Below, one piece after another: positions 1 to 64,000 of a DNA stretch of 64,000 nt; positions within the stretch are counted from its first letter, which is position 1; every line of letters starts with the position of its first letter. The stretch is from an uncultured virus (IMG/VR IMGVR_UViG_3300031951_000036). Its lineage: Duplodnaviria > Heunggongvirae > Uroviricota > Caudoviricetes. The stretch is from the IMG/VR virus record IMGVR_UViG_3300031951_000036. The stretch is one strand, 5' to 3'. A model generated the notes under the pieces. It did no database searches, was not told where the DNA came from, and saw only the letters and a program-made list of their open reading frames with translations. Made by a program: the position numbers and the translations under genes.

Positions 1-64
1 CATAGGATATAAAATGCAGAGTAATCTCTACAATAAGAATTTACAAAAAAAACAGCTAGAAAAC

Positions 65-102
65 AAAAAAGGAGACCAAGTTTCCATGATCTCCTTTTTT
101 TA
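65..102. terminator. Intrinsic terminator (bidirectional-type hairpin) after the structural gene at 118-1584
   Basis: AAAAAA-GGAGA...TCTCC-TTTTTTT hairpin flanked by A and T tracts. Confidence 0.6.
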
Positions 103-117
103 TCAGTCAGGTGCTAC

Positions 118-1584
118 TTACACAGGAACACCAAATTCATCAACACACGCCACTGGGTTTCCGGCAGCTGCAAAATAGGCATTCAAGAAATCAATGAAAC
201 TGCCTATAGAAAGGTCAGCGCTGTCAGAAGCAGGGAACACAATTTTGATCAAATATTGATCGCTATCCATAGTTCCGCTTGGGTTGCTGCTACGAGGTAC
301 ATTGTGTAAAATGTGCAATGCCCAGTACTTAGCAGTTCTGCTTATGTCAGTAGTAAGAGTAGTGTTACCCAATACCTCACGTAAACGTGGATCTTGGTTC
401 CATGGCTCTTGTCTGTAGCGCTTGTCAAGGATGTACTCACGTACTACAGTTTCACCGAATCCTTTACCTTGCTTGGCTTGTGCCAATACATAAACACCAC
501 CGTTGCTAATCACCGCGTTTGCAGGATTGGTAATTACTCCACCCTTTCCAAAACATGATGTGTCACAAGGAACGTCAGTCTGCTCTACAACAGATGCATA
601 GATTTCAATTGGCTGATATTCAACATGATCCATAGGAGAAAAAGAGCAATCCTGAAAATCAGTAGCGCTATATGCACCGGTCAATGTCAAAAAGCAGTCA
701 TTTGTAGCAGGAGTCGCATCTGGAGTATATGCTGAAAACGCAGTCGTTACTGGAGAATAAAACGTAACAGGCTCATTATTAAATGATGCTGCATCAGGAG
801 TAACACCAGTATCTGGAAAAGAAATGGTTACCTTACCTGCAGTTTTACTAGTTACTACGGCACCTACAGGAAATCTTGCACCTACAACACGTTGTCCTTC
901 AGCCACAGCCGTTGTGCTGGCCATGTCAAAAGTAGCAGAAATAGCAGTTATGTTTGTTCCAGGAGAAGCGCTGGTTGTAGCAGTTGAGGCAACATTAAAC
1001 ACCGCAGCTTGAACAAACTGATTCAAGATGGGAGATGCATTGATTGCTTCCTTCCATTGCAACAACAAGACCATTGGGTCAACGGGGTTGGTACCGCAAC
1101 AACCGCTATGAGCATCAAGTGTTTGATACAGGTTGTGCGTTAAAAAACGCAAGGCAGGAGAACCTTTTACGTCTACACGTAAACGGTAGGTAGTGTCGCA
1201 CTCAAGAGTTACACAGTCTTTGGCAGGTCTAACCATCAACACATGTTGAGCCGCTTCAGCACTTTTGGTTAAGTAAAAAGCACTTACATACTTTGGGTTG
1301 ATACCTTTAGACTTTACAGTCTCTTTATATCCACCGTGCAAAGAAGAGCCTAATTTATCAGATTGATAAAAGCTTCCCTGTGCCAGGTAAATCATTCTCA
1401 GACCGTTTCCGTACAGATCTACAGCGGGTTCTGCAAGGTCAACGAGTTTGTGATTTTTAGGGTCAACAATACCTACCTGCCCAGGAAGTAAGGTAGTAGT
1501 TGCTTCTGTACCAGTTCCAAGCTTGAATGGAGTGGGACTGTTTGCGACCAACATCTTTTGGTACGCGTGTGGAAAATAAGCCAT
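118..1584 (-). CDS. Virion structural protein of the crAss-like capsid module (possible auxiliary capsid protein)
   Basis: 488 aa ORF; MAYFPHAYQK N-terminus, Thr/Ala-rich; position downstream of MCP in the conserved crAss head block. Confidence 0.55.
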   Translation of the reverse strand: MAYFPHAYQKMLVANSPTPFKLGTGTEATTTLLPGQVGIVDPKNHKLVDLAEPAVDLYGNGLRMIYLAQGSFYQSDKLGSSLHGGYKETVKSKGINPKYVSAFYLTKSAEAAQHVLMVRPAKDCVTLECDTTYRLRVDVKGSPALRFLTHNLYQTLDAHSGCCGTNPVDPMVLLLQWKEAINASPILNQFVQAAVFNVASTATTSASPGTNITAISATFDMASTTAVAEGQRVVGARFPVGAVVTSKTAGKVTISFPDTGVTPDAASFNNEPVTFYSPVTTAFSAYTPDATPATNDCFLTLTGAYSATDFQDCSFSPMDHVEYQPIEIYASVVEQTDVPCDTSCFGKGGVITNPANAVISNGGVYVLAQAKQGKGFGETVVREYILDKRYRQEPWNQDPRLREVLGNTTLTTDISRTAKYWALHILHNVPRSSNPSGTMDSDQYLIKIVFPASDSADLSIGSFIDFLNAYFAAAGNPVACVDEFGVPV

Positions 1585-1613
1585 AGTTTATAAGAATTAA
1601 GGGTTAAAAAAAA

Positions 1614-2051
1614 TCATTGTAAAAAGAGAAGCTTGTACTTGATGGAGTTAATCGTGCTCTTGATGGTGTCAAGGTCATTCACGATCTCACTGAAAGGTAT
1701 TTTGCTTTGCAGATTGTTGACCATGTCTGTCAGCTCTCTTAAATAAGATAATGCATCTGTGACGTCGTTCAAAATTCTGGCAGCTTTTTCTTCACCATAA
1801 TTTAAGATCATCTCGCGCGCACCCTGATACTGTTCTGCCAGTGCATCTGCATGACCAGGTAAAGCATCATAAAGTTCATTAAGTGCATTGTGTGATGCAA
1901 ATGAACCAAGGCCTTGTACACGAAGATGCAACTTGTGGAAAGACGTCCGCGCATTCATCAGTTCAGAAACACATGCCGCAACGCTGTCGCACAGCGGTCC
2001 CTGTCCTGTCGATTCACTTCTGCGTTTAAGTTTGTATATTGGTTGTTCCAT
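1614..2051 (-). CDS. Ferritin/Dps-like four-helix-bundle protein
   Basis: FHKLHL...SFASHNALNELYDAL..HADALAEQYQG resembles Dps ferroxidase ligand spacing. Confidence 0.65.
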   Translation of the reverse strand: MEQPIYKLKRRSESTGQGPLCDSVAACVSELMNARTSFHKLHLRVQGLGSFASHNALNELYDALPGHADALAEQYQGAREMILNYGEEKAARILNDVTDALSYLRELTDMVNNLQSKIPFSEIVNDLDTIKSTINSIKYKLLFLQ

Positions 2052-2752
2052 TAGTTATTCTGTGTTGCGTTGGTTTTGTTACGCTGATACTGCAGTACGC
2101 TTTCAATGTCGCCAGCCAGTATAGAAACGGCCTCATCAACAATCAATTCAGCTACATCATCTTTAAGTTCACACTCCACATCTTGTGTACTGGCCACGCC
2201 TGTAGCAAGATTCACACAGCCTGTAAACTCTACATTCACTGGATTGCGATAATAAGTCAGCTTAGGTTCAGCGACTTGGAACTTACCATCATGATAAATC
2301 CTCACCCTGTTGTCTATAAGCGTGCAGAAAGTTTCACCCCACTCTGCGCTTGGACTTCTCAGCTGGTCAAACAGCAGGTTGGTCACGTCAGCTACCGGAG
2401 CCAGGTATACTACCAGCCTGCGGTCAGGACAGCAATCTGTTTTGGCAGATGCTCCCACGCTTTTATAAAACAGGTAATTGTCTGGCAAATCGCCACTCTG
2501 AAAATAAACTTCCCCATGAGTGCCTGTAAGCGATGTTTCCGTCAACAGACATTGCAAATCATCAATCAGTACTTTAGAGCTCTCATCCCCTTCTTTGGTC
2601 TGGTTCACTCCATGTACCTGGCGTCTGACAAACTCAAGTTGTGCTTTATTGAACGCTTCCGCGATCTGCCAGCACTCAATGTTGTCATAATCCATAGAAG
2701 ACAGTTTGTTCAACCGCTGCTTGATTTTGATCTGTAACTGTATGTTATTCAT
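2051..2752 (-). CDS. Putative head-tail ring / tail tubular protein
   Basis: 233 aa; AFNKAQLEF and ELIVDEAVSILAGDIE motifs typical of crAss ring proteins; synteny. Confidence 0.55.
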   Translation of the reverse strand: MNNIQLQIKIKQRLNKLSSMDYDNIECWQIAEAFNKAQLEFVRRQVHGVNQTKEGDESSKVLIDDLQCLLTETSLTGTHGEVYFQSGDLPDNYLFYKSVGASAKTDCCPDRRLVVYLAPVADVTNLLFDQLRSPSAEWGETFCTLIDNRVRIYHDGKFQVAEPKLTYYRNPVNVEFTGCVNLATGVASTQDVECELKDDVAELIVDEAVSILAGDIESVLQYQRNKTNATQNN

Positions 2753-2818
2753 ATTGTCTGGTATCCAGAAGGCAGGGCCCGGTGTTACCCTGAGCCCAAA
2801 CCTTGAGGATGGTGTATG

Positions 2819-3832
2819 TTATGCGTTCCACATTTTTTCTACGTTCTTGGTAATGTCCGCCAAGATGTCCTCATTCAGAGGGTTCTTTAGGTACTCTACC
2901 ACGTCTGATGGGTTTTTACCCACCATGGTCGCGCTCTTCATGTGATAGATAAATCCATCACCACGTGTTGCAATAAACTTGTACAGGTTGGCGTCTTTCA
3001 CCATAGCGCGGATCTTGAGCGTTTCCATGTCCAGTGCAATCACATCCAGGAATCGCTGCGCTGTTTTGCGCTTGTCCTTATCCACTGACTCACCGTTAAT
3101 GTACTTATCCATATTGTCATACAGGATGTCAATAGGTGTAGTCTTACGGTACTGGGTGGAGTTAGGATCCACGATTTTGCACACGTAGAACAATTTGTTC
3201 TGGTTCTTGTCAAAGAGCTTTTGCAATTCAGCCAAGGCCTTGTTGCGTAATTTTTTAACTTCAGTTCTGATGGAAGCTGTTTCTTCAAACTTATCCAGGT
3301 AAAACTTAGCGCCTGGGGTTCTGCGTGCATCTTCCAGCGAGCCCGCAATGAGTGAGAATCCTCCTGCCTCAATAGCCTTCATCTTGATGAGGTCATAAGG
3401 GTCTTTGGCCGGATCCAAGAACACAGGGTCATTTCCCATGCGGATAACTACCTTTTCCCAGAAATCTGCATTATCTGGTCTAAGCAGCTTCACCTTGTTC
3501 CAGAACTCAGGATCCTTGGGGTCAACGATGTTAGACGCCAGTTCTTTTTCCAACTGGGATACGGTGATGCGGATCTGGTTAATCTGCGCTTCACGCTCAT
3601 CGTCTTCCAGGTCTTTGAGCTCAGGAGCGAACTCATTGAGTCCTGTCACATAACGGCTAATGCCGTTGTTGGTCAGACAGACCAAGGGTTCTTCGTGAAA
3701 ACAGTTTTCAAACAACGCCATGTTGTAGCGTTGCAGACCCATGTTGTCTGCTGTCGTGTCCACATAAGGTCGGATGCTCACTTGCGCACCCTTCTTTAAT
3801 GAGTTGTGTTTCTCAATCAAAGTAACTTCCAT
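2819..3832 (-). CDS. Conserved crAss-like protein downstream of MCP
   Basis: ORF-track frame 2819..3901; ATG at 3832 (MEVTLIEKH) preceded by an A/C-rich leader is the more likely start. Confidence 0.6.
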   Translation of the reverse strand: MEVTLIEKHNSLKKGAQVSIRPYVDTTADNMGLQRYNMALFENCFHEEPLVCLTNNGISRYVTGLNEFAPELKDLEDDEREAQINQIRITVSQLEKELASNIVDPKDPEFWNKVKLLRPDNADFWEKVVIRMGNDPVFLDPAKDPYDLIKMKAIEAGGFSLIAGSLEDARRTPGAKFYLDKFEETASIRTEVKKLRNKALAELQKLFDKNQNKLFYVCKIVDPNSTQYRKTTPIDILYDNMDKYINGESVDKDKRKTAQRFLDVIALDMETLKIRAMVKDANLYKFIATRGDGFIYHMKSATMVGKNPSDVVEYLKNPLNEDILADITKNVEKMWNA

Positions 3833-3989
3833 AAGGTTTTTAAGTTGGTTTGTTTTTCTTCTGCAACATTGGTCAGCTTTCGCTTTAAGCTCCTGAACCA
3901 CGTCACGGTTGTTGCTTCTCAGGAGTACCCGGCTTTCGCCAGGCTAGGGGCCGTACATTACTCATGTACGGGTGGGAGGTGGATCACAA

Positions 3990-4037
3990 GAAAACCTGCA
4001 AATACCAGGAGGATTTTAATGCCCTCCTGGTTTGCAG
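3990..4037 (-). terminator. Hairpin terminator after MCP
   Basis: Minus strand CTGCAAA-CCAGGAGG...CCTCCTGG-TATTTGCAG followed by GTTTTCTT. Confidence 0.55.
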
Positions 4038-4054
4038 TATTACCTTCAAGGTTC

Positions 4055-5713
4055 TTAGAATGAACCTCCAGTGATGGGGTTGCGCATCACGATCTTGAGA
4101 ACTTTGGTTGGGTCCTTAACCCAGATAGAAGGCATCATCTGAGTCATGAATACACGGTAACCGTTGAAGTTACCTACAGAGGCAAACCCTTGAGAGCGAC
4201 CCATGTAGTCCATAGTACCGTTTTGATAGAACCACTTCAGTTCGCTGTCCCACTTCAACTTCAACAAGAAGATGTTGTCGTTGGTGTTGTCAGTGATGTC
4301 AAACACGATGAAGTTGTAAGATGACAATGGGTAACCATCGATGATGGGGTTCTCAATGTCATTGGTGTGTACGTTGTCAAATGCAGGATTCAACACAAAC
4401 TTCACATTCGCCAAGAATGGGATTGTGTAGCTGGTGAACGCAAATCCAAAGTTCAAGTCCATAGCGTTGTTACCAGAGATCGCTCCGATACCAGCTTTAG
4501 ACATGTCAGTGAACAATGCGTTAGTCTGAGAAGACGTGGCACCTGCGATGTTAAAGGCCTCTTTCTTGATCGCCTCGTTCACCATGCGCATACCGGCCAT
4601 ACCAGTTTGTACAATGATCTGACGAGAAGGATCTGGTCCTTTAAATTCAACCTTACCATTGTAGAAGTTGAAGATCTCAGAGCGGAACAATTCCAAGTTG
4701 AAACCATTCTTGTTGTAGATACGCTTGAACGAGTTGTCCAATTGATCCCACAAACCTACTGACAAGCGAATGTCATCTGGTCCGTCTTGCTTGATTCTAC
4801 CGCCCTTACCCCACATCAGGTAAGTCTCGATGTCGTTAGCCACTTTGCTTAAGTGAGCAGATTCCATCTTGGTAACGAATGTTCTGGTCAAAGAACCATT
4901 GTCATACGCCTTCTTGATGTAGTCTTTACCCAACTTAGATACCATAGCGTCGATGTTGGTCAACGATGGATCGTTTGCGATGTTTGCGTCAAATGAGCGC
5001 CAGATTTCAGTTACAGGAACTGTACCGTCAGCGTTCATACCGCCTTTCATCATCATCTCTGCGCGGCTGGATACAGAGTAGTGTACGTGAGCTTCAGCAC
5101 CTCCAACAAAGTTGTAGTACTCGCGGAAGCCAGCGTTCAATTCTCCGATGTCAGAGAACTTCTCACCGTACTCACCACGTGCAGAACCTTTGCGGAAGAA
5201 CTTAGTGCCAGGCTTTAAATACTTGGCAGTCTCTAAAGTTGCTGTGTTGTTGTTGTTTACCAACTGTACGGTGTAGATGAAACCGTCTCCTGCAGGAAGG
5301 ATGTCATCAGCAGTGATGTACATCTCCAAGCCTTTGTACTTGTCATAAGTGACGATGTCACCGTGACCGAACGCACGCTTGTTCAACTTAATTTTGAAGG
5401 TAGTACCATCAGCACCTACGTTGCCAGACTCTACGTTCTCGACTACATAAGGAAGGTCCTGTACAACAGGAGTCTGCCACTTGTACTCTCCACGAGCGTT
5501 GTCAACTAAGATGGTGTTTTTACCACCGAACGATGCCATCTGATACAGAGGCATCTCTACCTTTTGGGTCATGGCCCACAAATCAACTGGACCTAAATCC
5601 ATAGGTTCAGAGTTTTTGAGCATGTTCACCAAATGGTAGCTGTCCACGTGAGAACTAACCTTGTAGTTAGTGTCTCTGAGGAACAAACCATTGTTTAAAA
5701 CTGGTGTTGCCAT
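4055..5713 (-). CDS. Major capsid protein (crAss-like)
   Basis: 552 aa; strongly biased codon use; YLMWGKGG and C-terminal IWVKDPTKVLKIVMRNP; order portal - acidic protein - MCP. Confidence 0.85.
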   Translation of the reverse strand: MATPVLNNGLFLRDTNYKVSSHVDSYHLVNMLKNSEPMDLGPVDLWAMTQKVEMPLYQMASFGGKNTILVDNARGEYKWQTPVVQDLPYVVENVESGNVGADGTTFKIKLNKRAFGHGDIVTYDKYKGLEMYITADDILPAGDGFIYTVQLVNNNNTATLETAKYLKPGTKFFRKGSARGEYGEKFSDIGELNAGFREYYNFVGGAEAHVHYSVSSRAEMMMKGGMNADGTVPVTEIWRSFDANIANDPSLTNIDAMVSKLGKDYIKKAYDNGSLTRTFVTKMESAHLSKVANDIETYLMWGKGGRIKQDGPDDIRLSVGLWDQLDNSFKRIYNKNGFNLELFRSEIFNFYNGKVEFKGPDPSRQIIVQTGMAGMRMVNEAIKKEAFNIAGATSSQTNALFTDMSKAGIGAISGNNAMDLNFGFAFTSYTIPFLANVKFVLNPAFDNVHTNDIENPIIDGYPLSSYNFIVFDITDNTNDNIFLLKLKWDSELKWFYQNGTMDYMGRSQGFASVGNFNGYRVFMTQMMPSIWVKDPTKVLKIVMRNPITGGSF

Positions 5714-5754
5714 AGTTAGGGTTAAGGATTAATTGTTAATAAGGGTTAATTGTG

Positions 5755-7011
5755 TTATCGTTTAAAGATGTTGGCAGGTTGGCGGGGGATTCTGCGGGTC
5801 TGTGACTTTGACGGAGCGTCATCATCATCGTCTCTCACAGAAGAGCTCAGCTTGCGGGCTTCCTCCGTTTTCAACTTGCGGGCTGTGTCTTGCACCACCT
5901 CATTCTTTGCCTGGCGACGGATGTTCTCTTTGTAGTCATCTGGATCACTCAGCAACCATAAGGTTTCTGCAATCAGGTCATAGCGGGGTTCTTTGCCAAA
6001 CTGGTAGTCTTCCAACAGTCTTCCCAACAGGTTTGTAGGACGTCCTGTCATGGACTCATACTTTACCGTGGTCAGCTCATCCCATAAGAATTTCTGGCGT
6101 TTGCCGTCAATCTTCACCCCGTTCAGTTCACCTGGTTTCAGGGTATGGTAGATGTTGGACATATAGGCCTCTTTCTGGGCGGCTTGCTGTTGGCGGAAAG
6201 CTTCTTGTTGCTGAAGCTTGGATTGTACGATCTCTTCCTGCTTCTGGTCCAACTTGGGTTTGAACTGCTGAGCTTTTTTACTCAGTGTTCCTGCATCGGC
6301 CCACTCAGCAATCTGATCTTCTAACAGCTCCTGGTCTCCGTTGCCAAAATTGGTAGCCTGCAGGTACTGGCGGACAATCAATTCCTGGTGATCAGGATTG
6401 GTGGCATCCAGTGAACGCACTTCCTCTACCGAAGCCAATGCTCTGAACAAACCTCTCATGTCTGTTCCGCCTTTGGCCACATACTCCGCTGCGTACTGCA
6501 GCTCGTGTGGTAATGATTCAAAGAACTCTTTGGGAGTTTGTTCGCGTATTGCGCGCTCGCGCTCCTCTATGTTGGCCTGGATTAACTCTTTCCAATCTTT
6601 CATGGAGTAGTCTTCCAGGGCTTTGTCCTCTTCAAAGGGCATGATCAAACCTTCTTCAATCAACTTGTTAAAGGTTTCTACCATTCCGCTCTTGTCAATC
6701 TTCTTGCGACCAGGCTTCTTGGTATCGTCATCATCTCCTTCTTCCAGTTCCTCATCCAAGGCAGCCAGTGTTTTCTGAACATCTTCAGGACTGGTCTTCT
6801 TGGTTCCATCACCACTGTCATCATTTCCGTCGTCATCGCTGTCAAGGAAACTCAGGTCTGCGGCTTTGGCTTTGCTTGTGAACATGTTGGGTTTGGAATC
6901 ATCATCCCCATCTGATGTCACAATGCTATCAGCACCGGGCATTGGCAAAAAGTCATCAATGCTGTCGATAGTTACACTATCTGTGCTGGTGTTTTCTCCG
7001 GGTTTGCTCAT
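5755..7011 (-). CDS. Acidic coiled-coil protein between portal and MCP (putative scaffold)
   Basis: 418 aa, D/E-rich N-terminus, Q-rich coiled coil; synteny. Confidence 0.6.
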   Translation of the reverse strand: MSKPGENTSTDSVTIDSIDDFLPMPGADSIVTSDGDDDSKPNMFTSKAKAADLSFLDSDDDGNDDSGDGTKKTSPEDVQKTLAALDEELEEGDDDDTKKPGRKKIDKSGMVETFNKLIEEGLIMPFEEDKALEDYSMKDWKELIQANIEERERAIREQTPKEFFESLPHELQYAAEYVAKGGTDMRGLFRALASVEEVRSLDATNPDHQELIVRQYLQATNFGNGDQELLEDQIAEWADAGTLSKKAQQFKPKLDQKQEEIVQSKLQQQEAFRQQQAAQKEAYMSNIYHTLKPGELNGVKIDGKRQKFLWDELTTVKYESMTGRPTNLLGRLLEDYQFGKEPRYDLIAETLWLLSDPDDYKENIRRQAKNEVVQDTARKLKTEEARKLSSSVRDDDDDAPSKSQTRRIPRQPANIFKR

Positions 7012-7089
7012 AATTGGTTTATGTTGGTTAGCTCTTCATATATAATCTACAAGAATAAACCTGTAGAATTTACATCTACAAGAGGTAAG

Positions 7090-7116
7090 CTCTACAAATA
7101 GCGCACTATATCGCTA
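7090..7116 (-). promoter_or_regulatory. 27-bp conserved regulatory box, copy 1
   Basis: TAGCGATATAGTGCGCTATTTGTAGAG (minus), 24/27 identical to 44558-44584. Confidence 0.65.
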
Positions 7117-7120
7117 CGCC

Positions 7121-9850
7121 TTACTCCTTGTCGTATTTGTTTTTGTTGGTCTGGGCTACCTGAACCTGCTTATCAGCAATGCGCTCGCGGGATGCAAGCT
7201 CCTGGCGTTTGAGATCCAGTTTCTGTTGTTCAGTAGCCTGGCGGTTAATTTCCTTATCGCGGTTAAGCTGTTGGGCAGCTTGCTGGGCGTTCTTTTTATC
7301 GAGGTACTCCAGTGTCTTTACATAGTCAGACTCGCCATCTTTGTCAGCATCCATCATAGCGGTGTAACCCGCAGAACGAATCTCTGCCACACGGATGTCT
7401 TTCTCACGGTCTAAAGCCCTTTCTTCAGCCTGTGCTTTCAGCAATGCTTCCTGGCGCTCAGATTCTGCCTGCTGCTTCATTTGCTCAGTTTGCTGCATTG
7501 CCTCCAGTTCTTGTTGCTTAGCTTTATTGGTCTTGTCCTCAATACCCTTCATGGTATGGGTGATCTCAGCCAGTGAGTCTGCCTTGAGGATATTACCCAG
7601 GTCATAGATAGAGGCACCCGCAGTATTGTTGCTTAGCGCCAGCTGACGGATTTGCTCCATTAACATGCGCTGGTTTACCTTGGTAGAAGCAAACACATTC
7701 AGGTCACGACTTAGTAGTTCTGTACCATTCATCTCAAAGTTCACCTTCTCATCCATAGAGGTTACATACTGCAGGCGCAGGGATGGACGGGTAGAATGAT
7801 AGTATTGTGCCAGGTCTGTACGCATCTGGTGTACGCGTGGCATCAGGTATTCTGAGTGCTGGATAAAGTACATTTCAGTTTGAGAGTACGAGGCGTTCAT
7901 AGCCTGCTGTACTCCGGTAGCGGTTTCCTGGGCAATGACTTGTCCCATGCGCTGTGGGTTGATACCAATGGATTCAAATGCCTGACCTTTAAAGTAGTTG
8001 GCCAATTGGATTCTTGACATTAAACGCTGGGTCTGTTCCAGGTTCAGTACCTGGTAGTGCTGGAAGTTCAGCGCGTTCTCCGTGTTGGTAATTGATGTAT
8101 CCAAGGGTAGCATCTGGAAGTTCTTCATGGCCACGTAAGCTTTACCAAACTGGTCATGTCCCCAATCTTCACCCATAGAGTGTTTGGGAAGCGCGTTCTG
8201 GTCCAGCATGATCACTGTGCCTAGTTCATCCACCAGGATGTCTGCAATCTGGTTATTCACCAGGTTATAGCCAATCTGGTAGGGCTTCATCTTGTCTACC
8301 AAAGATGAGCTCTTGGTGTTGCGGTCTGAGAAGACAGATCCTTCAACAGGAAGTTTACACCCATATAAAGTAAAGTCACCCTTGAATTGGAAACGCAGGG
8401 GCTTTACATTCAGGTATAATGGCTGAAAACCGTTGGCGTCTACGTTACCATAGAAGCTAGGACGGTTTGGTCCAATCTTTACTCCACCCCATACTTCATT
8501 GATCCATATCCAGTCAATATGCTCACCGGCAATCAACGTCTCACGATTTTTGTCCCTCATCACAGAAGTATCGTATATGGGCTTTTCAGTGATGCGGTAG
8601 TTCTCATCTACAATCATGTCAATGAGAATACCATCTGAATTAATCTTGGAGAGATGCCCTACCATGCGCTGGCTTTTCCAGTAGCAGGTAGTTACACGCA
8701 ATAAGTTCATGTTGGACAAATCAGACAAGTCCTCTGACTCGTTCAGAATGCGGAACAGGATGTCATCCCCGGTAGACACAAATGTGTCGCGGGCACTCAG
8801 GAACTGGCGCATGCCCAGAGAAGGACCTTGCGTATTCCACTCATAGGAACGGGTAGCGTCGTAGAAACTACCGTCGTTCTGCACACCAGGCAACAGGTAA
8901 CCGGCTGCTTTGGTAGGATAGATGGCTTCTAAAGTTTGCAGTTGTTCTGCATCCATCATCCAGCCGTATTTGTCTACAATGTCTGACAGCGTCATCAGGT
9001 CTAAACGACCTACCCAGTTAGACTGGGAGATGTAACGCGCCTCAGGGCTTTTGTGATAAAAGGTCAATACAGGGTTCCACAGCTCAATGTCAAAATCATC
9101 CTCATTCATCTTGAAGTGCCAGAACTCACGGTCAGTGATCAACATGTCTTTGAAGGCCATGTTTTCCAGTTCTTTCATGTAGAAACGCTCAGTGTCTACG
9201 TTGTGCTGGTGGGTAGCCCACTCCTCTACCAGGGAGCGGTAATCTTTTTTGAAGAATGCTTCAATCTCTGGTAAGCTTTTCAAGCTCTCCGGGCTCATCA
9301 TTTGCTGAGCTTGCTGTGCCTGCTCCTCGTTATTCAGGTCAAGACCCATGGACTGAATGGTCTCCTGCATTTTCTTTTCTGCATCTGCCAGCAGGGTTTG
9401 CTCCAGCATCAGACGCTTGGCCTCCAACATCTCGTTGAAGCTGTTGTCATCCACCGCGCGATAGGTGATGCGGTCGTTGCGCTTGGCAAACTCGCCCACC
9501 ATCACGTTGATGACATTGGGTATAATGGGAAAGAACTTAAGCTCAAATGCAGAAGCATCTTCTTTGGTGAGCACGTCAATCAAGTCTGCCACCTCATTGT
9601 CTTCCTCTACGATATAGTCCGTCTTGTCTATGATACCGTTGGCCAGCTTGTAGTTTTTCATCAAGCGACGCGCATTGCGACGGATCTGCTTGAGCCCTTG
9701 CATCTCCAACCAGTCCATGTTCCATGCACCCCATGATTCGTCTTTTTCCTTGCGCAGTAAAAACTGCACAGGCTGGGTGATGGTGCCCATGCGGTGGTAA
9801 TCCGCTCTGGCTCCGTTCTTTAGTTGTAAGGCGTTGTAAATTTTAGGCAT
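7121..9850 (-). CDS. Portal protein
   Basis: 909 aa; FFPIIPNVINVMVGEFAKR and WINEVWGGVKIG motifs; follows terminase; C-terminal coiled coil. Confidence 0.85.
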   Translation of the reverse strand: MPKIYNALQLKNGARADYHRMGTITQPVQFLLRKEKDESWGAWNMDWLEMQGLKQIRRNARRLMKNYKLANGIIDKTDYIVEEDNEVADLIDVLTKEDASAFELKFFPIIPNVINVMVGEFAKRNDRITYRAVDDNSFNEMLEAKRLMLEQTLLADAEKKMQETIQSMGLDLNNEEQAQQAQQMMSPESLKSLPEIEAFFKKDYRSLVEEWATHQHNVDTERFYMKELENMAFKDMLITDREFWHFKMNEDDFDIELWNPVLTFYHKSPEARYISQSNWVGRLDLMTLSDIVDKYGWMMDAEQLQTLEAIYPTKAAGYLLPGVQNDGSFYDATRSYEWNTQGPSLGMRQFLSARDTFVSTGDDILFRILNESEDLSDLSNMNLLRVTTCYWKSQRMVGHLSKINSDGILIDMIVDENYRITEKPIYDTSVMRDKNRETLIAGEHIDWIWINEVWGGVKIGPNRPSFYGNVDANGFQPLYLNVKPLRFQFKGDFTLYGCKLPVEGSVFSDRNTKSSSLVDKMKPYQIGYNLVNNQIADILVDELGTVIMLDQNALPKHSMGEDWGHDQFGKAYVAMKNFQMLPLDTSITNTENALNFQHYQVLNLEQTQRLMSRIQLANYFKGQAFESIGINPQRMGQVIAQETATGVQQAMNASYSQTEMYFIQHSEYLMPRVHQMRTDLAQYYHSTRPSLRLQYVTSMDEKVNFEMNGTELLSRDLNVFASTKVNQRMLMEQIRQLALSNNTAGASIYDLGNILKADSLAEITHTMKGIEDKTNKAKQQELEAMQQTEQMKQQAESERQEALLKAQAEERALDREKDIRVAEIRSAGYTAMMDADKDGESDYVKTLEYLDKKNAQQAAQQLNRDKEINRQATEQQKLDLKRQELASRERIADKQVQVAQTNKNKYDKE

Positions 9851-9871
9851 GGTGTTTTCTATAGGTCAGGA

Positions 9872-12070
9872 TCATCGCAGATTCCTGAAGGGATTTCTGG
9901 GTTTTCTCATACTTGAAGAACCGCCACTGGCATTACCCATGTGACGAAAGGGGCTCTTATATAATGTACTGAATTTGGAAGAGTTCTCCAAATTACTCTC
10001 CTCACGTTCAACGCGTTTGCTGTAGCCCCTGTTGGACTCCTGCACTTTGGCAAATGCCACCAGCGCACAGAATGCCACCAGTCTATCCACGTTGAGTCCT
10101 TTGCGGTAAGCCTGCATTTCTTTTAACAACATTGCATCTGGAATGCGCTCTACTCCATGGGTGCGTTTCACAATGGTTCCATGTTCGTCACTCTCATGGT
10201 CAAGTTCTTCTTCCATGAACTGCACGGCATAACTCAGCAAGTTGCCACGGAAGATGTTACCTACGTTACGCCAGCCATATTCCTGGTAGACGTTGGTGTT
10301 GCTCATCAGCTCTTTGAGAAACATGATCTGGTTTTTGGGCACCAGGTATTTCTGCTTGCGACGCGAAATCATGTACTGGATAAACAGCGAGATGTTGTTT
10401 TCCACAATGGTCCACGCATTGTACCACTCAATGATCAGTTCCAGGCGCTCATGCGTTTTGTTGAGGTCATCAAAACGACCGCACCAACTAGCGACAATCT
10501 TGTCACGTTCAATCACCTGCTCAATGCTACCGTCTTTCTTGTGCTTGGTGACTTCCTGGGACGTCTTGTATACGTAGATGGAACACAAAGATTCTGAGGT
10601 TGTTGTCTTACCTTCTGCCACAGGGTCAATGCTGGCGTAGTACGTACCGAAGGCTGCGTCTTTCTGCGGGCGTTCATACACGCAAATGACTCCCTCTTTG
10701 TTCTGTGTCTTAGGCGTAATGGGAAACTCCAGGATGGGCAGCTTTTTGCTGTCCTGTGCCTGAATCTTACCATGCTCATCGCGGTAGAGCTCTACGTACT
10801 CAGAAAAGTATGTCTTGTCTTCAATGCGTCTCAGCTGTTGAGTAACCAGGTGCAGCGGGAACACGGAGTCTTCCCTGCTGGCAAAAGCCTCTGAAATGTA
10901 CATGGGTTTCTGAGACACCCTAAGCTGGTACTCATCCGGGCGTAGTTTCTTTTTCCAATCCTCACGCTCTGCCAGGATCATGGTCATGGCTTCCTCCACT
11001 TTGGAATTACCCCACTGGTCAATGCAGGGAATCATACTCCACTGCTCTGGAATAAAGAGTCCACACTCCCCAATTTGCCCGTTCTCATCCATCAGGTTGG
11101 TCTCTATGGCAAGCACATCCTTGGAATCGGGGTTCATGATCAGGTCTTTCAGTGGCTCACACTGCTCCAAATCTCCTACAGAACCTGCCACTACAAACTG
11201 TCCCGTGTAGACCATACCCGATTTCATGGCAGGTAACAGGTACTCCAGGGTCTTACCCATGTGTGGGGCAATACCTGCCTCCTCATGGAAGAACAACGTA
11301 CAAGGACCACCGACACCATTGGTAGGGTCTTTCTCCAGTACCAGGCCTATGAGAACGCTTTTCAGACCCACGTCGCGCTTGCGGCCACCCTGGTTAATCT
11401 CAATCTTCTGTTCCCAGTTCAATACCTTGTCAGGATTGCTGGGACGGTACCATGCAGTATGCGTGTTCAGGAAGTTTCGGTACTCCTCTAGGAAACGCCA
11501 AGTGCCTTTCTCTGCGATGTAGTCTTTCAGAGAACCGGCCATCTTGTTGATCGCACCCTCTTCAAACCAGTAGAGGTTGATCATCTTGGCCGCATGAAAA
11601 TAGGATGACGCAATCTGACGTTTCTTCAGGATTGCAGCATGTTTGTAGTGTTGCTTGGCCAGTTCCTCGTAGAGGGCCATGTGGTACTGGGCATCCCGTA
11701 CATCCGGGAAGGTGAACTTCCCCACCTCTTTGTTGTAGATAGGTAGGAAGTTCAGCCACATGTAGTAGTCACGGGTAAGATACCAGGTCTTTTTCCCATT
11801 TTTGTAGATCACCCCGTTGCGGCACTTGTCTTTCTCAGTATCCCAGTAGGCTACAAAATCCTTACTCTTGGGTGGAGCAGGGCAATAAAACTTGTCTATG
11901 TTAAACCTACGCGCCTGCTTGTTGAATAGCAGAGAGCACTCGTCAAACTCGTATTGACCAGGCTGTTTGAACATTGACCACAAGAACTCACAAAATGTTT
12001 CACGTGTCACAAATTCTGTGTGGCTCCACTCACCGGTGGCGTAATCATAGGTTGGGATCTTAATGTGCAT
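9872..12070 (-). CDS. terL: Terminase large subunit
   Basis: ILKKRQIASS (Walker A-like), FFHEEAG (Walker B), YYASIDPV nuclease motif, NVDRLVAF; start placed at ATG 12070, which overlaps the upstream TGA. Confidence 0.9.
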   Translation of the reverse strand: MHIKIPTYDYATGEWSHTEFVTRETFCEFLWSMFKQPGQYEFDECSLLFNKQARRFNIDKFYCPAPPKSKDFVAYWDTEKDKCRNGVIYKNGKKTWYLTRDYYMWLNFLPIYNKEVGKFTFPDVRDAQYHMALYEELAKQHYKHAAILKKRQIASSYFHAAKMINLYWFEEGAINKMAGSLKDYIAEKGTWRFLEEYRNFLNTHTAWYRPSNPDKVLNWEQKIEINQGGRKRDVGLKSVLIGLVLEKDPTNGVGGPCTLFFHEEAGIAPHMGKTLEYLLPAMKSGMVYTGQFVVAGSVGDLEQCEPLKDLIMNPDSKDVLAIETNLMDENGQIGECGLFIPEQWSMIPCIDQWGNSKVEEAMTMILAEREDWKKKLRPDEYQLRVSQKPMYISEAFASREDSVFPLHLVTQQLRRIEDKTYFSEYVELYRDEHGKIQAQDSKKLPILEFPITPKTQNKEGVICVYERPQKDAAFGTYYASIDPVAEGKTTTSESLCSIYVYKTSQEVTKHKKDGSIEQVIERDKIVASWCGRFDDLNKTHERLELIIEWYNAWTIVENNISLFIQYMISRRKQKYLVPKNQIMFLKELMSNTNVYQEYGWRNVGNIFRGNLLSYAVQFMEEELDHESDEHGTIVKRTHGVERIPDAMLLKEMQAYRKGLNVDRLVAFCALVAFAKVQESNRGYSKRVEREESNLENSSKFSTLYKSPFRHMGNASGGSSSMRKPRNPFRNLR

Positions 12071-12249
12071 CAGTCTTTCAAATCGTCTACTATCAGGCGC
12101 ACGTGACCCGTACTTACGGGCCATATCACCTGTTTGATTTCATAGGTATTGTTGTCCAACTCAATCCAGTCTCCTTTGCAAGGAACCTGTCTAAAATCAA
12201 AGTATGCCAGTGTACCTTCTGCTTTATGGATGATTGCTGTTGAGGGCAT
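12070..12249 (-). CDS. Small hypothetical protein (59 aa, not in ORF track)
   Basis: MPSTAIIHKAEGTLAYFDFRQVPCKGDWIEL...; TGATG coupling to terL. Confidence 0.55.
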   Translation of the reverse strand: MPSTAIIHKAEGTLAYFDFRQVPCKGDWIELDNNTYEIKQVIWPVSTGHVRLIVDDLKD

Positions 12250-12586
12250 TGCAGGTATTTTTTAATTTTTCCAGTAGGGAGGTCACACAGTTGGCTTCAA
12301 TCAGCGGGTGTTTCATTTCACTCCTGTTCCAGTAAGCAGCGTGGTCTTCACGGTGAAAAGCATACCAAGTATTGGTATAACTGTTATAGTGAAGCAGCCA
12401 CTCATACATCCACTCTTGATTTGTTTTTATACAAGGTGTTGTATCAAGCTGTCTGTGCTTCATGTGCAGGTTCAACCCTTTAATGAAGAGTTTAATGGAA
12501 AGCTTTTCTGCCCACTGGAGATTGTACAAAAACTCTGAAAGTTTCAGCAACAAACATGAGGCAATTTTATATAGTGTCTTTTTCAT
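12224..12586 (-). CDS. Hypothetical protein
   Basis: ATG at 12586 in ORF-track frame 12224..12715; WLLHYNSYTNTWYAFHRE. Confidence 0.5.
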   Translation of the reverse strand: MKKTLYKIASCLLLKLSEFLYNLQWAEKLSIKLFIKGLNLHMKHRQLDTTPCIKTNQEWMYEWLLHYNSYTNTWYAFHREDHAAYWNRSEMKHPLIEANCVTSLLEKLKNTCNALNSNHP

Positions 12587-12785
12587 AAGGATAAAATTTT
12601 GCATGCAAGTAGTATAAACCAAAGAACAGTCCCGACAGGCAGTAAAACACAAAGTCCGTAGTCCAGTAGGAACCTGTCCACTCCATGACCAGGGCGAACA
12701 AGGCATCGAAGCCAAAGGGGTTGAAGAACATCGCCAGCATCAGCAGGATGTTTCTGGTGTGGGTATGTCTGAGTACTCGTATCAT
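12567..12785 (-). CDS. Small membrane protein
   Basis: 72 aa, two hydrophobic segments, FFNPFGFDALF. Confidence 0.5.
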   Translation of the reverse strand: MIRVLRHTHTRNILLMLAMFFNPFGFDALFALVMEWTGSYWTTDFVFYCLSGLFFGLYYLHAKFYPYEKDTI

Positions 12786-12815
12786 CAGGGTCCATAGGAT
12801 CAGTATTCGTTAAAC

Positions 12816-13340
12816 TTACATCTGGTCATAGCCCAGCTGTTGTCCTCCGCGCACCATGCTCTTTTGTTCTTCCATCAGGTCTTTGTACGCTCCTTTGAAA
12901 CTCATGCGGATGGCCTCAAATTTGGCAGCAGCATTGACCAGGGAGTTGATGTTCCCGTCACGCCCGTGTTCAATGGGTGTGGTTTCCATGTACTTGGCCA
13001 GGCGGTCCAGCATGTGCTTCATACCAATGTATGCGCGGTAGGTAGGTGTCTCGTATAGTTTTTTGCACATATCCAGGGCGTACAGGATAGGCTCGTCTTC
13101 TGTAGAAAAGTCTGGCTGAATCTGCGAGAGGATAAGCTCCTCCTTTTCATTTTCTGGCGTGTCAAAAAACGGGTTCATGTCCGGGTTAGGACAAGTCATA
13201 TAGAACAGGTACAGGTACACTTTCATGTAACTGTCCGGATATTCTTCCATGATGTCCTTCAGGAACTTCAGCGCGTAGCAATGTTCTGAGGGAATGATGG
13301 CTCCTTCATGTATATCAAATAGTTTTACCATGTCTTCCAA
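12816..13340 (-). CDS. Conserved crAss-like hypothetical protein upstream of terminase
   Basis: 174 aa ending VRGGQQLGYDQM; tightly packed in operon. Confidence 0.6.
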   Translation of the reverse strand: MEDMVKLFDIHEGAIIPSEHCYALKFLKDIMEEYPDSYMKVYLYLFYMTCPNPDMNPFFDTPENEKEELILSQIQPDFSTEDEPILYALDMCKKLYETPTYRAYIGMKHMLDRLAKYMETTPIEHGRDGNINSLVNAAAKFEAIRMSFKGAYKDLMEEQKSMVRGGQQLGYDQM

Positions 13341-13521
13341 AGGTTAGGTTGTTTCTTACTCTCAGATCCTTGTGCGTGAACTGCCACATCTCTCCTGTCT
13401 CATCAATTATTACCGTGTATACTGTATCCGTTTCATGTCCGTAGTCTGTCACTAGCCATACGACTCCTTTACCTTTAGGTGTGATTACCTCCAGGCGGTT
13501 GTGTGGTTCGTAGATCATCAT
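13315..13521 (-). CDS. Small hypothetical protein
   Basis: 68 aa, overlaps both neighbours. Confidence 0.55.
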   Translation of the reverse strand: MMIYEPHNRLEVITPKGKGVVWLVTDYGHETDTVYTVIIDETGEMWQFTHKDLRVRNNLTFGRHGKTI

Positions 13522-14189
13522 AGCAGCGTGACTTGTATTTGTTCATCCCGCTCTACCAGGTGATAGTACAGCTCTATATCAGCGCTCCACCCAGCTCCTG
13601 TCCAGAACTCAAAACCTTTGAACCCTGCCTTGTAGCGACAGCATTTCTCATAACCTCCCAGCAGATACACGTGCGTGCAGTGCAGCTGAGAAGCCAGATT
13701 GCATTCGTGCATTTGGGCAATGTTACCCAGCGACAGACCAGGATGTTCATAGTTGGATATGAACTGCATGGCCACAAACTGGTCATCATAGGTTTTGTAA
13801 AAACTTACACCGGCCAGCTTGTCATCGTGCCAATACTCAATACACTGGCAACCTTCAAAGTGTTCCCACTGTATATCCCTGGCAAATCCATGGTACGCAC
13901 AGTATTGCTCGTAAATTTTTTTGTATGCGTCCTGGTGCAGAATGAAATCACCAGGGCGGGCAGTCACCTTCTTACTCAGCCTTTTGACTGTTTCAGACGG
14001 ACGGTATAAGGAAAGGTCCAGGCGTACACTGCGCAGGTTATACCATTCAGAACCCCAAGGGATCCACCCTTCTTTGAGTGCATCCGCGCCAGATTCTCCT
14101 GGCTCCAGGATTCCATAGGGCGCGGAGTAGATAAAGTCTAAGTCAGAGACCTTACCAAAACCTTCTATGTGGTCAAAGTGCACTTTCAC
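13518..14189 (-). CDS. ATE1/Bpt-like aminoacyl-tRNA--protein transferase (GNAT-like fold)
   Basis: RSVRLDLSLYRPS, IEYWHDDKLAGVS, LSLG...HVYLLGGYEKCCRYKAGF match the ATE C-terminal pattern; GTGA/ATGA overlaps with neighbours. Confidence 0.65.
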   Translation of the reverse strand: MKVHFDHIEGFGKVSDLDFIYSAPYGILEPGESGADALKEGWIPWGSEWYNLRSVRLDLSLYRPSETVKRLSKKVTARPGDFILHQDAYKKIYEQYCAYHGFARDIQWEHFEGCQCIEYWHDDKLAGVSFYKTYDDQFVAMQFISNYEHPGLSLGNIAQMHECNLASQLHCTHVYLLGGYEKCCRYKAGFKGFEFWTGAGWSADIELYYHLVERDEQIQVTLL

Positions 14190-15034
14190 TTTTTCTTTTT
14201 CTTTTGCAGCATAGCTGCGTTGTCCTTGTACCAGCTCATGATAGAGAGGACCTCATCTTTAAGATACGGCAACTCATAGGGAATCACCTCTTTTACGATG
14301 GGTTCTCCGTTACTATCCAGTTTGCTAATGGGATAACCAAACTCATCTTTCTCCTCTTCCTCTTCAAACACGATGTGGTGGATGGTAAGCTTTCCCGCCT
14401 TGAGGTTGGGATTATGCTTCAGGATCATGTACATGTAAATGCTCAGCTGGAGGTTGTAGTGGTTCAGGTTACAGTCGTCCAGGTGTGATACCGGAAAGCC
14501 CATCTTCTGTGAGATGCCCTCCCAGTTCTTGAACGACTCTGCTTTGATCTCCTTGTTGGTTTTGTAGTCGGTGATGTGCACCTGTCCATCCGCAACCTCC
14601 ACCAGGTCTGACTGTCCGCAGATCCCTGCTGAGCGTAAATACACCATGTGCTCTGGATAGATACCTTCAATCAGTTTCTGAGAAGGCGCCATCTTTTTTC
14701 CGTTCTCATCAAACATGGGACGGATCACCGGCAGCTCCTTGTTGTGACGATTCAAGGTTGTGCAGCCGGTGATGTCCTGCTCCCGCTGGTCATGGTACCA
14801 GTTTCCCAGGCTACAAGCCCTGTCAGATTCTTTCTTCCAGGCAGCTTGTATCTGTTCCACCGTCATACCATACCATTTACCCTTTTTGTTAGCCGCGCTT
14901 TTTTTCGCTACCGCGTTGCTGTCAAAAGGTTGTTTGAGGTGTCCGATCAGTGTAGTGACACTGGTCCAGAGTGTCGCATCAGAAGCGTCAATGCTTTTGT
15001 ACGAGTGGGTTGAAGGTTCAAATACTAAGGACAT
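14186..15034 (-). CDS. PD-(D/E)XK nuclease
   Basis: SVTTLI, ICGQSDLV, ITDYKTN, YNLQLSIY motifs. Confidence 0.8.
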   Translation of the reverse strand: MSLVFEPSTHSYKSIDASDATLWTSVTTLIGHLKQPFDSNAVAKKSAANKKGKWYGMTVEQIQAAWKKESDRACSLGNWYHDQREQDITGCTTLNRHNKELPVIRPMFDENGKKMAPSQKLIEGIYPEHMVYLRSAGICGQSDLVEVADGQVHITDYKTNKEIKAESFKNWEGISQKMGFPVSHLDDCNLNHYNLQLSIYMYMILKHNPNLKAGKLTIHHIVFEEEEEKDEFGYPISKLDSNGEPIVKEVIPYELPYLKDEVLSIMSWYKDNAAMLQKKKKK

Positions 15035-15345
15035 TACGATTCAATTTGAGATTTGATCATGTCCTCCTCTTCCTGTGTCACCACAGCTTCCCACTTCTGT
15101 TTGTCACAGGCGCTCGACAGTGAGCGCAGCTTCAGGGCAAGAGAGCATCCGCAGGCTCCGCAACAAGGTTGGGTGCCGGGAACTACGCAGCTCTTGCCGG
15201 TTTTGTCAAGGAACTCGCAATCGTTGCAAATAGCCTGGCGTTCAGCGGCTACTTCCTCCACGTGTTCATTCTTGAAGACACTATTGGTGATTCCCTCAAG
15301 AATCTTCCCCTTGTTCTTCCAGATTTGTATCAGGGTATGTTTCAT
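15034..15345 (-). CDS. Cys-rich Zn-binding protein
   Basis: CxxC ... CCGACGC ... C pattern. Confidence 0.6.
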   Translation of the reverse strand: MKHTLIQIWKNKGKILEGITNSVFKNEHVEEVAAERQAICNDCEFLDKTGKSCVVPGTQPCCGACGCSLALKLRSLSSACDKQKWEAVVTQEEEDMIKSQIES

Positions 15346-15715
15346 AGGTGTTAGATTTTCTTAATTCCATAATACCAGCCTTGCGATCCTTCTCAGCCTG
15401 CATCATTTCCTGTAGCTTGTGGAACTTTTTCAGGTCTTCAATGTGTGTGAGGCGTACCTCGTAGGCGCGCATGGTGTTGATCTTTTCCAGGAACGGTATC
15501 TTATTTACCGTATGGTCAATCTTTTTCTGCAGGCTCTTGGGTTTTATCACAAACCTGCCCAGGTTAGGTACCTGCAGCGAGTGGTAGTCTCCACTGCTCA
15601 GGCGTTTGTGCAGCGTAGAGTAGAAGAAACTCACAATGTCTTCCACCAGCTCAGCTGGCAACTCCATCTGCTGCGCTGTTTTAGCAATCAGCTCTTTACG
15701 CTTTACCGGTCTCAA
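15296..15715 (-). CDS. IHF/HU-like DNA-binding protein
   Basis: KELIAKTAQQMEL...VEDIVSFF...LQVPNLGRFVIK; crAss head modules carry IHF homologs. Confidence 0.7.
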   Translation of the reverse strand: MRPVKRKELIAKTAQQMELPAELVEDIVSFFYSTLHKRLSSGDYHSLQVPNLGRFVIKPKSLQKKIDHTVNKIPFLEKINTMRAYEVRLTHIEDLKKFHKLQEMMQAEKDRKAGIMELRKSNTYETYPDTNLEEQGEDS

Positions 15716-16091
15716 CAGCTAAAAAGTTATAGTCCAACAACACATTTCCTTTGGCAGCCACCGGGATGCGCTTGGTAATCTCAATCATCTTTTTACCGCG
15801 CTTGTTTTTCTCAACCAGCGCCCGTTTTTCCAATTTGACAATGCGGTTGCGCACGTTCTGTGCCCGCACCGCAATCTCCTCTGGCTTGATGCCAGGGTTC
15901 AGTTTTTTGGCAGCCTGGGTACAAAATGCACCCAGCTCCATGGGACCCCACAAGGCAAGCAGGGTCAGCAGCTCTATGTCAGAAGGGATCAGGTGTTCTT
16001 TAGCAAAGAACATTACCTCTGTCATGATCTGATATTTCACCAGGTCATGTGAAGTGACCCTGATTTTTTTTTGGATTCTGTTGACTTCCAT
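15696..16091 (-). CDS. Winged-helix-like hypothetical protein
   Basis: AQNVRNRIVKLEKRALVEKN pattern. Confidence 0.5.
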   Translation of the reverse strand: MEVNRIQKKIRVTSHDLVKYQIMTEVMFFAKEHLIPSDIELLTLLALWGPMELGAFCTQAAKKLNPGIKPEEIAVRAQNVRNRIVKLEKRALVEKNKRGKKMIEITKRIPVAAKGNVLLDYNFLAVETGKA

Positions 16092-16107
16092 AGGTCTTTA
16101 GTATTGT

Positions 16108-16197
16108 ATCGCTGCACCCAGGACTTGCACCTGGATAACACCCGTTGTCACAAATGTTGCCAGTATTTGTGACGAGCTGCCCCACCCGACAGCAGAT
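16108..16197 (-). ncRNA. tRNA-like structured RNA (T-arm plus long central hairpin)
   Basis: Closing stem GCTGT/GCAGC, hairpin GTCACAAAT/ATTTGTGAC, T-arm-like CCAGG-TGCAAGT-CCTGG. Confidence 0.45.
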
Positions 16198-16251
16198 GTG
16201 GTTAACTTTAAGCTTCGCCCAGTGCGCGATACCATGTGGTTTTTCATGTCG

Positions 16252-16332
16252 TTGTGCAGGAGGGACTCGAACCCCCAAGCCTCACGGACCAGATTTACAG
16301 TCTGGCGAGCCAACCAGTTGCTCAACTGCACA
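16252..16332 (-). tRNA. tRNA-Tyr(GTA)
   Basis: Acceptor TGTGCAG/CTGCACA, anticodon arm CCAGA-CTGTAAA-TCTGG, variable arm, T loop TTCGAGT. Confidence 0.9.
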
Positions 16333-16342
16333 AAGTGGATTC

Positions 16343-16633
16343 TTAATCTAAAATCATCCAGTCTTCAGACAGCATGTCCGTCTGAGAGGCAAGCCATCCC
16401 ATCAGGATCTTGTTGTCTGCGGTTTTGAACAAGATATATGGCAATACTTCAGCAGTACCACCGTTTTGTTCTGCAAATGCACGGGTGTGAGGATTCCAGA
16501 ACTTCTCTGCTTCTAGTGCAGGGTTTCCTTCACCCAAAGCAACCCACATCCCTTTACCATTCCAGCCGGCACGGCAAGCGCGCTTACCAGCTTTTAGCGC
16601 TTCAAGCGCTTGACCATAACTTAGATTGCTCAT
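16343..16633 (-). CDS. Tad2-like (DUF2829-type) nucleotide-sponge anti-defence protein
   Basis: YGQALEALKAGKRACRAGWNGKGMW ... WLASQTDMLSEDW family signature. Confidence 0.8.
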   Translation of the reverse strand: MSNLSYGQALEALKAGKRACRAGWNGKGMWVALGEGNPALEAEKFWNPHTRAFAEQNGGTAEVLPYILFKTADNKILMGWLASQTDMLSEDWMILD

Positions 16634-16878
16634 TTCTTCAGCCCCTTGGCAATGCCCTTTACCGCATACATCTGCGCTGTTTCTAACTCTGTCATGGCAA
16701 TGCTAAAGCAACGCTTGGCCTCACCATCTTCTGTACCAAGCAATTCATTGTTACAATAATCAATGGCATCTGCCATCATACGTTTGAATGTTCCAATCTT
16801 GTCATCTGAAGATGGATTGAAATTGATATGACATCTAGACTCCCCTAGTGTCAATGTTCTCATGTCTGTGTTTTCCAT
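16630..16878 (-). CDS. Acb2/Tad1-like helical-hairpin protein (putative signal sponge)
   Basis: TLGESRCHINFNPS ... KRCFSIAMTELETAQMYAVKGIA resembles the Acb2/Tad1 C-terminal hairpin; start at 16878 avoids overlap with the tRNA. Confidence 0.6.
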   Translation of the reverse strand: MENTDMRTLTLGESRCHINFNPSSDDKIGTFKRMMADAIDYCNNELLGTEDGEAKRCFSIAMTELETAQMYAVKGIAKGLKK

Positions 16879-16895
16879 ACTTGGTTTTAAAGTAG

Positions 16896-16970
16896 TTGCG
16901 GGGGCAGGGCTCGAACCTGCGTACTTCGGCTTATGAGACCGAGCTGGGACCAACTCCAGTCTACCCCGCC
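16896..16970 (-). tRNA. tRNA-Met(CAT), initiator-like
   Basis: GGCGGGG/CCCCGCA acceptor with 1:72 mismatch; TCGGT-CTCATAA-GCCGA; T arm GCAGG-TTCGAGC-CCTGC. Confidence 0.85.
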
Positions 16971-16979
16971 ATCCAGAGG

Positions 16980-17267
16980 TTACCACACAATGGCCACCTC
17001 ATATTCGTTCAACATCAGGTAATGCTTGTCTTCCAACGGTAACACTTCGCATGACTGCAACGCGCTGCCAGAGATGTACACTTCGTCCCCTGCTTTTACA
17101 CCTTCTACTTCTTCACCAACCGCAGACACTTTAAGACGTGTCCACTTGCTGATGAACTCACGGTCCAGTGCAGCTTGCTGTTCTGGGGTCAACTCAATGG
17201 CTGACTTCGGACGCTCTGGTTTCTCAATAAGAATCCTTCGTCCCTTAAGGGCTTTAAACTCTAGCAT
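16980..17267 (-). CDS. GroES/Cpn10-like co-chaperonin
   Basis: LKGRRILIEK ... VSAVGEEVEGVKAGDEVYI ... YLMLNEYEVAIV. Confidence 0.7.
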   Translation of the reverse strand: MLEFKALKGRRILIEKPERPKSAIELTPEQQAALDREFISKWTRLKVSAVGEEVEGVKAGDEVYISGSALQSCEVLPLEDKHYLMLNEYEVAIVW

Positions 17268-17515
17268 TATTTCTCTTTCTTTAATGACCTTACTTTAGGA
17301 CTTTCTTCCTCCTCGTCAGCAGGAGCTTCGTTTTGCTTTTGTTGAACCTGGGCCAGGAACAAAGTGGCCTGCAGGCGTTCAGCGTCAGATTTGGCAGCAC
17401 GGGCTTGCTGTTCAGCAAGGTCTGCACGGAGAGTTGCCAGTTCAATCTGGTCTTTGTACCACGCTACTACTTCTTCGCGAGATACTTCCTTTTCAGGAGT
17501 TTCAGTGTTTGACAT
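17267..17515 (-). CDS. Coiled-coil hypothetical protein
   Basis: ATG 17515; upstream TATATTTG promoter element on minus strand near 17560-17567. Confidence 0.6.
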   Translation of the reverse strand: MSNTETPEKEVSREEVVAWYKDQIELATLRADLAEQQARAAKSDAERLQATLFLAQVQQKQNEAPADEEEESPKVRSLKKEK

Positions 17516-17625
17516 AGGGTTAGTTGGTTTATTCAGCAAACTGCTGAGATTTAACACTACAAATATACTTAAAAAGTTTAACCTCTACAAATTTATGTAT
17601 ATTTTTGTACCTCTACAATATCACT

Positions 17626-17988
17626 ATGAAAAAATACCAACTGAAGCGTGAGCACGATGGGCTCACCAAAGAGGCAGACAAGATTGCCTGGGTTGAATGG
17701 AACGACAAGGGTTATCTGAAAAAGATGCATGATGAGCCTGCACCAGGCAGGTCTTTGATGCTGGATCCTCAGTACTCTTACTCCTATACCTGGCTTACAA
17801 CAGAAGTGGCCGAGATCCAGCAACAGACCTCAGCCACCGTACAGTTTAGAACTAAAAATTCTACGTACACCTTAACCAATAATGAGGCTGCTACCGAACC
17901 CTCCATATCCGCGCAAACTTATTCTCCGGTTGAATCACCTGACCCTTTATCACCAGATGCTCAAAGTCAGATTTTATCAGACGTTTGA
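17626..17988 (+). CDS. Hypothetical protein
   Basis: ATG 17626 after TATTTTTG; WLTTEV...FRTKNSTYTL; 3' end overlaps the opposite-strand ORF. Confidence 0.55.
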   Translation: MKKYQLKREHDGLTKEADKIAWVEWNDKGYLKKMHDEPAPGRSLMLDPQYSYSYTWLTTEVAEIQQQTSATVQFRTKNSTYTLTNNEAATEPSISAQTYSPVESPDPLSPDAQSQILSDV

Positions 17989-18196
17989 CAGAATGCAGTT
18001 TGGATTTGGGTACCACAAACGATTGCCTGGGTTTGATCTTCTTTAGGATGTCACCGGCCTGTTGTAAGAACAGCGGGTCTCTGACGCCACGTTCAGGTAA
18101 CGGTACATTGTCTTCAAGCGTTAACAAAGACATCTCCTGTTTTAAGACCCTAGGTCTGCCAGCTGATTTCACTGGCTGCTTTTTTGAATTTGCCAT
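17891..18196 (-). CDS. Hypothetical DNA-binding-like protein
   Basis: LEDNVPLP ... QSFVVP ... ARIWRV. Confidence 0.5.
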   Translation of the reverse strand: MANSKKQPVKSAGRPRVLKQEMSLLTLEDNVPLPERGVRDPLFLQQAGDILKKIKPRQSFVVPKSKLHSVKRLIKSDFEHLVIKGQVIQPENKFARIWRVR

Positions 18197-18279
18197 TTGA
18201 AAAGAAGGTTTTGACTTTGGAGAGGTAAGCTAATAAAAACCAACCAAGCAGCAAAATTTTTCTGTAGAGCTAACAAATT

Positions 18280-18564
18280 ATGAAACAACAATTTAACATC
18301 AAGTCAAAGTTCAGTCTGTTTGCCACCGGTGCTGTGCAAGTTTATTTTGTGGCAATTAATACGTATTTTCTTAGTAGAGAGTTTTACCTGGGCGTCACCT
18401 TTGCCGCCTTTATGATCTCCATGATATGGTCCCACAACATCAAGAAGATAGCATTTGGCACCACAATGGACAGGGTGCTGTACTCCCTGGGGGCGACCCT
18501 AGGGTCTCTGGCCGGACTGGCGACCTCCAAAGCATTGACCAACCTAATATCCCAGGCACTATGA
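18280..18564 (+). CDS. Membrane protein
   Basis: 94 aa, three hydrophobic segments. Confidence 0.55.
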   Translation: MKQQFNIKSKFSLFATGAVQVYFVAINTYFLSREFYLGVTFAAFMISMIWSHNIKKIAFGTTMDRVLYSLGATLGSLAGLATSKALTNLISQAL

Positions 18565-18761
18565 CCATCAACAACAGATTCAAGCTGGGCGAGCTTGTAT
18601 ACCTACGCACAGACCCGGACCAATTTCCCCGCATCATTGTAGCCCTACAGATCACAGTAGATGGCGGCATGCTTTACAAACTTGCCATCGGCATGAACGA
18701 GCAGTGGCACTATGAGATAGAACTCGCCAGAGAGAAAACACCAGACTTCCTACAGAACTAA
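18561..18761 (+). CDS. Small SH3-like hypothetical protein
   Basis: ATGA overlap; FKLGELVYLRTDPDQ. Confidence 0.55.
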   Translation: MTINNRFKLGELVYLRTDPDQFPRIIVALQITVDGGMLYKLAIGMNEQWHYEIELAREKTPDFLQN

Positions 18762-18807
18762 CCCTCGACCGCTACCTTGGGACCTGTTACGTGACAAGCA
18801 GGACAAA

Positions 18808-18836
18808 GACCCCGGCCTCATCGCTGGGGTTTTTTG
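18808..18836 (+). terminator. Intrinsic terminator
   Basis: GACCCCGGC...GCTGGGGTT followed by T tract. Confidence 0.7.
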
Positions 18837-19463
18837 TTGTCACATTTTTACCTAAGGATTTGTTACAAGACCACCGTACAAGTAACCGACTAAGTCACCG
18901 ACCAACTTGTCGCAAATGTTTGCAAAATCTGCATGAATTTTTCCAAATTCTTCATGCACAAATGTCCAGTTTTTTACACTAAAAACTTGACATAGGTAGC
19001 GCTACTTAGATGATCCCCCTAGGGTACGCTGGTTTTCACCTACCCCCGGTTAACTGCAGGGGTGAACATACCCCCCCCATGTTCCCACCAAGTTACCCAC
19101 CATGCTCAGGGACACAGAAACGTGTGAGGGGGAGGATTTGGTCTGAGGGGGAGAGAGTGGGGAGTCCCCACCAACACCACCCCCACCAAACCACACAACA
19201 CCGCCCACCCCCCATGAGATTCAGCAGTAAACCCAAATGATCATGAAGATTTTCATCATCGCGGGGCATACCATCATTGCTAAGTCACTCTCTGAGGCGT
19301 ACGCGTATTTCAGAGAGTTCTGCTTAGAGCAATGATTTGTCAGGGTCACGGGAGTGGCCCACCGCACAGCGACAGGGTGCATGCGATCTACAATGGAGAG
19401 ATAGATCGTATGCGCCCTTTAAATCAATTCACCTCTCTCCGCAACCTTTAAATTTTAGCTCAA

Positions 19464-20021
19464 ATGTCAGCTCAAATTTCTGTTCTCGCGTCTGAATCAG
19501 GCGCCAAAATCCGTGTTAGCAAGTCTAACCCTTCTCAAGGTTCAATCGCCCTTGTATCTGAGAAGGCCATCACTAATGGGCGTTGGGCGGAATCTCAAAC
19601 GAGAATCACCCGCATCATGGGAGACATCAAGGCCCTCAAAGCTTGGATGGACGCCTATGGGGACAATGTGCCTGGTCAGCTTGTCACCCTTGAGTATTTA
19701 GAGACCGAGCGTGAGGCGTATGCCAAGATGCTTAATCCCAAGAAAGAGGGAGAAGAGCAGCTGAAGTATGCCCTCAAGCGCCCAGGGAAAGACGGCCCTG
19801 TCTGTACTGCGGGTGGTGTGCGTATCCTGCGCTTCACCGAGTATGATCCTCAAGGGGTCATGCAGGACAAGCTCGTAGCGCATGACAATCAGGCTGAGAT
19901 CAAGGCGTGGCGTGAGGCCAAGAAGGCTGCCAAGTCTGAGTCAGCTCCTGAGGCTGCCGACACTCCTGCGGATCTTCCTGCTGAGCGTCCCAAGCGCACC
20001 CGCAAAAAGGCTGAGGCCTAA
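19464..20021 (+). CDS. Hypothetical protein, paralog A
   Basis: 185 aa; alignable by eye with 20271..20819. Confidence 0.75.
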   Translation: MSAQISVLASESGAKIRVSKSNPSQGSIALVSEKAITNGRWAESQTRITRIMGDIKALKAWMDAYGDNVPGQLVTLEYLETEREAYAKMLNPKKEGEEQLKYALKRPGKDGPVCTAGGVRILRFTEYDPQGVMQDKLVAHDNQAEIKAWREAKKAAKSESAPEAADTPADLPAERPKRTRKKAEA

Positions 20022-20270
20022 TTGCTGTGCTTCCTTACTACGCAGCGGTGGCTCTCTTCGGGGAGCTGCTGCCGCGTAGCCTACCGTTCCTCTACACGCA
20101 ACACTGTCTCACACCAGTGGAGCACCAGGAGGAACAATATGACACCATCGGTGTAGCGCGGTGATCAAAACGAGACCCTGCACTGCGCACCACTTGGGCC
20201 ACATTACACCCAAAACCACCCACCCACCAACAGGGTCAGTATAAATAATTAACCTAAAACAGTTTAACCA

Positions 20271-20819
20271 ATGAGCAAAGTAAAGCTTCAACCAACAGAG
20301 AGCGGTGCATTATTCACTGCAAGTAAGAACAACCCAGAGTACGGTTTCATCCAGGTGAGACAGTCTACCCTAAAGATGGGTGGCGGTCGCTGGGCAGAGA
20401 CTGAGGAAAGATCGGCCCTTGTATTGGGTACCATCCCCGTACTCAAGCAGATCATCCAGTCGGCCAAAGGCGGTGAGCTTCCAGGTCGCATTGTGGTCAT
20501 GGAGTGGCCACAGTCTGAGGTGCCTGCCCATATCCACAAGGAGATCATGGGTAAGAACACCGACGAGGAGAAGGCGTATAAGCGCTACTTCAAGCGTGCA
20601 GGTAAGGACGGCATGTTCTGTACCGTAGGAGGCGAGCGCATCGTTGCCTACAAGTACTGGGATCAGACCGGTGAGGTGCAAGACATCCGTTGCGCGCATG
20701 ACAATGGTGACGCCATTCGTCAGGCGTATGCTGCTGCGAAGGAGAAAGCTGCGGATGCGGCTGACCTTCCTGCAGAGCGCCCTGCTCGCTCCCGCAAAGG
20801 AGCGGAACTTCCTGCATAA
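20271..20819 (+). CDS. Hypothetical protein, paralog B
   Basis: 182 aa; shares GRWAE, PG.., KR.GKDG..CT.GG.RI, AHDN, ADLPAERP. Confidence 0.75.
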   Translation: MSKVKLQPTESGALFTASKNNPEYGFIQVRQSTLKMGGGRWAETEERSALVLGTIPVLKQIIQSAKGGELPGRIVVMEWPQSEVPAHIHKEIMGKNTDEEKAYKRYFKRAGKDGMFCTVGGERIVAYKYWDQTGEVQDIRCAHDNGDAIRQAYAAAKEKAADAADLPAERPARSRKGAELPA

Positions 20820-21246
20820 GGAAGTGGTGCCTCTCACATATATAGAGGGGGAGAGACTAACCTGGTCTCTCTTCCCTATATATAGAGAGAAGACACCCGC
20901 AGTTCTTTCAGAGCAACGCTCACACCTCCTCCATCACGACCCAAGCAGGGCCAAGCGCACTGATCAGAACGGTAAAAATCAGAGGTAACTCACTGAGTAT
21001 GAGGGAGTAAGGGTGAGGAACCACCACCCCTCACACCCTTTGTTGACTCCGTGACACACCCCACAAGTGCACAACTGTACCTCGCTGTAGATAGCTATAC
21101 CTAAGTAAGCGTGTAAGTACATGCGTATATCCGTACTTATGTCTGTCTATATATGCTTACCTATATATGTTGTTGTTTCTCTCTATAGGGAATCAGCATA
21201 CCAGCCACCCGTTTTTTCCATCAACCCTCAAATCCCCCGCACAACC

Positions 21247-21381
21247 ATGAAGTACTTTCACATACAAATGACAGCTGACAGTCCATGGATTGTTGAGCTT
21301 GGTGAATCCCTTACCCACGTTATGGCATACCTGGCTACGTTTGATACTATGCCTTATGCCTACTTCACTACACCGTACTAA
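21247..21381 (+). CDS. Small hypothetical protein
   Basis: ATG 21247 after A/C-rich leader. Confidence 0.4.
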   Translation: MKYFHIQMTADSPWIVELGESLTHVMAYLATFDTMPYAYFTTPY

Positions 21382-21399
21382 CTATTAATCTGAAACACC

Positions 21400-21645
21400 A
21401 TGAAACAGTTTCTCTTTCTCTGTGTGATATGCCTTATGGCATGCACCGCAGACACCTGGGTCTCTACATACCCTACTTCTGACAGCTCTCCCGTGGAAGA
21501 CGCTGTTCACCACATTGACTCTCTCCATCTCTCCTATGAAGATGTGACTGATGAGAACATCACCGATGCCATTCTTGAGACGGCTGATATGATGTCTCTC
21601 TCAGATGATGAGCTCCAGGCAGTAGTAGATCACTACGCTGATTGA
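21400..21645 (+). CDS. Putative small acidic lipoprotein
   Basis: MKQFLFLCVICLMAC signal peptide with lipobox-like Cys. Confidence 0.5.
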   Translation: MKQFLFLCVICLMACTADTWVSTYPTSDSSPVEDAVHHIDSLHLSYEDVTDENITDAILETADMMSLSDDELQAVVDHYAD

Positions 21646-21659
21646 TTTGATGCACATAG

Positions 21660-21925
21660 ACTGCACACTTGCTGTGTAGTTTGAAGATGATAACAGGCCC
21701 CACTATGGGCTGAAAAGCGTATGGGTTCAGAGCTGATAACTCTGTGTACCTGAAACAAACCAGGGGAACAAGACTGAACAGGAGCAATCCTGTTGAATGA
21801 ACAGCCTGGAGCATTAGTAGTATCGTTACTTCTAACGGCCTGAGATTTACATGGAAAACCGACTGGTGAAGTGATTGGTGGAACATGTATAAGCTGTACT
21901 CTGGCATCAACCAGACAATGCAGGT
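21660..21925 (+). ncRNA. Putative multi-hairpin structured RNA
   Basis: Contiguous hairpins incl. AACAGGA-GCAA-TCCTGTT, CCAGG/CCTGG, TACATG/CATGTA; followed by terminator. Confidence 0.45.
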
Positions 21926-21931
21926 TCTAAC

Positions 21932-21963
21932 AGAGAGGTAGGATAAACCTCTCTATTTTTTTC
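21932..21963 (+). terminator. Intrinsic terminator
   Basis: AGAGAGGT-AGGATAA-ACCTCTCT plus T tract. Confidence 0.7.
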
Positions 21964-21986
21964 TCAACCCTTAAAACTCAACTCCT

Positions 21987-22319
21987 ATGCAGATTGCAAA
22001 TCGTATGTACTCAAGTACTTGGGGCTTGTACAAAGGCTGTGTAGCCTACGAACACTGGGGTCATAAGACCTTGTATGTGTTCAAAGACGTTTCCCCCAAA
22101 CGTCTGAAGGAGCGTAATGTTATCTCCAAGTGGGGTCATTACAAGGTGAAGTATGTATCCAATGCACAACTGTTAGAGATGGACTACTTTCATGATATCA
22201 AGGCGGTTGTCTTTGATGGTAAGCTTGGGACAGGATACACCACCCCTTCTTCCTCAGGTTCATACCTTTTTTGCAAGCGCAAAGATGGGCCTGAACCCAC
22301 ACCCCGTGCACGTCGGTAA
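21987..22319 (+). CDS. Hypothetical protein
   Basis: 110 aa after AACCCTTAAA leader. Confidence 0.55.
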   Translation: MQIANRMYSSTWGLYKGCVAYEHWGHKTLYVFKDVSPKRLKERNVISKWGHYKVKYVSNAQLLEMDYFHDIKAVVFDGKLGTGYTTPSSSGSYLFCKRKDGPEPTPRARR

Positions 22320-22364
22320 GTGCATGGGGTTTTTTGCTAATACTACATCGCATTTAAGATACGT

Positions 22365-22558
22365 TCCGCAACATACAGCGGATAGTGTGTCCTACATGAT
22401 GAGAAACGGGGTGATGCCCGTATGGATTTGCTGACATGACAAGGTTATGTTAGGGTGACAACCTGCCGTTTAGTCTATTCCTAACCCTGACAATCTCTAA
22501 CAGACTGCTGAGACAGGGGACAGCCAGGACGCTTGCAAGTTGGATAGCATAGAGCGTT
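22365..22558 (+). ncRNA. Ornate structured RNA, copy 1
   Basis: Colinear with 40284-40495, with compensatory stem changes and invariant blocks. Confidence 0.75.
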
Positions 22559-22705
22559 ATAATATTAGGCCGTTTGACCCGCATGTGGGGAGGTCAAGAC
22601 TCATAACTGGATATGCTCGGTTATGTCGCGCTGAAGACAGAGCGCAAGGGGGACAGATAAAGTTCCCCCTAAATCTGTCGAAGTTTAACTCTTAATACCA
22701 CAACC

Positions 22706-22936
22706 ATGAGTAAGTTCATCGTGTTCAACACCCAGAAACAGGCAGAGCATTGGGTCAAGTTTCAAAATACCATTGTGAATAAGCAATTGGAGCTTTGGCA
22801 AGACTCTGAAGCATTTGCCTATTTCAAGTTGAGTTCCAAGAACCGTGTTGTCTACGTCAGTGGATGGCAGTGTGGCTGTGGATGCGATCAGGGGAACACC
22901 TCTGTGAGCGTAGTCGGGCGCTATAAACGCGCCTGA
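22706..22936 (+). CDS. Hypothetical protein
   Basis: 76 aa, CGCGC motif. Confidence 0.5.
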   Translation: MSKFIVFNTQKQAEHWVKFQNTIVNKQLELWQDSEAFAYFKLSSKNRVVYVSGWQCGCGCDQGNTSVSVVGRYKRA

Positions 22937-22968
22937 CTTTTACTTTGTAAACCCTTAAACCCTACGAT

Positions 22969-23190
22969 ATGCATGCGTCACGTTTTCACCCGTCCATGAT
23001 GGACAAGCCTTCTGAGAAGACATTTGAGGTAGTGATTTGCAAACAGCTCTCTCCTGAAGGTGCTTTCAACATCGCCTTTGATGGTGGTTTCCTTACAGAC
23101 CTTGGGTCTGATTTTTACAAATGCAAGCGAATACTTGCTGAAAACCTGAATCTAGAGATCATCAGCAACTATCCGATGGTCAATTACTAA
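22969..23190 (+). CDS. Hypothetical protein
   Basis: 73 aa after AACCCTTAAA leader. Confidence 0.45.
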   Translation: MHASRFHPSMMDKPSEKTFEVVICKQLSPEGAFNIAFDGGFLTDLGSDFYKCKRILAENLNLEIISNYPMVNY

Positions 23191-23357
23191 CCGCAGTTAA
23201 ATCAAAAACCCTTAAACAAATGAAAAAAGAGTTTAATCACGCTGACATGGAAAATGAGTTTAAACAAGGCATACTTGCCGGTGTACTCTTGACCGTCTGC
23301 ATTTGTGTTGTAGTAGTAACAATTTTTGTAAATGAACTTTCTTAAAACCACTGAACT

Positions 23358-23564
23358 ATGAGAACATTTATTGCCGTTATGGCTTTCTTAGGAACATATT
23401 GCTGTCTTTACGCGTGTGTGGCAGCATTCTTTGCCATGGTTACCACCGGTACCTTTCAGGAAATCGCTGGTCATCCTGCCTACATGGTTTTTCCAAGTGT
23501 TGTTTACCTGTTTGTAGCAGGAGCTGTGGCAGATGACGTACACGAGACCTATGGCCAAGCTTAA
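23358..23564 (+). CDS. Small membrane protein
   Basis: Two hydrophobic segments. Confidence 0.5.
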   Translation: MRTFIAVMAFLGTYCCLYACVAAFFAMVTTGTFQEIAGHPAYMVFPSVVYLFVAGAVADDVHETYGQA

Positions 23565-23682
23565 AGTCGTTGAAGTTTCTATGCAGGAGATCTGGGCGCA
23601 CACGCGTCCAGTCCTGCACAAGAACAAGAAGAAGTACACACGAAAAACTAAACATAAACCAAAATCCAAAGACGATGAGTAA
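23551..23682 (+). CDS. Small basic protein (43 aa, not in ORF track)
   Basis: MAKLKVVEVSMQEIWAHTRPVLHKNKKKYTRKTKHK; overlaps both neighbours. Confidence 0.45.
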   Translation: MAKLKVVEVSMQEIWAHTRPVLHKNKKKYTRKTKHKPKSKDDE

Positions 23683-23908
23683 CATTCACTACATGTTTGA
23701 CTACGTAAGCACCCTTGAGGATAAGCCCAAGGTGATACGCAAGTACATTGACACAGATACCATGACCTATAAGCTTGACAAGTTTGAGCTGACCAAGAAA
23801 GGTCTGAAGGGTATGGATGTGTTTCATGGACAACGCGTTCATGGCTACGTACGCTCAGGCAAGTACGTGGTGTTAGGATTGTTTGTGGACCCAAATACCT
23901 ATCATTGA
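23675..23908 (+). CDS. Hypothetical protein
   Basis: ATG 23675 in ORF-track frame. Confidence 0.5.
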   Translation: MSNIHYMFDYVSTLEDKPKVIRKYIDTDTMTYKLDKFELTKKGLKGMDVFHGQRVHGYVRSGKYVVLGLFVDPNTYH

Positions 23909-23909
23909 T

Positions 23910-24080
23910 ATGGAAAGTACACCAAAAGAAAAAGTATGGACAGTTGTCCTACATTTTGACCGTGACCAGACTCAGATCATCACCGGTCTTACCAGAGAGC
24001 AGGCTGAAAGACACCTTCATGTAGGTGTATTTGTTAACCAGGATTGTGTAAACGCACAAGTATTCAGGACAAGCAAATGA
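23910..24080 (+). CDS. Hypothetical protein
   Basis: Tightly packed small ORF. Confidence 0.45.
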   Translation: MESTPKEKVWTVVLHFDRDQTQIITGLTREQAERHLHVGVFVNQDCVNAQVFRTSK

Positions 24081-24469
24081 GACTGCTGTTAATCCTTATG
24101 AGCTGGGTGGTTGGTTTTTCCACCCAAGCTCAGATCTTTTACAAGATCACTTCTGTTGCAGGTGGCACTTGCTGTACCAAACCTGTATCTGTTTCTGATT
24201 ATCAGTTTACTAAAGCTGACTCTTGCAATCTTGATATGGTTTTTGGGGAAGACATGGTAATAACCATTGACTCAAAAGGTATAAATCATAAATATGTATT
24301 GCTTGGGCAGGAAGAGTTTTCATCAGCACTTCAAAGTTTCAAAGCCCTAAACCTGCTTAACAACACCTTTGTCAAAATCACATTTGACCATAGAAACTTG
24401 GATAATGCGCTTATGATTATTGAGTTTCCTGAAAACTATGCATTGTCTTACCAAATTGTAGTTCTGTAG
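24077..24469 (+). CDS. Putative secreted protein
   Basis: MRLLLILMSWVVGFSTQAQ signal peptide (A-Q cleavage site typical of Bacteroidota). Confidence 0.5.
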   Translation: MRLLLILMSWVVGFSTQAQIFYKITSVAGGTCCTKPVSVSDYQFTKADSCNLDMVFGEDMVITIDSKGINHKYVLLGQEEFSSALQSFKALNLLNNTFVKITFDHRNLDNALMIIEFPENYALSYQIVVL

Positions 24470-24631
24470 TTAAAGCTGAAGTGTGCACGCCCGTCGTTCC
24501 ATGTTTTGTTTTTGATTGTTTTGTTTTGTGGCTGCCTGGCGGGCAGGGTTTACTGCTATTGACCGCACTTAAAGTCTGCTGGCAACAGACGCTTCAGTTT
24601 TTTTTGTTTAACCTAAAATCCAATACCTGTT

Positions 24632-25165
24632 ATGAAAAAAGCATACAGTTTTATAACCGCAACTTTGTTATTCAGCGTACTGATGCAGTTTGCCATCAGT
24701 GGCTACACCGCCTATTACGGCATTGAACAGCCTTATGACGACATGCCATTTCTGTTTTGGCTGAACCTGTTTGTAAACATTGCCTTTGTCAGCAGTCTTT
24801 GTGGCTTCTTTGTTTATGTAGGTATCATCATCAGTGACTATGTAAACAACTACGAAAGTCCCAAAGACCGCGTGAAGATGTACCACTCAGAAGCTGAAAT
24901 TTCCTGGACAGAGATAGAGCGTGATGATGAGGGAGAAGAGATTTCCAGAGAAAGATTTGGATTGAGGTTTGTGCACAACATGTCACGCTATGATAATGAC
25001 CAGGCCTTATCTAATGTGGTTCAAGTATGGCATAATTGGCGCAGTGCTAACGATTGCAGAGAAAAGCGCTCAGTTCAAGACTTCTGTGAGTTTGTGAACG
25101 TACACACTATGTATAAAGCTGCTCCTACCAAAGAAGAGTTTATTAACCTGTTAAAACATCACTAA
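24632..25165 (+). CDS. Membrane-anchored hypothetical protein
   Basis: Two N-terminal hydrophobic helices. Confidence 0.55.
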   Translation: MKKAYSFITATLLFSVLMQFAISGYTAYYGIEQPYDDMPFLFWLNLFVNIAFVSSLCGFFVYVGIIISDYVNNYESPKDRVKMYHSEAEISWTEIERDDEGEEISRERFGLRFVHNMSRYDNDQALSNVVQVWHNWRSANDCREKRSVQDFCEFVNVHTMYKAAPTKEEFINLLKHH

Positions 25166-25166
25166 T

Positions 25167-25736
25167 ATGGGACTATACCGCTTTAACAAAAACACTTTGA
25201 AACATGAGCCTGTAAACACCGCAGAAATGTGGGCTCTTGGTGTTTTGCTTGCACTTGTAATGATTGCCATTGTGATGGTAAGCTGTGCGTTCTCCTGGGA
25301 AAATGGTAAAATCCATGGCAAGTCGTGCGTCAACGATTCAGAGCTTCGCCTGATCATTGAGAAGCATGATGAGTTCAGTCCAGAGAAATTGCAACGCTAT
25401 TTGATAGACCTGAACATTAAGTTCCCTCACATTGTGTATGCACAGGCATGCCTGGAGACGGGTAACTTTAGCTCTGAGGTGTTCAAGAATAACCGCAATC
25501 TGTTTGGTATGAAAGAGGCCAAGAAAAGAGCCACTACCAACTGCGGTACAGACCTTGGACACGCTGTGTACTTTACCTGGCGTGAGTCCGTCCTGGATTA
25601 TGCTTTGTACCAGACTGCATTTCTTTCACAAATCAGCACTGAAGAAGAATACTACAACTACTTAAGCCAATTCTATGCAGAAGATCCTTCGTATGTTAGT
25701 AAGGTTAAGACAATTGCACAAAAGGCTGACGCGTGA
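25167..25736 (+). CDS. Membrane-anchored GH73-like glucosaminidase (peptidoglycan hydrolase)
   Basis: IVYAQACLETG ... NLFGMK ... YAEDPSY signature; N-terminal TM helix. Confidence 0.8.
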   Translation: MGLYRFNKNTLKHEPVNTAEMWALGVLLALVMIAIVMVSCAFSWENGKIHGKSCVNDSELRLIIEKHDEFSPEKLQRYLIDLNIKFPHIVYAQACLETGNFSSEVFKNNRNLFGMKEAKKRATTNCGTDLGHAVYFTWRESVLDYALYQTAFLSQISTEEEYYNYLSQFYAEDPSYVSKVKTIAQKADA

Positions 25737-25953
25737 AGAAGCGTTCTATGCCATCCGTGAGTGTCGTCCTTACTCCCTGATCATTATTGATCACACCCAC
25801 AACAGCCTGAAACAGCTGGAATTTACTGAGTTGAAAGATGCCATGTCCCATATCTATGGGGCATGTGACACGCACTTCAATAAAGAGTTCCTGGTATATG
25901 CCAACACCAGCAAAGGCACAAGGTTTTTGAAGTTTAACCCTGTAATCTCTTAG
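25675..25953 (+). CDS. Hypothetical protein (start uncertain)
   Basis: Fills operon gap. Confidence 0.4.
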   Translation: MQKILRMLVRLRQLHKRLTREEAFYAIRECRPYSLIIIDHTHNSLKQLEFTELKDAMSHIYGACDTHFNKEFLVYANTSKGTRFLKFNPVIS

Positions 25954-25956
25954 TCC

Positions 25957-26217
25957 ATGCCCAAGTATGATGAAAGATTCGCTCAGGAAGCTCAAGAAGA
26001 AGAGTACCTGAAGATGAAACACTTTGATGATGAATATTGGTATGGAATCTTCTCAGAAGACCTGCGCATAAAAGAACCGCCATTTATTGCTATAGGCTAT
26101 AACCAACAGATAGAGCCAGTCCTGGTGCGTGCCCGTACCAGAGAGGAACTTGAGCTGTTGTGTAAAAAGCATGAGCTGACTGCGGTGTCCGTATATGAAC
26201 CTAAACACTTCATTTGA
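25957..26217 (+). CDS. Hypothetical protein
   Basis: 86 aa. Confidence 0.5.
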   Translation: MPKYDERFAQEAQEEEYLKMKHFDDEYWYGIFSEDLRIKEPPFIAIGYNQQIEPVLVRARTREELELLCKKHELTAVSVYEPKHFI

Positions 26218-26411
26218 TGATGTATTTGATCCTGTTGCTCTATGTCTTTGGAGCATTCATTATTCACCTGAACTTTCAACGCGAAGGTAAGCTGGTTGTG
26301 GGGGACATTTTAATGTTCCTCACCAGCCCCTTCAGCATGATTACCGTTATGGTTATGAAGCTGGTATCCCACTTCATTGACACAGAGACGGTGATTTATC
26401 AGAAGCGCTGA
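26214..26411 (+). CDS. Small membrane protein
   Basis: Two hydrophobic segments. Confidence 0.45.
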   Translation: MMMYLILLLYVFGAFIIHLNFQREGKLVVGDILMFLTSPFSMITVMVMKLVSHFIDTETVIYQKR

Positions 26412-26560
26412 ATATCCTGTGGATAAACCTCACTGGCGTGTGAATCACGCTCTGTTTTTTGTTGACAAATAATGCTGTTCAGTAACCCTCAAATTTTAGA
26501 GAGTTACATCTACAGAATGTAAATTTACACCTCTACAAAATACCATAATTAGTTGTAACT

Positions 26561-27091
26561 ATGAAGAAAATTGCAATTGTATGTGCAAATGCACAGGGTA
26601 TCATATCCATTGATGACAATGGACGCGCTAAAATGGAGCGCTATGACAAAATATACCAGTCTGCGGGGCGTAATAACCGCGTGCGCAAGACTGCACAACG
26701 TGTTGAGACTGAGTCTCTTCACTTGAATATCATCCAACGCCAGATGTTCCGTCGTCTGATGTATGGTCTTAAAGAGTATTCCCCTGAACAGGTAGCTGCC
26801 ATGAGTCCTTCTGCTTTGGGTCGCATTGTGGATGACTACAAGAAAGCCAAGCGTGCTTTGCATGTGTTAAAGGCCAAGAAGCACTTCCGCATTGAGACCA
26901 AGCTGATCAATGAAATCTTCCGTCACTGCCCTATAGGGGAGAAAGACTTTGACTGGTTTGATCCGCTTCCTAAGAATGTAACCTTGCGTTCATTGGGTAT
27001 TTCTACCAAAGAAGTGGTAGATGAGTTTATCCGTCGCAGGCTGCTGCCCAAGAATTTTTACAGTTTAACAGAACAATCACCTGTACTATGA
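26561..27091 (+). CDS. Basic hypothetical protein (crAss-like conserved)
   Basis: 176 aa, RRLMYGL...LLPKNFY; CTCTACA boxes upstream. Confidence 0.6.
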   Translation: MKKIAIVCANAQGIISIDDNGRAKMERYDKIYQSAGRNNRVRKTAQRVETESLHLNIIQRQMFRRLMYGLKEYSPEQVAAMSPSALGRIVDDYKKAKRALHVLKAKKHFRIETKLINEIFRHCPIGEKDFDWFDPLPKNVTLRSLGISTKEVVDEFIRRRLLPKNFYSLTEQSPVL

Positions 27092-27414
27092 CAGAACAGA
27101 CAACCCAACCCGCTGAGGACCTAAAATACGGGGGACTCAACAACAAAGAGCTCCTGCTTGTGTATTACAAGATGAAGGACTTTGTCAATAACCTGGAAGA
27201 AAACCTGGAGAAACGCAAAATCCAAAAGGTCATAGACACCCCGATGGGCAGAGGCGTAGCGTACATGGACATTTCAGAAGAGCATGTGGACAAATTCAAA
27301 TCCACTGAGTACTACAAAACCATGCACAATGTGCTTGAAAAGCTGCAAGTGGTAGTGGAAGTGATTGAAGATTGTGATGCAGGCTGTAAAGCATTTGCGG
27401 ATGAACTACGGTAG
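27088..27414 (+). CDS. Hypothetical protein
   Basis: ATGA overlap. Confidence 0.55.
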   Translation: MTEQTTQPAEDLKYGGLNNKELLLVYYKMKDFVNNLEENLEKRKIQKVIDTPMGRGVAYMDISEEHVDKFKSTEYYKTMHNVLEKLQVVVEVIEDCDAGCKAFADELR

Positions 27415-27667
27415 GGTGAATAACAGAGCAGTGTTCTTTCCAGAACTGTCGTTGGAGGCGAAGGGTCTCTATGCGATCGTGTGCAGCTTATGTGGAAGTA
27501 AGAACTACTGCTACCCTTCTGTACAGACTTTGGCGCAGTTGAGTGGGAAATCCCGCTCGACTGTCCACCGTCTGATTAAAGAGCTATGTGACAAGGGTGT
27601 GCTACAGCGCAGCTTTGACCCCAAAATGAACCTAACAATAACCGTCCATCTGATGGACAAAAAATAA
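27401..27667 (+). CDS. Winged-HTH protein resembling the N-terminal domain of phage replication initiators
   Basis: ELSLEAKGLYAIV ... CYPSVQTLAQLSGKSRSTVHRLIKELCDKGVLQR. Confidence 0.7.
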   Translation: MNYGRVNNRAVFFPELSLEAKGLYAIVCSLCGSKNYCYPSVQTLAQLSGKSRSTVHRLIKELCDKGVLQRSFDPKMNLTITVHLMDKK

Positions 27668-27674
27668 TAAAGCA

Positions 27675-28166
27675 ATGAGAATATCACTCATGGAAAAAAT
27701 CAACGACATGCACCTTAGCATTGAGCGTTCAGGTCAAAAGATGAACGATGGCATCACCTTCAGCATTGAAGTAGATGAGAACAACATGCCTACGGGTATC
27801 CTGGTCAAGCAGTCAGGTAACCCCTTAGTGTTACTGGGTCTGTATGAATTGCTTTTGGAGGCTGTGCAGGAACACGTAGATAAAATCCTTGACAAGTTCA
27901 ACACTGAGCAAAAGCTTGGTAACCTGATTGGTCAGTTACCTGGTGACTTAGGAGCTAAGATCAAAGCATTGGAAATTCGCATGCGTAAAGCAGTGGCTGA
28001 ACATGATGATGCTGAAATTGCCAAAATTCAGTTGGAGTTAGACCAATTGCTGAACAGCAGCAGAAACGACCTTGAAGATATGTTGCGCAAGAGACGCAAC
28101 TCAGAGGATGGTAAAGGACCTGATGAAGGTGGCTTTTCCATCAAAGATTTTTTGGGTGGGTTGTAA
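27675..28166 (+). CDS. Hypothetical coiled-coil protein
   Basis: 163 aa. Confidence 0.55.
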   Translation: MRISLMEKINDMHLSIERSGQKMNDGITFSIEVDENNMPTGILVKQSGNPLVLLGLYELLLEAVQEHVDKILDKFNTEQKLGNLIGQLPGDLGAKIKALEIRMRKAVAEHDDAEIAKIQLELDQLLNSSRNDLEDMLRKRRNSEDGKGPDEGGFSIKDFLGGL

Positions 28167-28186
28167 GTGGAAAGTCCGCATGGGGG

Positions 28187-28312
28187 TGTCTCACCAGTGA
28201 GATACCCTACATGTTGGGCGCTAATACTCTACTATTCTCTATTTACTTATATGTCACCCATGACACAGGGGTTGTCTCACCCATGACACACCCTTGTCTC
28301 ACCAGTGACACA
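28187..28312. repeat. Four 18-bp imperfect palindromic repeats (iteron/operator-like)
   Basis: Consensus TGTCTCA-CCNN-TGACACA at 28187, 28250, 28273, 28295. Confidence 0.8.
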
Positions 28313-28429
28313 CCCTCTTGACAATTTTTTTTGGTGAAACCCCCATGAAAACTGGACTTGACAAACACCACTCAGTAGAGTTCTGCTGAGGAAAAAACAT
28401 TAAAAATCACTTACAATAGTTTAACCCAC

Positions 28430-29710
28430 ATGATTTTACTACAATCATTCATTGAAGGTACCAGCTATCAGGTACGCCCATTGCCTAACCAACCTGCGTT
28501 TGAAAGCAAGATTTCCCGCAAGGTAGAAGACATCAAAATCACCTGCACCGTTGCAGATTTTGCACGCTTCCCCTTGGGAACCATCTTCATTTGCCAGGTT
28601 CCTGAGTTCCCTGAGACAGATCACTTGCACATCCCTAAGGATACTGCGCCTGCGTTGATCTTTGGTGAATCTGTGTTTCCGCTGGTAGATTTTGGAGATG
28701 ACCTGAAGCCTATTGTAGACTACACTGTAGACTACATGTTGCAGTCTTCAGAGTTTGGTATTGAGAAAGCCCAATCGTTTACCAAAGCTGTTGCAGCATA
28801 CGGGTACACCTTTGACTGGGAAGCCAAGCTTGCTGTTCCCACCAGCACTTCTTCTGCCCCATCCGGTGCAGTGCGTGCATCTATCGCGGCCAAGTTCCCT
28901 GTGCCTAAGGTAGAGGACATCGGTTTCCAGGTGGATCCTGACAAATGGTTCCTCATGGTGCGTAATGTGCTCCGTGGAGAGAACACGCTTCTCATAGGCC
29001 CTACCGGTTCTGGTAAGACAGAAATCATGACCCACTTGTCTGCGGCCATGGAGCGTGAGTTGCACATCCAGGATATGGGTACCGTGCAGGATGCGTCTTC
29101 TGCGTTGCAGGGTGTTCACCGTTTGAACAAAGAAGGTCATTCCGCTTTTGAGTTTGCACCGTTTGTGGACCATATCAAGAGTGGCGGCATCGTCTTGCTT
29201 GACGAGTTGAACCGCTCTCCTTTGGCTGCTAACAACATCTTATTCCCATGCTTGGACAAGCGTCGCTATTTGCCTATCGACATTGCATGCGAAGGTTGTG
29301 ACCGCAAGATCATGGTGCATGAGAACACTGTGTTCTTTGCCACCGCAAACTTGGGTGCTGAGTATTCAGGTACTCAGGCAATCGACCGCGCGTTGCTTGA
29401 CCGTTTCTTCCCTGTTGAGTTGGATTACCCACAGGAGAAAGATGAGATCCGCGTGTTGATGTTGCGCACCGGCATTGATGAGAAAGCTGCCACCGGTATT
29501 GTGAGAGTCTCTAATGAGATCCGCAAGCAGTACAAGGAGCAGGAGTTGTCCAATGCTGTATCTGTGCGTCACACTTTGCAGGCTGCGGGCTTGATTGCTG
29601 ACGGATTTGAGGCTGACAAGGCCTTGAGACATACGATCCTTCCTCTGTTTGAGGATGGTATCGGGGTGACTGAGCGCTCCAAGGTGCTCAGCATCATGGC
29701 TGCATTCTAA
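28430..29710 (+). CDS. MoxR/CbbQ-type AAA+ ATPase
   Basis: GPTGSGKT, VLLDELNR, FFATAN, ALLDRF. Confidence 0.85.
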   Translation: MILLQSFIEGTSYQVRPLPNQPAFESKISRKVEDIKITCTVADFARFPLGTIFICQVPEFPETDHLHIPKDTAPALIFGESVFPLVDFGDDLKPIVDYTVDYMLQSSEFGIEKAQSFTKAVAAYGYTFDWEAKLAVPTSTSSAPSGAVRASIAAKFPVPKVEDIGFQVDPDKWFLMVRNVLRGENTLLIGPTGSGKTEIMTHLSAAMERELHIQDMGTVQDASSALQGVHRLNKEGHSAFEFAPFVDHIKSGGIVLLDELNRSPLAANNILFPCLDKRRYLPIDIACEGCDRKIMVHENTVFFATANLGAEYSGTQAIDRALLDRFFPVELDYPQEKDEIRVLMLRTGIDEKAATGIVRVSNEIRKQYKEQELSNAVSVRHTLQAAGLIADGFEADKALRHTILPLFEDGIGVTERSKVLSIMAAF

Positions 29711-29781
29711 AGCTGTACAGGGAACAGCTACAGTTGAGTGGGGAGATTCGTTCTCCCCCTCTTCATTCCCCAAGTTGAACT

Positions 29782-31695
29782 ATGGACAGTACACCTTACA
29801 TGGGTAAATACGTAAAAGACTGGTTTAATAGACGCGCGGAAGACGCGTTCACCCACGTTGATGAATCTAAGAGATTATTCAGCTGGGACCATGGAAGAGA
29901 CTCTTACTCTTCTTTCTTCCACTCTGGCAAGAACCCTGCAAAAGATGCGGGTAAAATGATTGGCTCCATGTTCAAAGTGATTGGACTGCCCAAGCACATC
30001 AAGTACACACCGGTAGCCAACCAGGTGAAGGATAGTCTCAGAGAGTCCCATCCCAAAGTGCACATCCCTATTGGTATGTTGCGCGATGAGGATAAGAACT
30101 GGAAGGATGATCCTGAAACCCTGGACGCATTCTATGGTGCATGTATCCAAAACGCAGCTCTTGCAGCGATGCAATCTGACATGGACTACAAGCGTACCAT
30201 TCAACCACGCTATGGTGAGGACAAGAAGAACGTGCAGCAATTGCTCACTTCTATCCTGAACACCGAGCGCATTGACAAGAAGTTGTCTGACCGTTTGCCT
30301 GGCTATCTGAAGTTTGTACAGAAGTTCAAGAACCACATGTACGAACAAAACCACGAGGCTCTTCCTGAAGACGCGCCCGCAAGAGCACGTCTGCTTGACC
30401 TGGTGACCCGCATGTTGCGCTATCCTGCACACATCACCGAGGAAGAGATGGAAGAGTTCAAGAAACCAATTGATTCCATTGAGCGCATGCTCAAACGCAG
30501 AGGTGGGATTCCTGACACGTACGCTGAGTGTGAATCTTTTGGCCGCTCCATTGCCAAGCTGGTGTATGAGTATGAGGAAGAAGAGCCACCACCCCCAGGC
30601 GGAGGAGGCGGAGAAGATGAAGGAGAAGGTGAAGGTGGTGAAGGTACACCTCCTCCAAGTGGAGCCGGTGGTTCTGAAAGCGAAGGTGACGGTGAAGCGG
30701 AAAAATCACCCATGAGCAAAAGCGAACTGGATGCCATGGCAGATAAAATGATGCGTGATCTCATGAGTGGTGACGAAGGTGATGCAGGAGATAAACGTCT
30801 GATGAGTGACTTCCGCGACTTTGAGGATTCATCCAAAGAAGAGAATGAAGACATCTTCAGTCGCATGGAAGAAGGTGTTGTGCAGAAAGGTAAAGTCACC
30901 TTTGACATTGCCAGCGGTAACAAGGAAAGATACCTGCGTGAGAAAGGAAAGATTGATCTTACCAAAGCTCAGGTATTGGCGCGTCTGTTTGCCCGCAAGA
31001 GCAAGGATTACCAGTTCTCCATGAAGAGCATGCGTTCCGGTCGTTTGGATGTGGGTAAGCTGGCAGAAGCCAAGCAACATGTCCCTACTATTTATGAGCG
31101 CATGGGTCAGGTAAAGACTGACAAGGTCTGTGTGGGTGTACTTATTGATGAGTCTGGTTCTATGAGTGGCAGTCGCATTGAACGTGCCCGCCAAGGTGCA
31201 ATATTCTTAAATGAAGTGTTCAAGAAGATGCCAAGCGTAGAGCTGTTCATCTACGGTCACACCGCTGATACCAAAGGCAATGGGTCTACTGACATGATGA
31301 TCTACTGTGAGCCCGGTAAAGCTGTTGATCCCTTTGCATTGGGTTCTGTCACAGCACGGGTAGAGAACAGAGATGGCGAGGCTATCCTGGCAACCGCTGC
31401 ACGCATCCGCTCCAAGACCAAGAACAACGGTTTGTTGTTTGTTTTGTCTGACGGTGGACCTTGTGCATACAATTACCATGGTAAATCTGCTATTGCTGAT
31501 GTTCGCAAGAAGGTTCTGCAGGCAGAAGCCATGGGATTCCAGGTGATCCAGATTGCCATATCTGAGTGTGTTCCTTCCGCTGAGATGTTTTCCCACTACA
31601 TTAACATGACAGACATCGCCAACCTTCCCAAGGATATGGTAAACTACATGAGTAAGAAAGTGGGTAAGCTTATCAAAGAGCGAGTATTTGTTTAA
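29782..31695 (+). CDS. vWA (MIDAS) domain protein, CobT-like partner of the AAA ATPase
   Basis: Acidic Gly-rich linker, RSGRLD, VLIDESGSMSG, VLSDG. Confidence 0.85.
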   Translation: MDSTPYMGKYVKDWFNRRAEDAFTHVDESKRLFSWDHGRDSYSSFFHSGKNPAKDAGKMIGSMFKVIGLPKHIKYTPVANQVKDSLRESHPKVHIPIGMLRDEDKNWKDDPETLDAFYGACIQNAALAAMQSDMDYKRTIQPRYGEDKKNVQQLLTSILNTERIDKKLSDRLPGYLKFVQKFKNHMYEQNHEALPEDAPARARLLDLVTRMLRYPAHITEEEMEEFKKPIDSIERMLKRRGGIPDTYAECESFGRSIAKLVYEYEEEEPPPPGGGGGEDEGEGEGGEGTPPPSGAGGSESEGDGEAEKSPMSKSELDAMADKMMRDLMSGDEGDAGDKRLMSDFRDFEDSSKEENEDIFSRMEEGVVQKGKVTFDIASGNKERYLREKGKIDLTKAQVLARLFARKSKDYQFSMKSMRSGRLDVGKLAEAKQHVPTIYERMGQVKTDKVCVGVLIDESGSMSGSRIERARQGAIFLNEVFKKMPSVELFIYGHTADTKGNGSTDMMIYCEPGKAVDPFALGSVTARVENRDGEAILATAARIRSKTKNNGLLFVLSDGGPCAYNYHGKSAIADVRKKVLQAEAMGFQVIQIAISECVPSAEMFSHYINMTDIANLPKDMVNYMSKKVGKLIKERVFV

Positions 31696-31702
31696 CCCTA
31701 TA

Positions 31703-31738
31703 CCCCAGGTGTGTGAGCCTGGGGTTTACTTTTTTTTC
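31703..31738 (+). terminator. Intrinsic terminator
   Basis: CCCCAGG...CCTGGGG plus T tract. Confidence 0.7.
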
Positions 31739-31739
31739 T

Positions 31740-32606
31740 ATGAGCATTGTACAGACATTAACCCGCAAAAGCATGGTCATTAGACCAAGCGGTAGAAGCA
31801 CTGACTATATCAGCCCGTCGTTTGGTTTTGGCTGCTTATATAATTGTTCTTACTGCTATCTTAAGCGACATAAGCCAGAAGGCTTGGACATTGCTACTAA
31901 CACGGTAGATATCCTGACCGCTATTGACCATCACTCGTGGTTTGCAGATGCAGAGAAACCCAACCAGACGCATGAGCAGTACATTACGTATGATATCTCC
32001 TGCAATGAGGACTTTGCATTACATGCCAAACAACACGAGTGGCAGAAGATCTTTGGCTTTTTCAGAGATCACTCACGTGCAATGGCATCCTTTGCTACCA
32101 AGTATGTAAATCCTGCACTGCTGACGTTTGATCCAAAACAAAAAGTCAGGGTGCGTTTCAGTCTGATGCCTATAGAATATTCTCTCATGCTTGAGCCCAA
32201 CACCAGCAACATATGGCATAGAATCTATGCTATCAATGATTTCATTGAGGCAGGGTATGATGTGCACATCAACTTCTCACCTGTGATTGTAGGTAAAGAT
32301 TGGTTAGATAAGTACAGGCTTCTTTTTGCTATGGTGGATACAGTGGTGAAGCCAGAGTATAAGGACCGTGTGAAAGCAGAGGTGATCTTCATGACGCACA
32401 ATGAGCAGAAGCACAAGTACAATCTGAAGCACAACTTGCCTGGTGAAGACCTGTTATGGGTTCCTCAAGTGCAAGAATCTAAGGTCTCCCAATACGGAGG
32501 CACCAACATCCGCTACAAGCACGACGTCAAAGCAGAGTACATCAGACAATGGACTGCTGTGCATGATGAAGTGATACCGTGGAACACAATCAGATACATT
32601 TTTTAA
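31740..32606 (+). CDS. Spore photoproduct lyase-like radical SAM protein
   Basis: GCLYNCSYCY (CxxxCxxC), FATKYVN, RVRFSLMP, NFSPVI. Confidence 0.8.
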   Translation: MSIVQTLTRKSMVIRPSGRSTDYISPSFGFGCLYNCSYCYLKRHKPEGLDIATNTVDILTAIDHHSWFADAEKPNQTHEQYITYDISCNEDFALHAKQHEWQKIFGFFRDHSRAMASFATKYVNPALLTFDPKQKVRVRFSLMPIEYSLMLEPNTSNIWHRIYAINDFIEAGYDVHINFSPVIVGKDWLDKYRLLFAMVDTVVKPEYKDRVKAEVIFMTHNEQKHKYNLKHNLPGEDLLWVPQVQESKVSQYGGTNIRYKHDVKAEYIRQWTAVHDEVIPWNTIRYIF

Positions 32607-32609
32607 TCT

Positions 32610-32843
32610 ATGAAAAATTTGATCCTACTAGCACTCCTCATCGGTATGATGGGGTGTCAAGAACCGACTGTTGATATGAACTCAACCAAACATGTTCTGT
32701 CGTATGGTCACAATCCCCTCCAAGAAATTACCATAGAGGATTGTCAATATTTGTATGGTGAATGGGGTAATGCAACAGTGTTAACCCATAAAGGCAACTG
32801 CAAGAATCCCATTCACATATACAACGGAGGTAGCCATGAGTAA
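32610..32843 (+). CDS. Small lipoprotein
   Basis: Lipobox-like MMGC; HKGNCKNPIH. Confidence 0.55.
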   Translation: MKNLILLALLIGMMGCQEPTVDMNSTKHVLSYGHNPLQEITIEDCQYLYGEWGNATVLTHKGNCKNPIHIYNGGSHE

Positions 32844-33228
32844 ACAACCCAATATGACAGATGAGCAGAAGCTCCGGGTACTGAACGCCATCATGTGGAT
32901 TCAGACCTGTGTTTACGCCTGTGATAGCGTGGAAGACATCGAGTGGTTCATGGCCAGACGTGTAAAGTACCTGGCTAAGAACTTGGTGGAGACGTCTCTC
33001 AGAGACCACAACCAGATTATTAAAGCGCTGTGGGAAGATGACGGTGCTCAAATGAACATGGTCACCGATGCGATGGATACTTTCTGCAAACGCGTGGCTG
33101 GCATTGACTACTACAAAATCCCTGAACTTATCCACTTGCTGGATCTGTACACAGAAGGTAAGCTGGACCATTTATTTACTAAACCCAAAGACGATGGAGA
33201 AAAAAGACAAACTGAAGGTGGAGTATAG
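32836..33228 (+). CDS. Hypothetical protein
   Basis: 130 aa. Confidence 0.55.
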   Translation: MSKQPNMTDEQKLRVLNAIMWIQTCVYACDSVEDIEWFMARRVKYLAKNLVETSLRDHNQIIKALWEDDGAQMNMVTDAMDTFCKRVAGIDYYKIPELIHLLDLYTEGKLDHLFTKPKDDGEKRQTEGGV

Positions 33229-33715
33229 CACCCTGTCTATGTTACAGGACTTTTTCCCCAAGACTTCCATTCACAAGGCTGCGGTGTACATTGACAAGCG
33301 CATGGCTGAAATCATCCAGGAGCTGGAGAAAGGTGACACCGGAGAGGTTGTACCCATGCATGTCTTTCACCCTTACCCTGATGTGTTGCATACAGAAGAA
33401 GGTTATCCGACAGATGCCGCATTGAACTACCTGCAGAACTGGTGGTTTGGTTACAAAAATGGTGAATTGTATAAAGGAGAGTTTGCAGAGGTGACCAAAG
33501 AAAATACCAATGCGTTGATTAACTACCTGCGTAAGCTTTGGCACTTTGTAGATTGGGGATTTGTTCACAATCAGAGTGACAAAAAGCTAGAGCTACATAC
33601 TGGCGGTTGGTCTGGCAATGAAGAAATCATCCCTTATCTAGAGATGACCTGGTTTCACAAATGCTACTGGTCCATGAGCAGAAAAGGTGGACACTACTAC
33701 TATGAGTGGAAATAG
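33194..33715 (+). CDS. Phage hypothetical protein
   Basis: ATG 33194; LHTGGWSGNEEII...GGHYYY. Confidence 0.6.
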   Translation: MEKKDKLKVEYSTLSMLQDFFPKTSIHKAAVYIDKRMAEIIQELEKGDTGEVVPMHVFHPYPDVLHTEEGYPTDAALNYLQNWWFGYKNGELYKGEFAEVTKENTNALINYLRKLWHFVDWGFVHNQSDKKLELHTGGWSGNEEIIPYLEMTWFHKCYWSMSRKGGHYYYEWK

Positions 33716-33956
33716 TACAACTATTAGAGCTAAACTTGGTCAAGATGTTGGACAAAGTGTCCAAGTAGTTGAAACAATACTGCGCAATGCGCTGAATAGC
33801 CCGCACACCCATGGGGTGCTGATGGTCAATGACAAAGCGGTCATGTACCGGGTAGATGGTGACAAGATCACCACCTTCCTGGAATATGTACCTGATATTC
33901 AGAGCGCAGTGTCGCCTGAGTTTTACGATAAACACATACGAATCTTATTACCCTAA
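33702..33956 (+). CDS. Hypothetical protein
   Basis: Tightly packed ORF. Confidence 0.45.
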   Translation: MSGNSTTIRAKLGQDVGQSVQVVETILRNALNSPHTHGVLMVNDKAVMYRVDGDKITTFLEYVPDIQSAVSPEFYDKHIRILLP

Positions 33957-33960
33957 CCCT

Positions 33961-35061
33961 ATGAAGAACGCATGGTTCCAATCAGGTAGCAACTTCTCCA
34001 TTGATGAAGTCACTTCACAACTTGACAAATTACCAGTTGCAGTATACAAGCTGCAGTTTAATGAAATCATGAACAAGTTTTTTCTGACCCGTATCTCAGA
34101 GAAGTTTGAGTTTCCTTACAAACTCTACAACACAGAGAACCAGTTTGTTGACCGCGTCAAAAAGACCTGGGACAATACCAGTGGCAACATGGGTATCTTG
34201 CTTAACGGTATCAAAGGTACAGGTAAGACTGTGACTGCAGAACTGATATGTAACAACATGAATCAGCCTGTGATCATTATTCCTGCTCCTTATAAGACGT
34301 TGACCAACTTCTTGAACGAGTTGCAACAAGACTGTACCATCTTCATCGATGAGTATGACAAGCTCTTTGACAAGTTCAGCAACTCGTTGCTTACCGTCAT
34401 GGATGGTGTGCTCAAGACCAACTCCCGTTTGTTGTTCTTGCTGACATCCAACAACCAATGGTTGGAGCAGAACATGATGCAACGCCCCAGCCGTATCCGC
34501 TACATCAAGCAGTATGGTGATTTACCGCTGGCTACCATCATTGAAATCGTGGATGATATGCTGATTCACAAACACCACCGCAAACAGACCATTGCGATGA
34601 TTGCCAGTTTGCCGATCATTACCATGGACTTGGTGAAGAGTGTGATTCAAGAGGTAAACATTCATGATGAAGATCCTGAAACTTTCAGAAGTTACTTCAA
34701 TGTCAATGGAGATGAAGACCGCAAAGAGTATAACATCTACTACATCAATGAAGAAGGTCAGAAGGTGTTGCACACTCCTAAAGCTGTCATTAACATCAAA
34801 GGTATCAAGCCAGGTATTGAAGGATATGACTTCAGAATTGAAAGTGGTAGGCCTACTGATGGTCACCATAATGGTTACCAGGGTGAAGTTAAACAGGTAG
34901 TTGGTGAGAACCAGGTTTTGTTAGAGACATATGTAGAAGAGCGTGTCAAAACAACCGACCCAAACATGCCTGAAGAAGTTAAAGAATACTACATCGACCG
35001 CATGTACATTCTTGAGCCTATCTCTAAGTACCATAACGCATTTAACGCCTATGCCTTCTAA
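33961..35061 (+). CDS. AAA+ ATPase
   Basis: GIKGTGKT, IFIDEYDK, LLTSN, RPSRIRY. Confidence 0.85.
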   Translation: MKNAWFQSGSNFSIDEVTSQLDKLPVAVYKLQFNEIMNKFFLTRISEKFEFPYKLYNTENQFVDRVKKTWDNTSGNMGILLNGIKGTGKTVTAELICNNMNQPVIIIPAPYKTLTNFLNELQQDCTIFIDEYDKLFDKFSNSLLTVMDGVLKTNSRLLFLLTSNNQWLEQNMMQRPSRIRYIKQYGDLPLATIIEIVDDMLIHKHHRKQTIAMIASLPIITMDLVKSVIQEVNIHDEDPETFRSYFNVNGDEDRKEYNIYYINEEGQKVLHTPKAVINIKGIKPGIEGYDFRIESGRPTDGHHNGYQGEVKQVVGENQVLLETYVEERVKTTDPNMPEEVKEYYIDRMYILEPISKYHNAFNAYAF

Positions 35062-35467
35062 GAAAGAAAGACAAATCGTGCACAACTCCGTACTCTGTCT
35101 AGGGTGCGGAGCGGTGCTCGTGTCGCACCACCGCCATGACTACAAAACCTGTGACTGTGAGAACAAGACCATGGTTGACGGAGGCACTGCCTACCTGAGA
35201 CATGGTGGTGTTGACATGAACAAAGTAGTCAGCACACCAGTATATCTGGATGAACCTTTTGAGAAGGTACGTCACTTTGCCAAACGCGGAGCACGCGGTA
35301 AAAACGGGGACCAACCCCTGACCTGGATACCTATATCCGAACTGTCCAATAACCACCTTGCTGCTATACTTGAGTATGGAGGTGCAGACTGGCATCTGAA
35401 ATTGATTGCCCAAGAAATATCCTATCGCAAGCTTCATGGCATTGAGATAGCAGACAAAGAAGTTTAA
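35051..35467 (+). CDS. Zn-binding phage protein
   Basis: CLGC...HRHDYKTCDC...VDGG. Confidence 0.6.
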   Translation: MPSKKERQIVHNSVLCLGCGAVLVSHHRHDYKTCDCENKTMVDGGTAYLRHGGVDMNKVVSTPVYLDEPFEKVRHFAKRGARGKNGDQPLTWIPISELSNNHLAAILEYGGADWHLKLIAQEISYRKLHGIEIADKEV

Positions 35468-35485
35468 CCCAATATCATTTAAACC

Positions 35486-35902
35486 ATGAGAGTTTCAATT
35501 TTAGAATCAGTAGAGAACTATGCCAACTTTGTAAAAGAGGTATATCACCTGACACACAAAAGGCCTATCAAGCTTTCTATGAACCAGCTAATGAAAAAGC
35601 ACAGGGTCTCCAGCATGATTGCAGTACAGTTGCAAAAAGAAGGCGTGTTGCGCAGAGGTCATTACAATGTTTATCGTTGGATAGGACCTGAGCCAAGTCC
35701 ATCTTTCATTGCAAATCTGCGCAATGAAGTGATGGTTTACCATCGTAACACCAAACTCAAAAGAGAAGAGGCCAATAACAAAGGTCAGGTTAAACTTAAT
35801 TTGGCTCCAGAAACAGCTGTTCATCCAGTCGTTTCTAAATCTAAGGTGCGCAAGAAGAAAAGCGTGTCAATCTTTTGGGGACTAATTAAGTTCAACTACT
35901 AA
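35486..35902 (+). CDS. Hypothetical basic protein
   Basis: 138 aa. Confidence 0.55.
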   Translation: MRVSILESVENYANFVKEVYHLTHKRPIKLSMNQLMKKHRVSSMIAVQLQKEGVLRRGHYNVYRWIGPEPSPSFIANLRNEVMVYHRNTKLKREEANNKGQVKLNLAPETAVHPVVSKSKVRKKKSVSIFWGLIKFNY

Positions 35903-35903
35903 T

Positions 35904-36110
35904 ATGGAAGGTATGAATCAATGGTGGGGTTACCGCCACACCTCTGGTTCACTGCAAGCAAAGCGCTATATGGGACCTCTTGATGTAAAAGAAGCTCAAG
36001 AGAGTCCCTTCTGCGCTGCTGTGGTGGGCCCTTTCTGGGCGTCTGACAGAGAAGATGCCCTCAAGATAGTTGAACGAATGACCAATACCTATGGAAAGAG
36101 TACCCTTTGA
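35904..36110 (+). CDS. Small phage protein
   Basis: WWGYRHTSGSLQAKRY. Confidence 0.55.
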   Translation: MEGMNQWWGYRHTSGSLQAKRYMGPLDVKEAQESPFCAAVVGPFWASDREDALKIVERMTNTYGKSTL

Positions 36111-36621
36111 CTATGACAAATATGCTGCTGACCCTGCCAGCTGGATGGTGTTTACAAAAGATAATGCTGAAGTGGTATACTTACTGGAAAGCATAGATGA
36201 AGATGATAACTACCCTCTCAAAGGTGTTTATAAACTGCCAGATGGTTATGCACAGGAAGCTACTTGGGATAAACAAGGACTTTTTGTAACGGACAATCCT
36301 GATAGTGATAGAAATATATCACACATGATTGCTGTTCACAAAGTAAAGCCTGCGGAAACTAAGGTAGTTAGCTCTCTGACACCAAGGTTGCGCAATGTTT
36401 ATTACAACTATGTATCTAAAGCTGTGGAGATTGGTACTAAAACACATGAAACTTGGACAGATGCAATGCTGTCAGCCAATCGTACCATGGCTAACTCAAC
36501 AGCTCTGGAACACTTGTGTGTTGCTACCCTGGAAGACCACCCTCAGATTAAAGAAATCCTGATTGCTAAAGGGTTAGCAGAGGTTGTTGTAAACCCAGAA
36601 CTTAAAGAAATAGATTTATGA
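36091..36621 (+). CDS. Hypothetical protein
   Basis: 176 aa. Confidence 0.55.
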   Translation: MERVPFDYDKYAADPASWMVFTKDNAEVVYLLESIDEDDNYPLKGVYKLPDGYAQEATWDKQGLFVTDNPDSDRNISHMIAVHKVKPAETKVVSSLTPRLRNVYYNYVSKAVEIGTKTHETWTDAMLSANRTMANSTALEHLCVATLEDHPQIKEILIAKGLAEVVVNPELKEIDL

Positions 36622-37013
36622 GCCACCCCTTACACCATGCCCTTTCCAGCCAAAAGAGGTTCGGAGGAAAGTTCACTGACTATTTGAAACTGCACGAGTG
36701 GTTTGACGAGACAAAAGCTCACTACCCTGACATGCGCCACCGTGCGCTACGACACCACTCAGAAGGCATCTTCTGGGCGGAAAAAGAGTTTGGTGTATAC
36801 ATCACCAACTCAGATGGCAAAATGGTTCCCACCCGCGCGGTAGGTGAACAACATGTCCTGGAGGACATTGGGTTTATACCCACAATCAAAGACTACCTAG
36901 ACTGCATGGAGCAGAAAGGGTGGATGTACAAGCCCGGTGAAGGGCGAAAAGTCCTGAAGGAAATTGTCCAGGACAAATCAGACTATGTTCAACCAACAGC
37001 AAAATTACCATGA
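36618..37013 (+). CDS. His-rich conserved protein (DUF6915-like)
   Basis: HPLHHALSS...HEWFD...RHRALRHH..G...EQHVLED. Confidence 0.65.
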   Translation: MSHPLHHALSSQKRFGGKFTDYLKLHEWFDETKAHYPDMRHRALRHHSEGIFWAEKEFGVYITNSDGKMVPTRAVGEQHVLEDIGFIPTIKDYLDCMEQKGWMYKPGEGRKVLKEIVQDKSDYVQPTAKLP

Positions 37014-37711
37014 GTGAAAAAACTTTTACAATCCAGCAGATCATTGACTGGTGTGACAAGATGGCCGCAGAAGGCAAAAATCCTATCCTTAAATGGGAAG
37101 GTGGTGGAGACTCTGGCTGGGTCTATATGGAAGATGAAGATGGAGAGCGTTTTGACGAAGAAAACGAAGCAGAGTGGTTAATCAATGAGATGTATGACCA
37201 GTTGGACTATGGTTCATGGGCAGGTGAGTTCAGTGCTAATGGTGAGGCTATGTACAATTCACACACCAAATGTTTTGAAGGTACTGACTATTACAGCGAG
37301 GAAGAAAGAATATCATGCTCTGCCCAGATTCGCATTGAAATCCCTGCATTTATACCATTTGACCGCCTGGAGATTGAAACAGAAGATGAAACCTTACATG
37401 TCAAATGCGATATAGCGTTGGATAATGGTTATGTGCACCCCGCTTCTCATGATGCTATGACTTCTTTGGAAAAGCAGCTGAAAGACGAGATTGGTGCAGC
37501 TGTAGACAAACACTACGAAGAGAACAAATACGAGAGTGAGTTCAGAGACTTTTACAATCACTATGTGATCGACCGTAATGAGTTCAAGCGTGAGGGTGAC
37601 ATGATGGTACACATCTTAAAAGAAGTTGAATTTAACGTCACCAACACCACAGAGAAAGATATATCCATTGACCTTAAACAATTATTAGAAGATGAAGAGT
37701 ATGACGCTTGA
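37010..37711 (+). CDS. Acidic protein (DUF6878-like N-terminus)
   Basis: WEGGGDSG motif. Confidence 0.55.
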   Translation: MSEKTFTIQQIIDWCDKMAAEGKNPILKWEGGGDSGWVYMEDEDGERFDEENEAEWLINEMYDQLDYGSWAGEFSANGEAMYNSHTKCFEGTDYYSEEERISCSAQIRIEIPAFIPFDRLEIETEDETLHVKCDIALDNGYVHPASHDAMTSLEKQLKDEIGAAVDKHYEENKYESEFRDFYNHYVIDRNEFKREGDMMVHILKEVEFNVTNTTEKDISIDLKQLLEDEEYDA

Positions 37712-38432
37712 TTACACCAAACTGGAGTTTAACATCAATCGCACAGGGGGATTTACTTTTCCCCTGGCGATGAGTATTTGGAAAACACAGTATAAAACCT
37801 TTGACAACTTTGAGCGCACTTTGCGTGGGAACTACGACGGCACAGAGTTCAACGACTACTTTGATGTGGTGCGTGCAGCATGGGATGATGCGGCTGTTTT
37901 GACAGTAGAGCAGGCATTCACTACAAAGAACATTGAACACCGTCGTGTGATCTTTAATGCTATAGGTGTGGAAAATCTAATGGCGAGTCTGAAACCTACA
38001 TTGGTGGACAGACAAACCATCACCCGTGACAACCTTGTGTTTGACAAGGATGGCAAATCACGCACAGAAACCCTGGTGGATACCTATGAGCTTTACCAGA
38101 TTGACGGTGAGCGTTTGTTTGAAGGTACAGAAGCAGCAGAACGCTGGCGATTCCAACGCGATCGCAACATCTATGCAGTAAAATGTAAGGATGCATCTAC
38201 TGACCGCGAGTACTGGATCTATGTGACTGATGAAGCTGCTAGGGGTAAAGATGCTCTTGAAGCCATTGCCTGGACATACATGCTGAAGTCAGGTACAAAA
38301 ACCAATGAAGTCTACCGCCAGGGTGAAGTGATTATTGCCAAGCACGGCAACACTGAAGAACCTAATCACTGGGGCAGAGTGTATCACATGAACAAAGAAG
38401 AGTATCTAACCAAGATCAAAGCGCAGAGCTAA
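37701..38432 (+). CDS. Conserved protein (DUF6745-like)
   Basis: NIEHRRVIFNAIG...AVKC...STDREYWIYV...AIAW...RQGE. Confidence 0.6.
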   Translation: MTLDYTKLEFNINRTGGFTFPLAMSIWKTQYKTFDNFERTLRGNYDGTEFNDYFDVVRAAWDDAAVLTVEQAFTTKNIEHRRVIFNAIGVENLMASLKPTLVDRQTITRDNLVFDKDGKSRTETLVDTYELYQIDGERLFEGTEAAERWRFQRDRNIYAVKCKDASTDREYWIYVTDEAARGKDALEAIAWTYMLKSGTKTNEVYRQGEVIIAKHGNTEEPNHWGRVYHMNKEEYLTKIKAQS

Positions 38433-38710
38433 TGAAAAAGCTATACGAAAACCAAGACAACAAGCTGGCTCTAGCCTTGGGCAGGACCGGCAACGGACAT
38501 GTGCTAAGAAGCATTAGTGGTAAGAAGACCATTGAGTGGACAGAAACCCCTGACCGTCAGATGAATACAGTAGAGTTCAGGCTGACTGAACCTGCTATCC
38601 TGGAACACCCTGAGCACTCTCCCATTGTGCTGGAACCAGGAGTGTACACCCGCACCCTGCAGGTGGAGTTCAATCCTTTTGACAGAAGTGTTAGTTACAT
38701 TTTTGATTAA
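38432..38710 (+). CDS. Small His-containing beta protein
   Basis: TGNGH...LEHPEH.PIVLEPGVY. Confidence 0.6.
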   Translation: MKKLYENQDNKLALALGRTGNGHVLRSISGKKTIEWTETPDRQMNTVEFRLTEPAILEHPEHSPIVLEPGVYTRTLQVEFNPFDRSVSYIFD

Positions 38711-38766
38711 AAATGTTACAACTTTTTGTAGATGTGAAGAGTTCTGTTGTAATATTGTAGACCTCT

Positions 38767-39234
38767 ATGAACACCACACTGAAGCGCGCCCTCTATCTAG
38801 ATGATGTGCGCACCCCAACTGTTACCCTGGAAGGCTTTGCGCCATTTGCAGTGGTAAGAAACTATGACCAATTTGTCGGGCACATCCAGTCTCATGGAGT
38901 GCCTGACCTCATATCCTTTGACCATGACCTGGCTGATGAGCACATGATGGATTACTTTACCCATCAGGCTAATGGCATTGCCGTGGTTGAGTATGATAAG
39001 TTTACTGAGAAGACAGGCCTTGATTGCATCAAGTGGCTGTGTAACTACATCCTTGATGAGCATGAAAAAGGCAATACTATTCCTATGCCTGCTGTGCGCG
39101 TGCATAGCCATAATCCTGTGGGTGGTGCGAACATACATAACTATGCAAATAATTTTTGCGCATCCATGGGTTGGCCTGCTGCTGCTAGTTTTCTGAGAGT
39201 TCCCTTTGAGATAGCAACACAGGTAGACGAATAG
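38767..39234 (+). CDS. Cyclic-phosphate-processing receiver-like domain protein
   Basis: LYLDDVRTP, ISFDHDL, TGLDCIKWL, VHSHNPVG. Confidence 0.7.
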   Translation: MNTTLKRALYLDDVRTPTVTLEGFAPFAVVRNYDQFVGHIQSHGVPDLISFDHDLADEHMMDYFTHQANGIAVVEYDKFTEKTGLDCIKWLCNYILDEHEKGNTIPMPAVRVHSHNPVGGANIHNYANNFCASMGWPAAASFLRVPFEIATQVDE

Positions 39235-39250
39235 GTGTAGCGCTACGCCC

Positions 39251-39324
39251 GCGTCCATAGCTCAATTGGCTAGAGCAGTGGTCTCCAAAACCACAGGTTC
39301 CAGGTTCGAATCCTGGTGGGCGTG
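39251..39324 (+). tRNA. tRNA-Trp(CCA)
   Basis: GTGGT-CTCCAAA-ACCAC anticodon arm; CCAGG-TTCGAAT-CCTGG; G73. Confidence 0.9.
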
Positions 39325-39348
39325 CAACAATGTTCTTTGACAATATAT

Positions 39349-39922
39349 TCTTTCAAGTGTATGATCTAACGTGATCACGCGTGTGCTGGCACATAGACCA
39401 GATGTGGGGAGCGGTTCTCACAGTTCAACGTACTCTTTATCTAGTATGCGCTATATCCGCAGAACCATCATTGAGTGCTTTCCCAGCCGCAGGGTAGAAC
39501 AATCAGCGGTCAGACTTGACAAAACATTTGAAAGATGAAATTAAGGAGTGAGCATAAAAGACCACATGCAGAATGTAACGGCCAGTTTCTAGAGAGCGCC
39601 TATTCACTAGTATGTTTCTGTGCGATTGCATGCAATATCTCCTCAGGTTTATACATGGCTAACAACAATGGTAGAGCTATACCAAAGCTGGTGTGATTAG
39701 CCAGTCGGCTCCACGTGAACGCTAAATTACAGAGATCACAGCCAGAGAAATAACGCGCCCATTGGGAGAACTAAAAGGCGTCTATCTCACGTTGTTACCC
39801 ATGTACAGGCTTACCCGCAATACAGAGTGTCTGTCAGAGTTGCTACTGACAACCCCAGTTGAGGAATACTCTCCGTAAGGACGTCTACTCGGAGTGACGT
39901 ATAGCACTGGGTTCTGTATTGC
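39349..39922 (+). ncRNA. Array of stem-closed structured RNA modules (or one large ncRNA)
   Basis: ORF-free; closing helices of 12 bp, 14/15 bp and 10 bp. Confidence 0.6.
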
Positions 39923-39929
39923 ACACATT

Positions 39930-40051
39930 AGTCAGGTGGCGGAATGGTAGACGCTTCCTTTATCACAAGGAATAATTGGATAGTGATATATCCTAACATA
40001 AAAGATGTTGATGAAAGTCCTTCTTTACAGGTTCGAATCCTGTCCTGACTA
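39930..40051 (+). ncRNA. tRNA-like RNA with anticodon arm replaced by three hairpins
   Basis: AGTCAGG/CCTGACT acceptor, Leu-type D arm, ACAGG-TTCGAAT-CCTGT; loops TATCAC and GTGATA are complementary. Confidence 0.75.
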
Positions 40052-40182
40052 CGAATGTGGTTCGACTCCACTCGTTTACTGAGGTTGTGGTAAGTAGGTG
40101 TGCCAAAGTTCGAGCCTTTGGGTCTAGAAATAGATGATGGTAGACACGAACAGTATGACAGCTTGGAAAGACAAGCAAGCAT

Positions 40183-40278
40183 AGCACAGTGGTGAAATTG
40201 GTTCACACAAGTCAGTGGAGTAATTCCCAACGGTAAAAAAAGATACTTGTGATACAGGTTCAAATCCTGTCTGTGCTA
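40183..40278 (+). ncRNA. tRNA-like RNA with oversized anticodon loop
   Basis: AGCACAG/CTGTGCT acceptor, D arm, ACAAGT/ACTTGT stem enclosing >30 nt, T arm ACAGG-TTCAAAT-CCTGT. Confidence 0.7.
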
Positions 40279-40283
40279 CGGGC

Positions 40284-40495
40284 TCTGCTTCACTTGCAGA
40301 TAATGTGTCCAACATGAACAAACAGGGTAGTGCCTGTATGGAATTGCTGATAGACCAAAGGTCTATTTAGATTGACTATCTACTGAAAGGGGACTAAACA
40401 GTAACCCATCAAGTCTATTCCTAACCTCTGCGTCTAACAGACTGCGGACAAAGAGGGACAACCGCGATATCTGTAGCTGGATAATGCAGGGTATC
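40284..40495 (+). ncRNA. Ornate structured RNA, copy 2
   Basis: Colinear with 22365-22558. Confidence 0.75.
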
Positions 40496-40499
40496 ATTT

Positions 40500-40581
40500 G
40501 GCCATGTGGTGGAATTGGTAGACACACACGTCTCAGAAGCGTGTATCTCACGATGTGCAGGTTCGACTCCTGTCATGGTCA
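40500..40581 (+). tRNA. tRNA-Leu(CAG)
   Basis: GGCCATG/CATGGTC, CACGT-CTCAGAA-GCGTG, variable arm, T arm. Confidence 0.9.
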
Positions 40582-40583
40582 CA

Positions 40584-40817
40584 ATGAAAAAGTGTTTTTA
40601 CTGTGAGCGCAAGCTTCCGCTGTTCATGTACGCATTGAACAGACGGCAGTACCAGCGCCCTGAAGATAAGGGCCGGTGCAAATCATGTCACATCTGCAAC
40701 TACAAGTACTGGTCTGACCAGGGCTTTGCGTGGTTGCTCAATATCAACACGGGAAAGTTTGAACGTGTTGAGTTTAAATCTAAGTTGGACATTATCAGAA
40801 AAATCTTATGGATGTAA
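40584..40817 (+). CDS. Zn-finger protein
   Basis: CFYC ... CHIC; ATG 40584 just after tRNA. Confidence 0.55.
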   Translation: MKKCFYCERKLPLFMYALNRRQYQRPEDKGRCKSCHICNYKYWSDQGFAWLLNINTGKFERVEFKSKLDIIRKILWM

Positions 40818-41371
40818 AAGAGTTTGAGGCTTACCTCACTATAGATGAGCTGGCAAATTTCAAAGCCAATTTGAAAAATGGATGGTTATCAGCAGGTCGT
40901 GATGAACCAATTGACTACAAGCAGTATATCAAAATGACCAATGCATATACAGTTATGACAAGCTCTTTTGTTTGGAACCTTACGCCAGAAGGGTCACGAT
41001 ACTGGTCAGAGATTCATGATCGTTTTACATCACGCAAACCGCTGACCAATAACTTTCTGGCAGGACATGACTACATGATGTTCTTTACCGCTGAACAGTG
41101 GGGTAAGCTTTGCAAGATAGCCATGGAGCATCTTGGCCCTGAAGCATACAGCCGATGGATGTCTAGCAGTCATGCAAGCATTACCAGTTTTATCACAACC
41201 GGCATACCAGCTTCTGAACAATCTAAGTTTACAGGAAATATCCGCACAGCTGACAGTTCTGGTTATCGAATAAACAGAGGGCTTATTGTAAAGCGCGGTG
41301 AGTTTCTGACCAAAGAAAACACACAAGCTTCAAGTTATACATCAACAACACGCATACACGCAGGCCTATGA
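40808..41371 (+). CDS. Hypothetical protein
   Basis: FVWNLTPEGSRYW motif. Confidence 0.55.
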   Translation: MDVKEFEAYLTIDELANFKANLKNGWLSAGRDEPIDYKQYIKMTNAYTVMTSSFVWNLTPEGSRYWSEIHDRFTSRKPLTNNFLAGHDYMMFFTAEQWGKLCKIAMEHLGPEAYSRWMSSSHASITSFITTGIPASEQSKFTGNIRTADSSGYRINRGLIVKRGEFLTKENTQASSYTSTTRIHAGL

Positions 41372-41718
41372 GATTTGTAAAAGGCAAATTAACCAAAACA
41401 TCTGACAATCAATGGGTGTTCATCGCCCGTTTATCTAGTAAGGAAAAATCAAGAGAGCTCAGCAGGGTGCAACACTACCCTATCACACCACTTGATGAAG
41501 AAATAGTCCGTTACCACGCTACTGAATTGAAAGAGCTGGGTATGGAGTATCAAGGAGAGCATTTGAAAGCTGAGCTTAAAGACTATTGGAGCTCACCAGA
41601 AGGTAAGTATTCTGAGCTGCATCCTTCAGAAAGCTTTAGAAAGCTTGCTAACAAGAAAACATTTGCAAAGCTAATTTACCAAGAAGATGAAAGTGAACAT
41701 CAAGAAACTGCATCCTGA
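41368..41718 (+). CDS. Hypothetical protein
   Basis: ATGA overlap. Confidence 0.5.
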   Translation: MRFVKGKLTKTSDNQWVFIARLSSKEKSRELSRVQHYPITPLDEEIVRYHATELKELGMEYQGEHLKAELKDYWSSPEGKYSELHPSESFRKLANKKTFAKLIYQEDESEHQETAS

Positions 41719-42205
41719 TGCAGTTATCCCTGTGTACGCCAAGCCCGGTGACGCAGGATTAGACCTGACCGCTATCTCAAAGCGCGTGGAAACAGGTATT
41801 GACGAGAACGGTGAGTACATCGAGTATGGCACTGGCCTGGCCATTGAGATCCCAGAAGGGTACGTTGGCCTGGTATTTCCCCGCTCATCAGTAAGCAAGA
41901 AGGACCTGTTCCTGGCAAATGCGGTGGGTGTGATTGACTCTGGTTACAGAGGAGAGATCAAGCTTCGCTACAAACTGAAGCAACAGTTTGATGAGCTGAT
42001 AAACTATGAACATCCTACCCGCATGATGTCTGACATCATAGAATATGCGCTGGATGACAGGCAGTACTACGCCAACATTTACGCTGTGGGAGACAAAGTA
42101 GGTCAACTGATCATCATGCCTTATCCCCAGGTAGAACTGGTAGAAGTAAGCGAGCTGGCTTCTTCAGGCCGTGGTGAAGGTGGGTTTGGTTCAACTGGAA
42201 AGTAA
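41687..42205 (+). CDS. dut: dUTPase (trimeric)
   Basis: AGLDL, PRSS, GVIDSGYRGE, RGEGGFGSTG. Confidence 0.95.
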   Translation: MKVNIKKLHPDAVIPVYAKPGDAGLDLTAISKRVETGIDENGEYIEYGTGLAIEIPEGYVGLVFPRSSVSKKDLFLANAVGVIDSGYRGEIKLRYKLKQQFDELINYEHPTRMMSDIIEYALDDRQYYANIYAVGDKVGQLIIMPYPQVELVEVSELASSGRGEGGFGSTGK

Positions 42206-42344
42206 TGAAAGCAACATTAGACTTTAACACTACGCGCTTTGGGGTTTGTCTCTATACCAAGAGACAGCCTCTGAGGGAGCGCTATCGCTACAAGATACTG
42301 CTGCATCTGTTCATCCTAGAAGCGGTCATAAAATTTAACGTACC

Positions 42345-42713
42345 ATGGAAATCAACAAAAGCTCTGGTCAGGTAGAGATCATAGGCCCTCATGGTCGCAT
42401 CTACCTGTACACACATGACCATAAAGAGAGGCTGGTGGCAGATGTCCATGCAGCCATGTACCCCCGCAAGCGCTGGGATGACCCAGATTACCTGGCTAAA
42501 ATTGTGTTCTGTCACATGGTTCCCATAGAGTGCTGGCAGGAAGAGAAAGGTTATGGCATTGGTACACAGCTTTACGCTGACATTGACCTGCTGATTACCC
42601 TAGATACCACCAGGCAACTGGTCACTATTACCTCAGTCCTAGACAAGCACTACCGTTACCAAGGTACATTTGATGAGTTTGTCAACGGTTATACCAAGAG
42701 TGCACAACTTTAA
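42345..42713 (+). CDS. Hypothetical protein
   Basis: IYLYTH...RWDDPDYLAKIVF. Confidence 0.55.
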   Translation: MEINKSSGQVEIIGPHGRIYLYTHDHKERLVADVHAAMYPRKRWDDPDYLAKIVFCHMVPIECWQEEKGYGIGTQLYADIDLLITLDTTRQLVTITSVLDKHYRYQGTFDEFVNGYTKSAQL

Positions 42714-42742
42714 ACTTTGGAAGTTTAAACTCTTTCTGTAGC

Positions 42743-42836
42743 TTTGTGGAGAAGCGTGAGCGATTTGGGGCAGGCCTGTGAAATGCAGTCTGGGCGTGAG
42801 TTCTGACGAGGGTTCGAATCCCTCCAGCTCCACAAA
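42743..42836 (+). other. tRNA/tmRNA-3'-end-like sequence; candidate att site
   Basis: GACGAGGGTTCGAATCCCTCCAGCTCCA (42805-42832) about 150 bp upstream of the integrase; TTTGTGGAG/CTCCACAAA stem. Confidence 0.65.
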
Positions 42837-42986
42837 GTCTGTGTAACACATTGATTATCAATGCCTGTTCCTTGCGTAACATGCGTAAAACAGGCATTTT
42901 TAGTGTGGTAAATCGTGAGTGATTTACACCTACACAAAACTGTTCAAAAAACGCATCCACGCTATCATAGGTATAAAATCCTTTAT

Positions 42987-44162
42987 ATGATAGTATCTTT
43001 CTTCACAAGACCCGGCAGGCGGGGTGTGCGCTTCCTGTATTGCCGGTTAACCACCCAGCAAAAATGCGCAGAAATCAAGCTCAACTACATTGTTACAGGC
43101 AGTGACAGGAAAGTGGATGCTTACAAGAAGCAGGTAGAAGACCAGATTGCTGAGCTCTACAACCACCAACTGATCAAAGAAAAGCCAGCGGATCCCCAGA
43201 CCATTAAGACCCTGTTCCAAACCAAAACCAAGGCGTACTTCCTGCTGGATACGTTCAAGGACTTTATTGACAGGCGGATTAAACCCAGGGTAGATAAGAA
43301 AGACCTGGGCAAAGGTAGCCTTCAGAAGTATACCTGCGTCTATGAACACCTCAAGGATTTCACAAATGCCCGTGGGCGTACAGACGTACCCTGGCAAATG
43401 GTGGATGATACCTTTGTAGAAGAGTTTGATGAGTACCTCAGACAGTTCAACTCCCACAACACGGTAATGAAGAGCCTGTACAAGTTCAAGACCGTGGTCA
43501 CCTATGCCCTGAAGGTCAAAAAGTACATTACAGAAGACCCTTTTGCTACCAAGTCATTGACACTGAAGAAGGTGTTTCCCATTGCCCTGACCCAGACTGA
43601 GCTCCAGATGCTGATCAAAAAGCGCATGGACGTTGAACGGCTGGAACAGGTAAAGGACTTGTTTCTTTTCCAGTGTTTTAGCGGTTTGTCTTATGCAGAC
43701 ATGCGCAAACTGAAACAGGCGTATATCAGTGACCAAATCATCAACACCAACCGTCAGAAGAACGGTGAGCCTGCTATAGCGTATATGTACCAACTCGCTG
43801 AAATGATACTAAAAAAGCATGAAAACAGGCTTCCCATAGTGTCAAATCAAAAAATGAACGCATATCTTAAAGAAATTGCTGACATTTGCAACATTAGTAA
43901 ACGGTTAACTACACACGTGGCAAGACACACGTATGCTACAACAGTTAATTTAAAGAACGGTGTATCTTTACAAACCGTTCAAAAGTTGCTTGGTCACGCA
44001 ACGATTAAACAAACAGAACATTACGCGCGTTTGGACGACAGTGATGTAAAAAATGTGTGCAAACGAGCAAGCAGGAAAGTAAACAAACTATATAACTTAC
44101 CTGAACAGTTAAGTTTTTTTGACAAACAAAAGCAAGAAAATGGCGAAGAAAAAGCTCACTGA
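42987..44162 (+). CDS. int: Tyrosine integrase, Bacteroidota IntDOT-like
   Basis: FQCFSGLSYAD (Ser at first Arg position), RQK, SNQKMNAYLKEI, HVARHT, LLGH, TEHY. Confidence 0.92.
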   Translation: MIVSFFTRPGRRGVRFLYCRLTTQQKCAEIKLNYIVTGSDRKVDAYKKQVEDQIAELYNHQLIKEKPADPQTIKTLFQTKTKAYFLLDTFKDFIDRRIKPRVDKKDLGKGSLQKYTCVYEHLKDFTNARGRTDVPWQMVDDTFVEEFDEYLRQFNSHNTVMKSLYKFKTVVTYALKVKKYITEDPFATKSLTLKKVFPIALTQTELQMLIKKRMDVERLEQVKDLFLFQCFSGLSYADMRKLKQAYISDQIINTNRQKNGEPAIAYMYQLAEMILKKHENRLPIVSNQKMNAYLKEIADICNISKRLTTHVARHTYATTVNLKNGVSLQTVQKLLGHATIKQTEHYARLDDSDVKNVCKRASRKVNKLYNLPEQLSFFDKQKQENGEEKAH

Positions 44163-44496
44163 TCAACACATGAAGGAGATGACTCAAATGGTGAGTCAGG
44201 GTAAAACCCCAGAAGAAATCAGCAAGCATTTCAACATTGCTGTGAGCAGCGTTCACAACTACAAGCGTGAACTAAGGAAAAAAGGTGTAGATGTACCGGA
44301 CATCAAAGGCAAACGCCCTGGGGATCCATACCATAAAAAGCCTACTAAAGTAATCACCAGCAACATTCCTGTCAGAAAAGACACCACCCTGAAAGTGGCG
44401 TTTTTGACAGTCACAGTGAATGATGTAGTGTTTAAGGTAGACAATCGCGCTAAAGAAGTCATCATCGGTCAACATGAACTTTGTGTAACCTTCTGA
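44140..44496 (+). CDS. HTH DNA-binding protein
   Basis: GKTPEEISKHFNIAVSSVHNYKREL; overlaps integrase 3' end. Confidence 0.65.
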   Translation: MAKKKLTDQHMKEMTQMVSQGKTPEEISKHFNIAVSSVHNYKRELRKKGVDVPDIKGKRPGDPYHKKPTKVITSNIPVRKDTTLKVAFLTVTVNDVVFKVDNRAKEVIIGQHELCVTF

Positions 44497-44520
44497 GAAG
44501 ACAGTTCTCATGTACAGAGC

Positions 44521-44547
44521 GCCATCCTCAAAAGGGGTGGCTTTTTT
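44521..44547 (+). terminator. Intrinsic terminator closing the int-HTH unit
   Basis: GCCATCCT-CAAA-AGGGGTGGC plus T tract. Confidence 0.75.
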
Positions 44548-44557
44548 GTTGGAAGTA

Positions 44558-44600
44558 TAGCGTTATAGTGCGCAAGTTGTAGAGGTATTTCATATCTTTG
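44558..44600 (+). promoter_or_regulatory. 27-bp box copy 2 plus Bacteroidota-type -7 element heading the replication operon
   Basis: TAGCGTTATAGTGCGCAAGTTGTAGAG then TATCTTTG. Confidence 0.65.
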
Positions 44601-44659
44601 TGTAGCACCTCTACATTTTTGATATACATTAGTCGGCATGTATTTGAGCTTGCCGCCCT

Positions 44660-44944
44660 ATGTTATACCAACTGCCTAACGGAAAGTGTATTGAGTTGAC
44701 CATGGAGCAATTCCTAAAGATGACGGAAGAGGAGCTCAAGGGTATGATAGCGTTCAACGCTGGAGAAGAGGTCAACGACCCTTTTGCGCTGAGTGTCCTG
44801 CGCTACGGTCCACACCGGTCTATTGAAGATGTGGATGATGTAGATGATTTTGCAGAAATACCCCTTGAGGATCTTACTGACGTTCCTGATGTGGAAAAGA
44901 TCTATGACAAGGACTACATCGACTTTGACAACCTAGAAACCTGA
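44660..44944 (+). CDS. Acidic hypothetical protein
   Basis: MLYQLPNGKCIEL. Confidence 0.6.
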   Translation: MLYQLPNGKCIELTMEQFLKMTEEELKGMIAFNAGEEVNDPFALSVLRYGPHRSIEDVDDVDDFAEIPLEDLTDVPDVEKIYDKDYIDFDNLET

Positions 44945-45001
44945 CGCCCCACTCCTGTTGGGTTACCTGAACAGCATGCTGTCTGGAAATATCATGCGCC
45001 T

Positions 45002-45415
45002 ATGCAAGCAAAACCAAAACCATGTGCCGGATGCGGAGAAACCAAACCCATCTGGAAGAATCACCAAGGCAAAAAGTACTGCAAAGATTGCTGGTACCGC
45101 ACGGAGGTCCCCAAGACCCCATCACAACGCAGGCCAATGAAGCCTGTCTCTGAAAAGAAAGATGTACTGGATGTACTGTACTCAAAGATGCGCAAGGAGT
45201 TCCTGGAGAAACCAGAGAACGCCACCTGTCGCGCCAAGCTGCCCGTATGCCAGGGTGGATTTAAACAAGAACTGACCATACACCACACGATGGGTCGCGG
45301 CAGGTATTACCTGGACACCGCCACCTGGATACCGTTGTGCATGGCGTGCCACCGCTGGGTCGAGGAGCATCATGCGGAGGCTAAAGATATGTTCCTCTCA
45401 CAACACAGAAAATAA
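45002..45415 (+). CDS. Zn-binding HNH-like nuclease
   Basis: CAGC..CKDC; IHHTMGR...LCMACHRWVE. Confidence 0.6.
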   Translation: MQAKPKPCAGCGETKPIWKNHQGKKYCKDCWYRTEVPKTPSQRRPMKPVSEKKDVLDVLYSKMRKEFLEKPENATCRAKLPVCQGGFKQELTIHHTMGRGRYYLDTATWIPLCMACHRWVEEHHAEAKDMFLSQHRK

Positions 45416-45417
45416 CT

Positions 45418-45660
45418 ATGAAGAAATTTATTGGCTACTACATCATTGGAGCACAAAGCGCTCAAGATGCGCAGAATGAAAAAGGCTTGTTACTATGGAG
45501 TCCTATCAGACCCAGCTGGTTCAAGCGCACCATGAACCGCATACTGCTCAATATCTATTGGGTAGACAAAGAACGCTACAGCACCAATGAAAAAAACAAC
45601 CCTGATGTACAGCTGCACAAAGTACGCTGGACCAAACAACCTCAGGGACAAATCAAATAA
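45418..45660 (+). CDS. Hypothetical protein
   Basis: 80 aa. Confidence 0.5.
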   Translation: MKKFIGYYIIGAQSAQDAQNEKGLLLWSPIRPSWFKRTMNRILLNIYWVDKERYSTNEKNNPDVQLHKVRWTKQPQGQIK

Positions 45661-45662
45661 CC

Positions 45663-46793
45663 ATGACAGAAACTGGATTATCCAAACGTGAGATAATCCA
45701 GCAGGAAGCGCTCAAAGCTACAGTAGGTAAATACCGCTGCGGCCTCGCTGTCTCTATGGGTGTGGGTAAAACATACATCGGTTTGCAACACATGCACCGT
45801 GAGTATAACTATGCCCAGCAGATGGGCACCACGCCCAAGTTTTTGGTGGTCGCTCCCAAAGTCGCGATCTTCCAAAGCTGGAAAGACGATGCTGAAAAAT
45901 TTGACCTGGCATACCTGCTGGATTATGTGGAGTTTACCACATACTTATCGCTGTCCAAACAGCCCAATGACTATTCCTGTATCTACCTGGACGAATGTCA
46001 CAGTTTACTATACAGCCATGAGTTTTTCCTGGGGACTTACCCAGGACAAATCTTGGGACTGACGGGTACACCGCCCCGCTACAAGAACTCTGAGAAGGGT
46101 GAAATGGTTCGCCAGTTCTGCCCAATTGTGTATTCCTACATCACAGACGATGCAGTAGAAGACAAGATTCTCAATGACTACAAGATTGTGGTGCACCAGC
46201 TGGAGCTGAGCACGCAGAAAAATTACATGGTAAAGCTGAAGAACGGAGGCCAATTTGCAACCTCTGAACGCGAGCACTACATGTACTGGACCAGCCGCAT
46301 CAATAACACCACCAACTTTGCGCAGCAGAAGATCTTCCGCATCATGCGTATGAAAGCCATGATGGAGTACAAGACCAAAGAGCACTACGCCAAGAACATG
46401 CTGGACATGATCCATGAGAAGTGCATCGTGTTTTGTAATACCACAGAGCAAGCTGACCGCATCTGCCGGGACAGCTACCACAGCAAGAACCCGGACAGTG
46501 AGGAGAACCTGTTGGCATTCAAGAACGGTGACATTGACCAGCTGAGTTGTGTATTGCAGTTGAATGAAGGTGTGAACATCCCTAACCTAAAGGCAGGTAT
46601 CATCCTGCACGCATACAGCAATGAACGCAAAAGCGCTCAGCGGATTGGTCGTTTGCTGCGACTTAATCCAGATGACAAAGCTGTGATTCACATTCTGATG
46701 TATCGTGATACGCAAGATGAACAGTGGGTACAGGAAGCACTGAAGGACCTTGATCCAGAAAAGATCAGTTACACGTACTCTATGATCGATTGA
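45663..46793 (+). CDS. Superfamily 2 helicase
   Basis: MGVGKT, DECH, LGLTGTP, NEGVNIP, QRIGRLLR. Confidence 0.9.
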   Translation: MTETGLSKREIIQQEALKATVGKYRCGLAVSMGVGKTYIGLQHMHREYNYAQQMGTTPKFLVVAPKVAIFQSWKDDAEKFDLAYLLDYVEFTTYLSLSKQPNDYSCIYLDECHSLLYSHEFFLGTYPGQILGLTGTPPRYKNSEKGEMVRQFCPIVYSYITDDAVEDKILNDYKIVVHQLELSTQKNYMVKLKNGGQFATSEREHYMYWTSRINNTTNFAQQKIFRIMRMKAMMEYKTKEHYAKNMLDMIHEKCIVFCNTTEQADRICRDSYHSKNPDSEENLLAFKNGDIDQLSCVLQLNEGVNIPNLKAGIILHAYSNERKSAQRIGRLLRLNPDDKAVIHILMYRDTQDEQWVQEALKDLDPEKISYTYSMID

Positions 46794-46794
46794 T

Positions 46795-47187
46795 ATGCAC
46801 AACACGACCGTACACTACATCAAAAAAGGTGATCAGCTGGTGCCTGCTTCTGAGAAAGATGCAGGTGCTTTAAAGCTATTCAACATGGCCATTAAAGATG
46901 GCGACACCATAGAGGTGTATCTGACAAAAACAGACGGTAAGCACAAGACCATGGGTCAGCTGGCCAAAGTGCACAGCATGATCCGTGAGATTGCCAGCTT
47001 CACCGGCAACGATTTTGATGACATCAAAGATGAGATTAAGCGCAGAGCAGGGTTGTATGTTGTGACAGGAACAGAAGAGCACCAGACAGAACTGAAAAGT
47101 TTTGCCCAGTGCTCTAAAGAAGAATTGTCAACAGCAATAGAAATGTGCGTGCAGTTGGGACACCTGGTAGGTTACTACCTGGATTAA
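46795..47187 (+). CDS. NinB-like hypothetical protein
   Basis: QLAKVHSMIREIA...KSFAQCSKEELS. Confidence 0.5.
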   Translation: MHNTTVHYIKKGDQLVPASEKDAGALKLFNMAIKDGDTIEVYLTKTDGKHKTMGQLAKVHSMIREIASFTGNDFDDIKDEIKRRAGLYVVTGTEEHQTELKSFAQCSKEELSTAIEMCVQLGHLVGYYLD

Positions 47188-47492
47188 ATGTCACCCATTA
47201 TCTCTGCATATTCTTCAGGCGTAACCTGCTTGGTGAAACCGTCTTCCTTGCAGCGCTTTTCAAATTCTGCGCACAGGATTAAAACTGTTTCATAGTGCTC
47301 TACCCAGTCTTCTGTGAAAGCCTGGTTTTTGATCTGGTCGTTGGCGCTCTTGAGTTGCTCAGGAGTTTTGCCATCCACCAGATGCCCTACAAGTTTCTGG
47401 ATACGGCTGTAATAACCAGAGCTCATCTTCACATCTACCAGTGCGGTAGGTAAAATGATCTCTAGCTTTGGTGTTGGATTTTCTTTTTCCAT
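47184..47492 (-). CDS. Hypothetical protein, lone opposite-strand gene
   Basis: 102 aa; TACATTTG promoter element on minus strand at 47521-47528. Confidence 0.6.
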   Translation of the reverse strand: MEKENPTPKLEIILPTALVDVKMSSGYYSRIQKLVGHLVDGKTPEQLKSANDQIKNQAFTEDWVEHYETVLILCAEFEKRCKEDGFTKQVTPEEYAEIMGDI

Positions 47493-47565
47493 ACGTTTTA
47501 GCTCTATAGAATTGGTTTTACAAATGTAATATGAAACACAGTTGAATCTAATTTTTTTTTACAAC

Positions 47566-48291
47566 ATGACTCTAAAATCTCAAACACCTCAAGTTAACCA
47601 CGATGAAGTGGTCTACAAAATGTCAGAAATGCTCAAGGACTCTGGCTGGCACAGTGTACTCAAAGGATTCCTGGTATCAGAGGACTTCAAGCGTATACTG
47701 GAAACCTTGTCTACAACGGTGGGAGAAGGCAAACGCTTTACCCCGCCACTCAAACAGGTGTTCAGAGCATTCCAAGAATGTCCGCTGGACAAGCTGCGTG
47801 TCATCATAGTGGGCCAAGACCCTTACCCGCAATTGGGTGTAGCTGATGGCATTGCCTTTTCATGTGGCAATACCGGTAAACCGGAAGCATCATTGCGCTA
47901 TATCTTAGGCGCTGTCAATGATACGGTGTATGAGGGAAAACTGGACATTAAAACAGTGGATCCTAACTTACAACGCTGGTCTAATCAGGGTATACTCATG
48001 TTAAACACTGCATTAACAACAGAGATTGGTAAGATAGGTAAACACTTTGACATCTGGCAACCTTTTATTGCGTATTTAATTGACATGCTCAGCAAAAATG
48101 AACGCCCGCTTGTCTGGGTGTTTATGGGTAAACAGGCTCAGAATCTTATAGAGCTGGTGGATGACCACCACCATATTTTGAGCTGCTCCCACCCTGCTTC
48201 AGCCGCTTATCAGAAACAACACAAATGGGACTGCAACAACGTCTTCAATGAGGTTAACAACATTCTGGGTAAAGAGTTCATTACCTGGTAA
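47566..48291 (+). CDS. ung: Uracil-DNA glycosylase family 1
   Basis: IVGQDPYP, GIAFS, LNTALT, SHPAS. Confidence 0.92.
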   Translation: MTLKSQTPQVNHDEVVYKMSEMLKDSGWHSVLKGFLVSEDFKRILETLSTTVGEGKRFTPPLKQVFRAFQECPLDKLRVIIVGQDPYPQLGVADGIAFSCGNTGKPEASLRYILGAVNDTVYEGKLDIKTVDPNLQRWSNQGILMLNTALTTEIGKIGKHFDIWQPFIAYLIDMLSKNERPLVWVFMGKQAQNLIELVDDHHHILSCSHPASAAYQKQHKWDCNNVFNEVNNILGKEFITW

Positions 48292-48382
48292 AAGTTATGA
48301 ACAATGACGTTTTTTCTGTAGAGCTTACTTGCCTTTGCTCTACAAATTATCTATTTTAGCAAACTCTTTCCGTCCCACATTT

Positions 48383-49393
48383 ATGTTTGAAGCACCAGCC
48401 AGCACGCCTGGCTCTACCAAACCTGTCGCCTCTAAATCACCCTGGAAGAGGTACACTGACATCATGCAACAGGGTATTGACTACATTACTTCCCGTGCCA
48501 AGGGTGAGGTTAAATCACTCAGGACACAATGGGAAGGTTTCAACAGCATAGGACTTAACGGGATTGAGTGGCAATCGCTGTATGTACTGGCAGCCAGACC
48601 GGGTGTAGGTAAGACGCTCATTGCAGCATCTCTCACCCGTGAACTCCAGCGCATTAACAAAGACCAGGACTTTGCCGTCCTGCACTTTCAGTTTGAAATG
48701 CTGGGTCGCAACCTGGCTCTCAGAGAATTGTCCAGTGCCAACCGCATGAACATCCGTTACCTGCAAAGCGCAGGGGATGACGGTATGCCTCCACTGTCTG
48801 CTGAAGACATGAAGAAGCTGAATGCGTATGTGGCCAGCCAAGGTCATCGTCAGGATTATGTGATTGACACACCCCTTACGGTGAGTGAAATGCGCAAAGC
48901 GTTGATTGACTTTTACAAGGAAGTCAAAAAACCTTTTGTTGTCACCCTTGACCACACCCTGCTGGTTAAACAAAGCGGCACAGAGACCAACCGCCAGATG
49001 ACATTGCAAAACCTGGCCACCATGATGACAGAGATGAAAAACGCTCTGCCGATTACCTTCTTAGTGCTTACCCAGCTGAACCGTGAGATTGATGACCCTG
49101 ACCGTCAGAAGCCTGGTTCTTTAAGCAACTACCCCACTGAAGCAGACGTGTACGGCTCTGACTATCTGCTGCAATGCGCAGACGTGATGGTCGCCTGGAA
49201 CCGTCCTGCCAAGTACAACCTGAGTATTTACGGTCCGCTCAAGTACATGATCAACCCAGAAGACAAGTATCTGCTGGCGATGCATGTACTCAAGAACCGT
49301 TTTGGAGACACTGGCATCCAATGGTACAAAGCCGAGTATGCGCTAATGACCATCATAGAAGCCAAGACTCCTATGCAACAACCAAGAAAGTAA
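48383..49393 (+). CDS. dnaB: DnaB-like replicative helicase
   Basis: AARPGVGKT, FEM, LTQLNR, KNRFG. Confidence 0.88.
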   Translation: MFEAPASTPGSTKPVASKSPWKRYTDIMQQGIDYITSRAKGEVKSLRTQWEGFNSIGLNGIEWQSLYVLAARPGVGKTLIAASLTRELQRINKDQDFAVLHFQFEMLGRNLALRELSSANRMNIRYLQSAGDDGMPPLSAEDMKKLNAYVASQGHRQDYVIDTPLTVSEMRKALIDFYKEVKKPFVVTLDHTLLVKQSGTETNRQMTLQNLATMMTEMKNALPITFLVLTQLNREIDDPDRQKPGSLSNYPTEADVYGSDYLLQCADVMVAWNRPAKYNLSIYGPLKYMINPEDKYLLAMHVLKNRFGDTGIQWYKAEYALMTIIEAKTPMQQPRK

Positions 49394-49403
49394 ATTAACA
49401 AGT

Positions 49404-50063
49404 ATGAGTAGTTTTCAAGCTGATTCTGCAAAGAAACACATCACAGAAATCACAGCGGATTACCGTCCGTTCTGGCAACCTGTGTTTGACAACCTGCCCA
49501 ACGCTAACCCGTTCTTCTCTGCGAAGCTGTGTTATATGGGCAAAGAGTTCAGCGGAGGATCTACACGCGAGGAATGCGTGCGGTTCTTTCCTAATGAACT
49601 GAACAATGAAGATGGCATCTACTGCGAGCTGTTTAACTGGGAACAGGGTCACTACCATGAGGGATTTCGCGTGCTGTATCATCTGCCGCATGACCCCAAC
49701 TGGAAGACCAGCCCTGATTTCAGGGAGGTGACCACCACCAGCTCCGGTGCTAAACTAAGCACACCTACCTATGTGGTAAAGGTGAGCAAACTAAAAATGC
49801 TGAACAAGACCTCTGTGAAGGCCCTTGTACCAGAGATGACGACAATGACAGCAGAAGCCCCTGCAGTAGACCTATTCTCTACCACAGTGGATGACTTGCT
49901 GAATGAGGACAAGTATACAGAAATGTACAGTGAGCAAGAGGATGACCATTACACCAAGATGACCATCCGCGACCTATACTGCATGCTGCAGAACGTACCT
50001 ATGAGTAACAAAAAGTGGCTTAATCAATTGATTGAAAAAGGTAAAACATGGCAAAAGAAGTAA
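49404..50063 (+). CDS. Conserved crAss-like replication-module protein
   Basis: MTIRDLYCML...PMSNKKWLN; between DnaB and ATPase. Confidence 0.6.
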   Translation: MSSFQADSAKKHITEITADYRPFWQPVFDNLPNANPFFSAKLCYMGKEFSGGSTREECVRFFPNELNNEDGIYCELFNWEQGHYHEGFRVLYHLPHDPNWKTSPDFREVTTTSSGAKLSTPTYVVKVSKLKMLNKTSVKALVPEMTTMTAEAPAVDLFSTTVDDLLNEDKYTEMYSEQEDDHYTKMTIRDLYCMLQNVPMSNKKWLNQLIEKGKTWQKK

Positions 50064-50845
50064 AAGAACCAGTGGCTACCACTCCCGTTGTACCTCAACC
50101 AGAGTTTGTATTGCCAACTAATAAGATCAAATCAGTGACACAGAACCCTAAGAACATGATCATCTTCAGTAAGCCTAAGGTAGGTAAGACCACCTTGCTG
50201 GCACACTTGGATGATTGCCTGATCTTGGACTTAGAGAACGGATCTGACTACGTGGATGCAATAAAGCTGAAGGCCAACAGCATCACGGACATTGTAAAAA
50301 TTGGTACGTTGATCCTGGCTCAGGGTAAACCTTACAAGTACATCGCAGTGGATACCATCACCGCGTTGGAAGAAATGTGCATTCCCTATGCGGAAGAGCT
50401 TTACTCCAAGACACCAATGGGTAAGAACTGGTTTACGGAAGGTAAGGTCAAGTACGGTATGATCACCAACATGCCCAACGGTGCGGGCTATCCATACCTG
50501 CGCCAGGCGTTTGAGAAGATTATTGCCTACATCAAGACCCTGGCTCCACATGTGATCCTGCTTGGACACGTGAAGGACACACTCCTAGAGAAGAACGGTA
50601 CAGAGTTCAACGCGCTTGACCTGCAGCTGACAGGGCGTATCAAAAGCATCACTGCTGCGTATTCAGATGCCATTGGTTATCTGTATCGCAAAGGTGATAA
50701 AACCATCTTGAGTTTCAAGACCACTGACGAGGTAAACTGCGGTGCACGTCCTGAGCACCTGCGCAACAAGGAAATAGAAATATCAACCATTGACAAAGAC
50801 GGCAACATCACAGTTGACTGGGACAAAGTTTTCATTAAAGAATAA
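50048..50845 (+). CDS. Sak4-like ATPase (recombination)
   Basis: SKPKVGKTT, LDLENGS, IAVDTIT, ILLGH. Confidence 0.75.
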   Translation: MAKEVKEPVATTPVVPQPEFVLPTNKIKSVTQNPKNMIIFSKPKVGKTTLLAHLDDCLILDLENGSDYVDAIKLKANSITDIVKIGTLILAQGKPYKYIAVDTITALEEMCIPYAEELYSKTPMGKNWFTEGKVKYGMITNMPNGAGYPYLRQAFEKIIAYIKTLAPHVILLGHVKDTLLEKNGTEFNALDLQLTGRIKSITAAYSDAIGYLYRKGDKTILSFKTTDEVNCGARPEHLRNKEIEISTIDKDGNITVDWDKVFIKE

Positions 50846-50856
50846 TCAGTAACACT

Positions 50857-51594
50857 ATGTTTAAATCATCATCCTTCAACCCCAACGCGGGTTCATCTGT
50901 ACCTAAAATCTTAACACCAGGTACTCACTATTGTCGCATCATGGAGATCAAATTGGATACTCCACCCTATGATGCAGAAGCTTACAGTATCAACCTGCTA
51001 TTGGAAGGCACCGATCGCGGTGACGAGTTCCAGGGCGTGGCCATTGACAAGAATCGCCCAGAGCTGGGTACATACCGTGGGCAGATTGCCAACGTGCGTT
51101 CAGGTCGCTACCCGTTCTCTACCTATGAGTTCCAGGGTAAGACTATCCAGCGCGATGACCAGATCTTCCGTTGGGTAAACAACCTGGCTAAGCAAATGGG
51201 TGTGCTTGACCGTATGAATGCAGACGGTTTGCAGGCAGATACCATTGAAGAGTATGTGTCAGCCGTTGCTAAATACCTCACCGACCCAGAACTGTGGGGC
51301 TACTTCACCATTGGTGGACAGGAGTACTTTCAGGAAGGGTATGACAAACCCAACTACCGCATGTTCTTCCCAAAGCAAGAGGGCAAGAACTTCCCGTTCT
51401 CTGCATTGGAGAACGATGACCGCCAGCCGTTGAACCTTTTACCGTTTGACCGCGACAAGCATATCATTGCAGACAAGAGTCGCAGTGATGCAGCCCCTGC
51501 GGAAAGCGTCAGTGGCTTTGGTGGCCAGGCTGACCCACTAGGTGGATTGGGTTCTGCGCCTACCGCAGGCTTAGGTGACTTACAGCTACCTTAA
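50857..51594 (+). CDS. Putative ssDNA-binding protein
   Basis: Follows Sak4-like gene; PGTHYCRI beta start, flexible C-terminal tail. Confidence 0.5.
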   Translation: MFKSSSFNPNAGSSVPKILTPGTHYCRIMEIKLDTPPYDAEAYSINLLLEGTDRGDEFQGVAIDKNRPELGTYRGQIANVRSGRYPFSTYEFQGKTIQRDDQIFRWVNNLAKQMGVLDRMNADGLQADTIEEYVSAVAKYLTDPELWGYFTIGGQEYFQEGYDKPNYRMFFPKQEGKNFPFSALENDDRQPLNLLPFDRDKHIIADKSRSDAAPAESVSGFGGQADPLGGLGSAPTAGLGDLQLP

Positions 51595-51613
51595 CCAAAA
51601 CCAGAATAACCTT

Positions 51614-51642
51614 AAGGGGAGGGTGAAAGCTCTCCCCTTTTT
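51614..51642 (+). terminator. Intrinsic terminator
   Basis: AAGGGGAGGGT-GAAA-GCTCTCCCCTT plus T tract. Confidence 0.75.
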
Positions 51643-51653
51643 ATTCTTTGCTT

Positions 51654-52673
51654 ATGTTTTCAAGTAAAAGCTTTATAGATGACGTGCATGCCGTACCTGC
51701 CCACTGGATTTTTGAAACCTACCTAGGTATTGAAACGCTGAATGGTCAGCGCATTCGCATACGAAGCATGTTCAACCCTGCTGACAAAACCCCGTCGATG
51801 TTTATCTATTACAACAGAGACGCAGAAGCCTACCGGTATAAATGTTTTTCCACAGGAAAAGGCGGTAGTGCTATTGACCTCATGATGCACATGTGGAGTA
51901 TGAGTTTTGCCCAGGCCGCAGAACGCATCATGACAGACTACAGCAACTACCTGAAGACAGGCCGTCGTTGTGACACTAAAATCATTCAACACACGAATTG
52001 GAAAGTAGCAGACTTTACTGTGAGAGGCTGGACAAAAGCTGATGCATTGTTCTGGAGTCCATACAACATCTCTAGTACTCTGCTAGAGCGCTATAATGTA
52101 CGTCCATTGGAACGCTACGTGATGAGCAAGACCATGGAAGATGGTATCCAGGTGCAGGAATTTGTGGTGACTAGCCCTAATATCTATGGGTATTTCACCA
52201 AAGATGGTATCCTGTACAAGATTTACCAACCCAAGAACCGCGAGCGTAAGTTCATCAAGCTGTGTGATTACCTCCAAGGCGAAGACCAGCTTCAGAATAA
52301 CCGCTTCCTGGTGATCGCTTCAGGTCTTAAAGACTGCATGGCTTTGCAAAGTTTACCATTGCTTAAGCTGGATGTAGTGGCTCCTGATTCTGAGAACACG
52401 ATGATACCTGAAGACAAAATCCTGCAGTTCAAAGAAGATTATGACGCAGTAGTCACTATGATGGATTCAGACCAGGCCGGTATTGCCAGTATGCACAAGT
52501 ACAAGGAGCTTTATGGGTTGCCTTATGTTTACCTGCCTAAGGAAAAAGACATAAGCGACATCATCAAGACCCATGGTGTACAAGCGGCTCTGCAATACGT
52601 GATACCTATTCTTGATCGCGCCATCAACAGCTATGAGAGTTTGCAAAATAATTTTGTAGAACATCGAGCATAA
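51654..52673 (+). CDS. DNA primase (DnaG-like, TOPRIM)
   Basis: DKTPSM...YKCFSTGKGG; MDSDQAG; KDISD. Confidence 0.8.
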   Translation: MFSSKSFIDDVHAVPAHWIFETYLGIETLNGQRIRIRSMFNPADKTPSMFIYYNRDAEAYRYKCFSTGKGGSAIDLMMHMWSMSFAQAAERIMTDYSNYLKTGRRCDTKIIQHTNWKVADFTVRGWTKADALFWSPYNISSTLLERYNVRPLERYVMSKTMEDGIQVQEFVVTSPNIYGYFTKDGILYKIYQPKNRERKFIKLCDYLQGEDQLQNNRFLVIASGLKDCMALQSLPLLKLDVVAPDSENTMIPEDKILQFKEDYDAVVTMMDSDQAGIASMHKYKELYGLPYVYLPKEKDISDIIKTHGVQAALQYVIPILDRAINSYESLQNNFVEHRA

Positions 52674-52707
52674 TGTAGAGCTTGATTATATTTGTACACG
52701 CAACCCT

Positions 52708-53163
52708 ATGAACAACTGGATCTATGTACCTACCGGTGAAGAAGTCACCAAGGTGCAACACCTTCCCAACCATGAAGCCATTGTCGGCTTTGTCTACAAA
52801 ATAACCAATCTCAAGACTGGTAAATTTTACATCGGGCAGAAAAGCCTGTATCACGCACGCAAGAAAAAAGTCTCAGTTACTGAGAAGCGTCTCACAGGAA
52901 CCCGCAAGAAGTTCCGCATAGAGATGAAAGAGTCTGACTGGGCATTGTACCACGGTTCTTCCAAGGACCTGACATCAGACATCAGTAAGCTGGGTAACAA
53001 GTATTTTAAGCGTGAAATCCTGGAGCTGTGTTGCTCCAAAAAATACCTGTCATATTGCGAGCTGTCATGGCAGGTCAAGCTAGACGTCTTGAAATGCAAC
53101 AGCTACAACGGTAACATCCTTGGCCGTTACTTCCACAGGGATATGGAAAACTGTAAAAATTAG
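52708..53163 (+). CDS. GIY-YIG endonuclease-like protein
   Basis: GFVYKITNLKTGKFYIGQK ... FKREIL ... YNGNI. Confidence 0.75.
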   Translation: MNNWIYVPTGEEVTKVQHLPNHEAIVGFVYKITNLKTGKFYIGQKSLYHARKKKVSVTEKRLTGTRKKFRIEMKESDWALYHGSSKDLTSDISKLGNKYFKREILELCCSKKYLSYCELSWQVKLDVLKCNSYNGNILGRYFHRDMENCKN

Positions 53164-53167
53164 TGCT

Positions 53168-53320
53168 ATGGTTTTGAATAAACAACAGCAAAAAAGATTT
53201 GAGCAATTTGATAGGTGGCTGGAAGGCCTGCACCTTCAGACACTTACTGATGATCTTAAAAGTGACATTCGTGAAGAGGTAGAAGCTCTTATAGAAGAAC
53301 TTGAAGAACTTAAAGACTAA
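53168..53320 (+). CDS. Small hypothetical protein
   Basis: ATG 53168. Confidence 0.45.
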   Translation: MVLNKQQQKRFEQFDRWLEGLHLQTLTDDLKSDIREEVEALIEELEELKD

Positions 53321-53496
53321 TGGCAAAAATCAAAGACTACCTAAACTCCCCACTTATTAACGCAGTGGTAGACCAAATCAAAAAAGACATTGAGAACAGG
53401 GATGAGACCGCAATATGCGAACTGCTCAGCTTTATTCCTAAGAAGAACCTGATTAACTTCCTGCCAGAAGAGCAGTGGTCACAATTTAAGAAATAA
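53320..53496 (+). CDS. Small hypothetical protein (58 aa, not in ORF track)
   Basis: TAATG coupling; MAKIKDYLNSPLINAVVDQIKKD. Confidence 0.5.
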   Translation: MAKIKDYLNSPLINAVVDQIKKDIENRDETAICELLSFIPKKNLINFLPEEQWSQFKK

Positions 53497-53500
53497 CATT

Positions 53501-54556
53501 ATGGCATCATCACTAACCAAATCCTTTGTAGCGCCTCCCTCTATCAGCGAGCGCATACAAAAAGAAGAAGAGTTTTTTGATAAACCCTTTCTCATGTCTT
53601 ACTCAGGGCTTAACCGGTTGTTATACAGCCCTGCCCTGTTCTATCAGCATTATGTGCTGAATCAGCGTGATGACACGATGGACTTGAACATGATTGAGGG
53701 AAGCCTCATTCACTGTTTACTTTTGCATCCTGACAATTTTGACAGCCAGTTTGTGCTGTCTGTGGAGAACCCTCCCAGTGACAACCCCAAGAAGGTCCTG
53801 GATACTTTGCTGGCTCACTATAAAGACCTGAAGGCTCTTGGTGATGCACGTACTAATCTCTCTGAGTTTGGTGATGCAATCCTGGATTTGCTTCGTGAGA
53901 TGAACCTGTACCAGTCTCTGAAGACTGATGCCCAGCGTCTGGAGAAGATGCTCACACCCCGTCATGAGGAATACTGGAGATACCTGACTACCATGGAAGG
54001 TAAGATCGTAGTAGGCCAGGATACTTACAATTTCTGTAAGGCGGTGGTAGACAAGATCACCTCCAACCCAGTGGTCATGGACCGCATGGGTTACTTTGGT
54101 GACAGCTTCAACGGCATTACTAAGGAGAACGAGAAGATGATCGTCAGCTTCCCTGAAGACCTACCCTTTGGTCTCAGAGGTTTTATCGATAACCTGGTGT
54201 TTGACCCCAACAACAAAGTCATCCGCGTTAACGACGTGAAGAAAACCAGCAAAGACCTCAACAGTTTTTCTGACAGCATTGACTACTTCCGCTACTGGAT
54301 CCAGGCAGCGATGTATGTAATGATGGTGGAAGAACAGTACTTATCCAAGCCTGAGTATACAGGATGGACTATTGAGTTCAGGTTTATTGTCATTGACCCC
54401 TACATGCAGATCGCCCCTGTTAAAATCGGCAAAGAGAAGTTGAATCAATGGATCAGTGACACCAAGGAAAAACTGCAACAGGCACGCTATCACTTTGAAA
54501 AGCGCGACTTTAGTTTACCCTATCAGTACCTGCTCCATGAAGAGTTAACACTATGA
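53501..54556 (+). CDS. PD-(D/E)XK exonuclease (RecE-like)
   Basis: SYSGL, GSLIHCLLL, LRGFIDNL, VNDVKK, YWIQAAMY. Confidence 0.75.
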   Translation: MASSLTKSFVAPPSISERIQKEEEFFDKPFLMSYSGLNRLLYSPALFYQHYVLNQRDDTMDLNMIEGSLIHCLLLHPDNFDSQFVLSVENPPSDNPKKVLDTLLAHYKDLKALGDARTNLSEFGDAILDLLREMNLYQSLKTDAQRLEKMLTPRHEEYWRYLTTMEGKIVVGQDTYNFCKAVVDKITSNPVVMDRMGYFGDSFNGITKENEKMIVSFPEDLPFGLRGFIDNLVFDPNNKVIRVNDVKKTSKDLNSFSDSIDYFRYWIQAAMYVMMVEEQYLSKPEYTGWTIEFRFIVIDPYMQIAPVKIGKEKLNQWISDTKEKLQQARYHFEKRDFSLPYQYLLHEELTL

Positions 54557-55098
54557 TTTCAGAAATCTATAGAAAGTACTTTCAAAAGTCTTATACATTC
54601 CTATACCCTTTGTTAGGCTTCCACAAATCCAAGCACCCTAAGCCATACCAGACTTACCTGGTGTGGCCGGGGCAGTTTGGAGCAGAAGAGCGCAAACTGG
54701 TATGTGTGTATGAGAGAAACGACACAGAAGAATGGCGCGACTTTGAGCGCGAGATTCTGATCACACATAAGTCACTGGACCACTGTGCACCCATTGATGA
54801 TGAACTCATCGCTTATGTGTTTGACTTCAACCCCATGAAGGACGACTTTGATGCGTTCCTGGCGGGCAAATACTCCCGCATGACTGCGGATGCCAAAAAG
54901 AAACTCACTGACTACTATGGTGTACACACACCTGAGTGGGTGTATATCGAGAGCTTCCTGTTTCCTGAGAAATACTTTTCACAGTACGCTAAGATACTTG
55001 ACGTAGATGAAGACCTCATCCGCCAGGTGGGCGAGCTCTGTGAAGGCTATGACAGAGAACGCGAAGTTTTTCAAGAATCAATAACCAATAATTCCTAA
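54553..55098 (+). CDS. Hypothetical protein
   Basis: FLYPLLG...FLAGKYS. Confidence 0.6.
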   Translation: MISEIYRKYFQKSYTFLYPLLGFHKSKHPKPYQTYLVWPGQFGAEERKLVCVYERNDTEEWRDFEREILITHKSLDHCAPIDDELIAYVFDFNPMKDDFDAFLAGKYSRMTADAKKKLTDYYGVHTPEWVYIESFLFPEKYFSQYAKILDVDEDLIRQVGELCEGYDREREVFQESITNNS

Positions 55099-55103
55099 CC
55101 GCT

Positions 55104-55496
55104 ATGCAGAACATGCTTGCTTACAACACCGACTGGTACGGACACAAAACATTCCGTCTGATGCCAATCAACAACGATTGCCCTTTTGTTGAGGCGATCT
55201 ATGACCCAACCACCAAAGTGCTTGCCATCATTGGTAAGACCTTGGCAGAGAAGCCCATCATGCTACCTAAGTTGAACGACAAAGGTCAGCCTATCTCTCT
55301 CAAGACGCCTGACAACAGAACTGCTGAAGAGCGTCGCATCATCAGCACCTTTACAGAGTATTACCTGGATAACTTTCAGGACATCCGTGCATTCATTGAC
55401 CGCTTTGCAGTCAACCCAGACCACATCGCTATTACTGCCATGTTGTATTCTGAAGCAACAGAGATTCAAGAGCCACAGGCAGAACAGGAGGGCTAA
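55104..55496 (+). CDS. Hypothetical protein
   Basis: 130 aa. Confidence 0.6.
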   Translation: MQNMLAYNTDWYGHKTFRLMPINNDCPFVEAIYDPTTKVLAIIGKTLAEKPIMLPKLNDKGQPISLKTPDNRTAEERRIISTFTEYYLDNFQDIRAFIDRFAVNPDHIAITAMLYSEATEIQEPQAEQEG

Positions 55497-55499
55497 ATC

Positions 55500-57482
55500 A
55501 TGAGACAGCGCAAGTTCTGGATAATGGACTATGAAACCATTGTCAACTGCTTTATTGCTGTCTATGAGGACATGAACAGTGAAGAGCGCCATGTATTCGT
55601 GGTAAGTCCTTACCGCAATGACATGCGTGCCTTCACCGAGTTCCTCTTAGAGTCTAAGGCAATGGGTGACTGGCACTTAGGTTTCAACAACTTAGCGTTT
55701 GACGCGCAAATTACAGAGTACATCCTGGCCAACCAGGAAATGTTCTGTAGGGCAGATATTGATGCGGATGTATATACATCCCTCATTTATCAGTATGCCC
55801 AATCAGTGATTGAGAAATCACGCAACAACGAGTTCCTTGACTATCCAGAATTTAAACTGTCCATACCCTGTGTGGATATTTTCAAGCTCAACCACTGGGA
55901 CAACCGTGCCAAAAGCACCAGTCTCAAGTGGGTCCAGTTCTCTATGGACTGGAAGAACGTAGAGGAGATGCCTCATGCTCACTATGACCTGGTGCGTGAC
56001 CGCGTAACCCAGGATATGGTGATCAGCTACTGTATCAATGACGTGCAAAGTACCAAAGCCGTGTTCAACCTGACCAATCCTAAGGGAGAAAAGGTCATGG
56101 TCTCGCAAATTAACCTGCGGGCAGAACTCAGCAAGAAGTACAACGTGCGTCTGTACAGCGCGTCTGAGCCTAAAATATCCAAAGAAATCTTCCTGCACTT
56201 CCTAAGTGAGAAGCTTGGGATGGACAAGAAGGTTATCCGCAACATGCGCACCCCGCGTGATCAGGTGGTAGTCCGCGACATCCTGCTACCTTACATTGAG
56301 TTCCAAACTCCAGAGTTTATTTCTGTCCACAACTGGTTTAAAAGCCTGGTGGTGGACACGACCATTGACCTGGAGGAACTGGAGCGCAAGAAGAAAGGAC
56401 CCAGCTACAGGATGAACTATCGCAAGGTACCCACTGATTACGCGCTGGGTGGTCTGCATGGCTGCATCGCTTCTGGTGTGTATGAAGCCGGTAATGGGAA
56501 GAAGATCATATCTGCGGATGTGACCAGCTTCTACCCCAACCTAGCCATTCGCAACAAGTGGTCACCTGCGCATTTACCCAAAGAGGAATTTTGTGAGTTG
56601 TATGAGTGGATGTTTGAGGAACGTAAGAAGTATGACAAGAAAAACCCATTGAACTACCTGTTCAAGATTATCCTGAACGCTACCTATGGTCTGAGCAAGG
56701 AGAGACATTCTTTCCTGTATGACCCGGAGCTGACATTCAGGATCACCATCAACGGACAGCTGCTGCTGAGTATGCTCTATGAGATGCTGGCTACCAGGAT
56801 TCCTGGAGCACAACCGCTGATGCAGAACACCGATGGTCTGGAGTTCATGATCGATGAAGAACATGAAGAGCTGTTCTACCAAGTCTGCAAGGAGTGGGAA
56901 ACCATGACTTCCCTGCAACTGGAAACTGTTGAGTACAGCAAGATGATCATTGGCGATGTGAACAACTACATCGCAGTATATACCGATAGCAAGACCAAGT
57001 GCAAGGGTCGTTTTGAATTTAACGAGCTGCCCTTACACAAAAACAAAAGTATGCTTATCATACCCAAAGCATGGTATGCTTACTTTATCCATGGCACAGA
57101 CCCCAAGACTTTCCTGTCACAGAACAGGGACATCCATGACTACTGCGCAGGTGCAAAATTGAAGGGCGACTGGTTCTTCATTAAACAACATGTAGAAGGC
57201 GGTGCGTACAAAGAAGAAACGCTTAAGAAACTGGTCCGCTACTACAATTCCAAGCGTGGCTGCAAGCTGCTCAAAGCCAACCCGGACGGGCGCAAGATGC
57301 AGCTGGAAAGCGGCAGCGTCCACCAGTCCATATTCAACAAGTACCAGGAGAAATCCTGGGAGGAATATGAAGTGGATGAGCGCTACTACCTAGACAAAAT
57401 CTATGATGAAATAGCCAAGATTGAAAAGAAAGCACCTGTATTACCAGCACATTTAGTAAACCAACAATTAAGTCTGTTTTAA
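55500..57482 (+). CDS. polB: DNA polymerase family B
   Basis: Exo DYE / FNNLAFD / YCINDV; pol SADVTSFYPN, KIILNATYG, NTDG. Confidence 0.92.
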   Translation: MRQRKFWIMDYETIVNCFIAVYEDMNSEERHVFVVSPYRNDMRAFTEFLLESKAMGDWHLGFNNLAFDAQITEYILANQEMFCRADIDADVYTSLIYQYAQSVIEKSRNNEFLDYPEFKLSIPCVDIFKLNHWDNRAKSTSLKWVQFSMDWKNVEEMPHAHYDLVRDRVTQDMVISYCINDVQSTKAVFNLTNPKGEKVMVSQINLRAELSKKYNVRLYSASEPKISKEIFLHFLSEKLGMDKKVIRNMRTPRDQVVVRDILLPYIEFQTPEFISVHNWFKSLVVDTTIDLEELERKKKGPSYRMNYRKVPTDYALGGLHGCIASGVYEAGNGKKIISADVTSFYPNLAIRNKWSPAHLPKEEFCELYEWMFEERKKYDKKNPLNYLFKIILNATYGLSKERHSFLYDPELTFRITINGQLLLSMLYEMLATRIPGAQPLMQNTDGLEFMIDEEHEELFYQVCKEWETMTSLQLETVEYSKMIIGDVNNYIAVYTDSKTKCKGRFEFNELPLHKNKSMLIIPKAWYAYFIHGTDPKTFLSQNRDIHDYCAGAKLKGDWFFIKQHVEGGAYKEETLKKLVRYYNSKRGCKLLKANPDGRKMQLESGSVHQSIFNKYQEKSWEEYEVDERYYLDKIYDEIAKIEKKAPVLPAHLVNQQLSLF

Positions 57483-57487
57483 AAACT

Positions 57488-58297
57488 ATGAAAAGGACTA
57501 TCAAAGGCATGCCTGCGTATGCCACCATTATAGGAGCGACGCTTCCTGAACGCACTAAATCCTACACCCCTATTGCTCACACTTCTGTAATCAACCGTGT
57601 GAGAAGCGAAATCACTAACGCGGGGTATGTCATCACCGGTGAAGACTATCGTTGCTCCAACAACGGTGAAATCGCCACAGGTTCATTCCGCCTTAACTAC
57701 AAGGCGGACATGGACATTGAACTGTCTGCCAACTTCATGAACTCCTACAACAAGCAGTACGCCTTCAGGTTTAACCTGGGCGGCATGGTAAAGGTCTGCA
57801 TGAACGGCATGATGATCAACAACAATAAGTTTGGTAGCTACCGTCGTGTTCACACCGGAGCTGCTGACCTGTTGGCTGAAGGTCACATCTCAGAATACAT
57901 CAAGCAGTCTGAGGAGTATTGGAACACCCTGGTCCGTCACAAAGACAACATGAAGGACCACACCCTGACCCGCACAGAACGCCACAACATCCTGGGAGAG
58001 TTGTTCTTTAACCAGAATGTGCTCAACGGCATGCAGATGGGTATTGTCAAAAGCGAGCTCAGCAAGCCCAGCTTTGACTACAAAGTGGACCCAGACTGTG
58101 CATGGGCACTATACAACCACATTACCTTGGCTCTGAAAGAAGGCCACCCGGCTGACTGGATGAACGACCAAGGCAAAGTTCACCAGGTCTTTGATGACCT
58201 GTTACACCTGGAGCCTAAGACGGCTTCTTTGCCTGACGCAACACCCCTAACCTGTATACCTAAAGCTGAAGAGCTGGCTGCAGAAGCGGGATTCTAA
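57488..58297 (+). CDS. DUF932-like protein
   Basis: YTPIAH, NSY, VCMNG, WALYNHIT. Confidence 0.6.
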   Translation: MKRTIKGMPAYATIIGATLPERTKSYTPIAHTSVINRVRSEITNAGYVITGEDYRCSNNGEIATGSFRLNYKADMDIELSANFMNSYNKQYAFRFNLGGMVKVCMNGMMINNNKFGSYRRVHTGAADLLAEGHISEYIKQSEEYWNTLVRHKDNMKDHTLTRTERHNILGELFFNQNVLNGMQMGIVKSELSKPSFDYKVDPDCAWALYNHITLALKEGHPADWMNDQGKVHQVFDDLLHLEPKTASLPDATPLTCIPKAEELAAEAGF

Positions 58298-58348
58298 ACC
58301 TGAAAGTACCGGTCACATTTGGTGGCCGGTCTTTCTTATCTACTACCT

Positions 58349-58507
58349 ATGAAGAAAGACATGATATATGAGGAGTTCTGCAAGGTAGCAGAGCGACCCT
58401 CCCGCACCAACAAAGTGTTTCTCTTGATGCGTTACCTCAGGCTGAAGTACCGGATCAACATTGACAAGACAAGCTTAGTTAAACGCATTAAGACCTGGAC
58501 CAAATGA
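58349..58507 (+). CDS. Small basic protein
   Basis: RYLRLKYRINI; ATGA overlap. Confidence 0.5.
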   Translation: MKKDMIYEEFCKVAERPSRTNKVFLLMRYLRLKYRINIDKTSLVKRIKTWTK

Positions 58508-59193
58508 ACACCAACCTCATCGGAATCAGCGGAAAGATCGGTTGCGGCAAAGACACTGTGGCTACTATCATCCAGTACCTGACACTGGAAAAAGAAGTAT
58601 TCAGCTTGACCAATAAAAATATACTTGCTGACATGTCATATAATGGATATGTAGCCAGCAAGTCCCGCTACAAAGTCAAGAAGTTTGCAGGTAAACTCAA
58701 AGACATAGCCTCTATCCTTACAGGCGTTCCTGTAGAAAAGTTTGAAGACCAGGAGTTTAAGAAAGAAGACCTAGGTGTAGAATGGGCTTACGCTTATCCT
58801 GGAGCGTATTATGACGACGGTGAGCCTGTAATGGTACGTATGTCTGTTAGACAACTACTACAAAAACTGGGCACAGAAGCCATGCGCAACGGACTGCACA
58901 ACAACGTGTGGGTCAACGCATTGTTTGCTGACTACAAACCTATAAAGCTTTCCCAAGACGACCCCAGCTACTGGCTGGTGACTGACACGCGCTTCCCCAA
59001 TGAGGCTGACGCCATTACTGAGCGCGGTGGAATCCTGCTGCGCATTGAGCGTCCCGGTACATCCACCGGTGACCACCCGTCTGAGACGGCACTTGACGAC
59101 TACCCGTTTGAACATGTGATCATGAACGACGGTGACTTAAACGACCTGATCAACAAGGTCAGGGATTTCTTAACTCAACAAAACATTATCTGA
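58504..59193 (+). CDS. Deoxynucleoside monophosphate kinase
   Basis: GISGKIGCGKDT, FAGKLK, RQLLQKLGTE, DTRFPNE, HPSE. Confidence 0.88.
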   Translation: MNTNLIGISGKIGCGKDTVATIIQYLTLEKEVFSLTNKNILADMSYNGYVASKSRYKVKKFAGKLKDIASILTGVPVEKFEDQEFKKEDLGVEWAYAYPGAYYDDGEPVMVRMSVRQLLQKLGTEAMRNGLHNNVWVNALFADYKPIKLSQDDPSYWLVTDTRFPNEADAITERGGILLRIERPGTSTGDHPSETALDDYPFEHVIMNDGDLNDLINKVRDFLTQQNII

Positions 59194-59194
59194 T

Positions 59195-59740
59195 ATGGGA
59201 CTAGATATGTACCTCACCAAGAAAACATACATTGGTGCTGAATACGAACACCGCGACGTGAAAGCAGAAGTCAACATTACCATCATGGGCGAGCCTGTGA
59301 AGATTGACCCTAAGAAAATTACCTACATCCAAGAGTCTGCCGCCTACTGGCGCAACGCCAATCTCATCCATGATTGGTTTGTGCAGAATGTACAGGATGG
59401 TGAAGACGACTGCAAAGAGTATTATGTATCCAAAGAAAACTTGCAGGAGCTGCTGGATACTTGCAAAACAGTGGCTAAATCTCTGAAAGATTCGCCAGTG
59501 ACCAAAAAGAAAGAAAAGGTTGGATTCAAAGATGGCGAAGACCTGTATGAAGAGTTTGATGTGTTTACCAACACAGAAGTGGCTGAAGAGCTGTTGCCTA
59601 CGTCACCAGGATTTTTCTTTGGTAGCACAGAATACGGTCGCTACTACTTGGAAGAGCTTGAAGGCACCATCAAAGTTCTGGAAGACCTGCTAGACAGCAC
59701 TGACACGCGCTCTGAATTTTACTACCAAGCTTCATGGTAA
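59195..59740 (+). CDS. Conserved phage protein
   Basis: MGLDMYL...YWRNAN.IH.WF...LLPT..GFFFG...YYQASW. Confidence 0.65.
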   Translation: MGLDMYLTKKTYIGAEYEHRDVKAEVNITIMGEPVKIDPKKITYIQESAAYWRNANLIHDWFVQNVQDGEDDCKEYYVSKENLQELLDTCKTVAKSLKDSPVTKKKEKVGFKDGEDLYEEFDVFTNTEVAEELLPTSPGFFFGSTEYGRYYLEELEGTIKVLEDLLDSTDTRSEFYYQASW

Positions 59741-59757
59741 AAAATAACACCAACACT

Positions 59758-60084
59758 ATGAGACACTATATCATGGATACTGCAGATGACAGTATCAAGT
59801 ATTACCTTGACCAATTTGTAGATGACCAGACCGGTCATGACGTGTGCAGGCTCAGCTACAGCAACAGTGAATGCTGGCATGAACCTGTCAGAGGACAGAC
59901 TATCTTGACCGTGACCAATGACGGCAATGGGTTTAAGATCAAGTGGGAAGAGAAACCTGAGAAGAACCGCCTGGATTATTCCCAGATGCGTGAGCTTCAG
60001 TTGGTGTTGAACATTATCCAAAAGTACAACCCTGTTGACAATCCTGCTATGGTGCTGCACCACAATGAAATGATGCGCATGTAA
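59758..60084 (+). CDS. Hypothetical protein
   Basis: ATG 59758. Confidence 0.5.
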   Translation: MRHYIMDTADDSIKYYLDQFVDDQTGHDVCRLSYSNSECWHEPVRGQTILTVTNDGNGFKIKWEEKPEKNRLDYSQMRELQLVLNIIQKYNPVDNPAMVLHHNEMMRM

Positions 60085-60154
60085 GCACAAAACCCCCACC
60101 GTTGTGAGGGCTTTGCGGAAGAAACCAACTATAAACAAACTACTGAAGTAGTCT

Positions 60155-60814
60155 TTAGCTTAAGCTTTTGAGCATCTCCACTATCTTTGGATGTGGGTAG
60201 ATGTCCACTTTGTCCTTGCGGACTGAGTTATGGGTGAACACTCCTGCCTCTCCTCTGAGAGCGCGGGGTGTTACATCCCAGATGTCTTCTTGGTAAGTCA
60301 GCGGGATACCGTATCTTTCTTTCCACAACAGCAGCAATTGCTTCACTGACTCAATCTGTTTGTCGGTATAGCTGTGGTAGAACTTAAATCCTTTGTAGGG
60401 AGTAGCCAGTTCACACACCTGGTCTGCGGGCACTTCTTTTCCTACATAGTTATAAAACTTACCATTGGTCTGTGTAAGCTGTCCCCAGTTACAAATCTCT
60501 ATACCAATGCTGGTTTTGTCCAGTGCTTTGTAAGGAACTCTATGTGCAGTAAACACATCCTGTTTAACTCCCAGGTGATATGCCCAGAACTTAGAGGAGA
60601 ATCCTTGCACAATCTGGCCGTCCAGTTCAGGTTTGCCAGCAATCTTTCCAGAGATTGTAACGCATGTGGCTATACGATCAGGATTGGCTGCCCAACCTTT
60701 GAATGTGGCTTCACCATCAGCATTACCTGCAGTATGATGAATGTATATCTGTGTCTTTGGATGTTCCTCCTGCATGTATTGTGCAGCAGGAAACTCTATT
60801 TGTCTGATGTTCAT
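60155..60814 (-). CDS. Endolysin, N-acetylmuramoyl-L-alanine amidase
   Basis: IYIHHTAG, WAYH, SIGIEICN, FTH...DKVD. Confidence 0.85.
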   Translation of the reverse strand: MNIRQIEFPAAQYMQEEHPKTQIYIHHTAGNADGEATFKGWAANPDRIATCVTISGKIAGKPELDGQIVQGFSSKFWAYHLGVKQDVFTAHRVPYKALDKTSIGIEICNWGQLTQTNGKFYNYVGKEVPADQVCELATPYKGFKFYHSYTDKQIESVKQLLLLWKERYGIPLTYQEDIWDVTPRALRGEAGVFTHNSVRKDKVDIYPHPKIVEMLKSLS

Positions 60815-60818
60815 AAGG

Positions 60819-61442
60819 TTAGCGTTTAAAAGAAATTTTCCAGTAGGATGATAGTGAGTAGGTCATGACACCCCGTGTGTCTAGTCCTACACCTAATCCA
60901 AAGATTTGGTCCTTTTTGTTTTTGAACAGCATGCCTGCCTGTACACTTGAAACAGAAACAGGATAGGTGGCACCAACAGCACCACCTATGTACACCTGTC
61001 TCTTCGGGGGTAGAGGAATAGTTTTAGTGACTGTGATAATAGGGATCTTGTAATTATGGGAGTATGTGCGTAGCGCAAGCATGTTCTTACGCACCGTGTC
61101 TGTGAGAACAACGATGCCTAAACTGTCCAGTATAATGGTATCACGGTATATGTTCTTTGATGCGTACAGATGTACCAGGTCTTCATATTGTTTCTTGAGC
61201 TTATCATAATTGGTATCAGGGATCATCCAAGGTTCTTTGACATACTCAGTGTCAATCTTTACTCTGGTGACTACCTTGGTTTCTGTACGGGTAATGTACT
61301 TGTAGGCTGTGTCTACTTCCACACCTGGCTTTACAGGAGGAGTAGGTTCAGGACAACCTGGTGTGCAGGCGCGTTGCAGTAAAATAATAAAAACCAGGAC
61401 CAGAATGATCCCGGTAAAGAAGCTGGTTTTGCGGTCTATCAT
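60819..61442 (-). CDS. Membrane-anchored lysis-cassette protein (spanin-like candidate)
   Basis: N-terminal TM, beta-rich C-terminus ending in aromatic strand; between holin and endolysin. Confidence 0.45.
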   Translation of the reverse strand: MIDRKTSFFTGIILVLVFIILLQRACTPGCPEPTPPVKPGVEVDTAYKYITRTETKVVTRVKIDTEYVKEPWMIPDTNYDKLKKQYEDLVHLYASKNIYRDTIILDSLGIVVLTDTVRKNMLALRTYSHNYKIPIITVTKTIPLPPKRQVYIGGAVGATYPVSVSSVQAGMLFKNKKDQIFGLGVGLDTRGVMTYSLSSYWKISFKR

Positions 61443-61447
61443 AGGGG

Positions 61448-61912
61448 TTAGATATCAGGAGTAGGCTCTTTCTTCTTGCTCTTGGACTTAGGCTCTGCGT
61501 CTCCACCAATAGCATCTCTTAGGTCATCGCTTTTGCGTCCAATGAGAACTTTAATGCGACTCCAGATGTCCTGCTTGGTAACAGCCTCAATGCTTTCTAT
61601 AATGCTCTTGAACTCAATAATGGCAATCACAGTACCTATCAGCTTGGCTATAGGTAGTATCTCTGTAAGTACATACTTCTCAATCAAAAATCCTGAGATG
61701 ATGGCCAATTGATAAAGCAACAACTTGGTGACGGTGTCACTCATCCTGCGAGAGCGGATGCGTTGTTTGAGTTTAAGGGCCTTCCAGATGCCAACCACCA
61801 GGTCAGCTGCTACCAGAAATCCTACGGTGAGCATAAGCTCTTTGATCGGTAACAAGATGGACAAGCCTGCTAGTAACCAGATCTTGGTTTTCATAAGAAA
61901 TGCAAAGTTCAT
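61448..61912 (-). CDS. Holin
   Basis: ADLVVGIWKA...IRSRRM...IEFKSIIE; three TM segments. Confidence 0.7.
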   Translation of the reverse strand: MNFAFLMKTKIWLLAGLSILLPIKELMLTVGFLVAADLVVGIWKALKLKQRIRSRRMSDTVTKLLLYQLAIISGFLIEKYVLTEILPIAKLIGTVIAIIEFKSIIESIEAVTKQDIWSRIKVLIGRKSDDLRDAIGGDAEPKSKSKKKEPTPDI

Positions 61913-62116
61913 AGTGTAAGGATAAAAAGATAACCTCCACCACCCTCTACAAGAATATACGGAATAATCAGAGACAAAAGTCACTTTCAAAAACTTAATT
62001 GGTTATGCACACTATGTATACAATTTATTTTGTAGACTATATATGCAGGTCTACAGATTGCGATTTATATTTGCAGCCCTCTATACGAAAACACACTAAC
62101 TCTTAATCCCAACCTT

Positions 62117-64000
62117 ATGGCAGAAACACCCATCAGCCCTGGGGACTTGTCGTCTCCAATACCCTGGGGCCCAGTAGGTTACGTTACCTACAAGCGCACC
62201 TATTCGCGCCCAACAAAGAATGGAAAAACAGAAGAATGGCAGGACACCATTGAGCGTGTCATTACCGCCTGCAGAGATCAACTAAATGTAGGTTTTACTT
62301 CTGCTGAAGAAGACAGGGTTCGTCACATGATGATGAACCTCAAAGGAACTGTGGCAGGACGTTTCCTGTGGCAGTTAGGTACAAAAACGGTAGACACCCT
62401 TGGTCTGCCTTCATTACAGAACTGTGCGTTTGTTGTCGTGGACGCGCCTATCAGACCCTTTACCTGGACGTTTGAGATGCTGATGCTGGGCTCAGGTGTT
62501 GGATTCAACATCCAGCGCGAGCACGTATACCAGATTCCCAAGGTTGTTGGTAAGGTGACCATTGAGCGCAAGGATGTGAACGACGCTGACTTCATCGTCC
62601 CAGATTCCCGTGAGGGTTGGGTAGAGCTACTGCGTCGCGTGCTAGAAGCATCGTTTGTAACCGGTAAAGGATTCAGCTTTGCCACCCACCTCATTCGCTC
62701 CAAAGGTTCACCCATCAAAGGTTTTGGCGGGGTAGCTTCTGGACCGGAAGACCTGGTCCATGGCATGCAGCAGATTAACAAACTGTTGAACGCCCGTGCC
62801 GGTCAGCGTGTACGTCCCATTGACTGCCTAGACATCATGAACATCATTGGCAGCATCGTTGTGGCCGGTAATGTTAGACGCTCTGCGCAGATTGCCCTGG
62901 GGGATTATGATGACTTTGAGTTCCTGCGCGCCAAGCGTTGGGATCTGGGTGGCATTCCCAACTGGAGAGCGATGAGCAATAACTCCGTGATCTGTGACGA
63001 TGTGACCAAGTTGCCAGAAGAGTTCTGGGAAGGGTACAAGGGTAACGGTGAGCCCTATGGACTCATCAACCTGGAAGCTGCCCGTCGTATGGGTAGAACC
63101 GGGGAGACCCACTATCCAGACCCAGATGTCATGGGATTCAATCCCTGTGCAGAACAATCCCTGGCCAACTTTGAGACCTGCTGTCTGGCAGAGATTTACC
63201 TGCCTAATATCACCAGCCTGAGTGAATTGATCGATGTAGCTACATTGCTGTATCGCATCAACAAGCACTCTCTGGCCATCAAGTGTGTAGTCCAAGAGAC
63301 AGAAGACATCGTCCACCAGAACATGCGCATGGGTATTGGAGTGACCGGGTATCTGCAAGCTACTGAAGAACAGAAGTCTTGGTTATCCAGCTGCTACCAT
63401 TACCTAAGGGGTTATGACAAGGAGTACAGTCTTTACCACGAGTTTAACCCGTCTATCAAACTGACTACTGTCAAGCCTTCAGGTACCTTGAGTTTGCTGG
63501 CCGGAGTCACGTCTGGTGCTCACCCAGGATACTCCCAGTACTACATCCGTCGCATCCGCATGGCTTCTGACAGCCCGATTGTGGACACTTGTCGCAGCCA
63601 CGGTTATCACGTGGAGTACCAGCGCAAGTTTGACGGTACAGAAGATCATGGAACAGTGGTGGTGTCATTCCCTTGTAAGTTTCCTGAAGGAACCATGCTG
63701 GCAAATGACATGACCGCCATTGACCAACTTGAAGTCATCAAGCGTTTGCAGGCCGAGTGGTCTGACAACGCAGTATCTGTGACCATCTACTACCGCAAGC
63801 ATGAGCTGGATGATATCCGCAAATGGCTTGCTGACAACTATGTGAATGTAAAGAGTGTATCCTTCCTGTTGCACAACGAGCATGGGTTTGACCAGGCTCC
63901 GCTGGAGGAGATCACAAAAGAAAAGTACAACGAGCTTTCTGCAGGTGTAAAAACCATCTCCAGCTTTGATGAGACCATCAACCTGAATGATTTAGACATC
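62117..64000 (+). CDS. nrdJ: Class II (B12-dependent) ribonucleotide reductase, truncated by window end
   Basis: Not in ORF track; read manually: YKRTYSR, AGRFLWQLG, LQNC, AGNVRRSA, GFNPCAEQ, TTVKPSGT. Confidence 0.9.
   Translation, partial: MAETPISPGDLSSPIPWGPVGYVTYKRTYSRPTKNGKTEEWQDTIERVITACRDQLNVGFTSAEEDRVRHMMMNLKGTVAGRFLWQLGTKTVDTLGLPSLQNCAFVVVDAPIRPFTWTFEMLMLGSGVGFNIQREHVYQIPKVVGKVTIERKDVNDADFIVPDSREGWVELLRRVLEASFVTGKGFSFATHLIRSKGSPIKGFGGVASGPEDLVHGMQQINKLLNARAGQRVRPIDCLDIMNIIGSIVVAGNVRRSAQIALGDYDDFEFLRAKRWDLGGIPNWRAMSNNSVICDDVTKLPEEFWEGYKGNGEPYGLINLEAARRMGRTGETHYPDPDVMGFNPCAEQSLANFETCCLAEIYLPNITSLSELIDVATLLYRINKHSLAIKCVVQETEDIVHQNMRMGIGVTGYLQATEEQKSWLSSCYHYLRGYDKEYSLYHEFNPSIKLTTVKPSGTLSLLAGVTSGAHPGYSQYYIRRIRMASDSPIVDTCRSHGYHVEYQRKFDGTEDHGTVVVSFPCKFPEGTMLANDMTAIDQLEVIKRLQAEWSDNAVSVTIYYRKHELDDIRKWLADNYVNVKSVSFLLHNEHGFDQAPLEEITKEKYNELSAGVKTISSFDETINLNDLDI

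What the first reader, a model, noticed from the sequence alone, without database searches (positions are those of the whole stretch)
40284..40495. Ornate RNA copy 2 fills the gap between a tRNA-like RNA and tRNA-Leu
Seen: starts 5 nt after the 40183-40278 element and ends 4 nt before tRNA-Leu, with an expanded internal arm (TAGATTGA/TCAAGTCTA enclosing TACTG/CAGTA) relative to copy 1. Inference: tRNA processing would release it as a discrete RNA, or it acts in tRNA processing. The variable arm marks a peripheral, non-core region.
Basis: partly seen in the sequence, partly recalled or inferred. Interest (0 to 1): 0.8.

Follow-up and report, generated by a model that had tools for sequence, protein, structure and literature searches.

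The report
New folded RNA in phage tRNA arrays
The stretch between a tRNA look-alike and tRNA-Leu encodes one member of a large, uncatalogued family of tightly folded ~200-nt RNAs that many unrelated uncultured phages keep wedged between tRNA genes; what the RNA does is still unknown.

Summary
Window 40279-40499 (+) is a real structured RNA. It lies 0 nt from tRNA-Leu and 0-2 nt from a tRNA-like element. A paralogue lies at 22362-22562.

It is not a private oddity. A covariance model built here found it in 94 of 96 IMG/VR loci fetched by one motif scan, giving 64 distinct sequences of 179-256 nt. The carriers include crAss-like phages and unrelated phages of 64-335 kb, usually with one copy per genome.

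Across the 64 sequences, 37 of 43 base pairs change on both sides. Two pseudoknots covary although neither was in the model.

No Rfam 15 family matches. No match was found in 50,697 GenBank phage records, and no description in the papers searched.

46 of the 64 distinct RNAs abut a tRNA or a tRNA-type T-arm on at least one side, and 13 sit flush between two called tRNAs of varied identity.

Two details need correction. The "expanded arm" is an optional module that copy 1 lacks.

Function is unknown. My best guess is a stable trans-acting RNA in the phage's tRNA and translation conflict with its host.

The parts
40183..40278 (+). tRNA-like element with intact acceptor stem and T-arm but a 31-nt insertion in place of a normal anticodon loop; proposed 5' processing handle
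   Evidence: Rfam tRNA match at 48.9 bits; ARAGORN does not call it. Its orthologues are called with odd anticodons: 4-base 'gggt' in L141 and Tyr(ata) in L128.
40279..40499 (+). Full RNA unit (copy 2) between the two tRNA-type boundaries
   Evidence: Model R1 match at 40281-40499, 219.5 bits, E 4e-70; z -3.84.
40284..40300 (+). P1 hairpin (UCUGC / GCAGA)
   Evidence: 5 of 5 pairs change on both sides across 64 sequences.
40303..40315 (+). P2 hairpin; loop nucleotides 40308-40310 (UCC) form pseudoknot PK1 with 40340-40342 (GGA)
   Evidence: PK1 pairs: column 32-75 is CG 32, UA 26, UG 4, other 1; column 34-71 is CG 54, UA 6, AU 3; column 33-74 is CG 61, UG 2. PK1 was not part of the search model.
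40322..40337 (+). P3 hairpin (ACAGG / CCUGU)
   Evidence: 5 of 5 pairs change on both sides.
40338..40343 (+). Strand AUGGAA carrying the 3' side of PK1
40350..40366 (+). P5 hairpin (AUAGACC / GGUCUAU)
   Evidence: 7 of 7 pairs change on both sides.
40368..40382 (+). P6 local hairpin (UAGAU / AUCUA); loop GAC 40374-40376 pairs with GUC 40413-40415 (pseudoknot PK3)
   Evidence: Stem variants are listed. PK3: 47 of 63 sequences have an exact complement in a hairpin loop, against 23.1 +/- 3.4 for shuffled tails (0 of 2000 as high). The other 16 fit with G-U pairs or a shorter stem.
40382..40408 (+). Optional module that copy 1 lacks: stem ACUG/CAGU (40382-85 with 40399-402). Its loop GGGG (40389-92) probably pairs with CCC (40405-07), called PK2 here.
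   Evidence: The module is absent, short or long in different members. GGGG/CCC is replaced by GAGA/UCUC in the rows labelled L219 and L207. This was read by eye, with no formal count.
40412..40426 (+). Nearly invariant strand AGUCUAUUCCUAACC. GUC is in PK3, the final CC opens P7, and UAUUCCUAA has no supported partner.
   Evidence: U340 and C342 are kept in at least 62 of 63 sequences without being forced by the search pattern; UAACC was forced by the pattern. The first guess of a GGAAU/AUUCC helix failed: 74% of cells paired and no pair changed on both sides.
40425..40456 (+). P7 (CCUCU / AGAGG) with an insertion seen only in the window's near relatives. In other members P7 is a short hairpin.
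   Evidence: 3 of 5 pairs change on both sides. My rough parse finds a GNRA loop in 20 of 64 sequences.
40455..40463 (+). Invariant GGGACA followed by ACC
   Evidence: Invariant in the 13 distinct sequences found without using it as a pattern; later scans forced it.
40466..40495 (+). P8 hairpin with the conserved loop containing UGGAUA
   Evidence: 6 of 7 pairs change on both sides. In the stand-alone member L162, P8 is followed by a U run like an intrinsic terminator.
40500..40582 (+). tRNA-Leu(CAG); its 5' end would set the 3' end of the RNA through RNase P
   Evidence: ARAGORN; Rfam 53.2 bits.
22362..22562 (+). Copy 1, a stand-alone paralogue without flanking tRNAs and without the optional module
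   Evidence: Model R1, 207 bits. It lies after a terminator-like site at 22301-22330. Metatranscriptome contigs of two studies begin at 22368 and 22378.

Best explanation
Window 40279-40499 encodes one member of a previously uncatalogued family of compact, multiply pseudoknotted RNAs of about 200 nt. Many unrelated uncultured phages carry it, mostly inside their tRNA gene arrays.

Proposed mechanism. The RNA is transcribed as part of a tRNA / tRNA-like precursor. RNase P cuts at the 5' end of the downstream tRNA-Leu and makes the RNA's 3' end. The tRNA 3'-end pathway cuts just after the upstream tRNA-like element and makes its 5' end; an RNase Z-type cut is plausible because no CCA is encoded. 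The freed RNA folds into a globular structure: hairpins P1, P2, P3, P5, P6, P7 and P8, locked by PK1 (P2 loop with the strand after P3) and PK3 (P6 loop with the strand before UAUUCC). It then acts in trans as a stable RNA.

Its nearly invariant unpaired strands (AUAGU, GA..AGAA, UAUUCCUAA, GGGACA, and the P8 loop with UGGAUA) would form the working surface. I think the most likely role is binding or mimicking a component of the tRNA/translation machinery during the phage-host conflict. That last step is a guess.

What is shown and what is inferred. Shown: the family, the fold, and the tRNA-flush boundaries. Inferred: the cutting enzymes and trans action. Speculative: the cellular role.
For: Real, conserved RNA:
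- Model R1 matches both window copies (219.5 and 207 bits) and 94 of 96 IMG/VR loci from one motif scan.
- That gives 64 distinct sequences, 179-256 nt, median 199.

Fold:
- On the 64 sequences, 95.8% of cells pair, against 33-48% when partners are slid.
- 37 of 43 pairs change on both sides, against 12-17 when slid; 0 of 500 shuffles reach the observed values.
- PK1 and PK3 were not in the model and still covary.
- Many G-U pairs (for example 25 at column pair 26-39 and 54 at 422-440) would be A-C mismatches on the other strand. So the + strand, the tRNA strand, is the RNA.

Release by tRNA processing:
- 46 of 64 distinct RNAs have a tRNA or T-arm-type motif on at least one side, and 13 are flush between two called tRNAs.
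- Upstream gaps are 1 nt in 18 of 19 cases. Downstream gaps are -1 to +2 nt in 17 cases.
- Orthologues of copy 2 in three related records keep the order tRNA-like, RNA, tRNA-Leu.
- Flanking elements are often mere tRNA shells, with acceptor stem and T-arm but a non-tRNA interior. That fits a role as processing signals.

Autonomy:
- 28 of 29 whole phage records hold one copy.
- Carriers include one crAss-type capsid record and four records of 162-311 kb without it.

Context:
- A cREC (cyclic-phosphate-processing) protein lies just upstream in the window.
- cREC (5 loci), metallophosphoesterase (6) and an AAA_33 kinase (5) recur within 7 kb in the 31 neighbourhoods compared. A PolyA_pol-head (CCA-adding-like) protein and a YqeY protein also turned up nearby.
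- Passages of PMC7824862 link cREC to RNA-end repair.

Not catalogued:
- No Rfam 15 match at E up to 10 for either window copy, nor at E up to 1 for 8 diverse members.
Against: - No experiment or read-level end mapping supports the cuts. The only RNA data were assembled contigs, which cannot show ends or strand.
- 17 of 64 members, including copy 1, have no tRNA or T-arm on either side, so tRNA processing cannot be the only way the ends are made.
- RNA contigs from two studies run from the 5' edge of copy 1 through the next small ORF to about 22893-22908. That would equally fit a 5' leader.
- No conserved protein partner was found nearby.
- The T-arm test is a loose regular expression, and at least one of its hits (copy 1, +29) looks spurious.
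- All homologues were found through exact motifs, so the invariance of UAACC, GGGACA and UGGAUA is partly built in. The nested helices were counted on alignments fitted to the model.
- The related complete phage G002 (125,760 bp) lacks the RNA, so it is dispensable.
- The host is unknown.
Confidence: 0.6

Rival explanations
1. Cis-acting helper of tRNA maturation: the RNA stays in the precursor and guides or times the processing or expression of the adjacent tRNAs.
For: It abuts tRNAs in a fixed register. tRNA-end and RNA-repair enzymes recur nearby.
Against: - There is one copy per genome, although arrays hold several tRNAs.
- The neighbouring tRNA identity is not conserved.
- 17 of 64 members have no tRNA at either side, copy 1 included.
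- The fold is far more elaborate than known leaders or spacers.
Confidence: 0.1
2. Cis-regulatory leader (riboswitch-like) that controls the genes downstream.
For: RNA contigs from two studies start at the 5' edge of copy 1 and run through ORF 22706-22936 towards a terminator-like site at 22912-22938. Copy 2 is followed by tRNA-Leu and then an ORF starting 4 nt later.
Against: - Most members lie between tRNAs, with no conserved downstream gene.
- No expression platform was seen. In the relative L145, the sequence right after copy 1 is entirely different.
- In L162 the RNA lies at the 3' end of a small ORF, and P8 itself looks like the terminator.
Confidence: 0.07
3. A new ribozyme, self-cleaving or otherwise catalytic, with the invariant junction strands forming an active site.
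For: Two covarying pseudoknots lock a compact fold. Unpaired nucleotides are nearly invariant, and P7 carries a GNRA loop in 20 of 64 sequences by my rough parse. Stand-alone members still need some way to define their ends.
Against: No match to any ribozyme family in Rfam 15. Ends are already explained by tRNA processing in most members. No conserved cleavage-site signature was identified.
Confidence: 0.1
4. Decayed tRNA genes or functionless spacer that merely folds by chance.
For: It lies among degenerate tRNA-like elements.
Against: 37 of 43 pairs change on both sides across 64 sequences from unrelated phages. No tRNA model matches inside 40284-40495 at E up to 10.
Confidence: 0.01

Closest known systems
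GOLLD and ROOL RNAs (large ornate RNAs of phages and prophages)
   Same: Encoded by phages, often near tRNA islands. GOLLD env-38 lies downstream of a Met-tRNA, and tRNAs can sit inside GOLLD (passages of PMC12286853). Both have elaborate pseudoknotted folds and unknown function.
   Different: No match to their Rfam models at E up to 10. This RNA is about 200 nt, against about 580 nt for ROOL (recalled) and over 800 nt for many GOLLD members. It has a different secondary structure. Nothing is known about multimer formation here.
Phage T4 RNAC and RNAD (small stable RNAs, species 1 and 2)
   Same: Small phage RNAs of still unknown function (passage of PMC9697503). That they lie in the T4 tRNA cluster and are matured with the tRNAs is recalled, not seen in a call.
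   Different: No sequence likeness: blastn of the window's 1.4-kb RNA island and of three other members against 50,697 GenBank phage records gave only tRNA hits or nothing. Sizes differ; about 120-140 nt for T4 is recalled.
tRNA punctuation (mitochondrial transcripts, MALAT1-mascRNA, engineered gRNA-tRNA arrays)
   Same: RNase P and RNase Z cuts at tRNA or tRNA-like elements free the RNAs lying between them. The tRNA shells here would play the part of the punctuation marks. The principle is recalled; PMC8348895 and PMC10218229 were seen only as search listings.
   Different: Here the system is a bacteriophage, the released product is a conserved non-coding RNA, and the processing itself is inferred rather than shown.
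Other uncatalogued RNA families in phage tRNA arrays noted earlier in this scan
   Same: Same niche and same state of knowledge: folded RNAs between phage tRNA genes, absent from Rfam, function unknown. These are AI notes, used only as leads.
   Different: Look-ups by sequence with copy 2 and two other members found no look-alike among them. This appears to be a separate family.

Membership tests
tRNA (Rfam RF00005) | Match to the tRNA covariance model / cloverleaf with anticodon arm | tested here: not met
   No tRNA match inside 40284-40495 at E up to 10; only the flanks match. ARAGORN calls nothing there.
GOLLD / ROOL | Match to the family covariance model in Rfam 15 | tested here: not met
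   cmscan at E up to 10 on both copies and at E up to 1 on 8 diverse members: no such match.
GOLLD / ROOL | Phage-encoded and near tRNA islands | tested here: met
   The property of GOLLD/ROOL is taken from passages of PMC12286853.
GOLLD / ROOL | Homo-oligomeric cage formation | not testable with these tools
   Needs cryo-EM or native gels.
Other stable RNAs found in or near tRNA clusters (tmRNA, RNase P RNA, Y-RNA-like, 6S, SRP RNA) | Match to the Rfam model, or an ARAGORN tmRNA call | tested here: not met
   None listed at E up to 10. ARAGORN finds no tmRNA in the window. The one weak tmRNA-model hit in L248 (E 2e-4, 18.7 bits against a cut-off of 47) lies on the flanking tRNA-like stretch.
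Known self-cleaving ribozymes (hammerhead, twister, pistol, hatchet, HDV-like and others) | Match to the Rfam model | tested here: not met
Known self-cleaving ribozymes | Self-cleavage activity | not testable with these tools
   Needs an in vitro assay.
Riboswitch / cis-regulatory leader | Conserved downstream gene and an expression platform | tested here: not met
   Downstream neighbours are tRNAs of varied identity or unrelated ORFs. The sequence after copy 1 is replaced in L145.
T4 RNAC / RNAD | Sequence likeness to the T4 RNAs | tested here: not met
   No non-tRNA match in 50,697 phage records.
tRNA-punctuated RNA (what it works like, not a sequence family) | Boundaries coincide with tRNA 5' and 3' ends | tested here: met
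   Copy 2 lies 0 nt from tRNA-Leu and 0-2 nt from the tRNA-like element. 13 of 64 members are flush on both sides and 46 of 64 on at least one side.
tRNA-punctuated RNA | Cleavage by RNase P and RNase Z at those boundaries | not testable with these tools
   Only assembled RNA contigs were available.

The most novel reading that the evidence does not exclude
The RNA is a new functional class: either a ribozyme, or a structured decoy or mimic aimed at a tRNA- or ribosome-directed host system. Unrelated aquatic phages would exchange it as a cassette. The many tRNA shells around it (acceptor stem and T-arm, foreign interior) would be a natural version of the engineered tRNA scaffold, letting phages express, cut out and stabilise non-tRNA RNA cargo with host RNase P and RNase Z.
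Probability: 0.2. Interest if true: 0.85.

Novelty: new variant of a known kind. Interest (0 to 1): 0.62.

Why it matters
Phage tRNA islands are known to hold a few enigmatic RNAs (GOLLD, ROOL, T4 RNAC/RNAD), and none has a known function. This adds a well-defined family: 64 distinct sequences, a fold with two covarying pseudoknots, sharp tRNA-defined ends, and a size (~200 nt) that suits structure determination and biochemistry.

The family occurs in unrelated phages with genomes from 64 kb to 335 kb, yet in none of the 50,697 GenBank phage records searched (INPHARED). That points to a transferable accessory function in uncultured, probably freshwater, phages that cultured models have missed.

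The flush tRNA and tRNA-shell flanks also give a concrete, testable case of tRNA punctuation being used by phages to make non-tRNA RNAs.

Tried and rejected
- **First helix guess.** A GGAAU/AUUCC helix (my first P4) was rejected: 74% of cells paired and no pair changed on both sides. The GG covaries with the P2 loop instead (PK1).
- **First pseudoknot guess.** GUCC with GGAC of GGGACA, also proposed by RNAalifold, was rejected. The loop changes to GCCU, AUCC or GUCA while GGGACA stays invariant.
In one search my 'distal' control was one base out of register, so I do not use its numbers. My first PK3 script was too permissive (63 of 63, uninformative) and was replaced.
- **'TCTAACAGACTGC' as a core motif** was rejected. 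It is an insertion in P7 seen only in the window's near relatives.
- **Motif scans that found only chance hits or the same close relatives:** (4 of 7 chance hits; 4 of 7 chance hits; 0 of 9 new loci match the model). The genome-contig scan used a pattern specific to the window's subtype, so it says nothing about bacteria or prophages for the family as a whole.
- **K-turn or box C/D reading** of AUGAUGAG with CUGA was rejected. CUGA is not conserved, and the weak snoRNA hits are far below threshold.
- **11-nt GNRA-receptor reading** of UAUGG with CCUAA (motif recalled) was rejected, because the GG covaries with the P2 loop.
- **A conserved neighbouring protein partner:** none was found in the 31 neighbourhoods compared.
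- **RNA runs**: contigs only, so there is no statement on the ends, strand or level of copy 2. Parts without cover are not interpreted.
- **Earlier-findings look-ups** by place and by sequence were empty.
- **Host assignment** was not achieved. The crAss-type capsid and one TTTG...TAnnTTTG-like promoter motif seen by eye in L162 (consensus recalled) hint at Bacteroidota, no more.

Full report
**1. The observation**

The window holds four ARAGORN tRNAs, among them tRNA-Trp at 39251-39325 and tRNA-Leu(CAG) at 40500-40582. Rfam adds a fifth tRNA-model match at 40183-40278: 48.9 bits, with acceptor stem, D-arm and T-arm intact but 31 nt where the 7-nt anticodon loop should be.

The finding (40284-40495) fills the gap between these two elements, leaving 5 nt and 4 nt. 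It folds better than all 200 dinucleotide shuffles (-64.6 against -49.4 +/- 3.95 kcal/mol, z -3.84).

That copy lies in a 385-nt gap between ORFs, just after a terminator-like site at 22301-22330. No Rfam 15 family matches either copy at E up to 10.

**2. From two copies to a family**

Exact scans with the longest shared blocks first gave only near-identical phages:
- G001 carries copy 1 unchanged.
- Two IMG/VR records (L123, L125) and one metagenome contig (L141) carry orthologues of copy 2, again between a tRNA-like element and tRNA-Leu.
- L145 carries a variant of copy 1 whose downstream flank is unrelated. This marks the 3' edge of the unit.

I built covariance model R1 from three of these sequences. 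Run over the 119 loci fetched by a bare 14-mer scan, it showed that this scan had also caught diverged homologues at 88-130 bits.

Two more specific scans followed:
- The first gave 34 loci, all matched by the model.
- The second gave 96 loci, of which 94 match at E up to 0.001.

Together with the window and two metagenome contigs this makes 98 matches and 64 distinct sequences, 179-256 nt long, median 199.

Distribution:
- In 29 phage records searched whole, 28 hold one copy and one holds two. The window holds two.
- The related complete phage G002 (125,760 bp, terminal repeats) has none.
- The window is a crAss-type phage by its capsid (PF23898). Of five other carriers tested, only one has that capsid; the other four are records of 162-311 kb.
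- Complete or near-complete carriers range from 64 kb to 335 kb.
- None of 50,697 GenBank phage records matches the window's RNA island beyond its tRNAs, or three other members at all.
- Eight diverse members have no Rfam match at E up to 1 apart from their flanking tRNAs.

I found no description in four literature searches. I read only listings and abstracts there, plus the passages named below.

**3. The fold**

On the 64 distinct sequences, 95.8% of cells form standard pairs, against 33-48% when the 3' partners are slid by 1-3 columns. 37 of 43 pairs change on both sides (12-17 when slid), and no shuffle of 500 reaches the observed values. Smaller sets gave the same picture: 13 of 47 pairs on 5 sequences and 24 of 44 on 18 sequences.

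One caveat applies. The nested helices were counted on alignments fitted to my model, which leans towards that structure.

Two pairings were not in the model and so are independent of it.
- **PK1** joins the P2 loop to the strand after P3. Column pair 32-75 is C-G in 32 sequences, U-A in 26 and U-G in 4. Pair 34-71 is C-G in 54, U-A in 6 and A-U in 3. It replaces my first guess of a GGAAU/AUUCC helix, which paired in only 74% of cells.
- **PK3** joins the loop of the local P6 hairpin to the three bases just 5' of UAUUCC. The combinations seen are GAC:GUC, AAC:GUU, GAU:AUC, AAU:AUU, GUC:GAC, AUC:GAU and GUU:AAC. An exact complement sits in a hairpin loop in 47 of 63 sequences, against 23.1 +/- 3.4 when the tails are shuffled (0 of 2000). 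The remaining 16 fit with a G-U pair (14, one of them the GAG:CUU case in L276) or a 3-bp stem that my filter missed (2).

The abundant G-U pairs fix the + strand as the RNA strand.

Bases kept in at least 62 of 63 sequences without being forced by my search patterns include U24, A25, U27 and U29 (the AUAGU stretch), G40 and A41, A47 and A48, A69, G74, and U340 and C342. UAACC, GGGACA and UGGAUA are invariant too, but the patterns required them. GGGACA and UGGAUA were already invariant in the 13 distinct sequences found by the 14-mer alone.

**4.

In copy 2 the stretch 40368-40411 has three parts:
- the P6 hairpin (40368-82);
- a stem ACUG/CAGU (40382-85 with 40399-402);
- a loop GGGG that probably pairs with CCC at 40405-07. 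The rows labelled L219 and L207 have GAGA/UCUC instead; I read this by eye.

The outer stem is not. Where its first base changes from U to C (for example L199, L207, L267), the change is matched in the local 3' strand and not in the invariant distal strand.

Across the family the module after P6 is absent (the rows labelled L237 and L273), short (copy 1, L125) or long (L219, L267). A second architecture of the whole central part also exists. The arm is indeed peripheral, but copy 1 is a short form rather than copy 2 an expansion.

**5. The tRNA connection**

For each of the 64 distinct RNAs I took the member with the longest flanks. I ran ARAGORN on it and applied a loose T-arm pattern.

| Side | Called tRNA | T-arm-type motif | Nothing | Flank too short |
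|---|---|---|---|---|
| Upstream | 19 (ends 1 nt before the RNA in 18, 3 nt in one) | 21 (ends 14 nt before in 20, 13 nt in one) | 23 | 1 |
| Downstream | 17 (starts at -1 to +2) | 13 (at +29 to +94) | 33 | 1 |

One downstream motif hit, copy 1's at +29, is probably spurious. 13 RNAs are flush between two called tRNAs, 46 have a tRNA-type element on at least one side, and 17 have none.

The tRNAs differ from case to case: Met, Asp, Arg, Ile, Glu or Ser upstream; Ser, Thr, Leu, Cys, Arg, Met or Glu downstream. Many flanks are tRNA shells that share acceptor and T-arm sequences but have foreign interiors. ARAGORN gives some of them unlikely anticodons such as AAA, AUG and AUA.

Boundaries that track tRNA ends to the nucleotide, whatever the tRNA, are what tRNA punctuation predicts. 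RNase P would make the RNA's 3' end, and the tRNA 3'-end pathway its 5' end. No CCA is encoded after the upstream elements, so an RNase Z-type cut is plausible. That last point rests on general knowledge of tRNA maturation, not on a test.

**6. Expression**

Six metatranscriptome runs hold parts of the island, and four were laid. They are assembled contigs, so they show neither ends nor strand.

Two runs from different studies yield contigs spanning 22368-22893 and 22378-22908. These start at the 5' edge of copy 1, just after the terminator-like site at 22301-22330, and stop just before another at 22912-22938. This stretch was not part of the query used to find the runs. It is a weak hint that copy 1 heads a transcript that also carries ORF 22706-22936. 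For copy 2 the contigs say only that the island is present in RNA libraries.

**7. Context**

The island at 39235-40585 has no convincing gene. Directly upstream lies a 155-aa protein with a cREC receiver domain. Iyer et al. propose this domain as a 2',3'-cyclic-phosphate-processing enzyme linked to RNA ligases (passages of PMC7824862).

I compared 31 neighbourhoods of +/-7 kb: 29 loci from other phage records plus the two window regions. Three families recur: cREC (5 loci), a metallophosphoesterase (6) and an AAA_33 kinase (5). A PolyA_pol-head protein, a YqeY-like protein and a Nudix protein also appear. No protein is shared by most loci.

This is the usual company of phage tRNA arrays. It fits a tRNA-centred conflict but proves nothing about the RNA.

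**8. Interpretation**

What is shown: a large RNA family, its fold with two covarying pseudoknots, its strand, and its tRNA-flush boundaries.

What is inferred: excision by RNase P and tRNA 3' processing, and action in trans as a stable RNA.

What is guessed: a role in the tRNA/translation conflict. The guess rests on the niche, on the repair enzymes nearby, and on a compact fold with invariant unpaired strands, as seen in ribozymes and in RNAs that bind proteins or ligands.

The rivals are a cis helper of tRNA maturation, a cis-regulatory leader, a ribozyme and junk. They are weighed in their own sections. The stand-alone members, copy 1 among them, count against any model that needs a neighbouring tRNA.

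**9. Comparison and novelty**

The closest known things share the niche, not the sequence:
- GOLLD and ROOL are phage RNAs, often near tRNA islands, of unknown function (passages of PMC12286853).
- T4 RNAC and RNAD are of unknown function (passage of PMC9697503). Their place in the T4 tRNA cluster is recalled.

The way copy 2 would be made resembles tRNA punctuation.

Earlier notes of this scan describe other uncatalogued RNA families in phage tRNA arrays. Look-ups by sequence find none like this one. Those notes are unchecked AI leads. They agree at the level of the class, and they lower the surprise a little.

I file this as a new family within a known but unexplained kind.

Noticed in passing
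window 39640-39928 (+): A second conserved structured RNA sits in the same island. It is kept with compensatory changes in L125 (1-175) and L126 (about 1140-1425) and has no Rfam match at E up to 10. Its 3' part (39858-39923) matches contigs of very high depth (150-513) in three metatranscriptomes. Those contigs continue into other flanks, so they come from a relative.
   Followed up: partly
window 39929-40053 (+); L126 1683-2285; flanks in L160, L163, L164: A family of tRNA shells shares the acceptor stem AGUCAGG/CCUGACU and a GGUUCGAAUCC T-arm but has widely different, often long interiors. L126 has four in a row. ARAGORN gives some of them unlikely anticodons (AAA, AUG). They flank the RNA in several unrelated phages.
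   Followed up: partly
window 40054-40182 (+): A 129-nt element between two tRNA-like shells has two T-arm-like hairpins (GUGGUUCGACUCCAC and CCAAAGUUCGAGCCUUUGG) and a D-arm-like stretch. It is conserved in L126 just before tRNA-Leu. Its nature is unknown.
   Followed up: no
window 38767-39234 (+): A cREC_REC (cyclic-phosphate-processing receiver) protein lies directly upstream of the RNA island. Homologues recur within 7 kb of the RNA in four other phage loci.
   Followed up: partly
window 39337-39365 (+): A near-consensus sigma-70-type promoter (TTGACA, 17 nt, TATGAT; 11 of 12) lies just after tRNA-Trp, at the head of the RNA island. The total number of promoter-like sites in the region is what shuffles give.
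   Followed up: no
window 40587-40817 (+): A 76-aa Cys-rich ORF (two CxxC pairs) starts 4 nt after tRNA-Leu. It is kept next to tRNA-Leu in relatives, including one at 49% identity that has no RNA island upstream (L129).
   Followed up: partly
window 13518-14189 (-): A protein with an arginine-tRNA-protein transferase C-terminal domain (ATE_C, E 2.5e-7) lies about 2 kb from phage tRNA-Tyr and tRNA-Met.
   Followed up: no
L296 (G012:C1:57059-72982): The only other record with two copies of the RNA holds them 1.7 kb apart. A TnpB-like protein (Cas12f1-like TNB domain) lies about 730 nt from the nearer copy.
   Followed up: no
L162 1400-1760: In the most widespread member (identical RNA in 13 contigs) the RNA follows a small membrane-like ORF, and its last hairpin is followed by a U run like an intrinsic terminator. 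A TTTG ... TAnnTTTG-like promoter motif lies upstream (consensus recalled).
   Followed up: no
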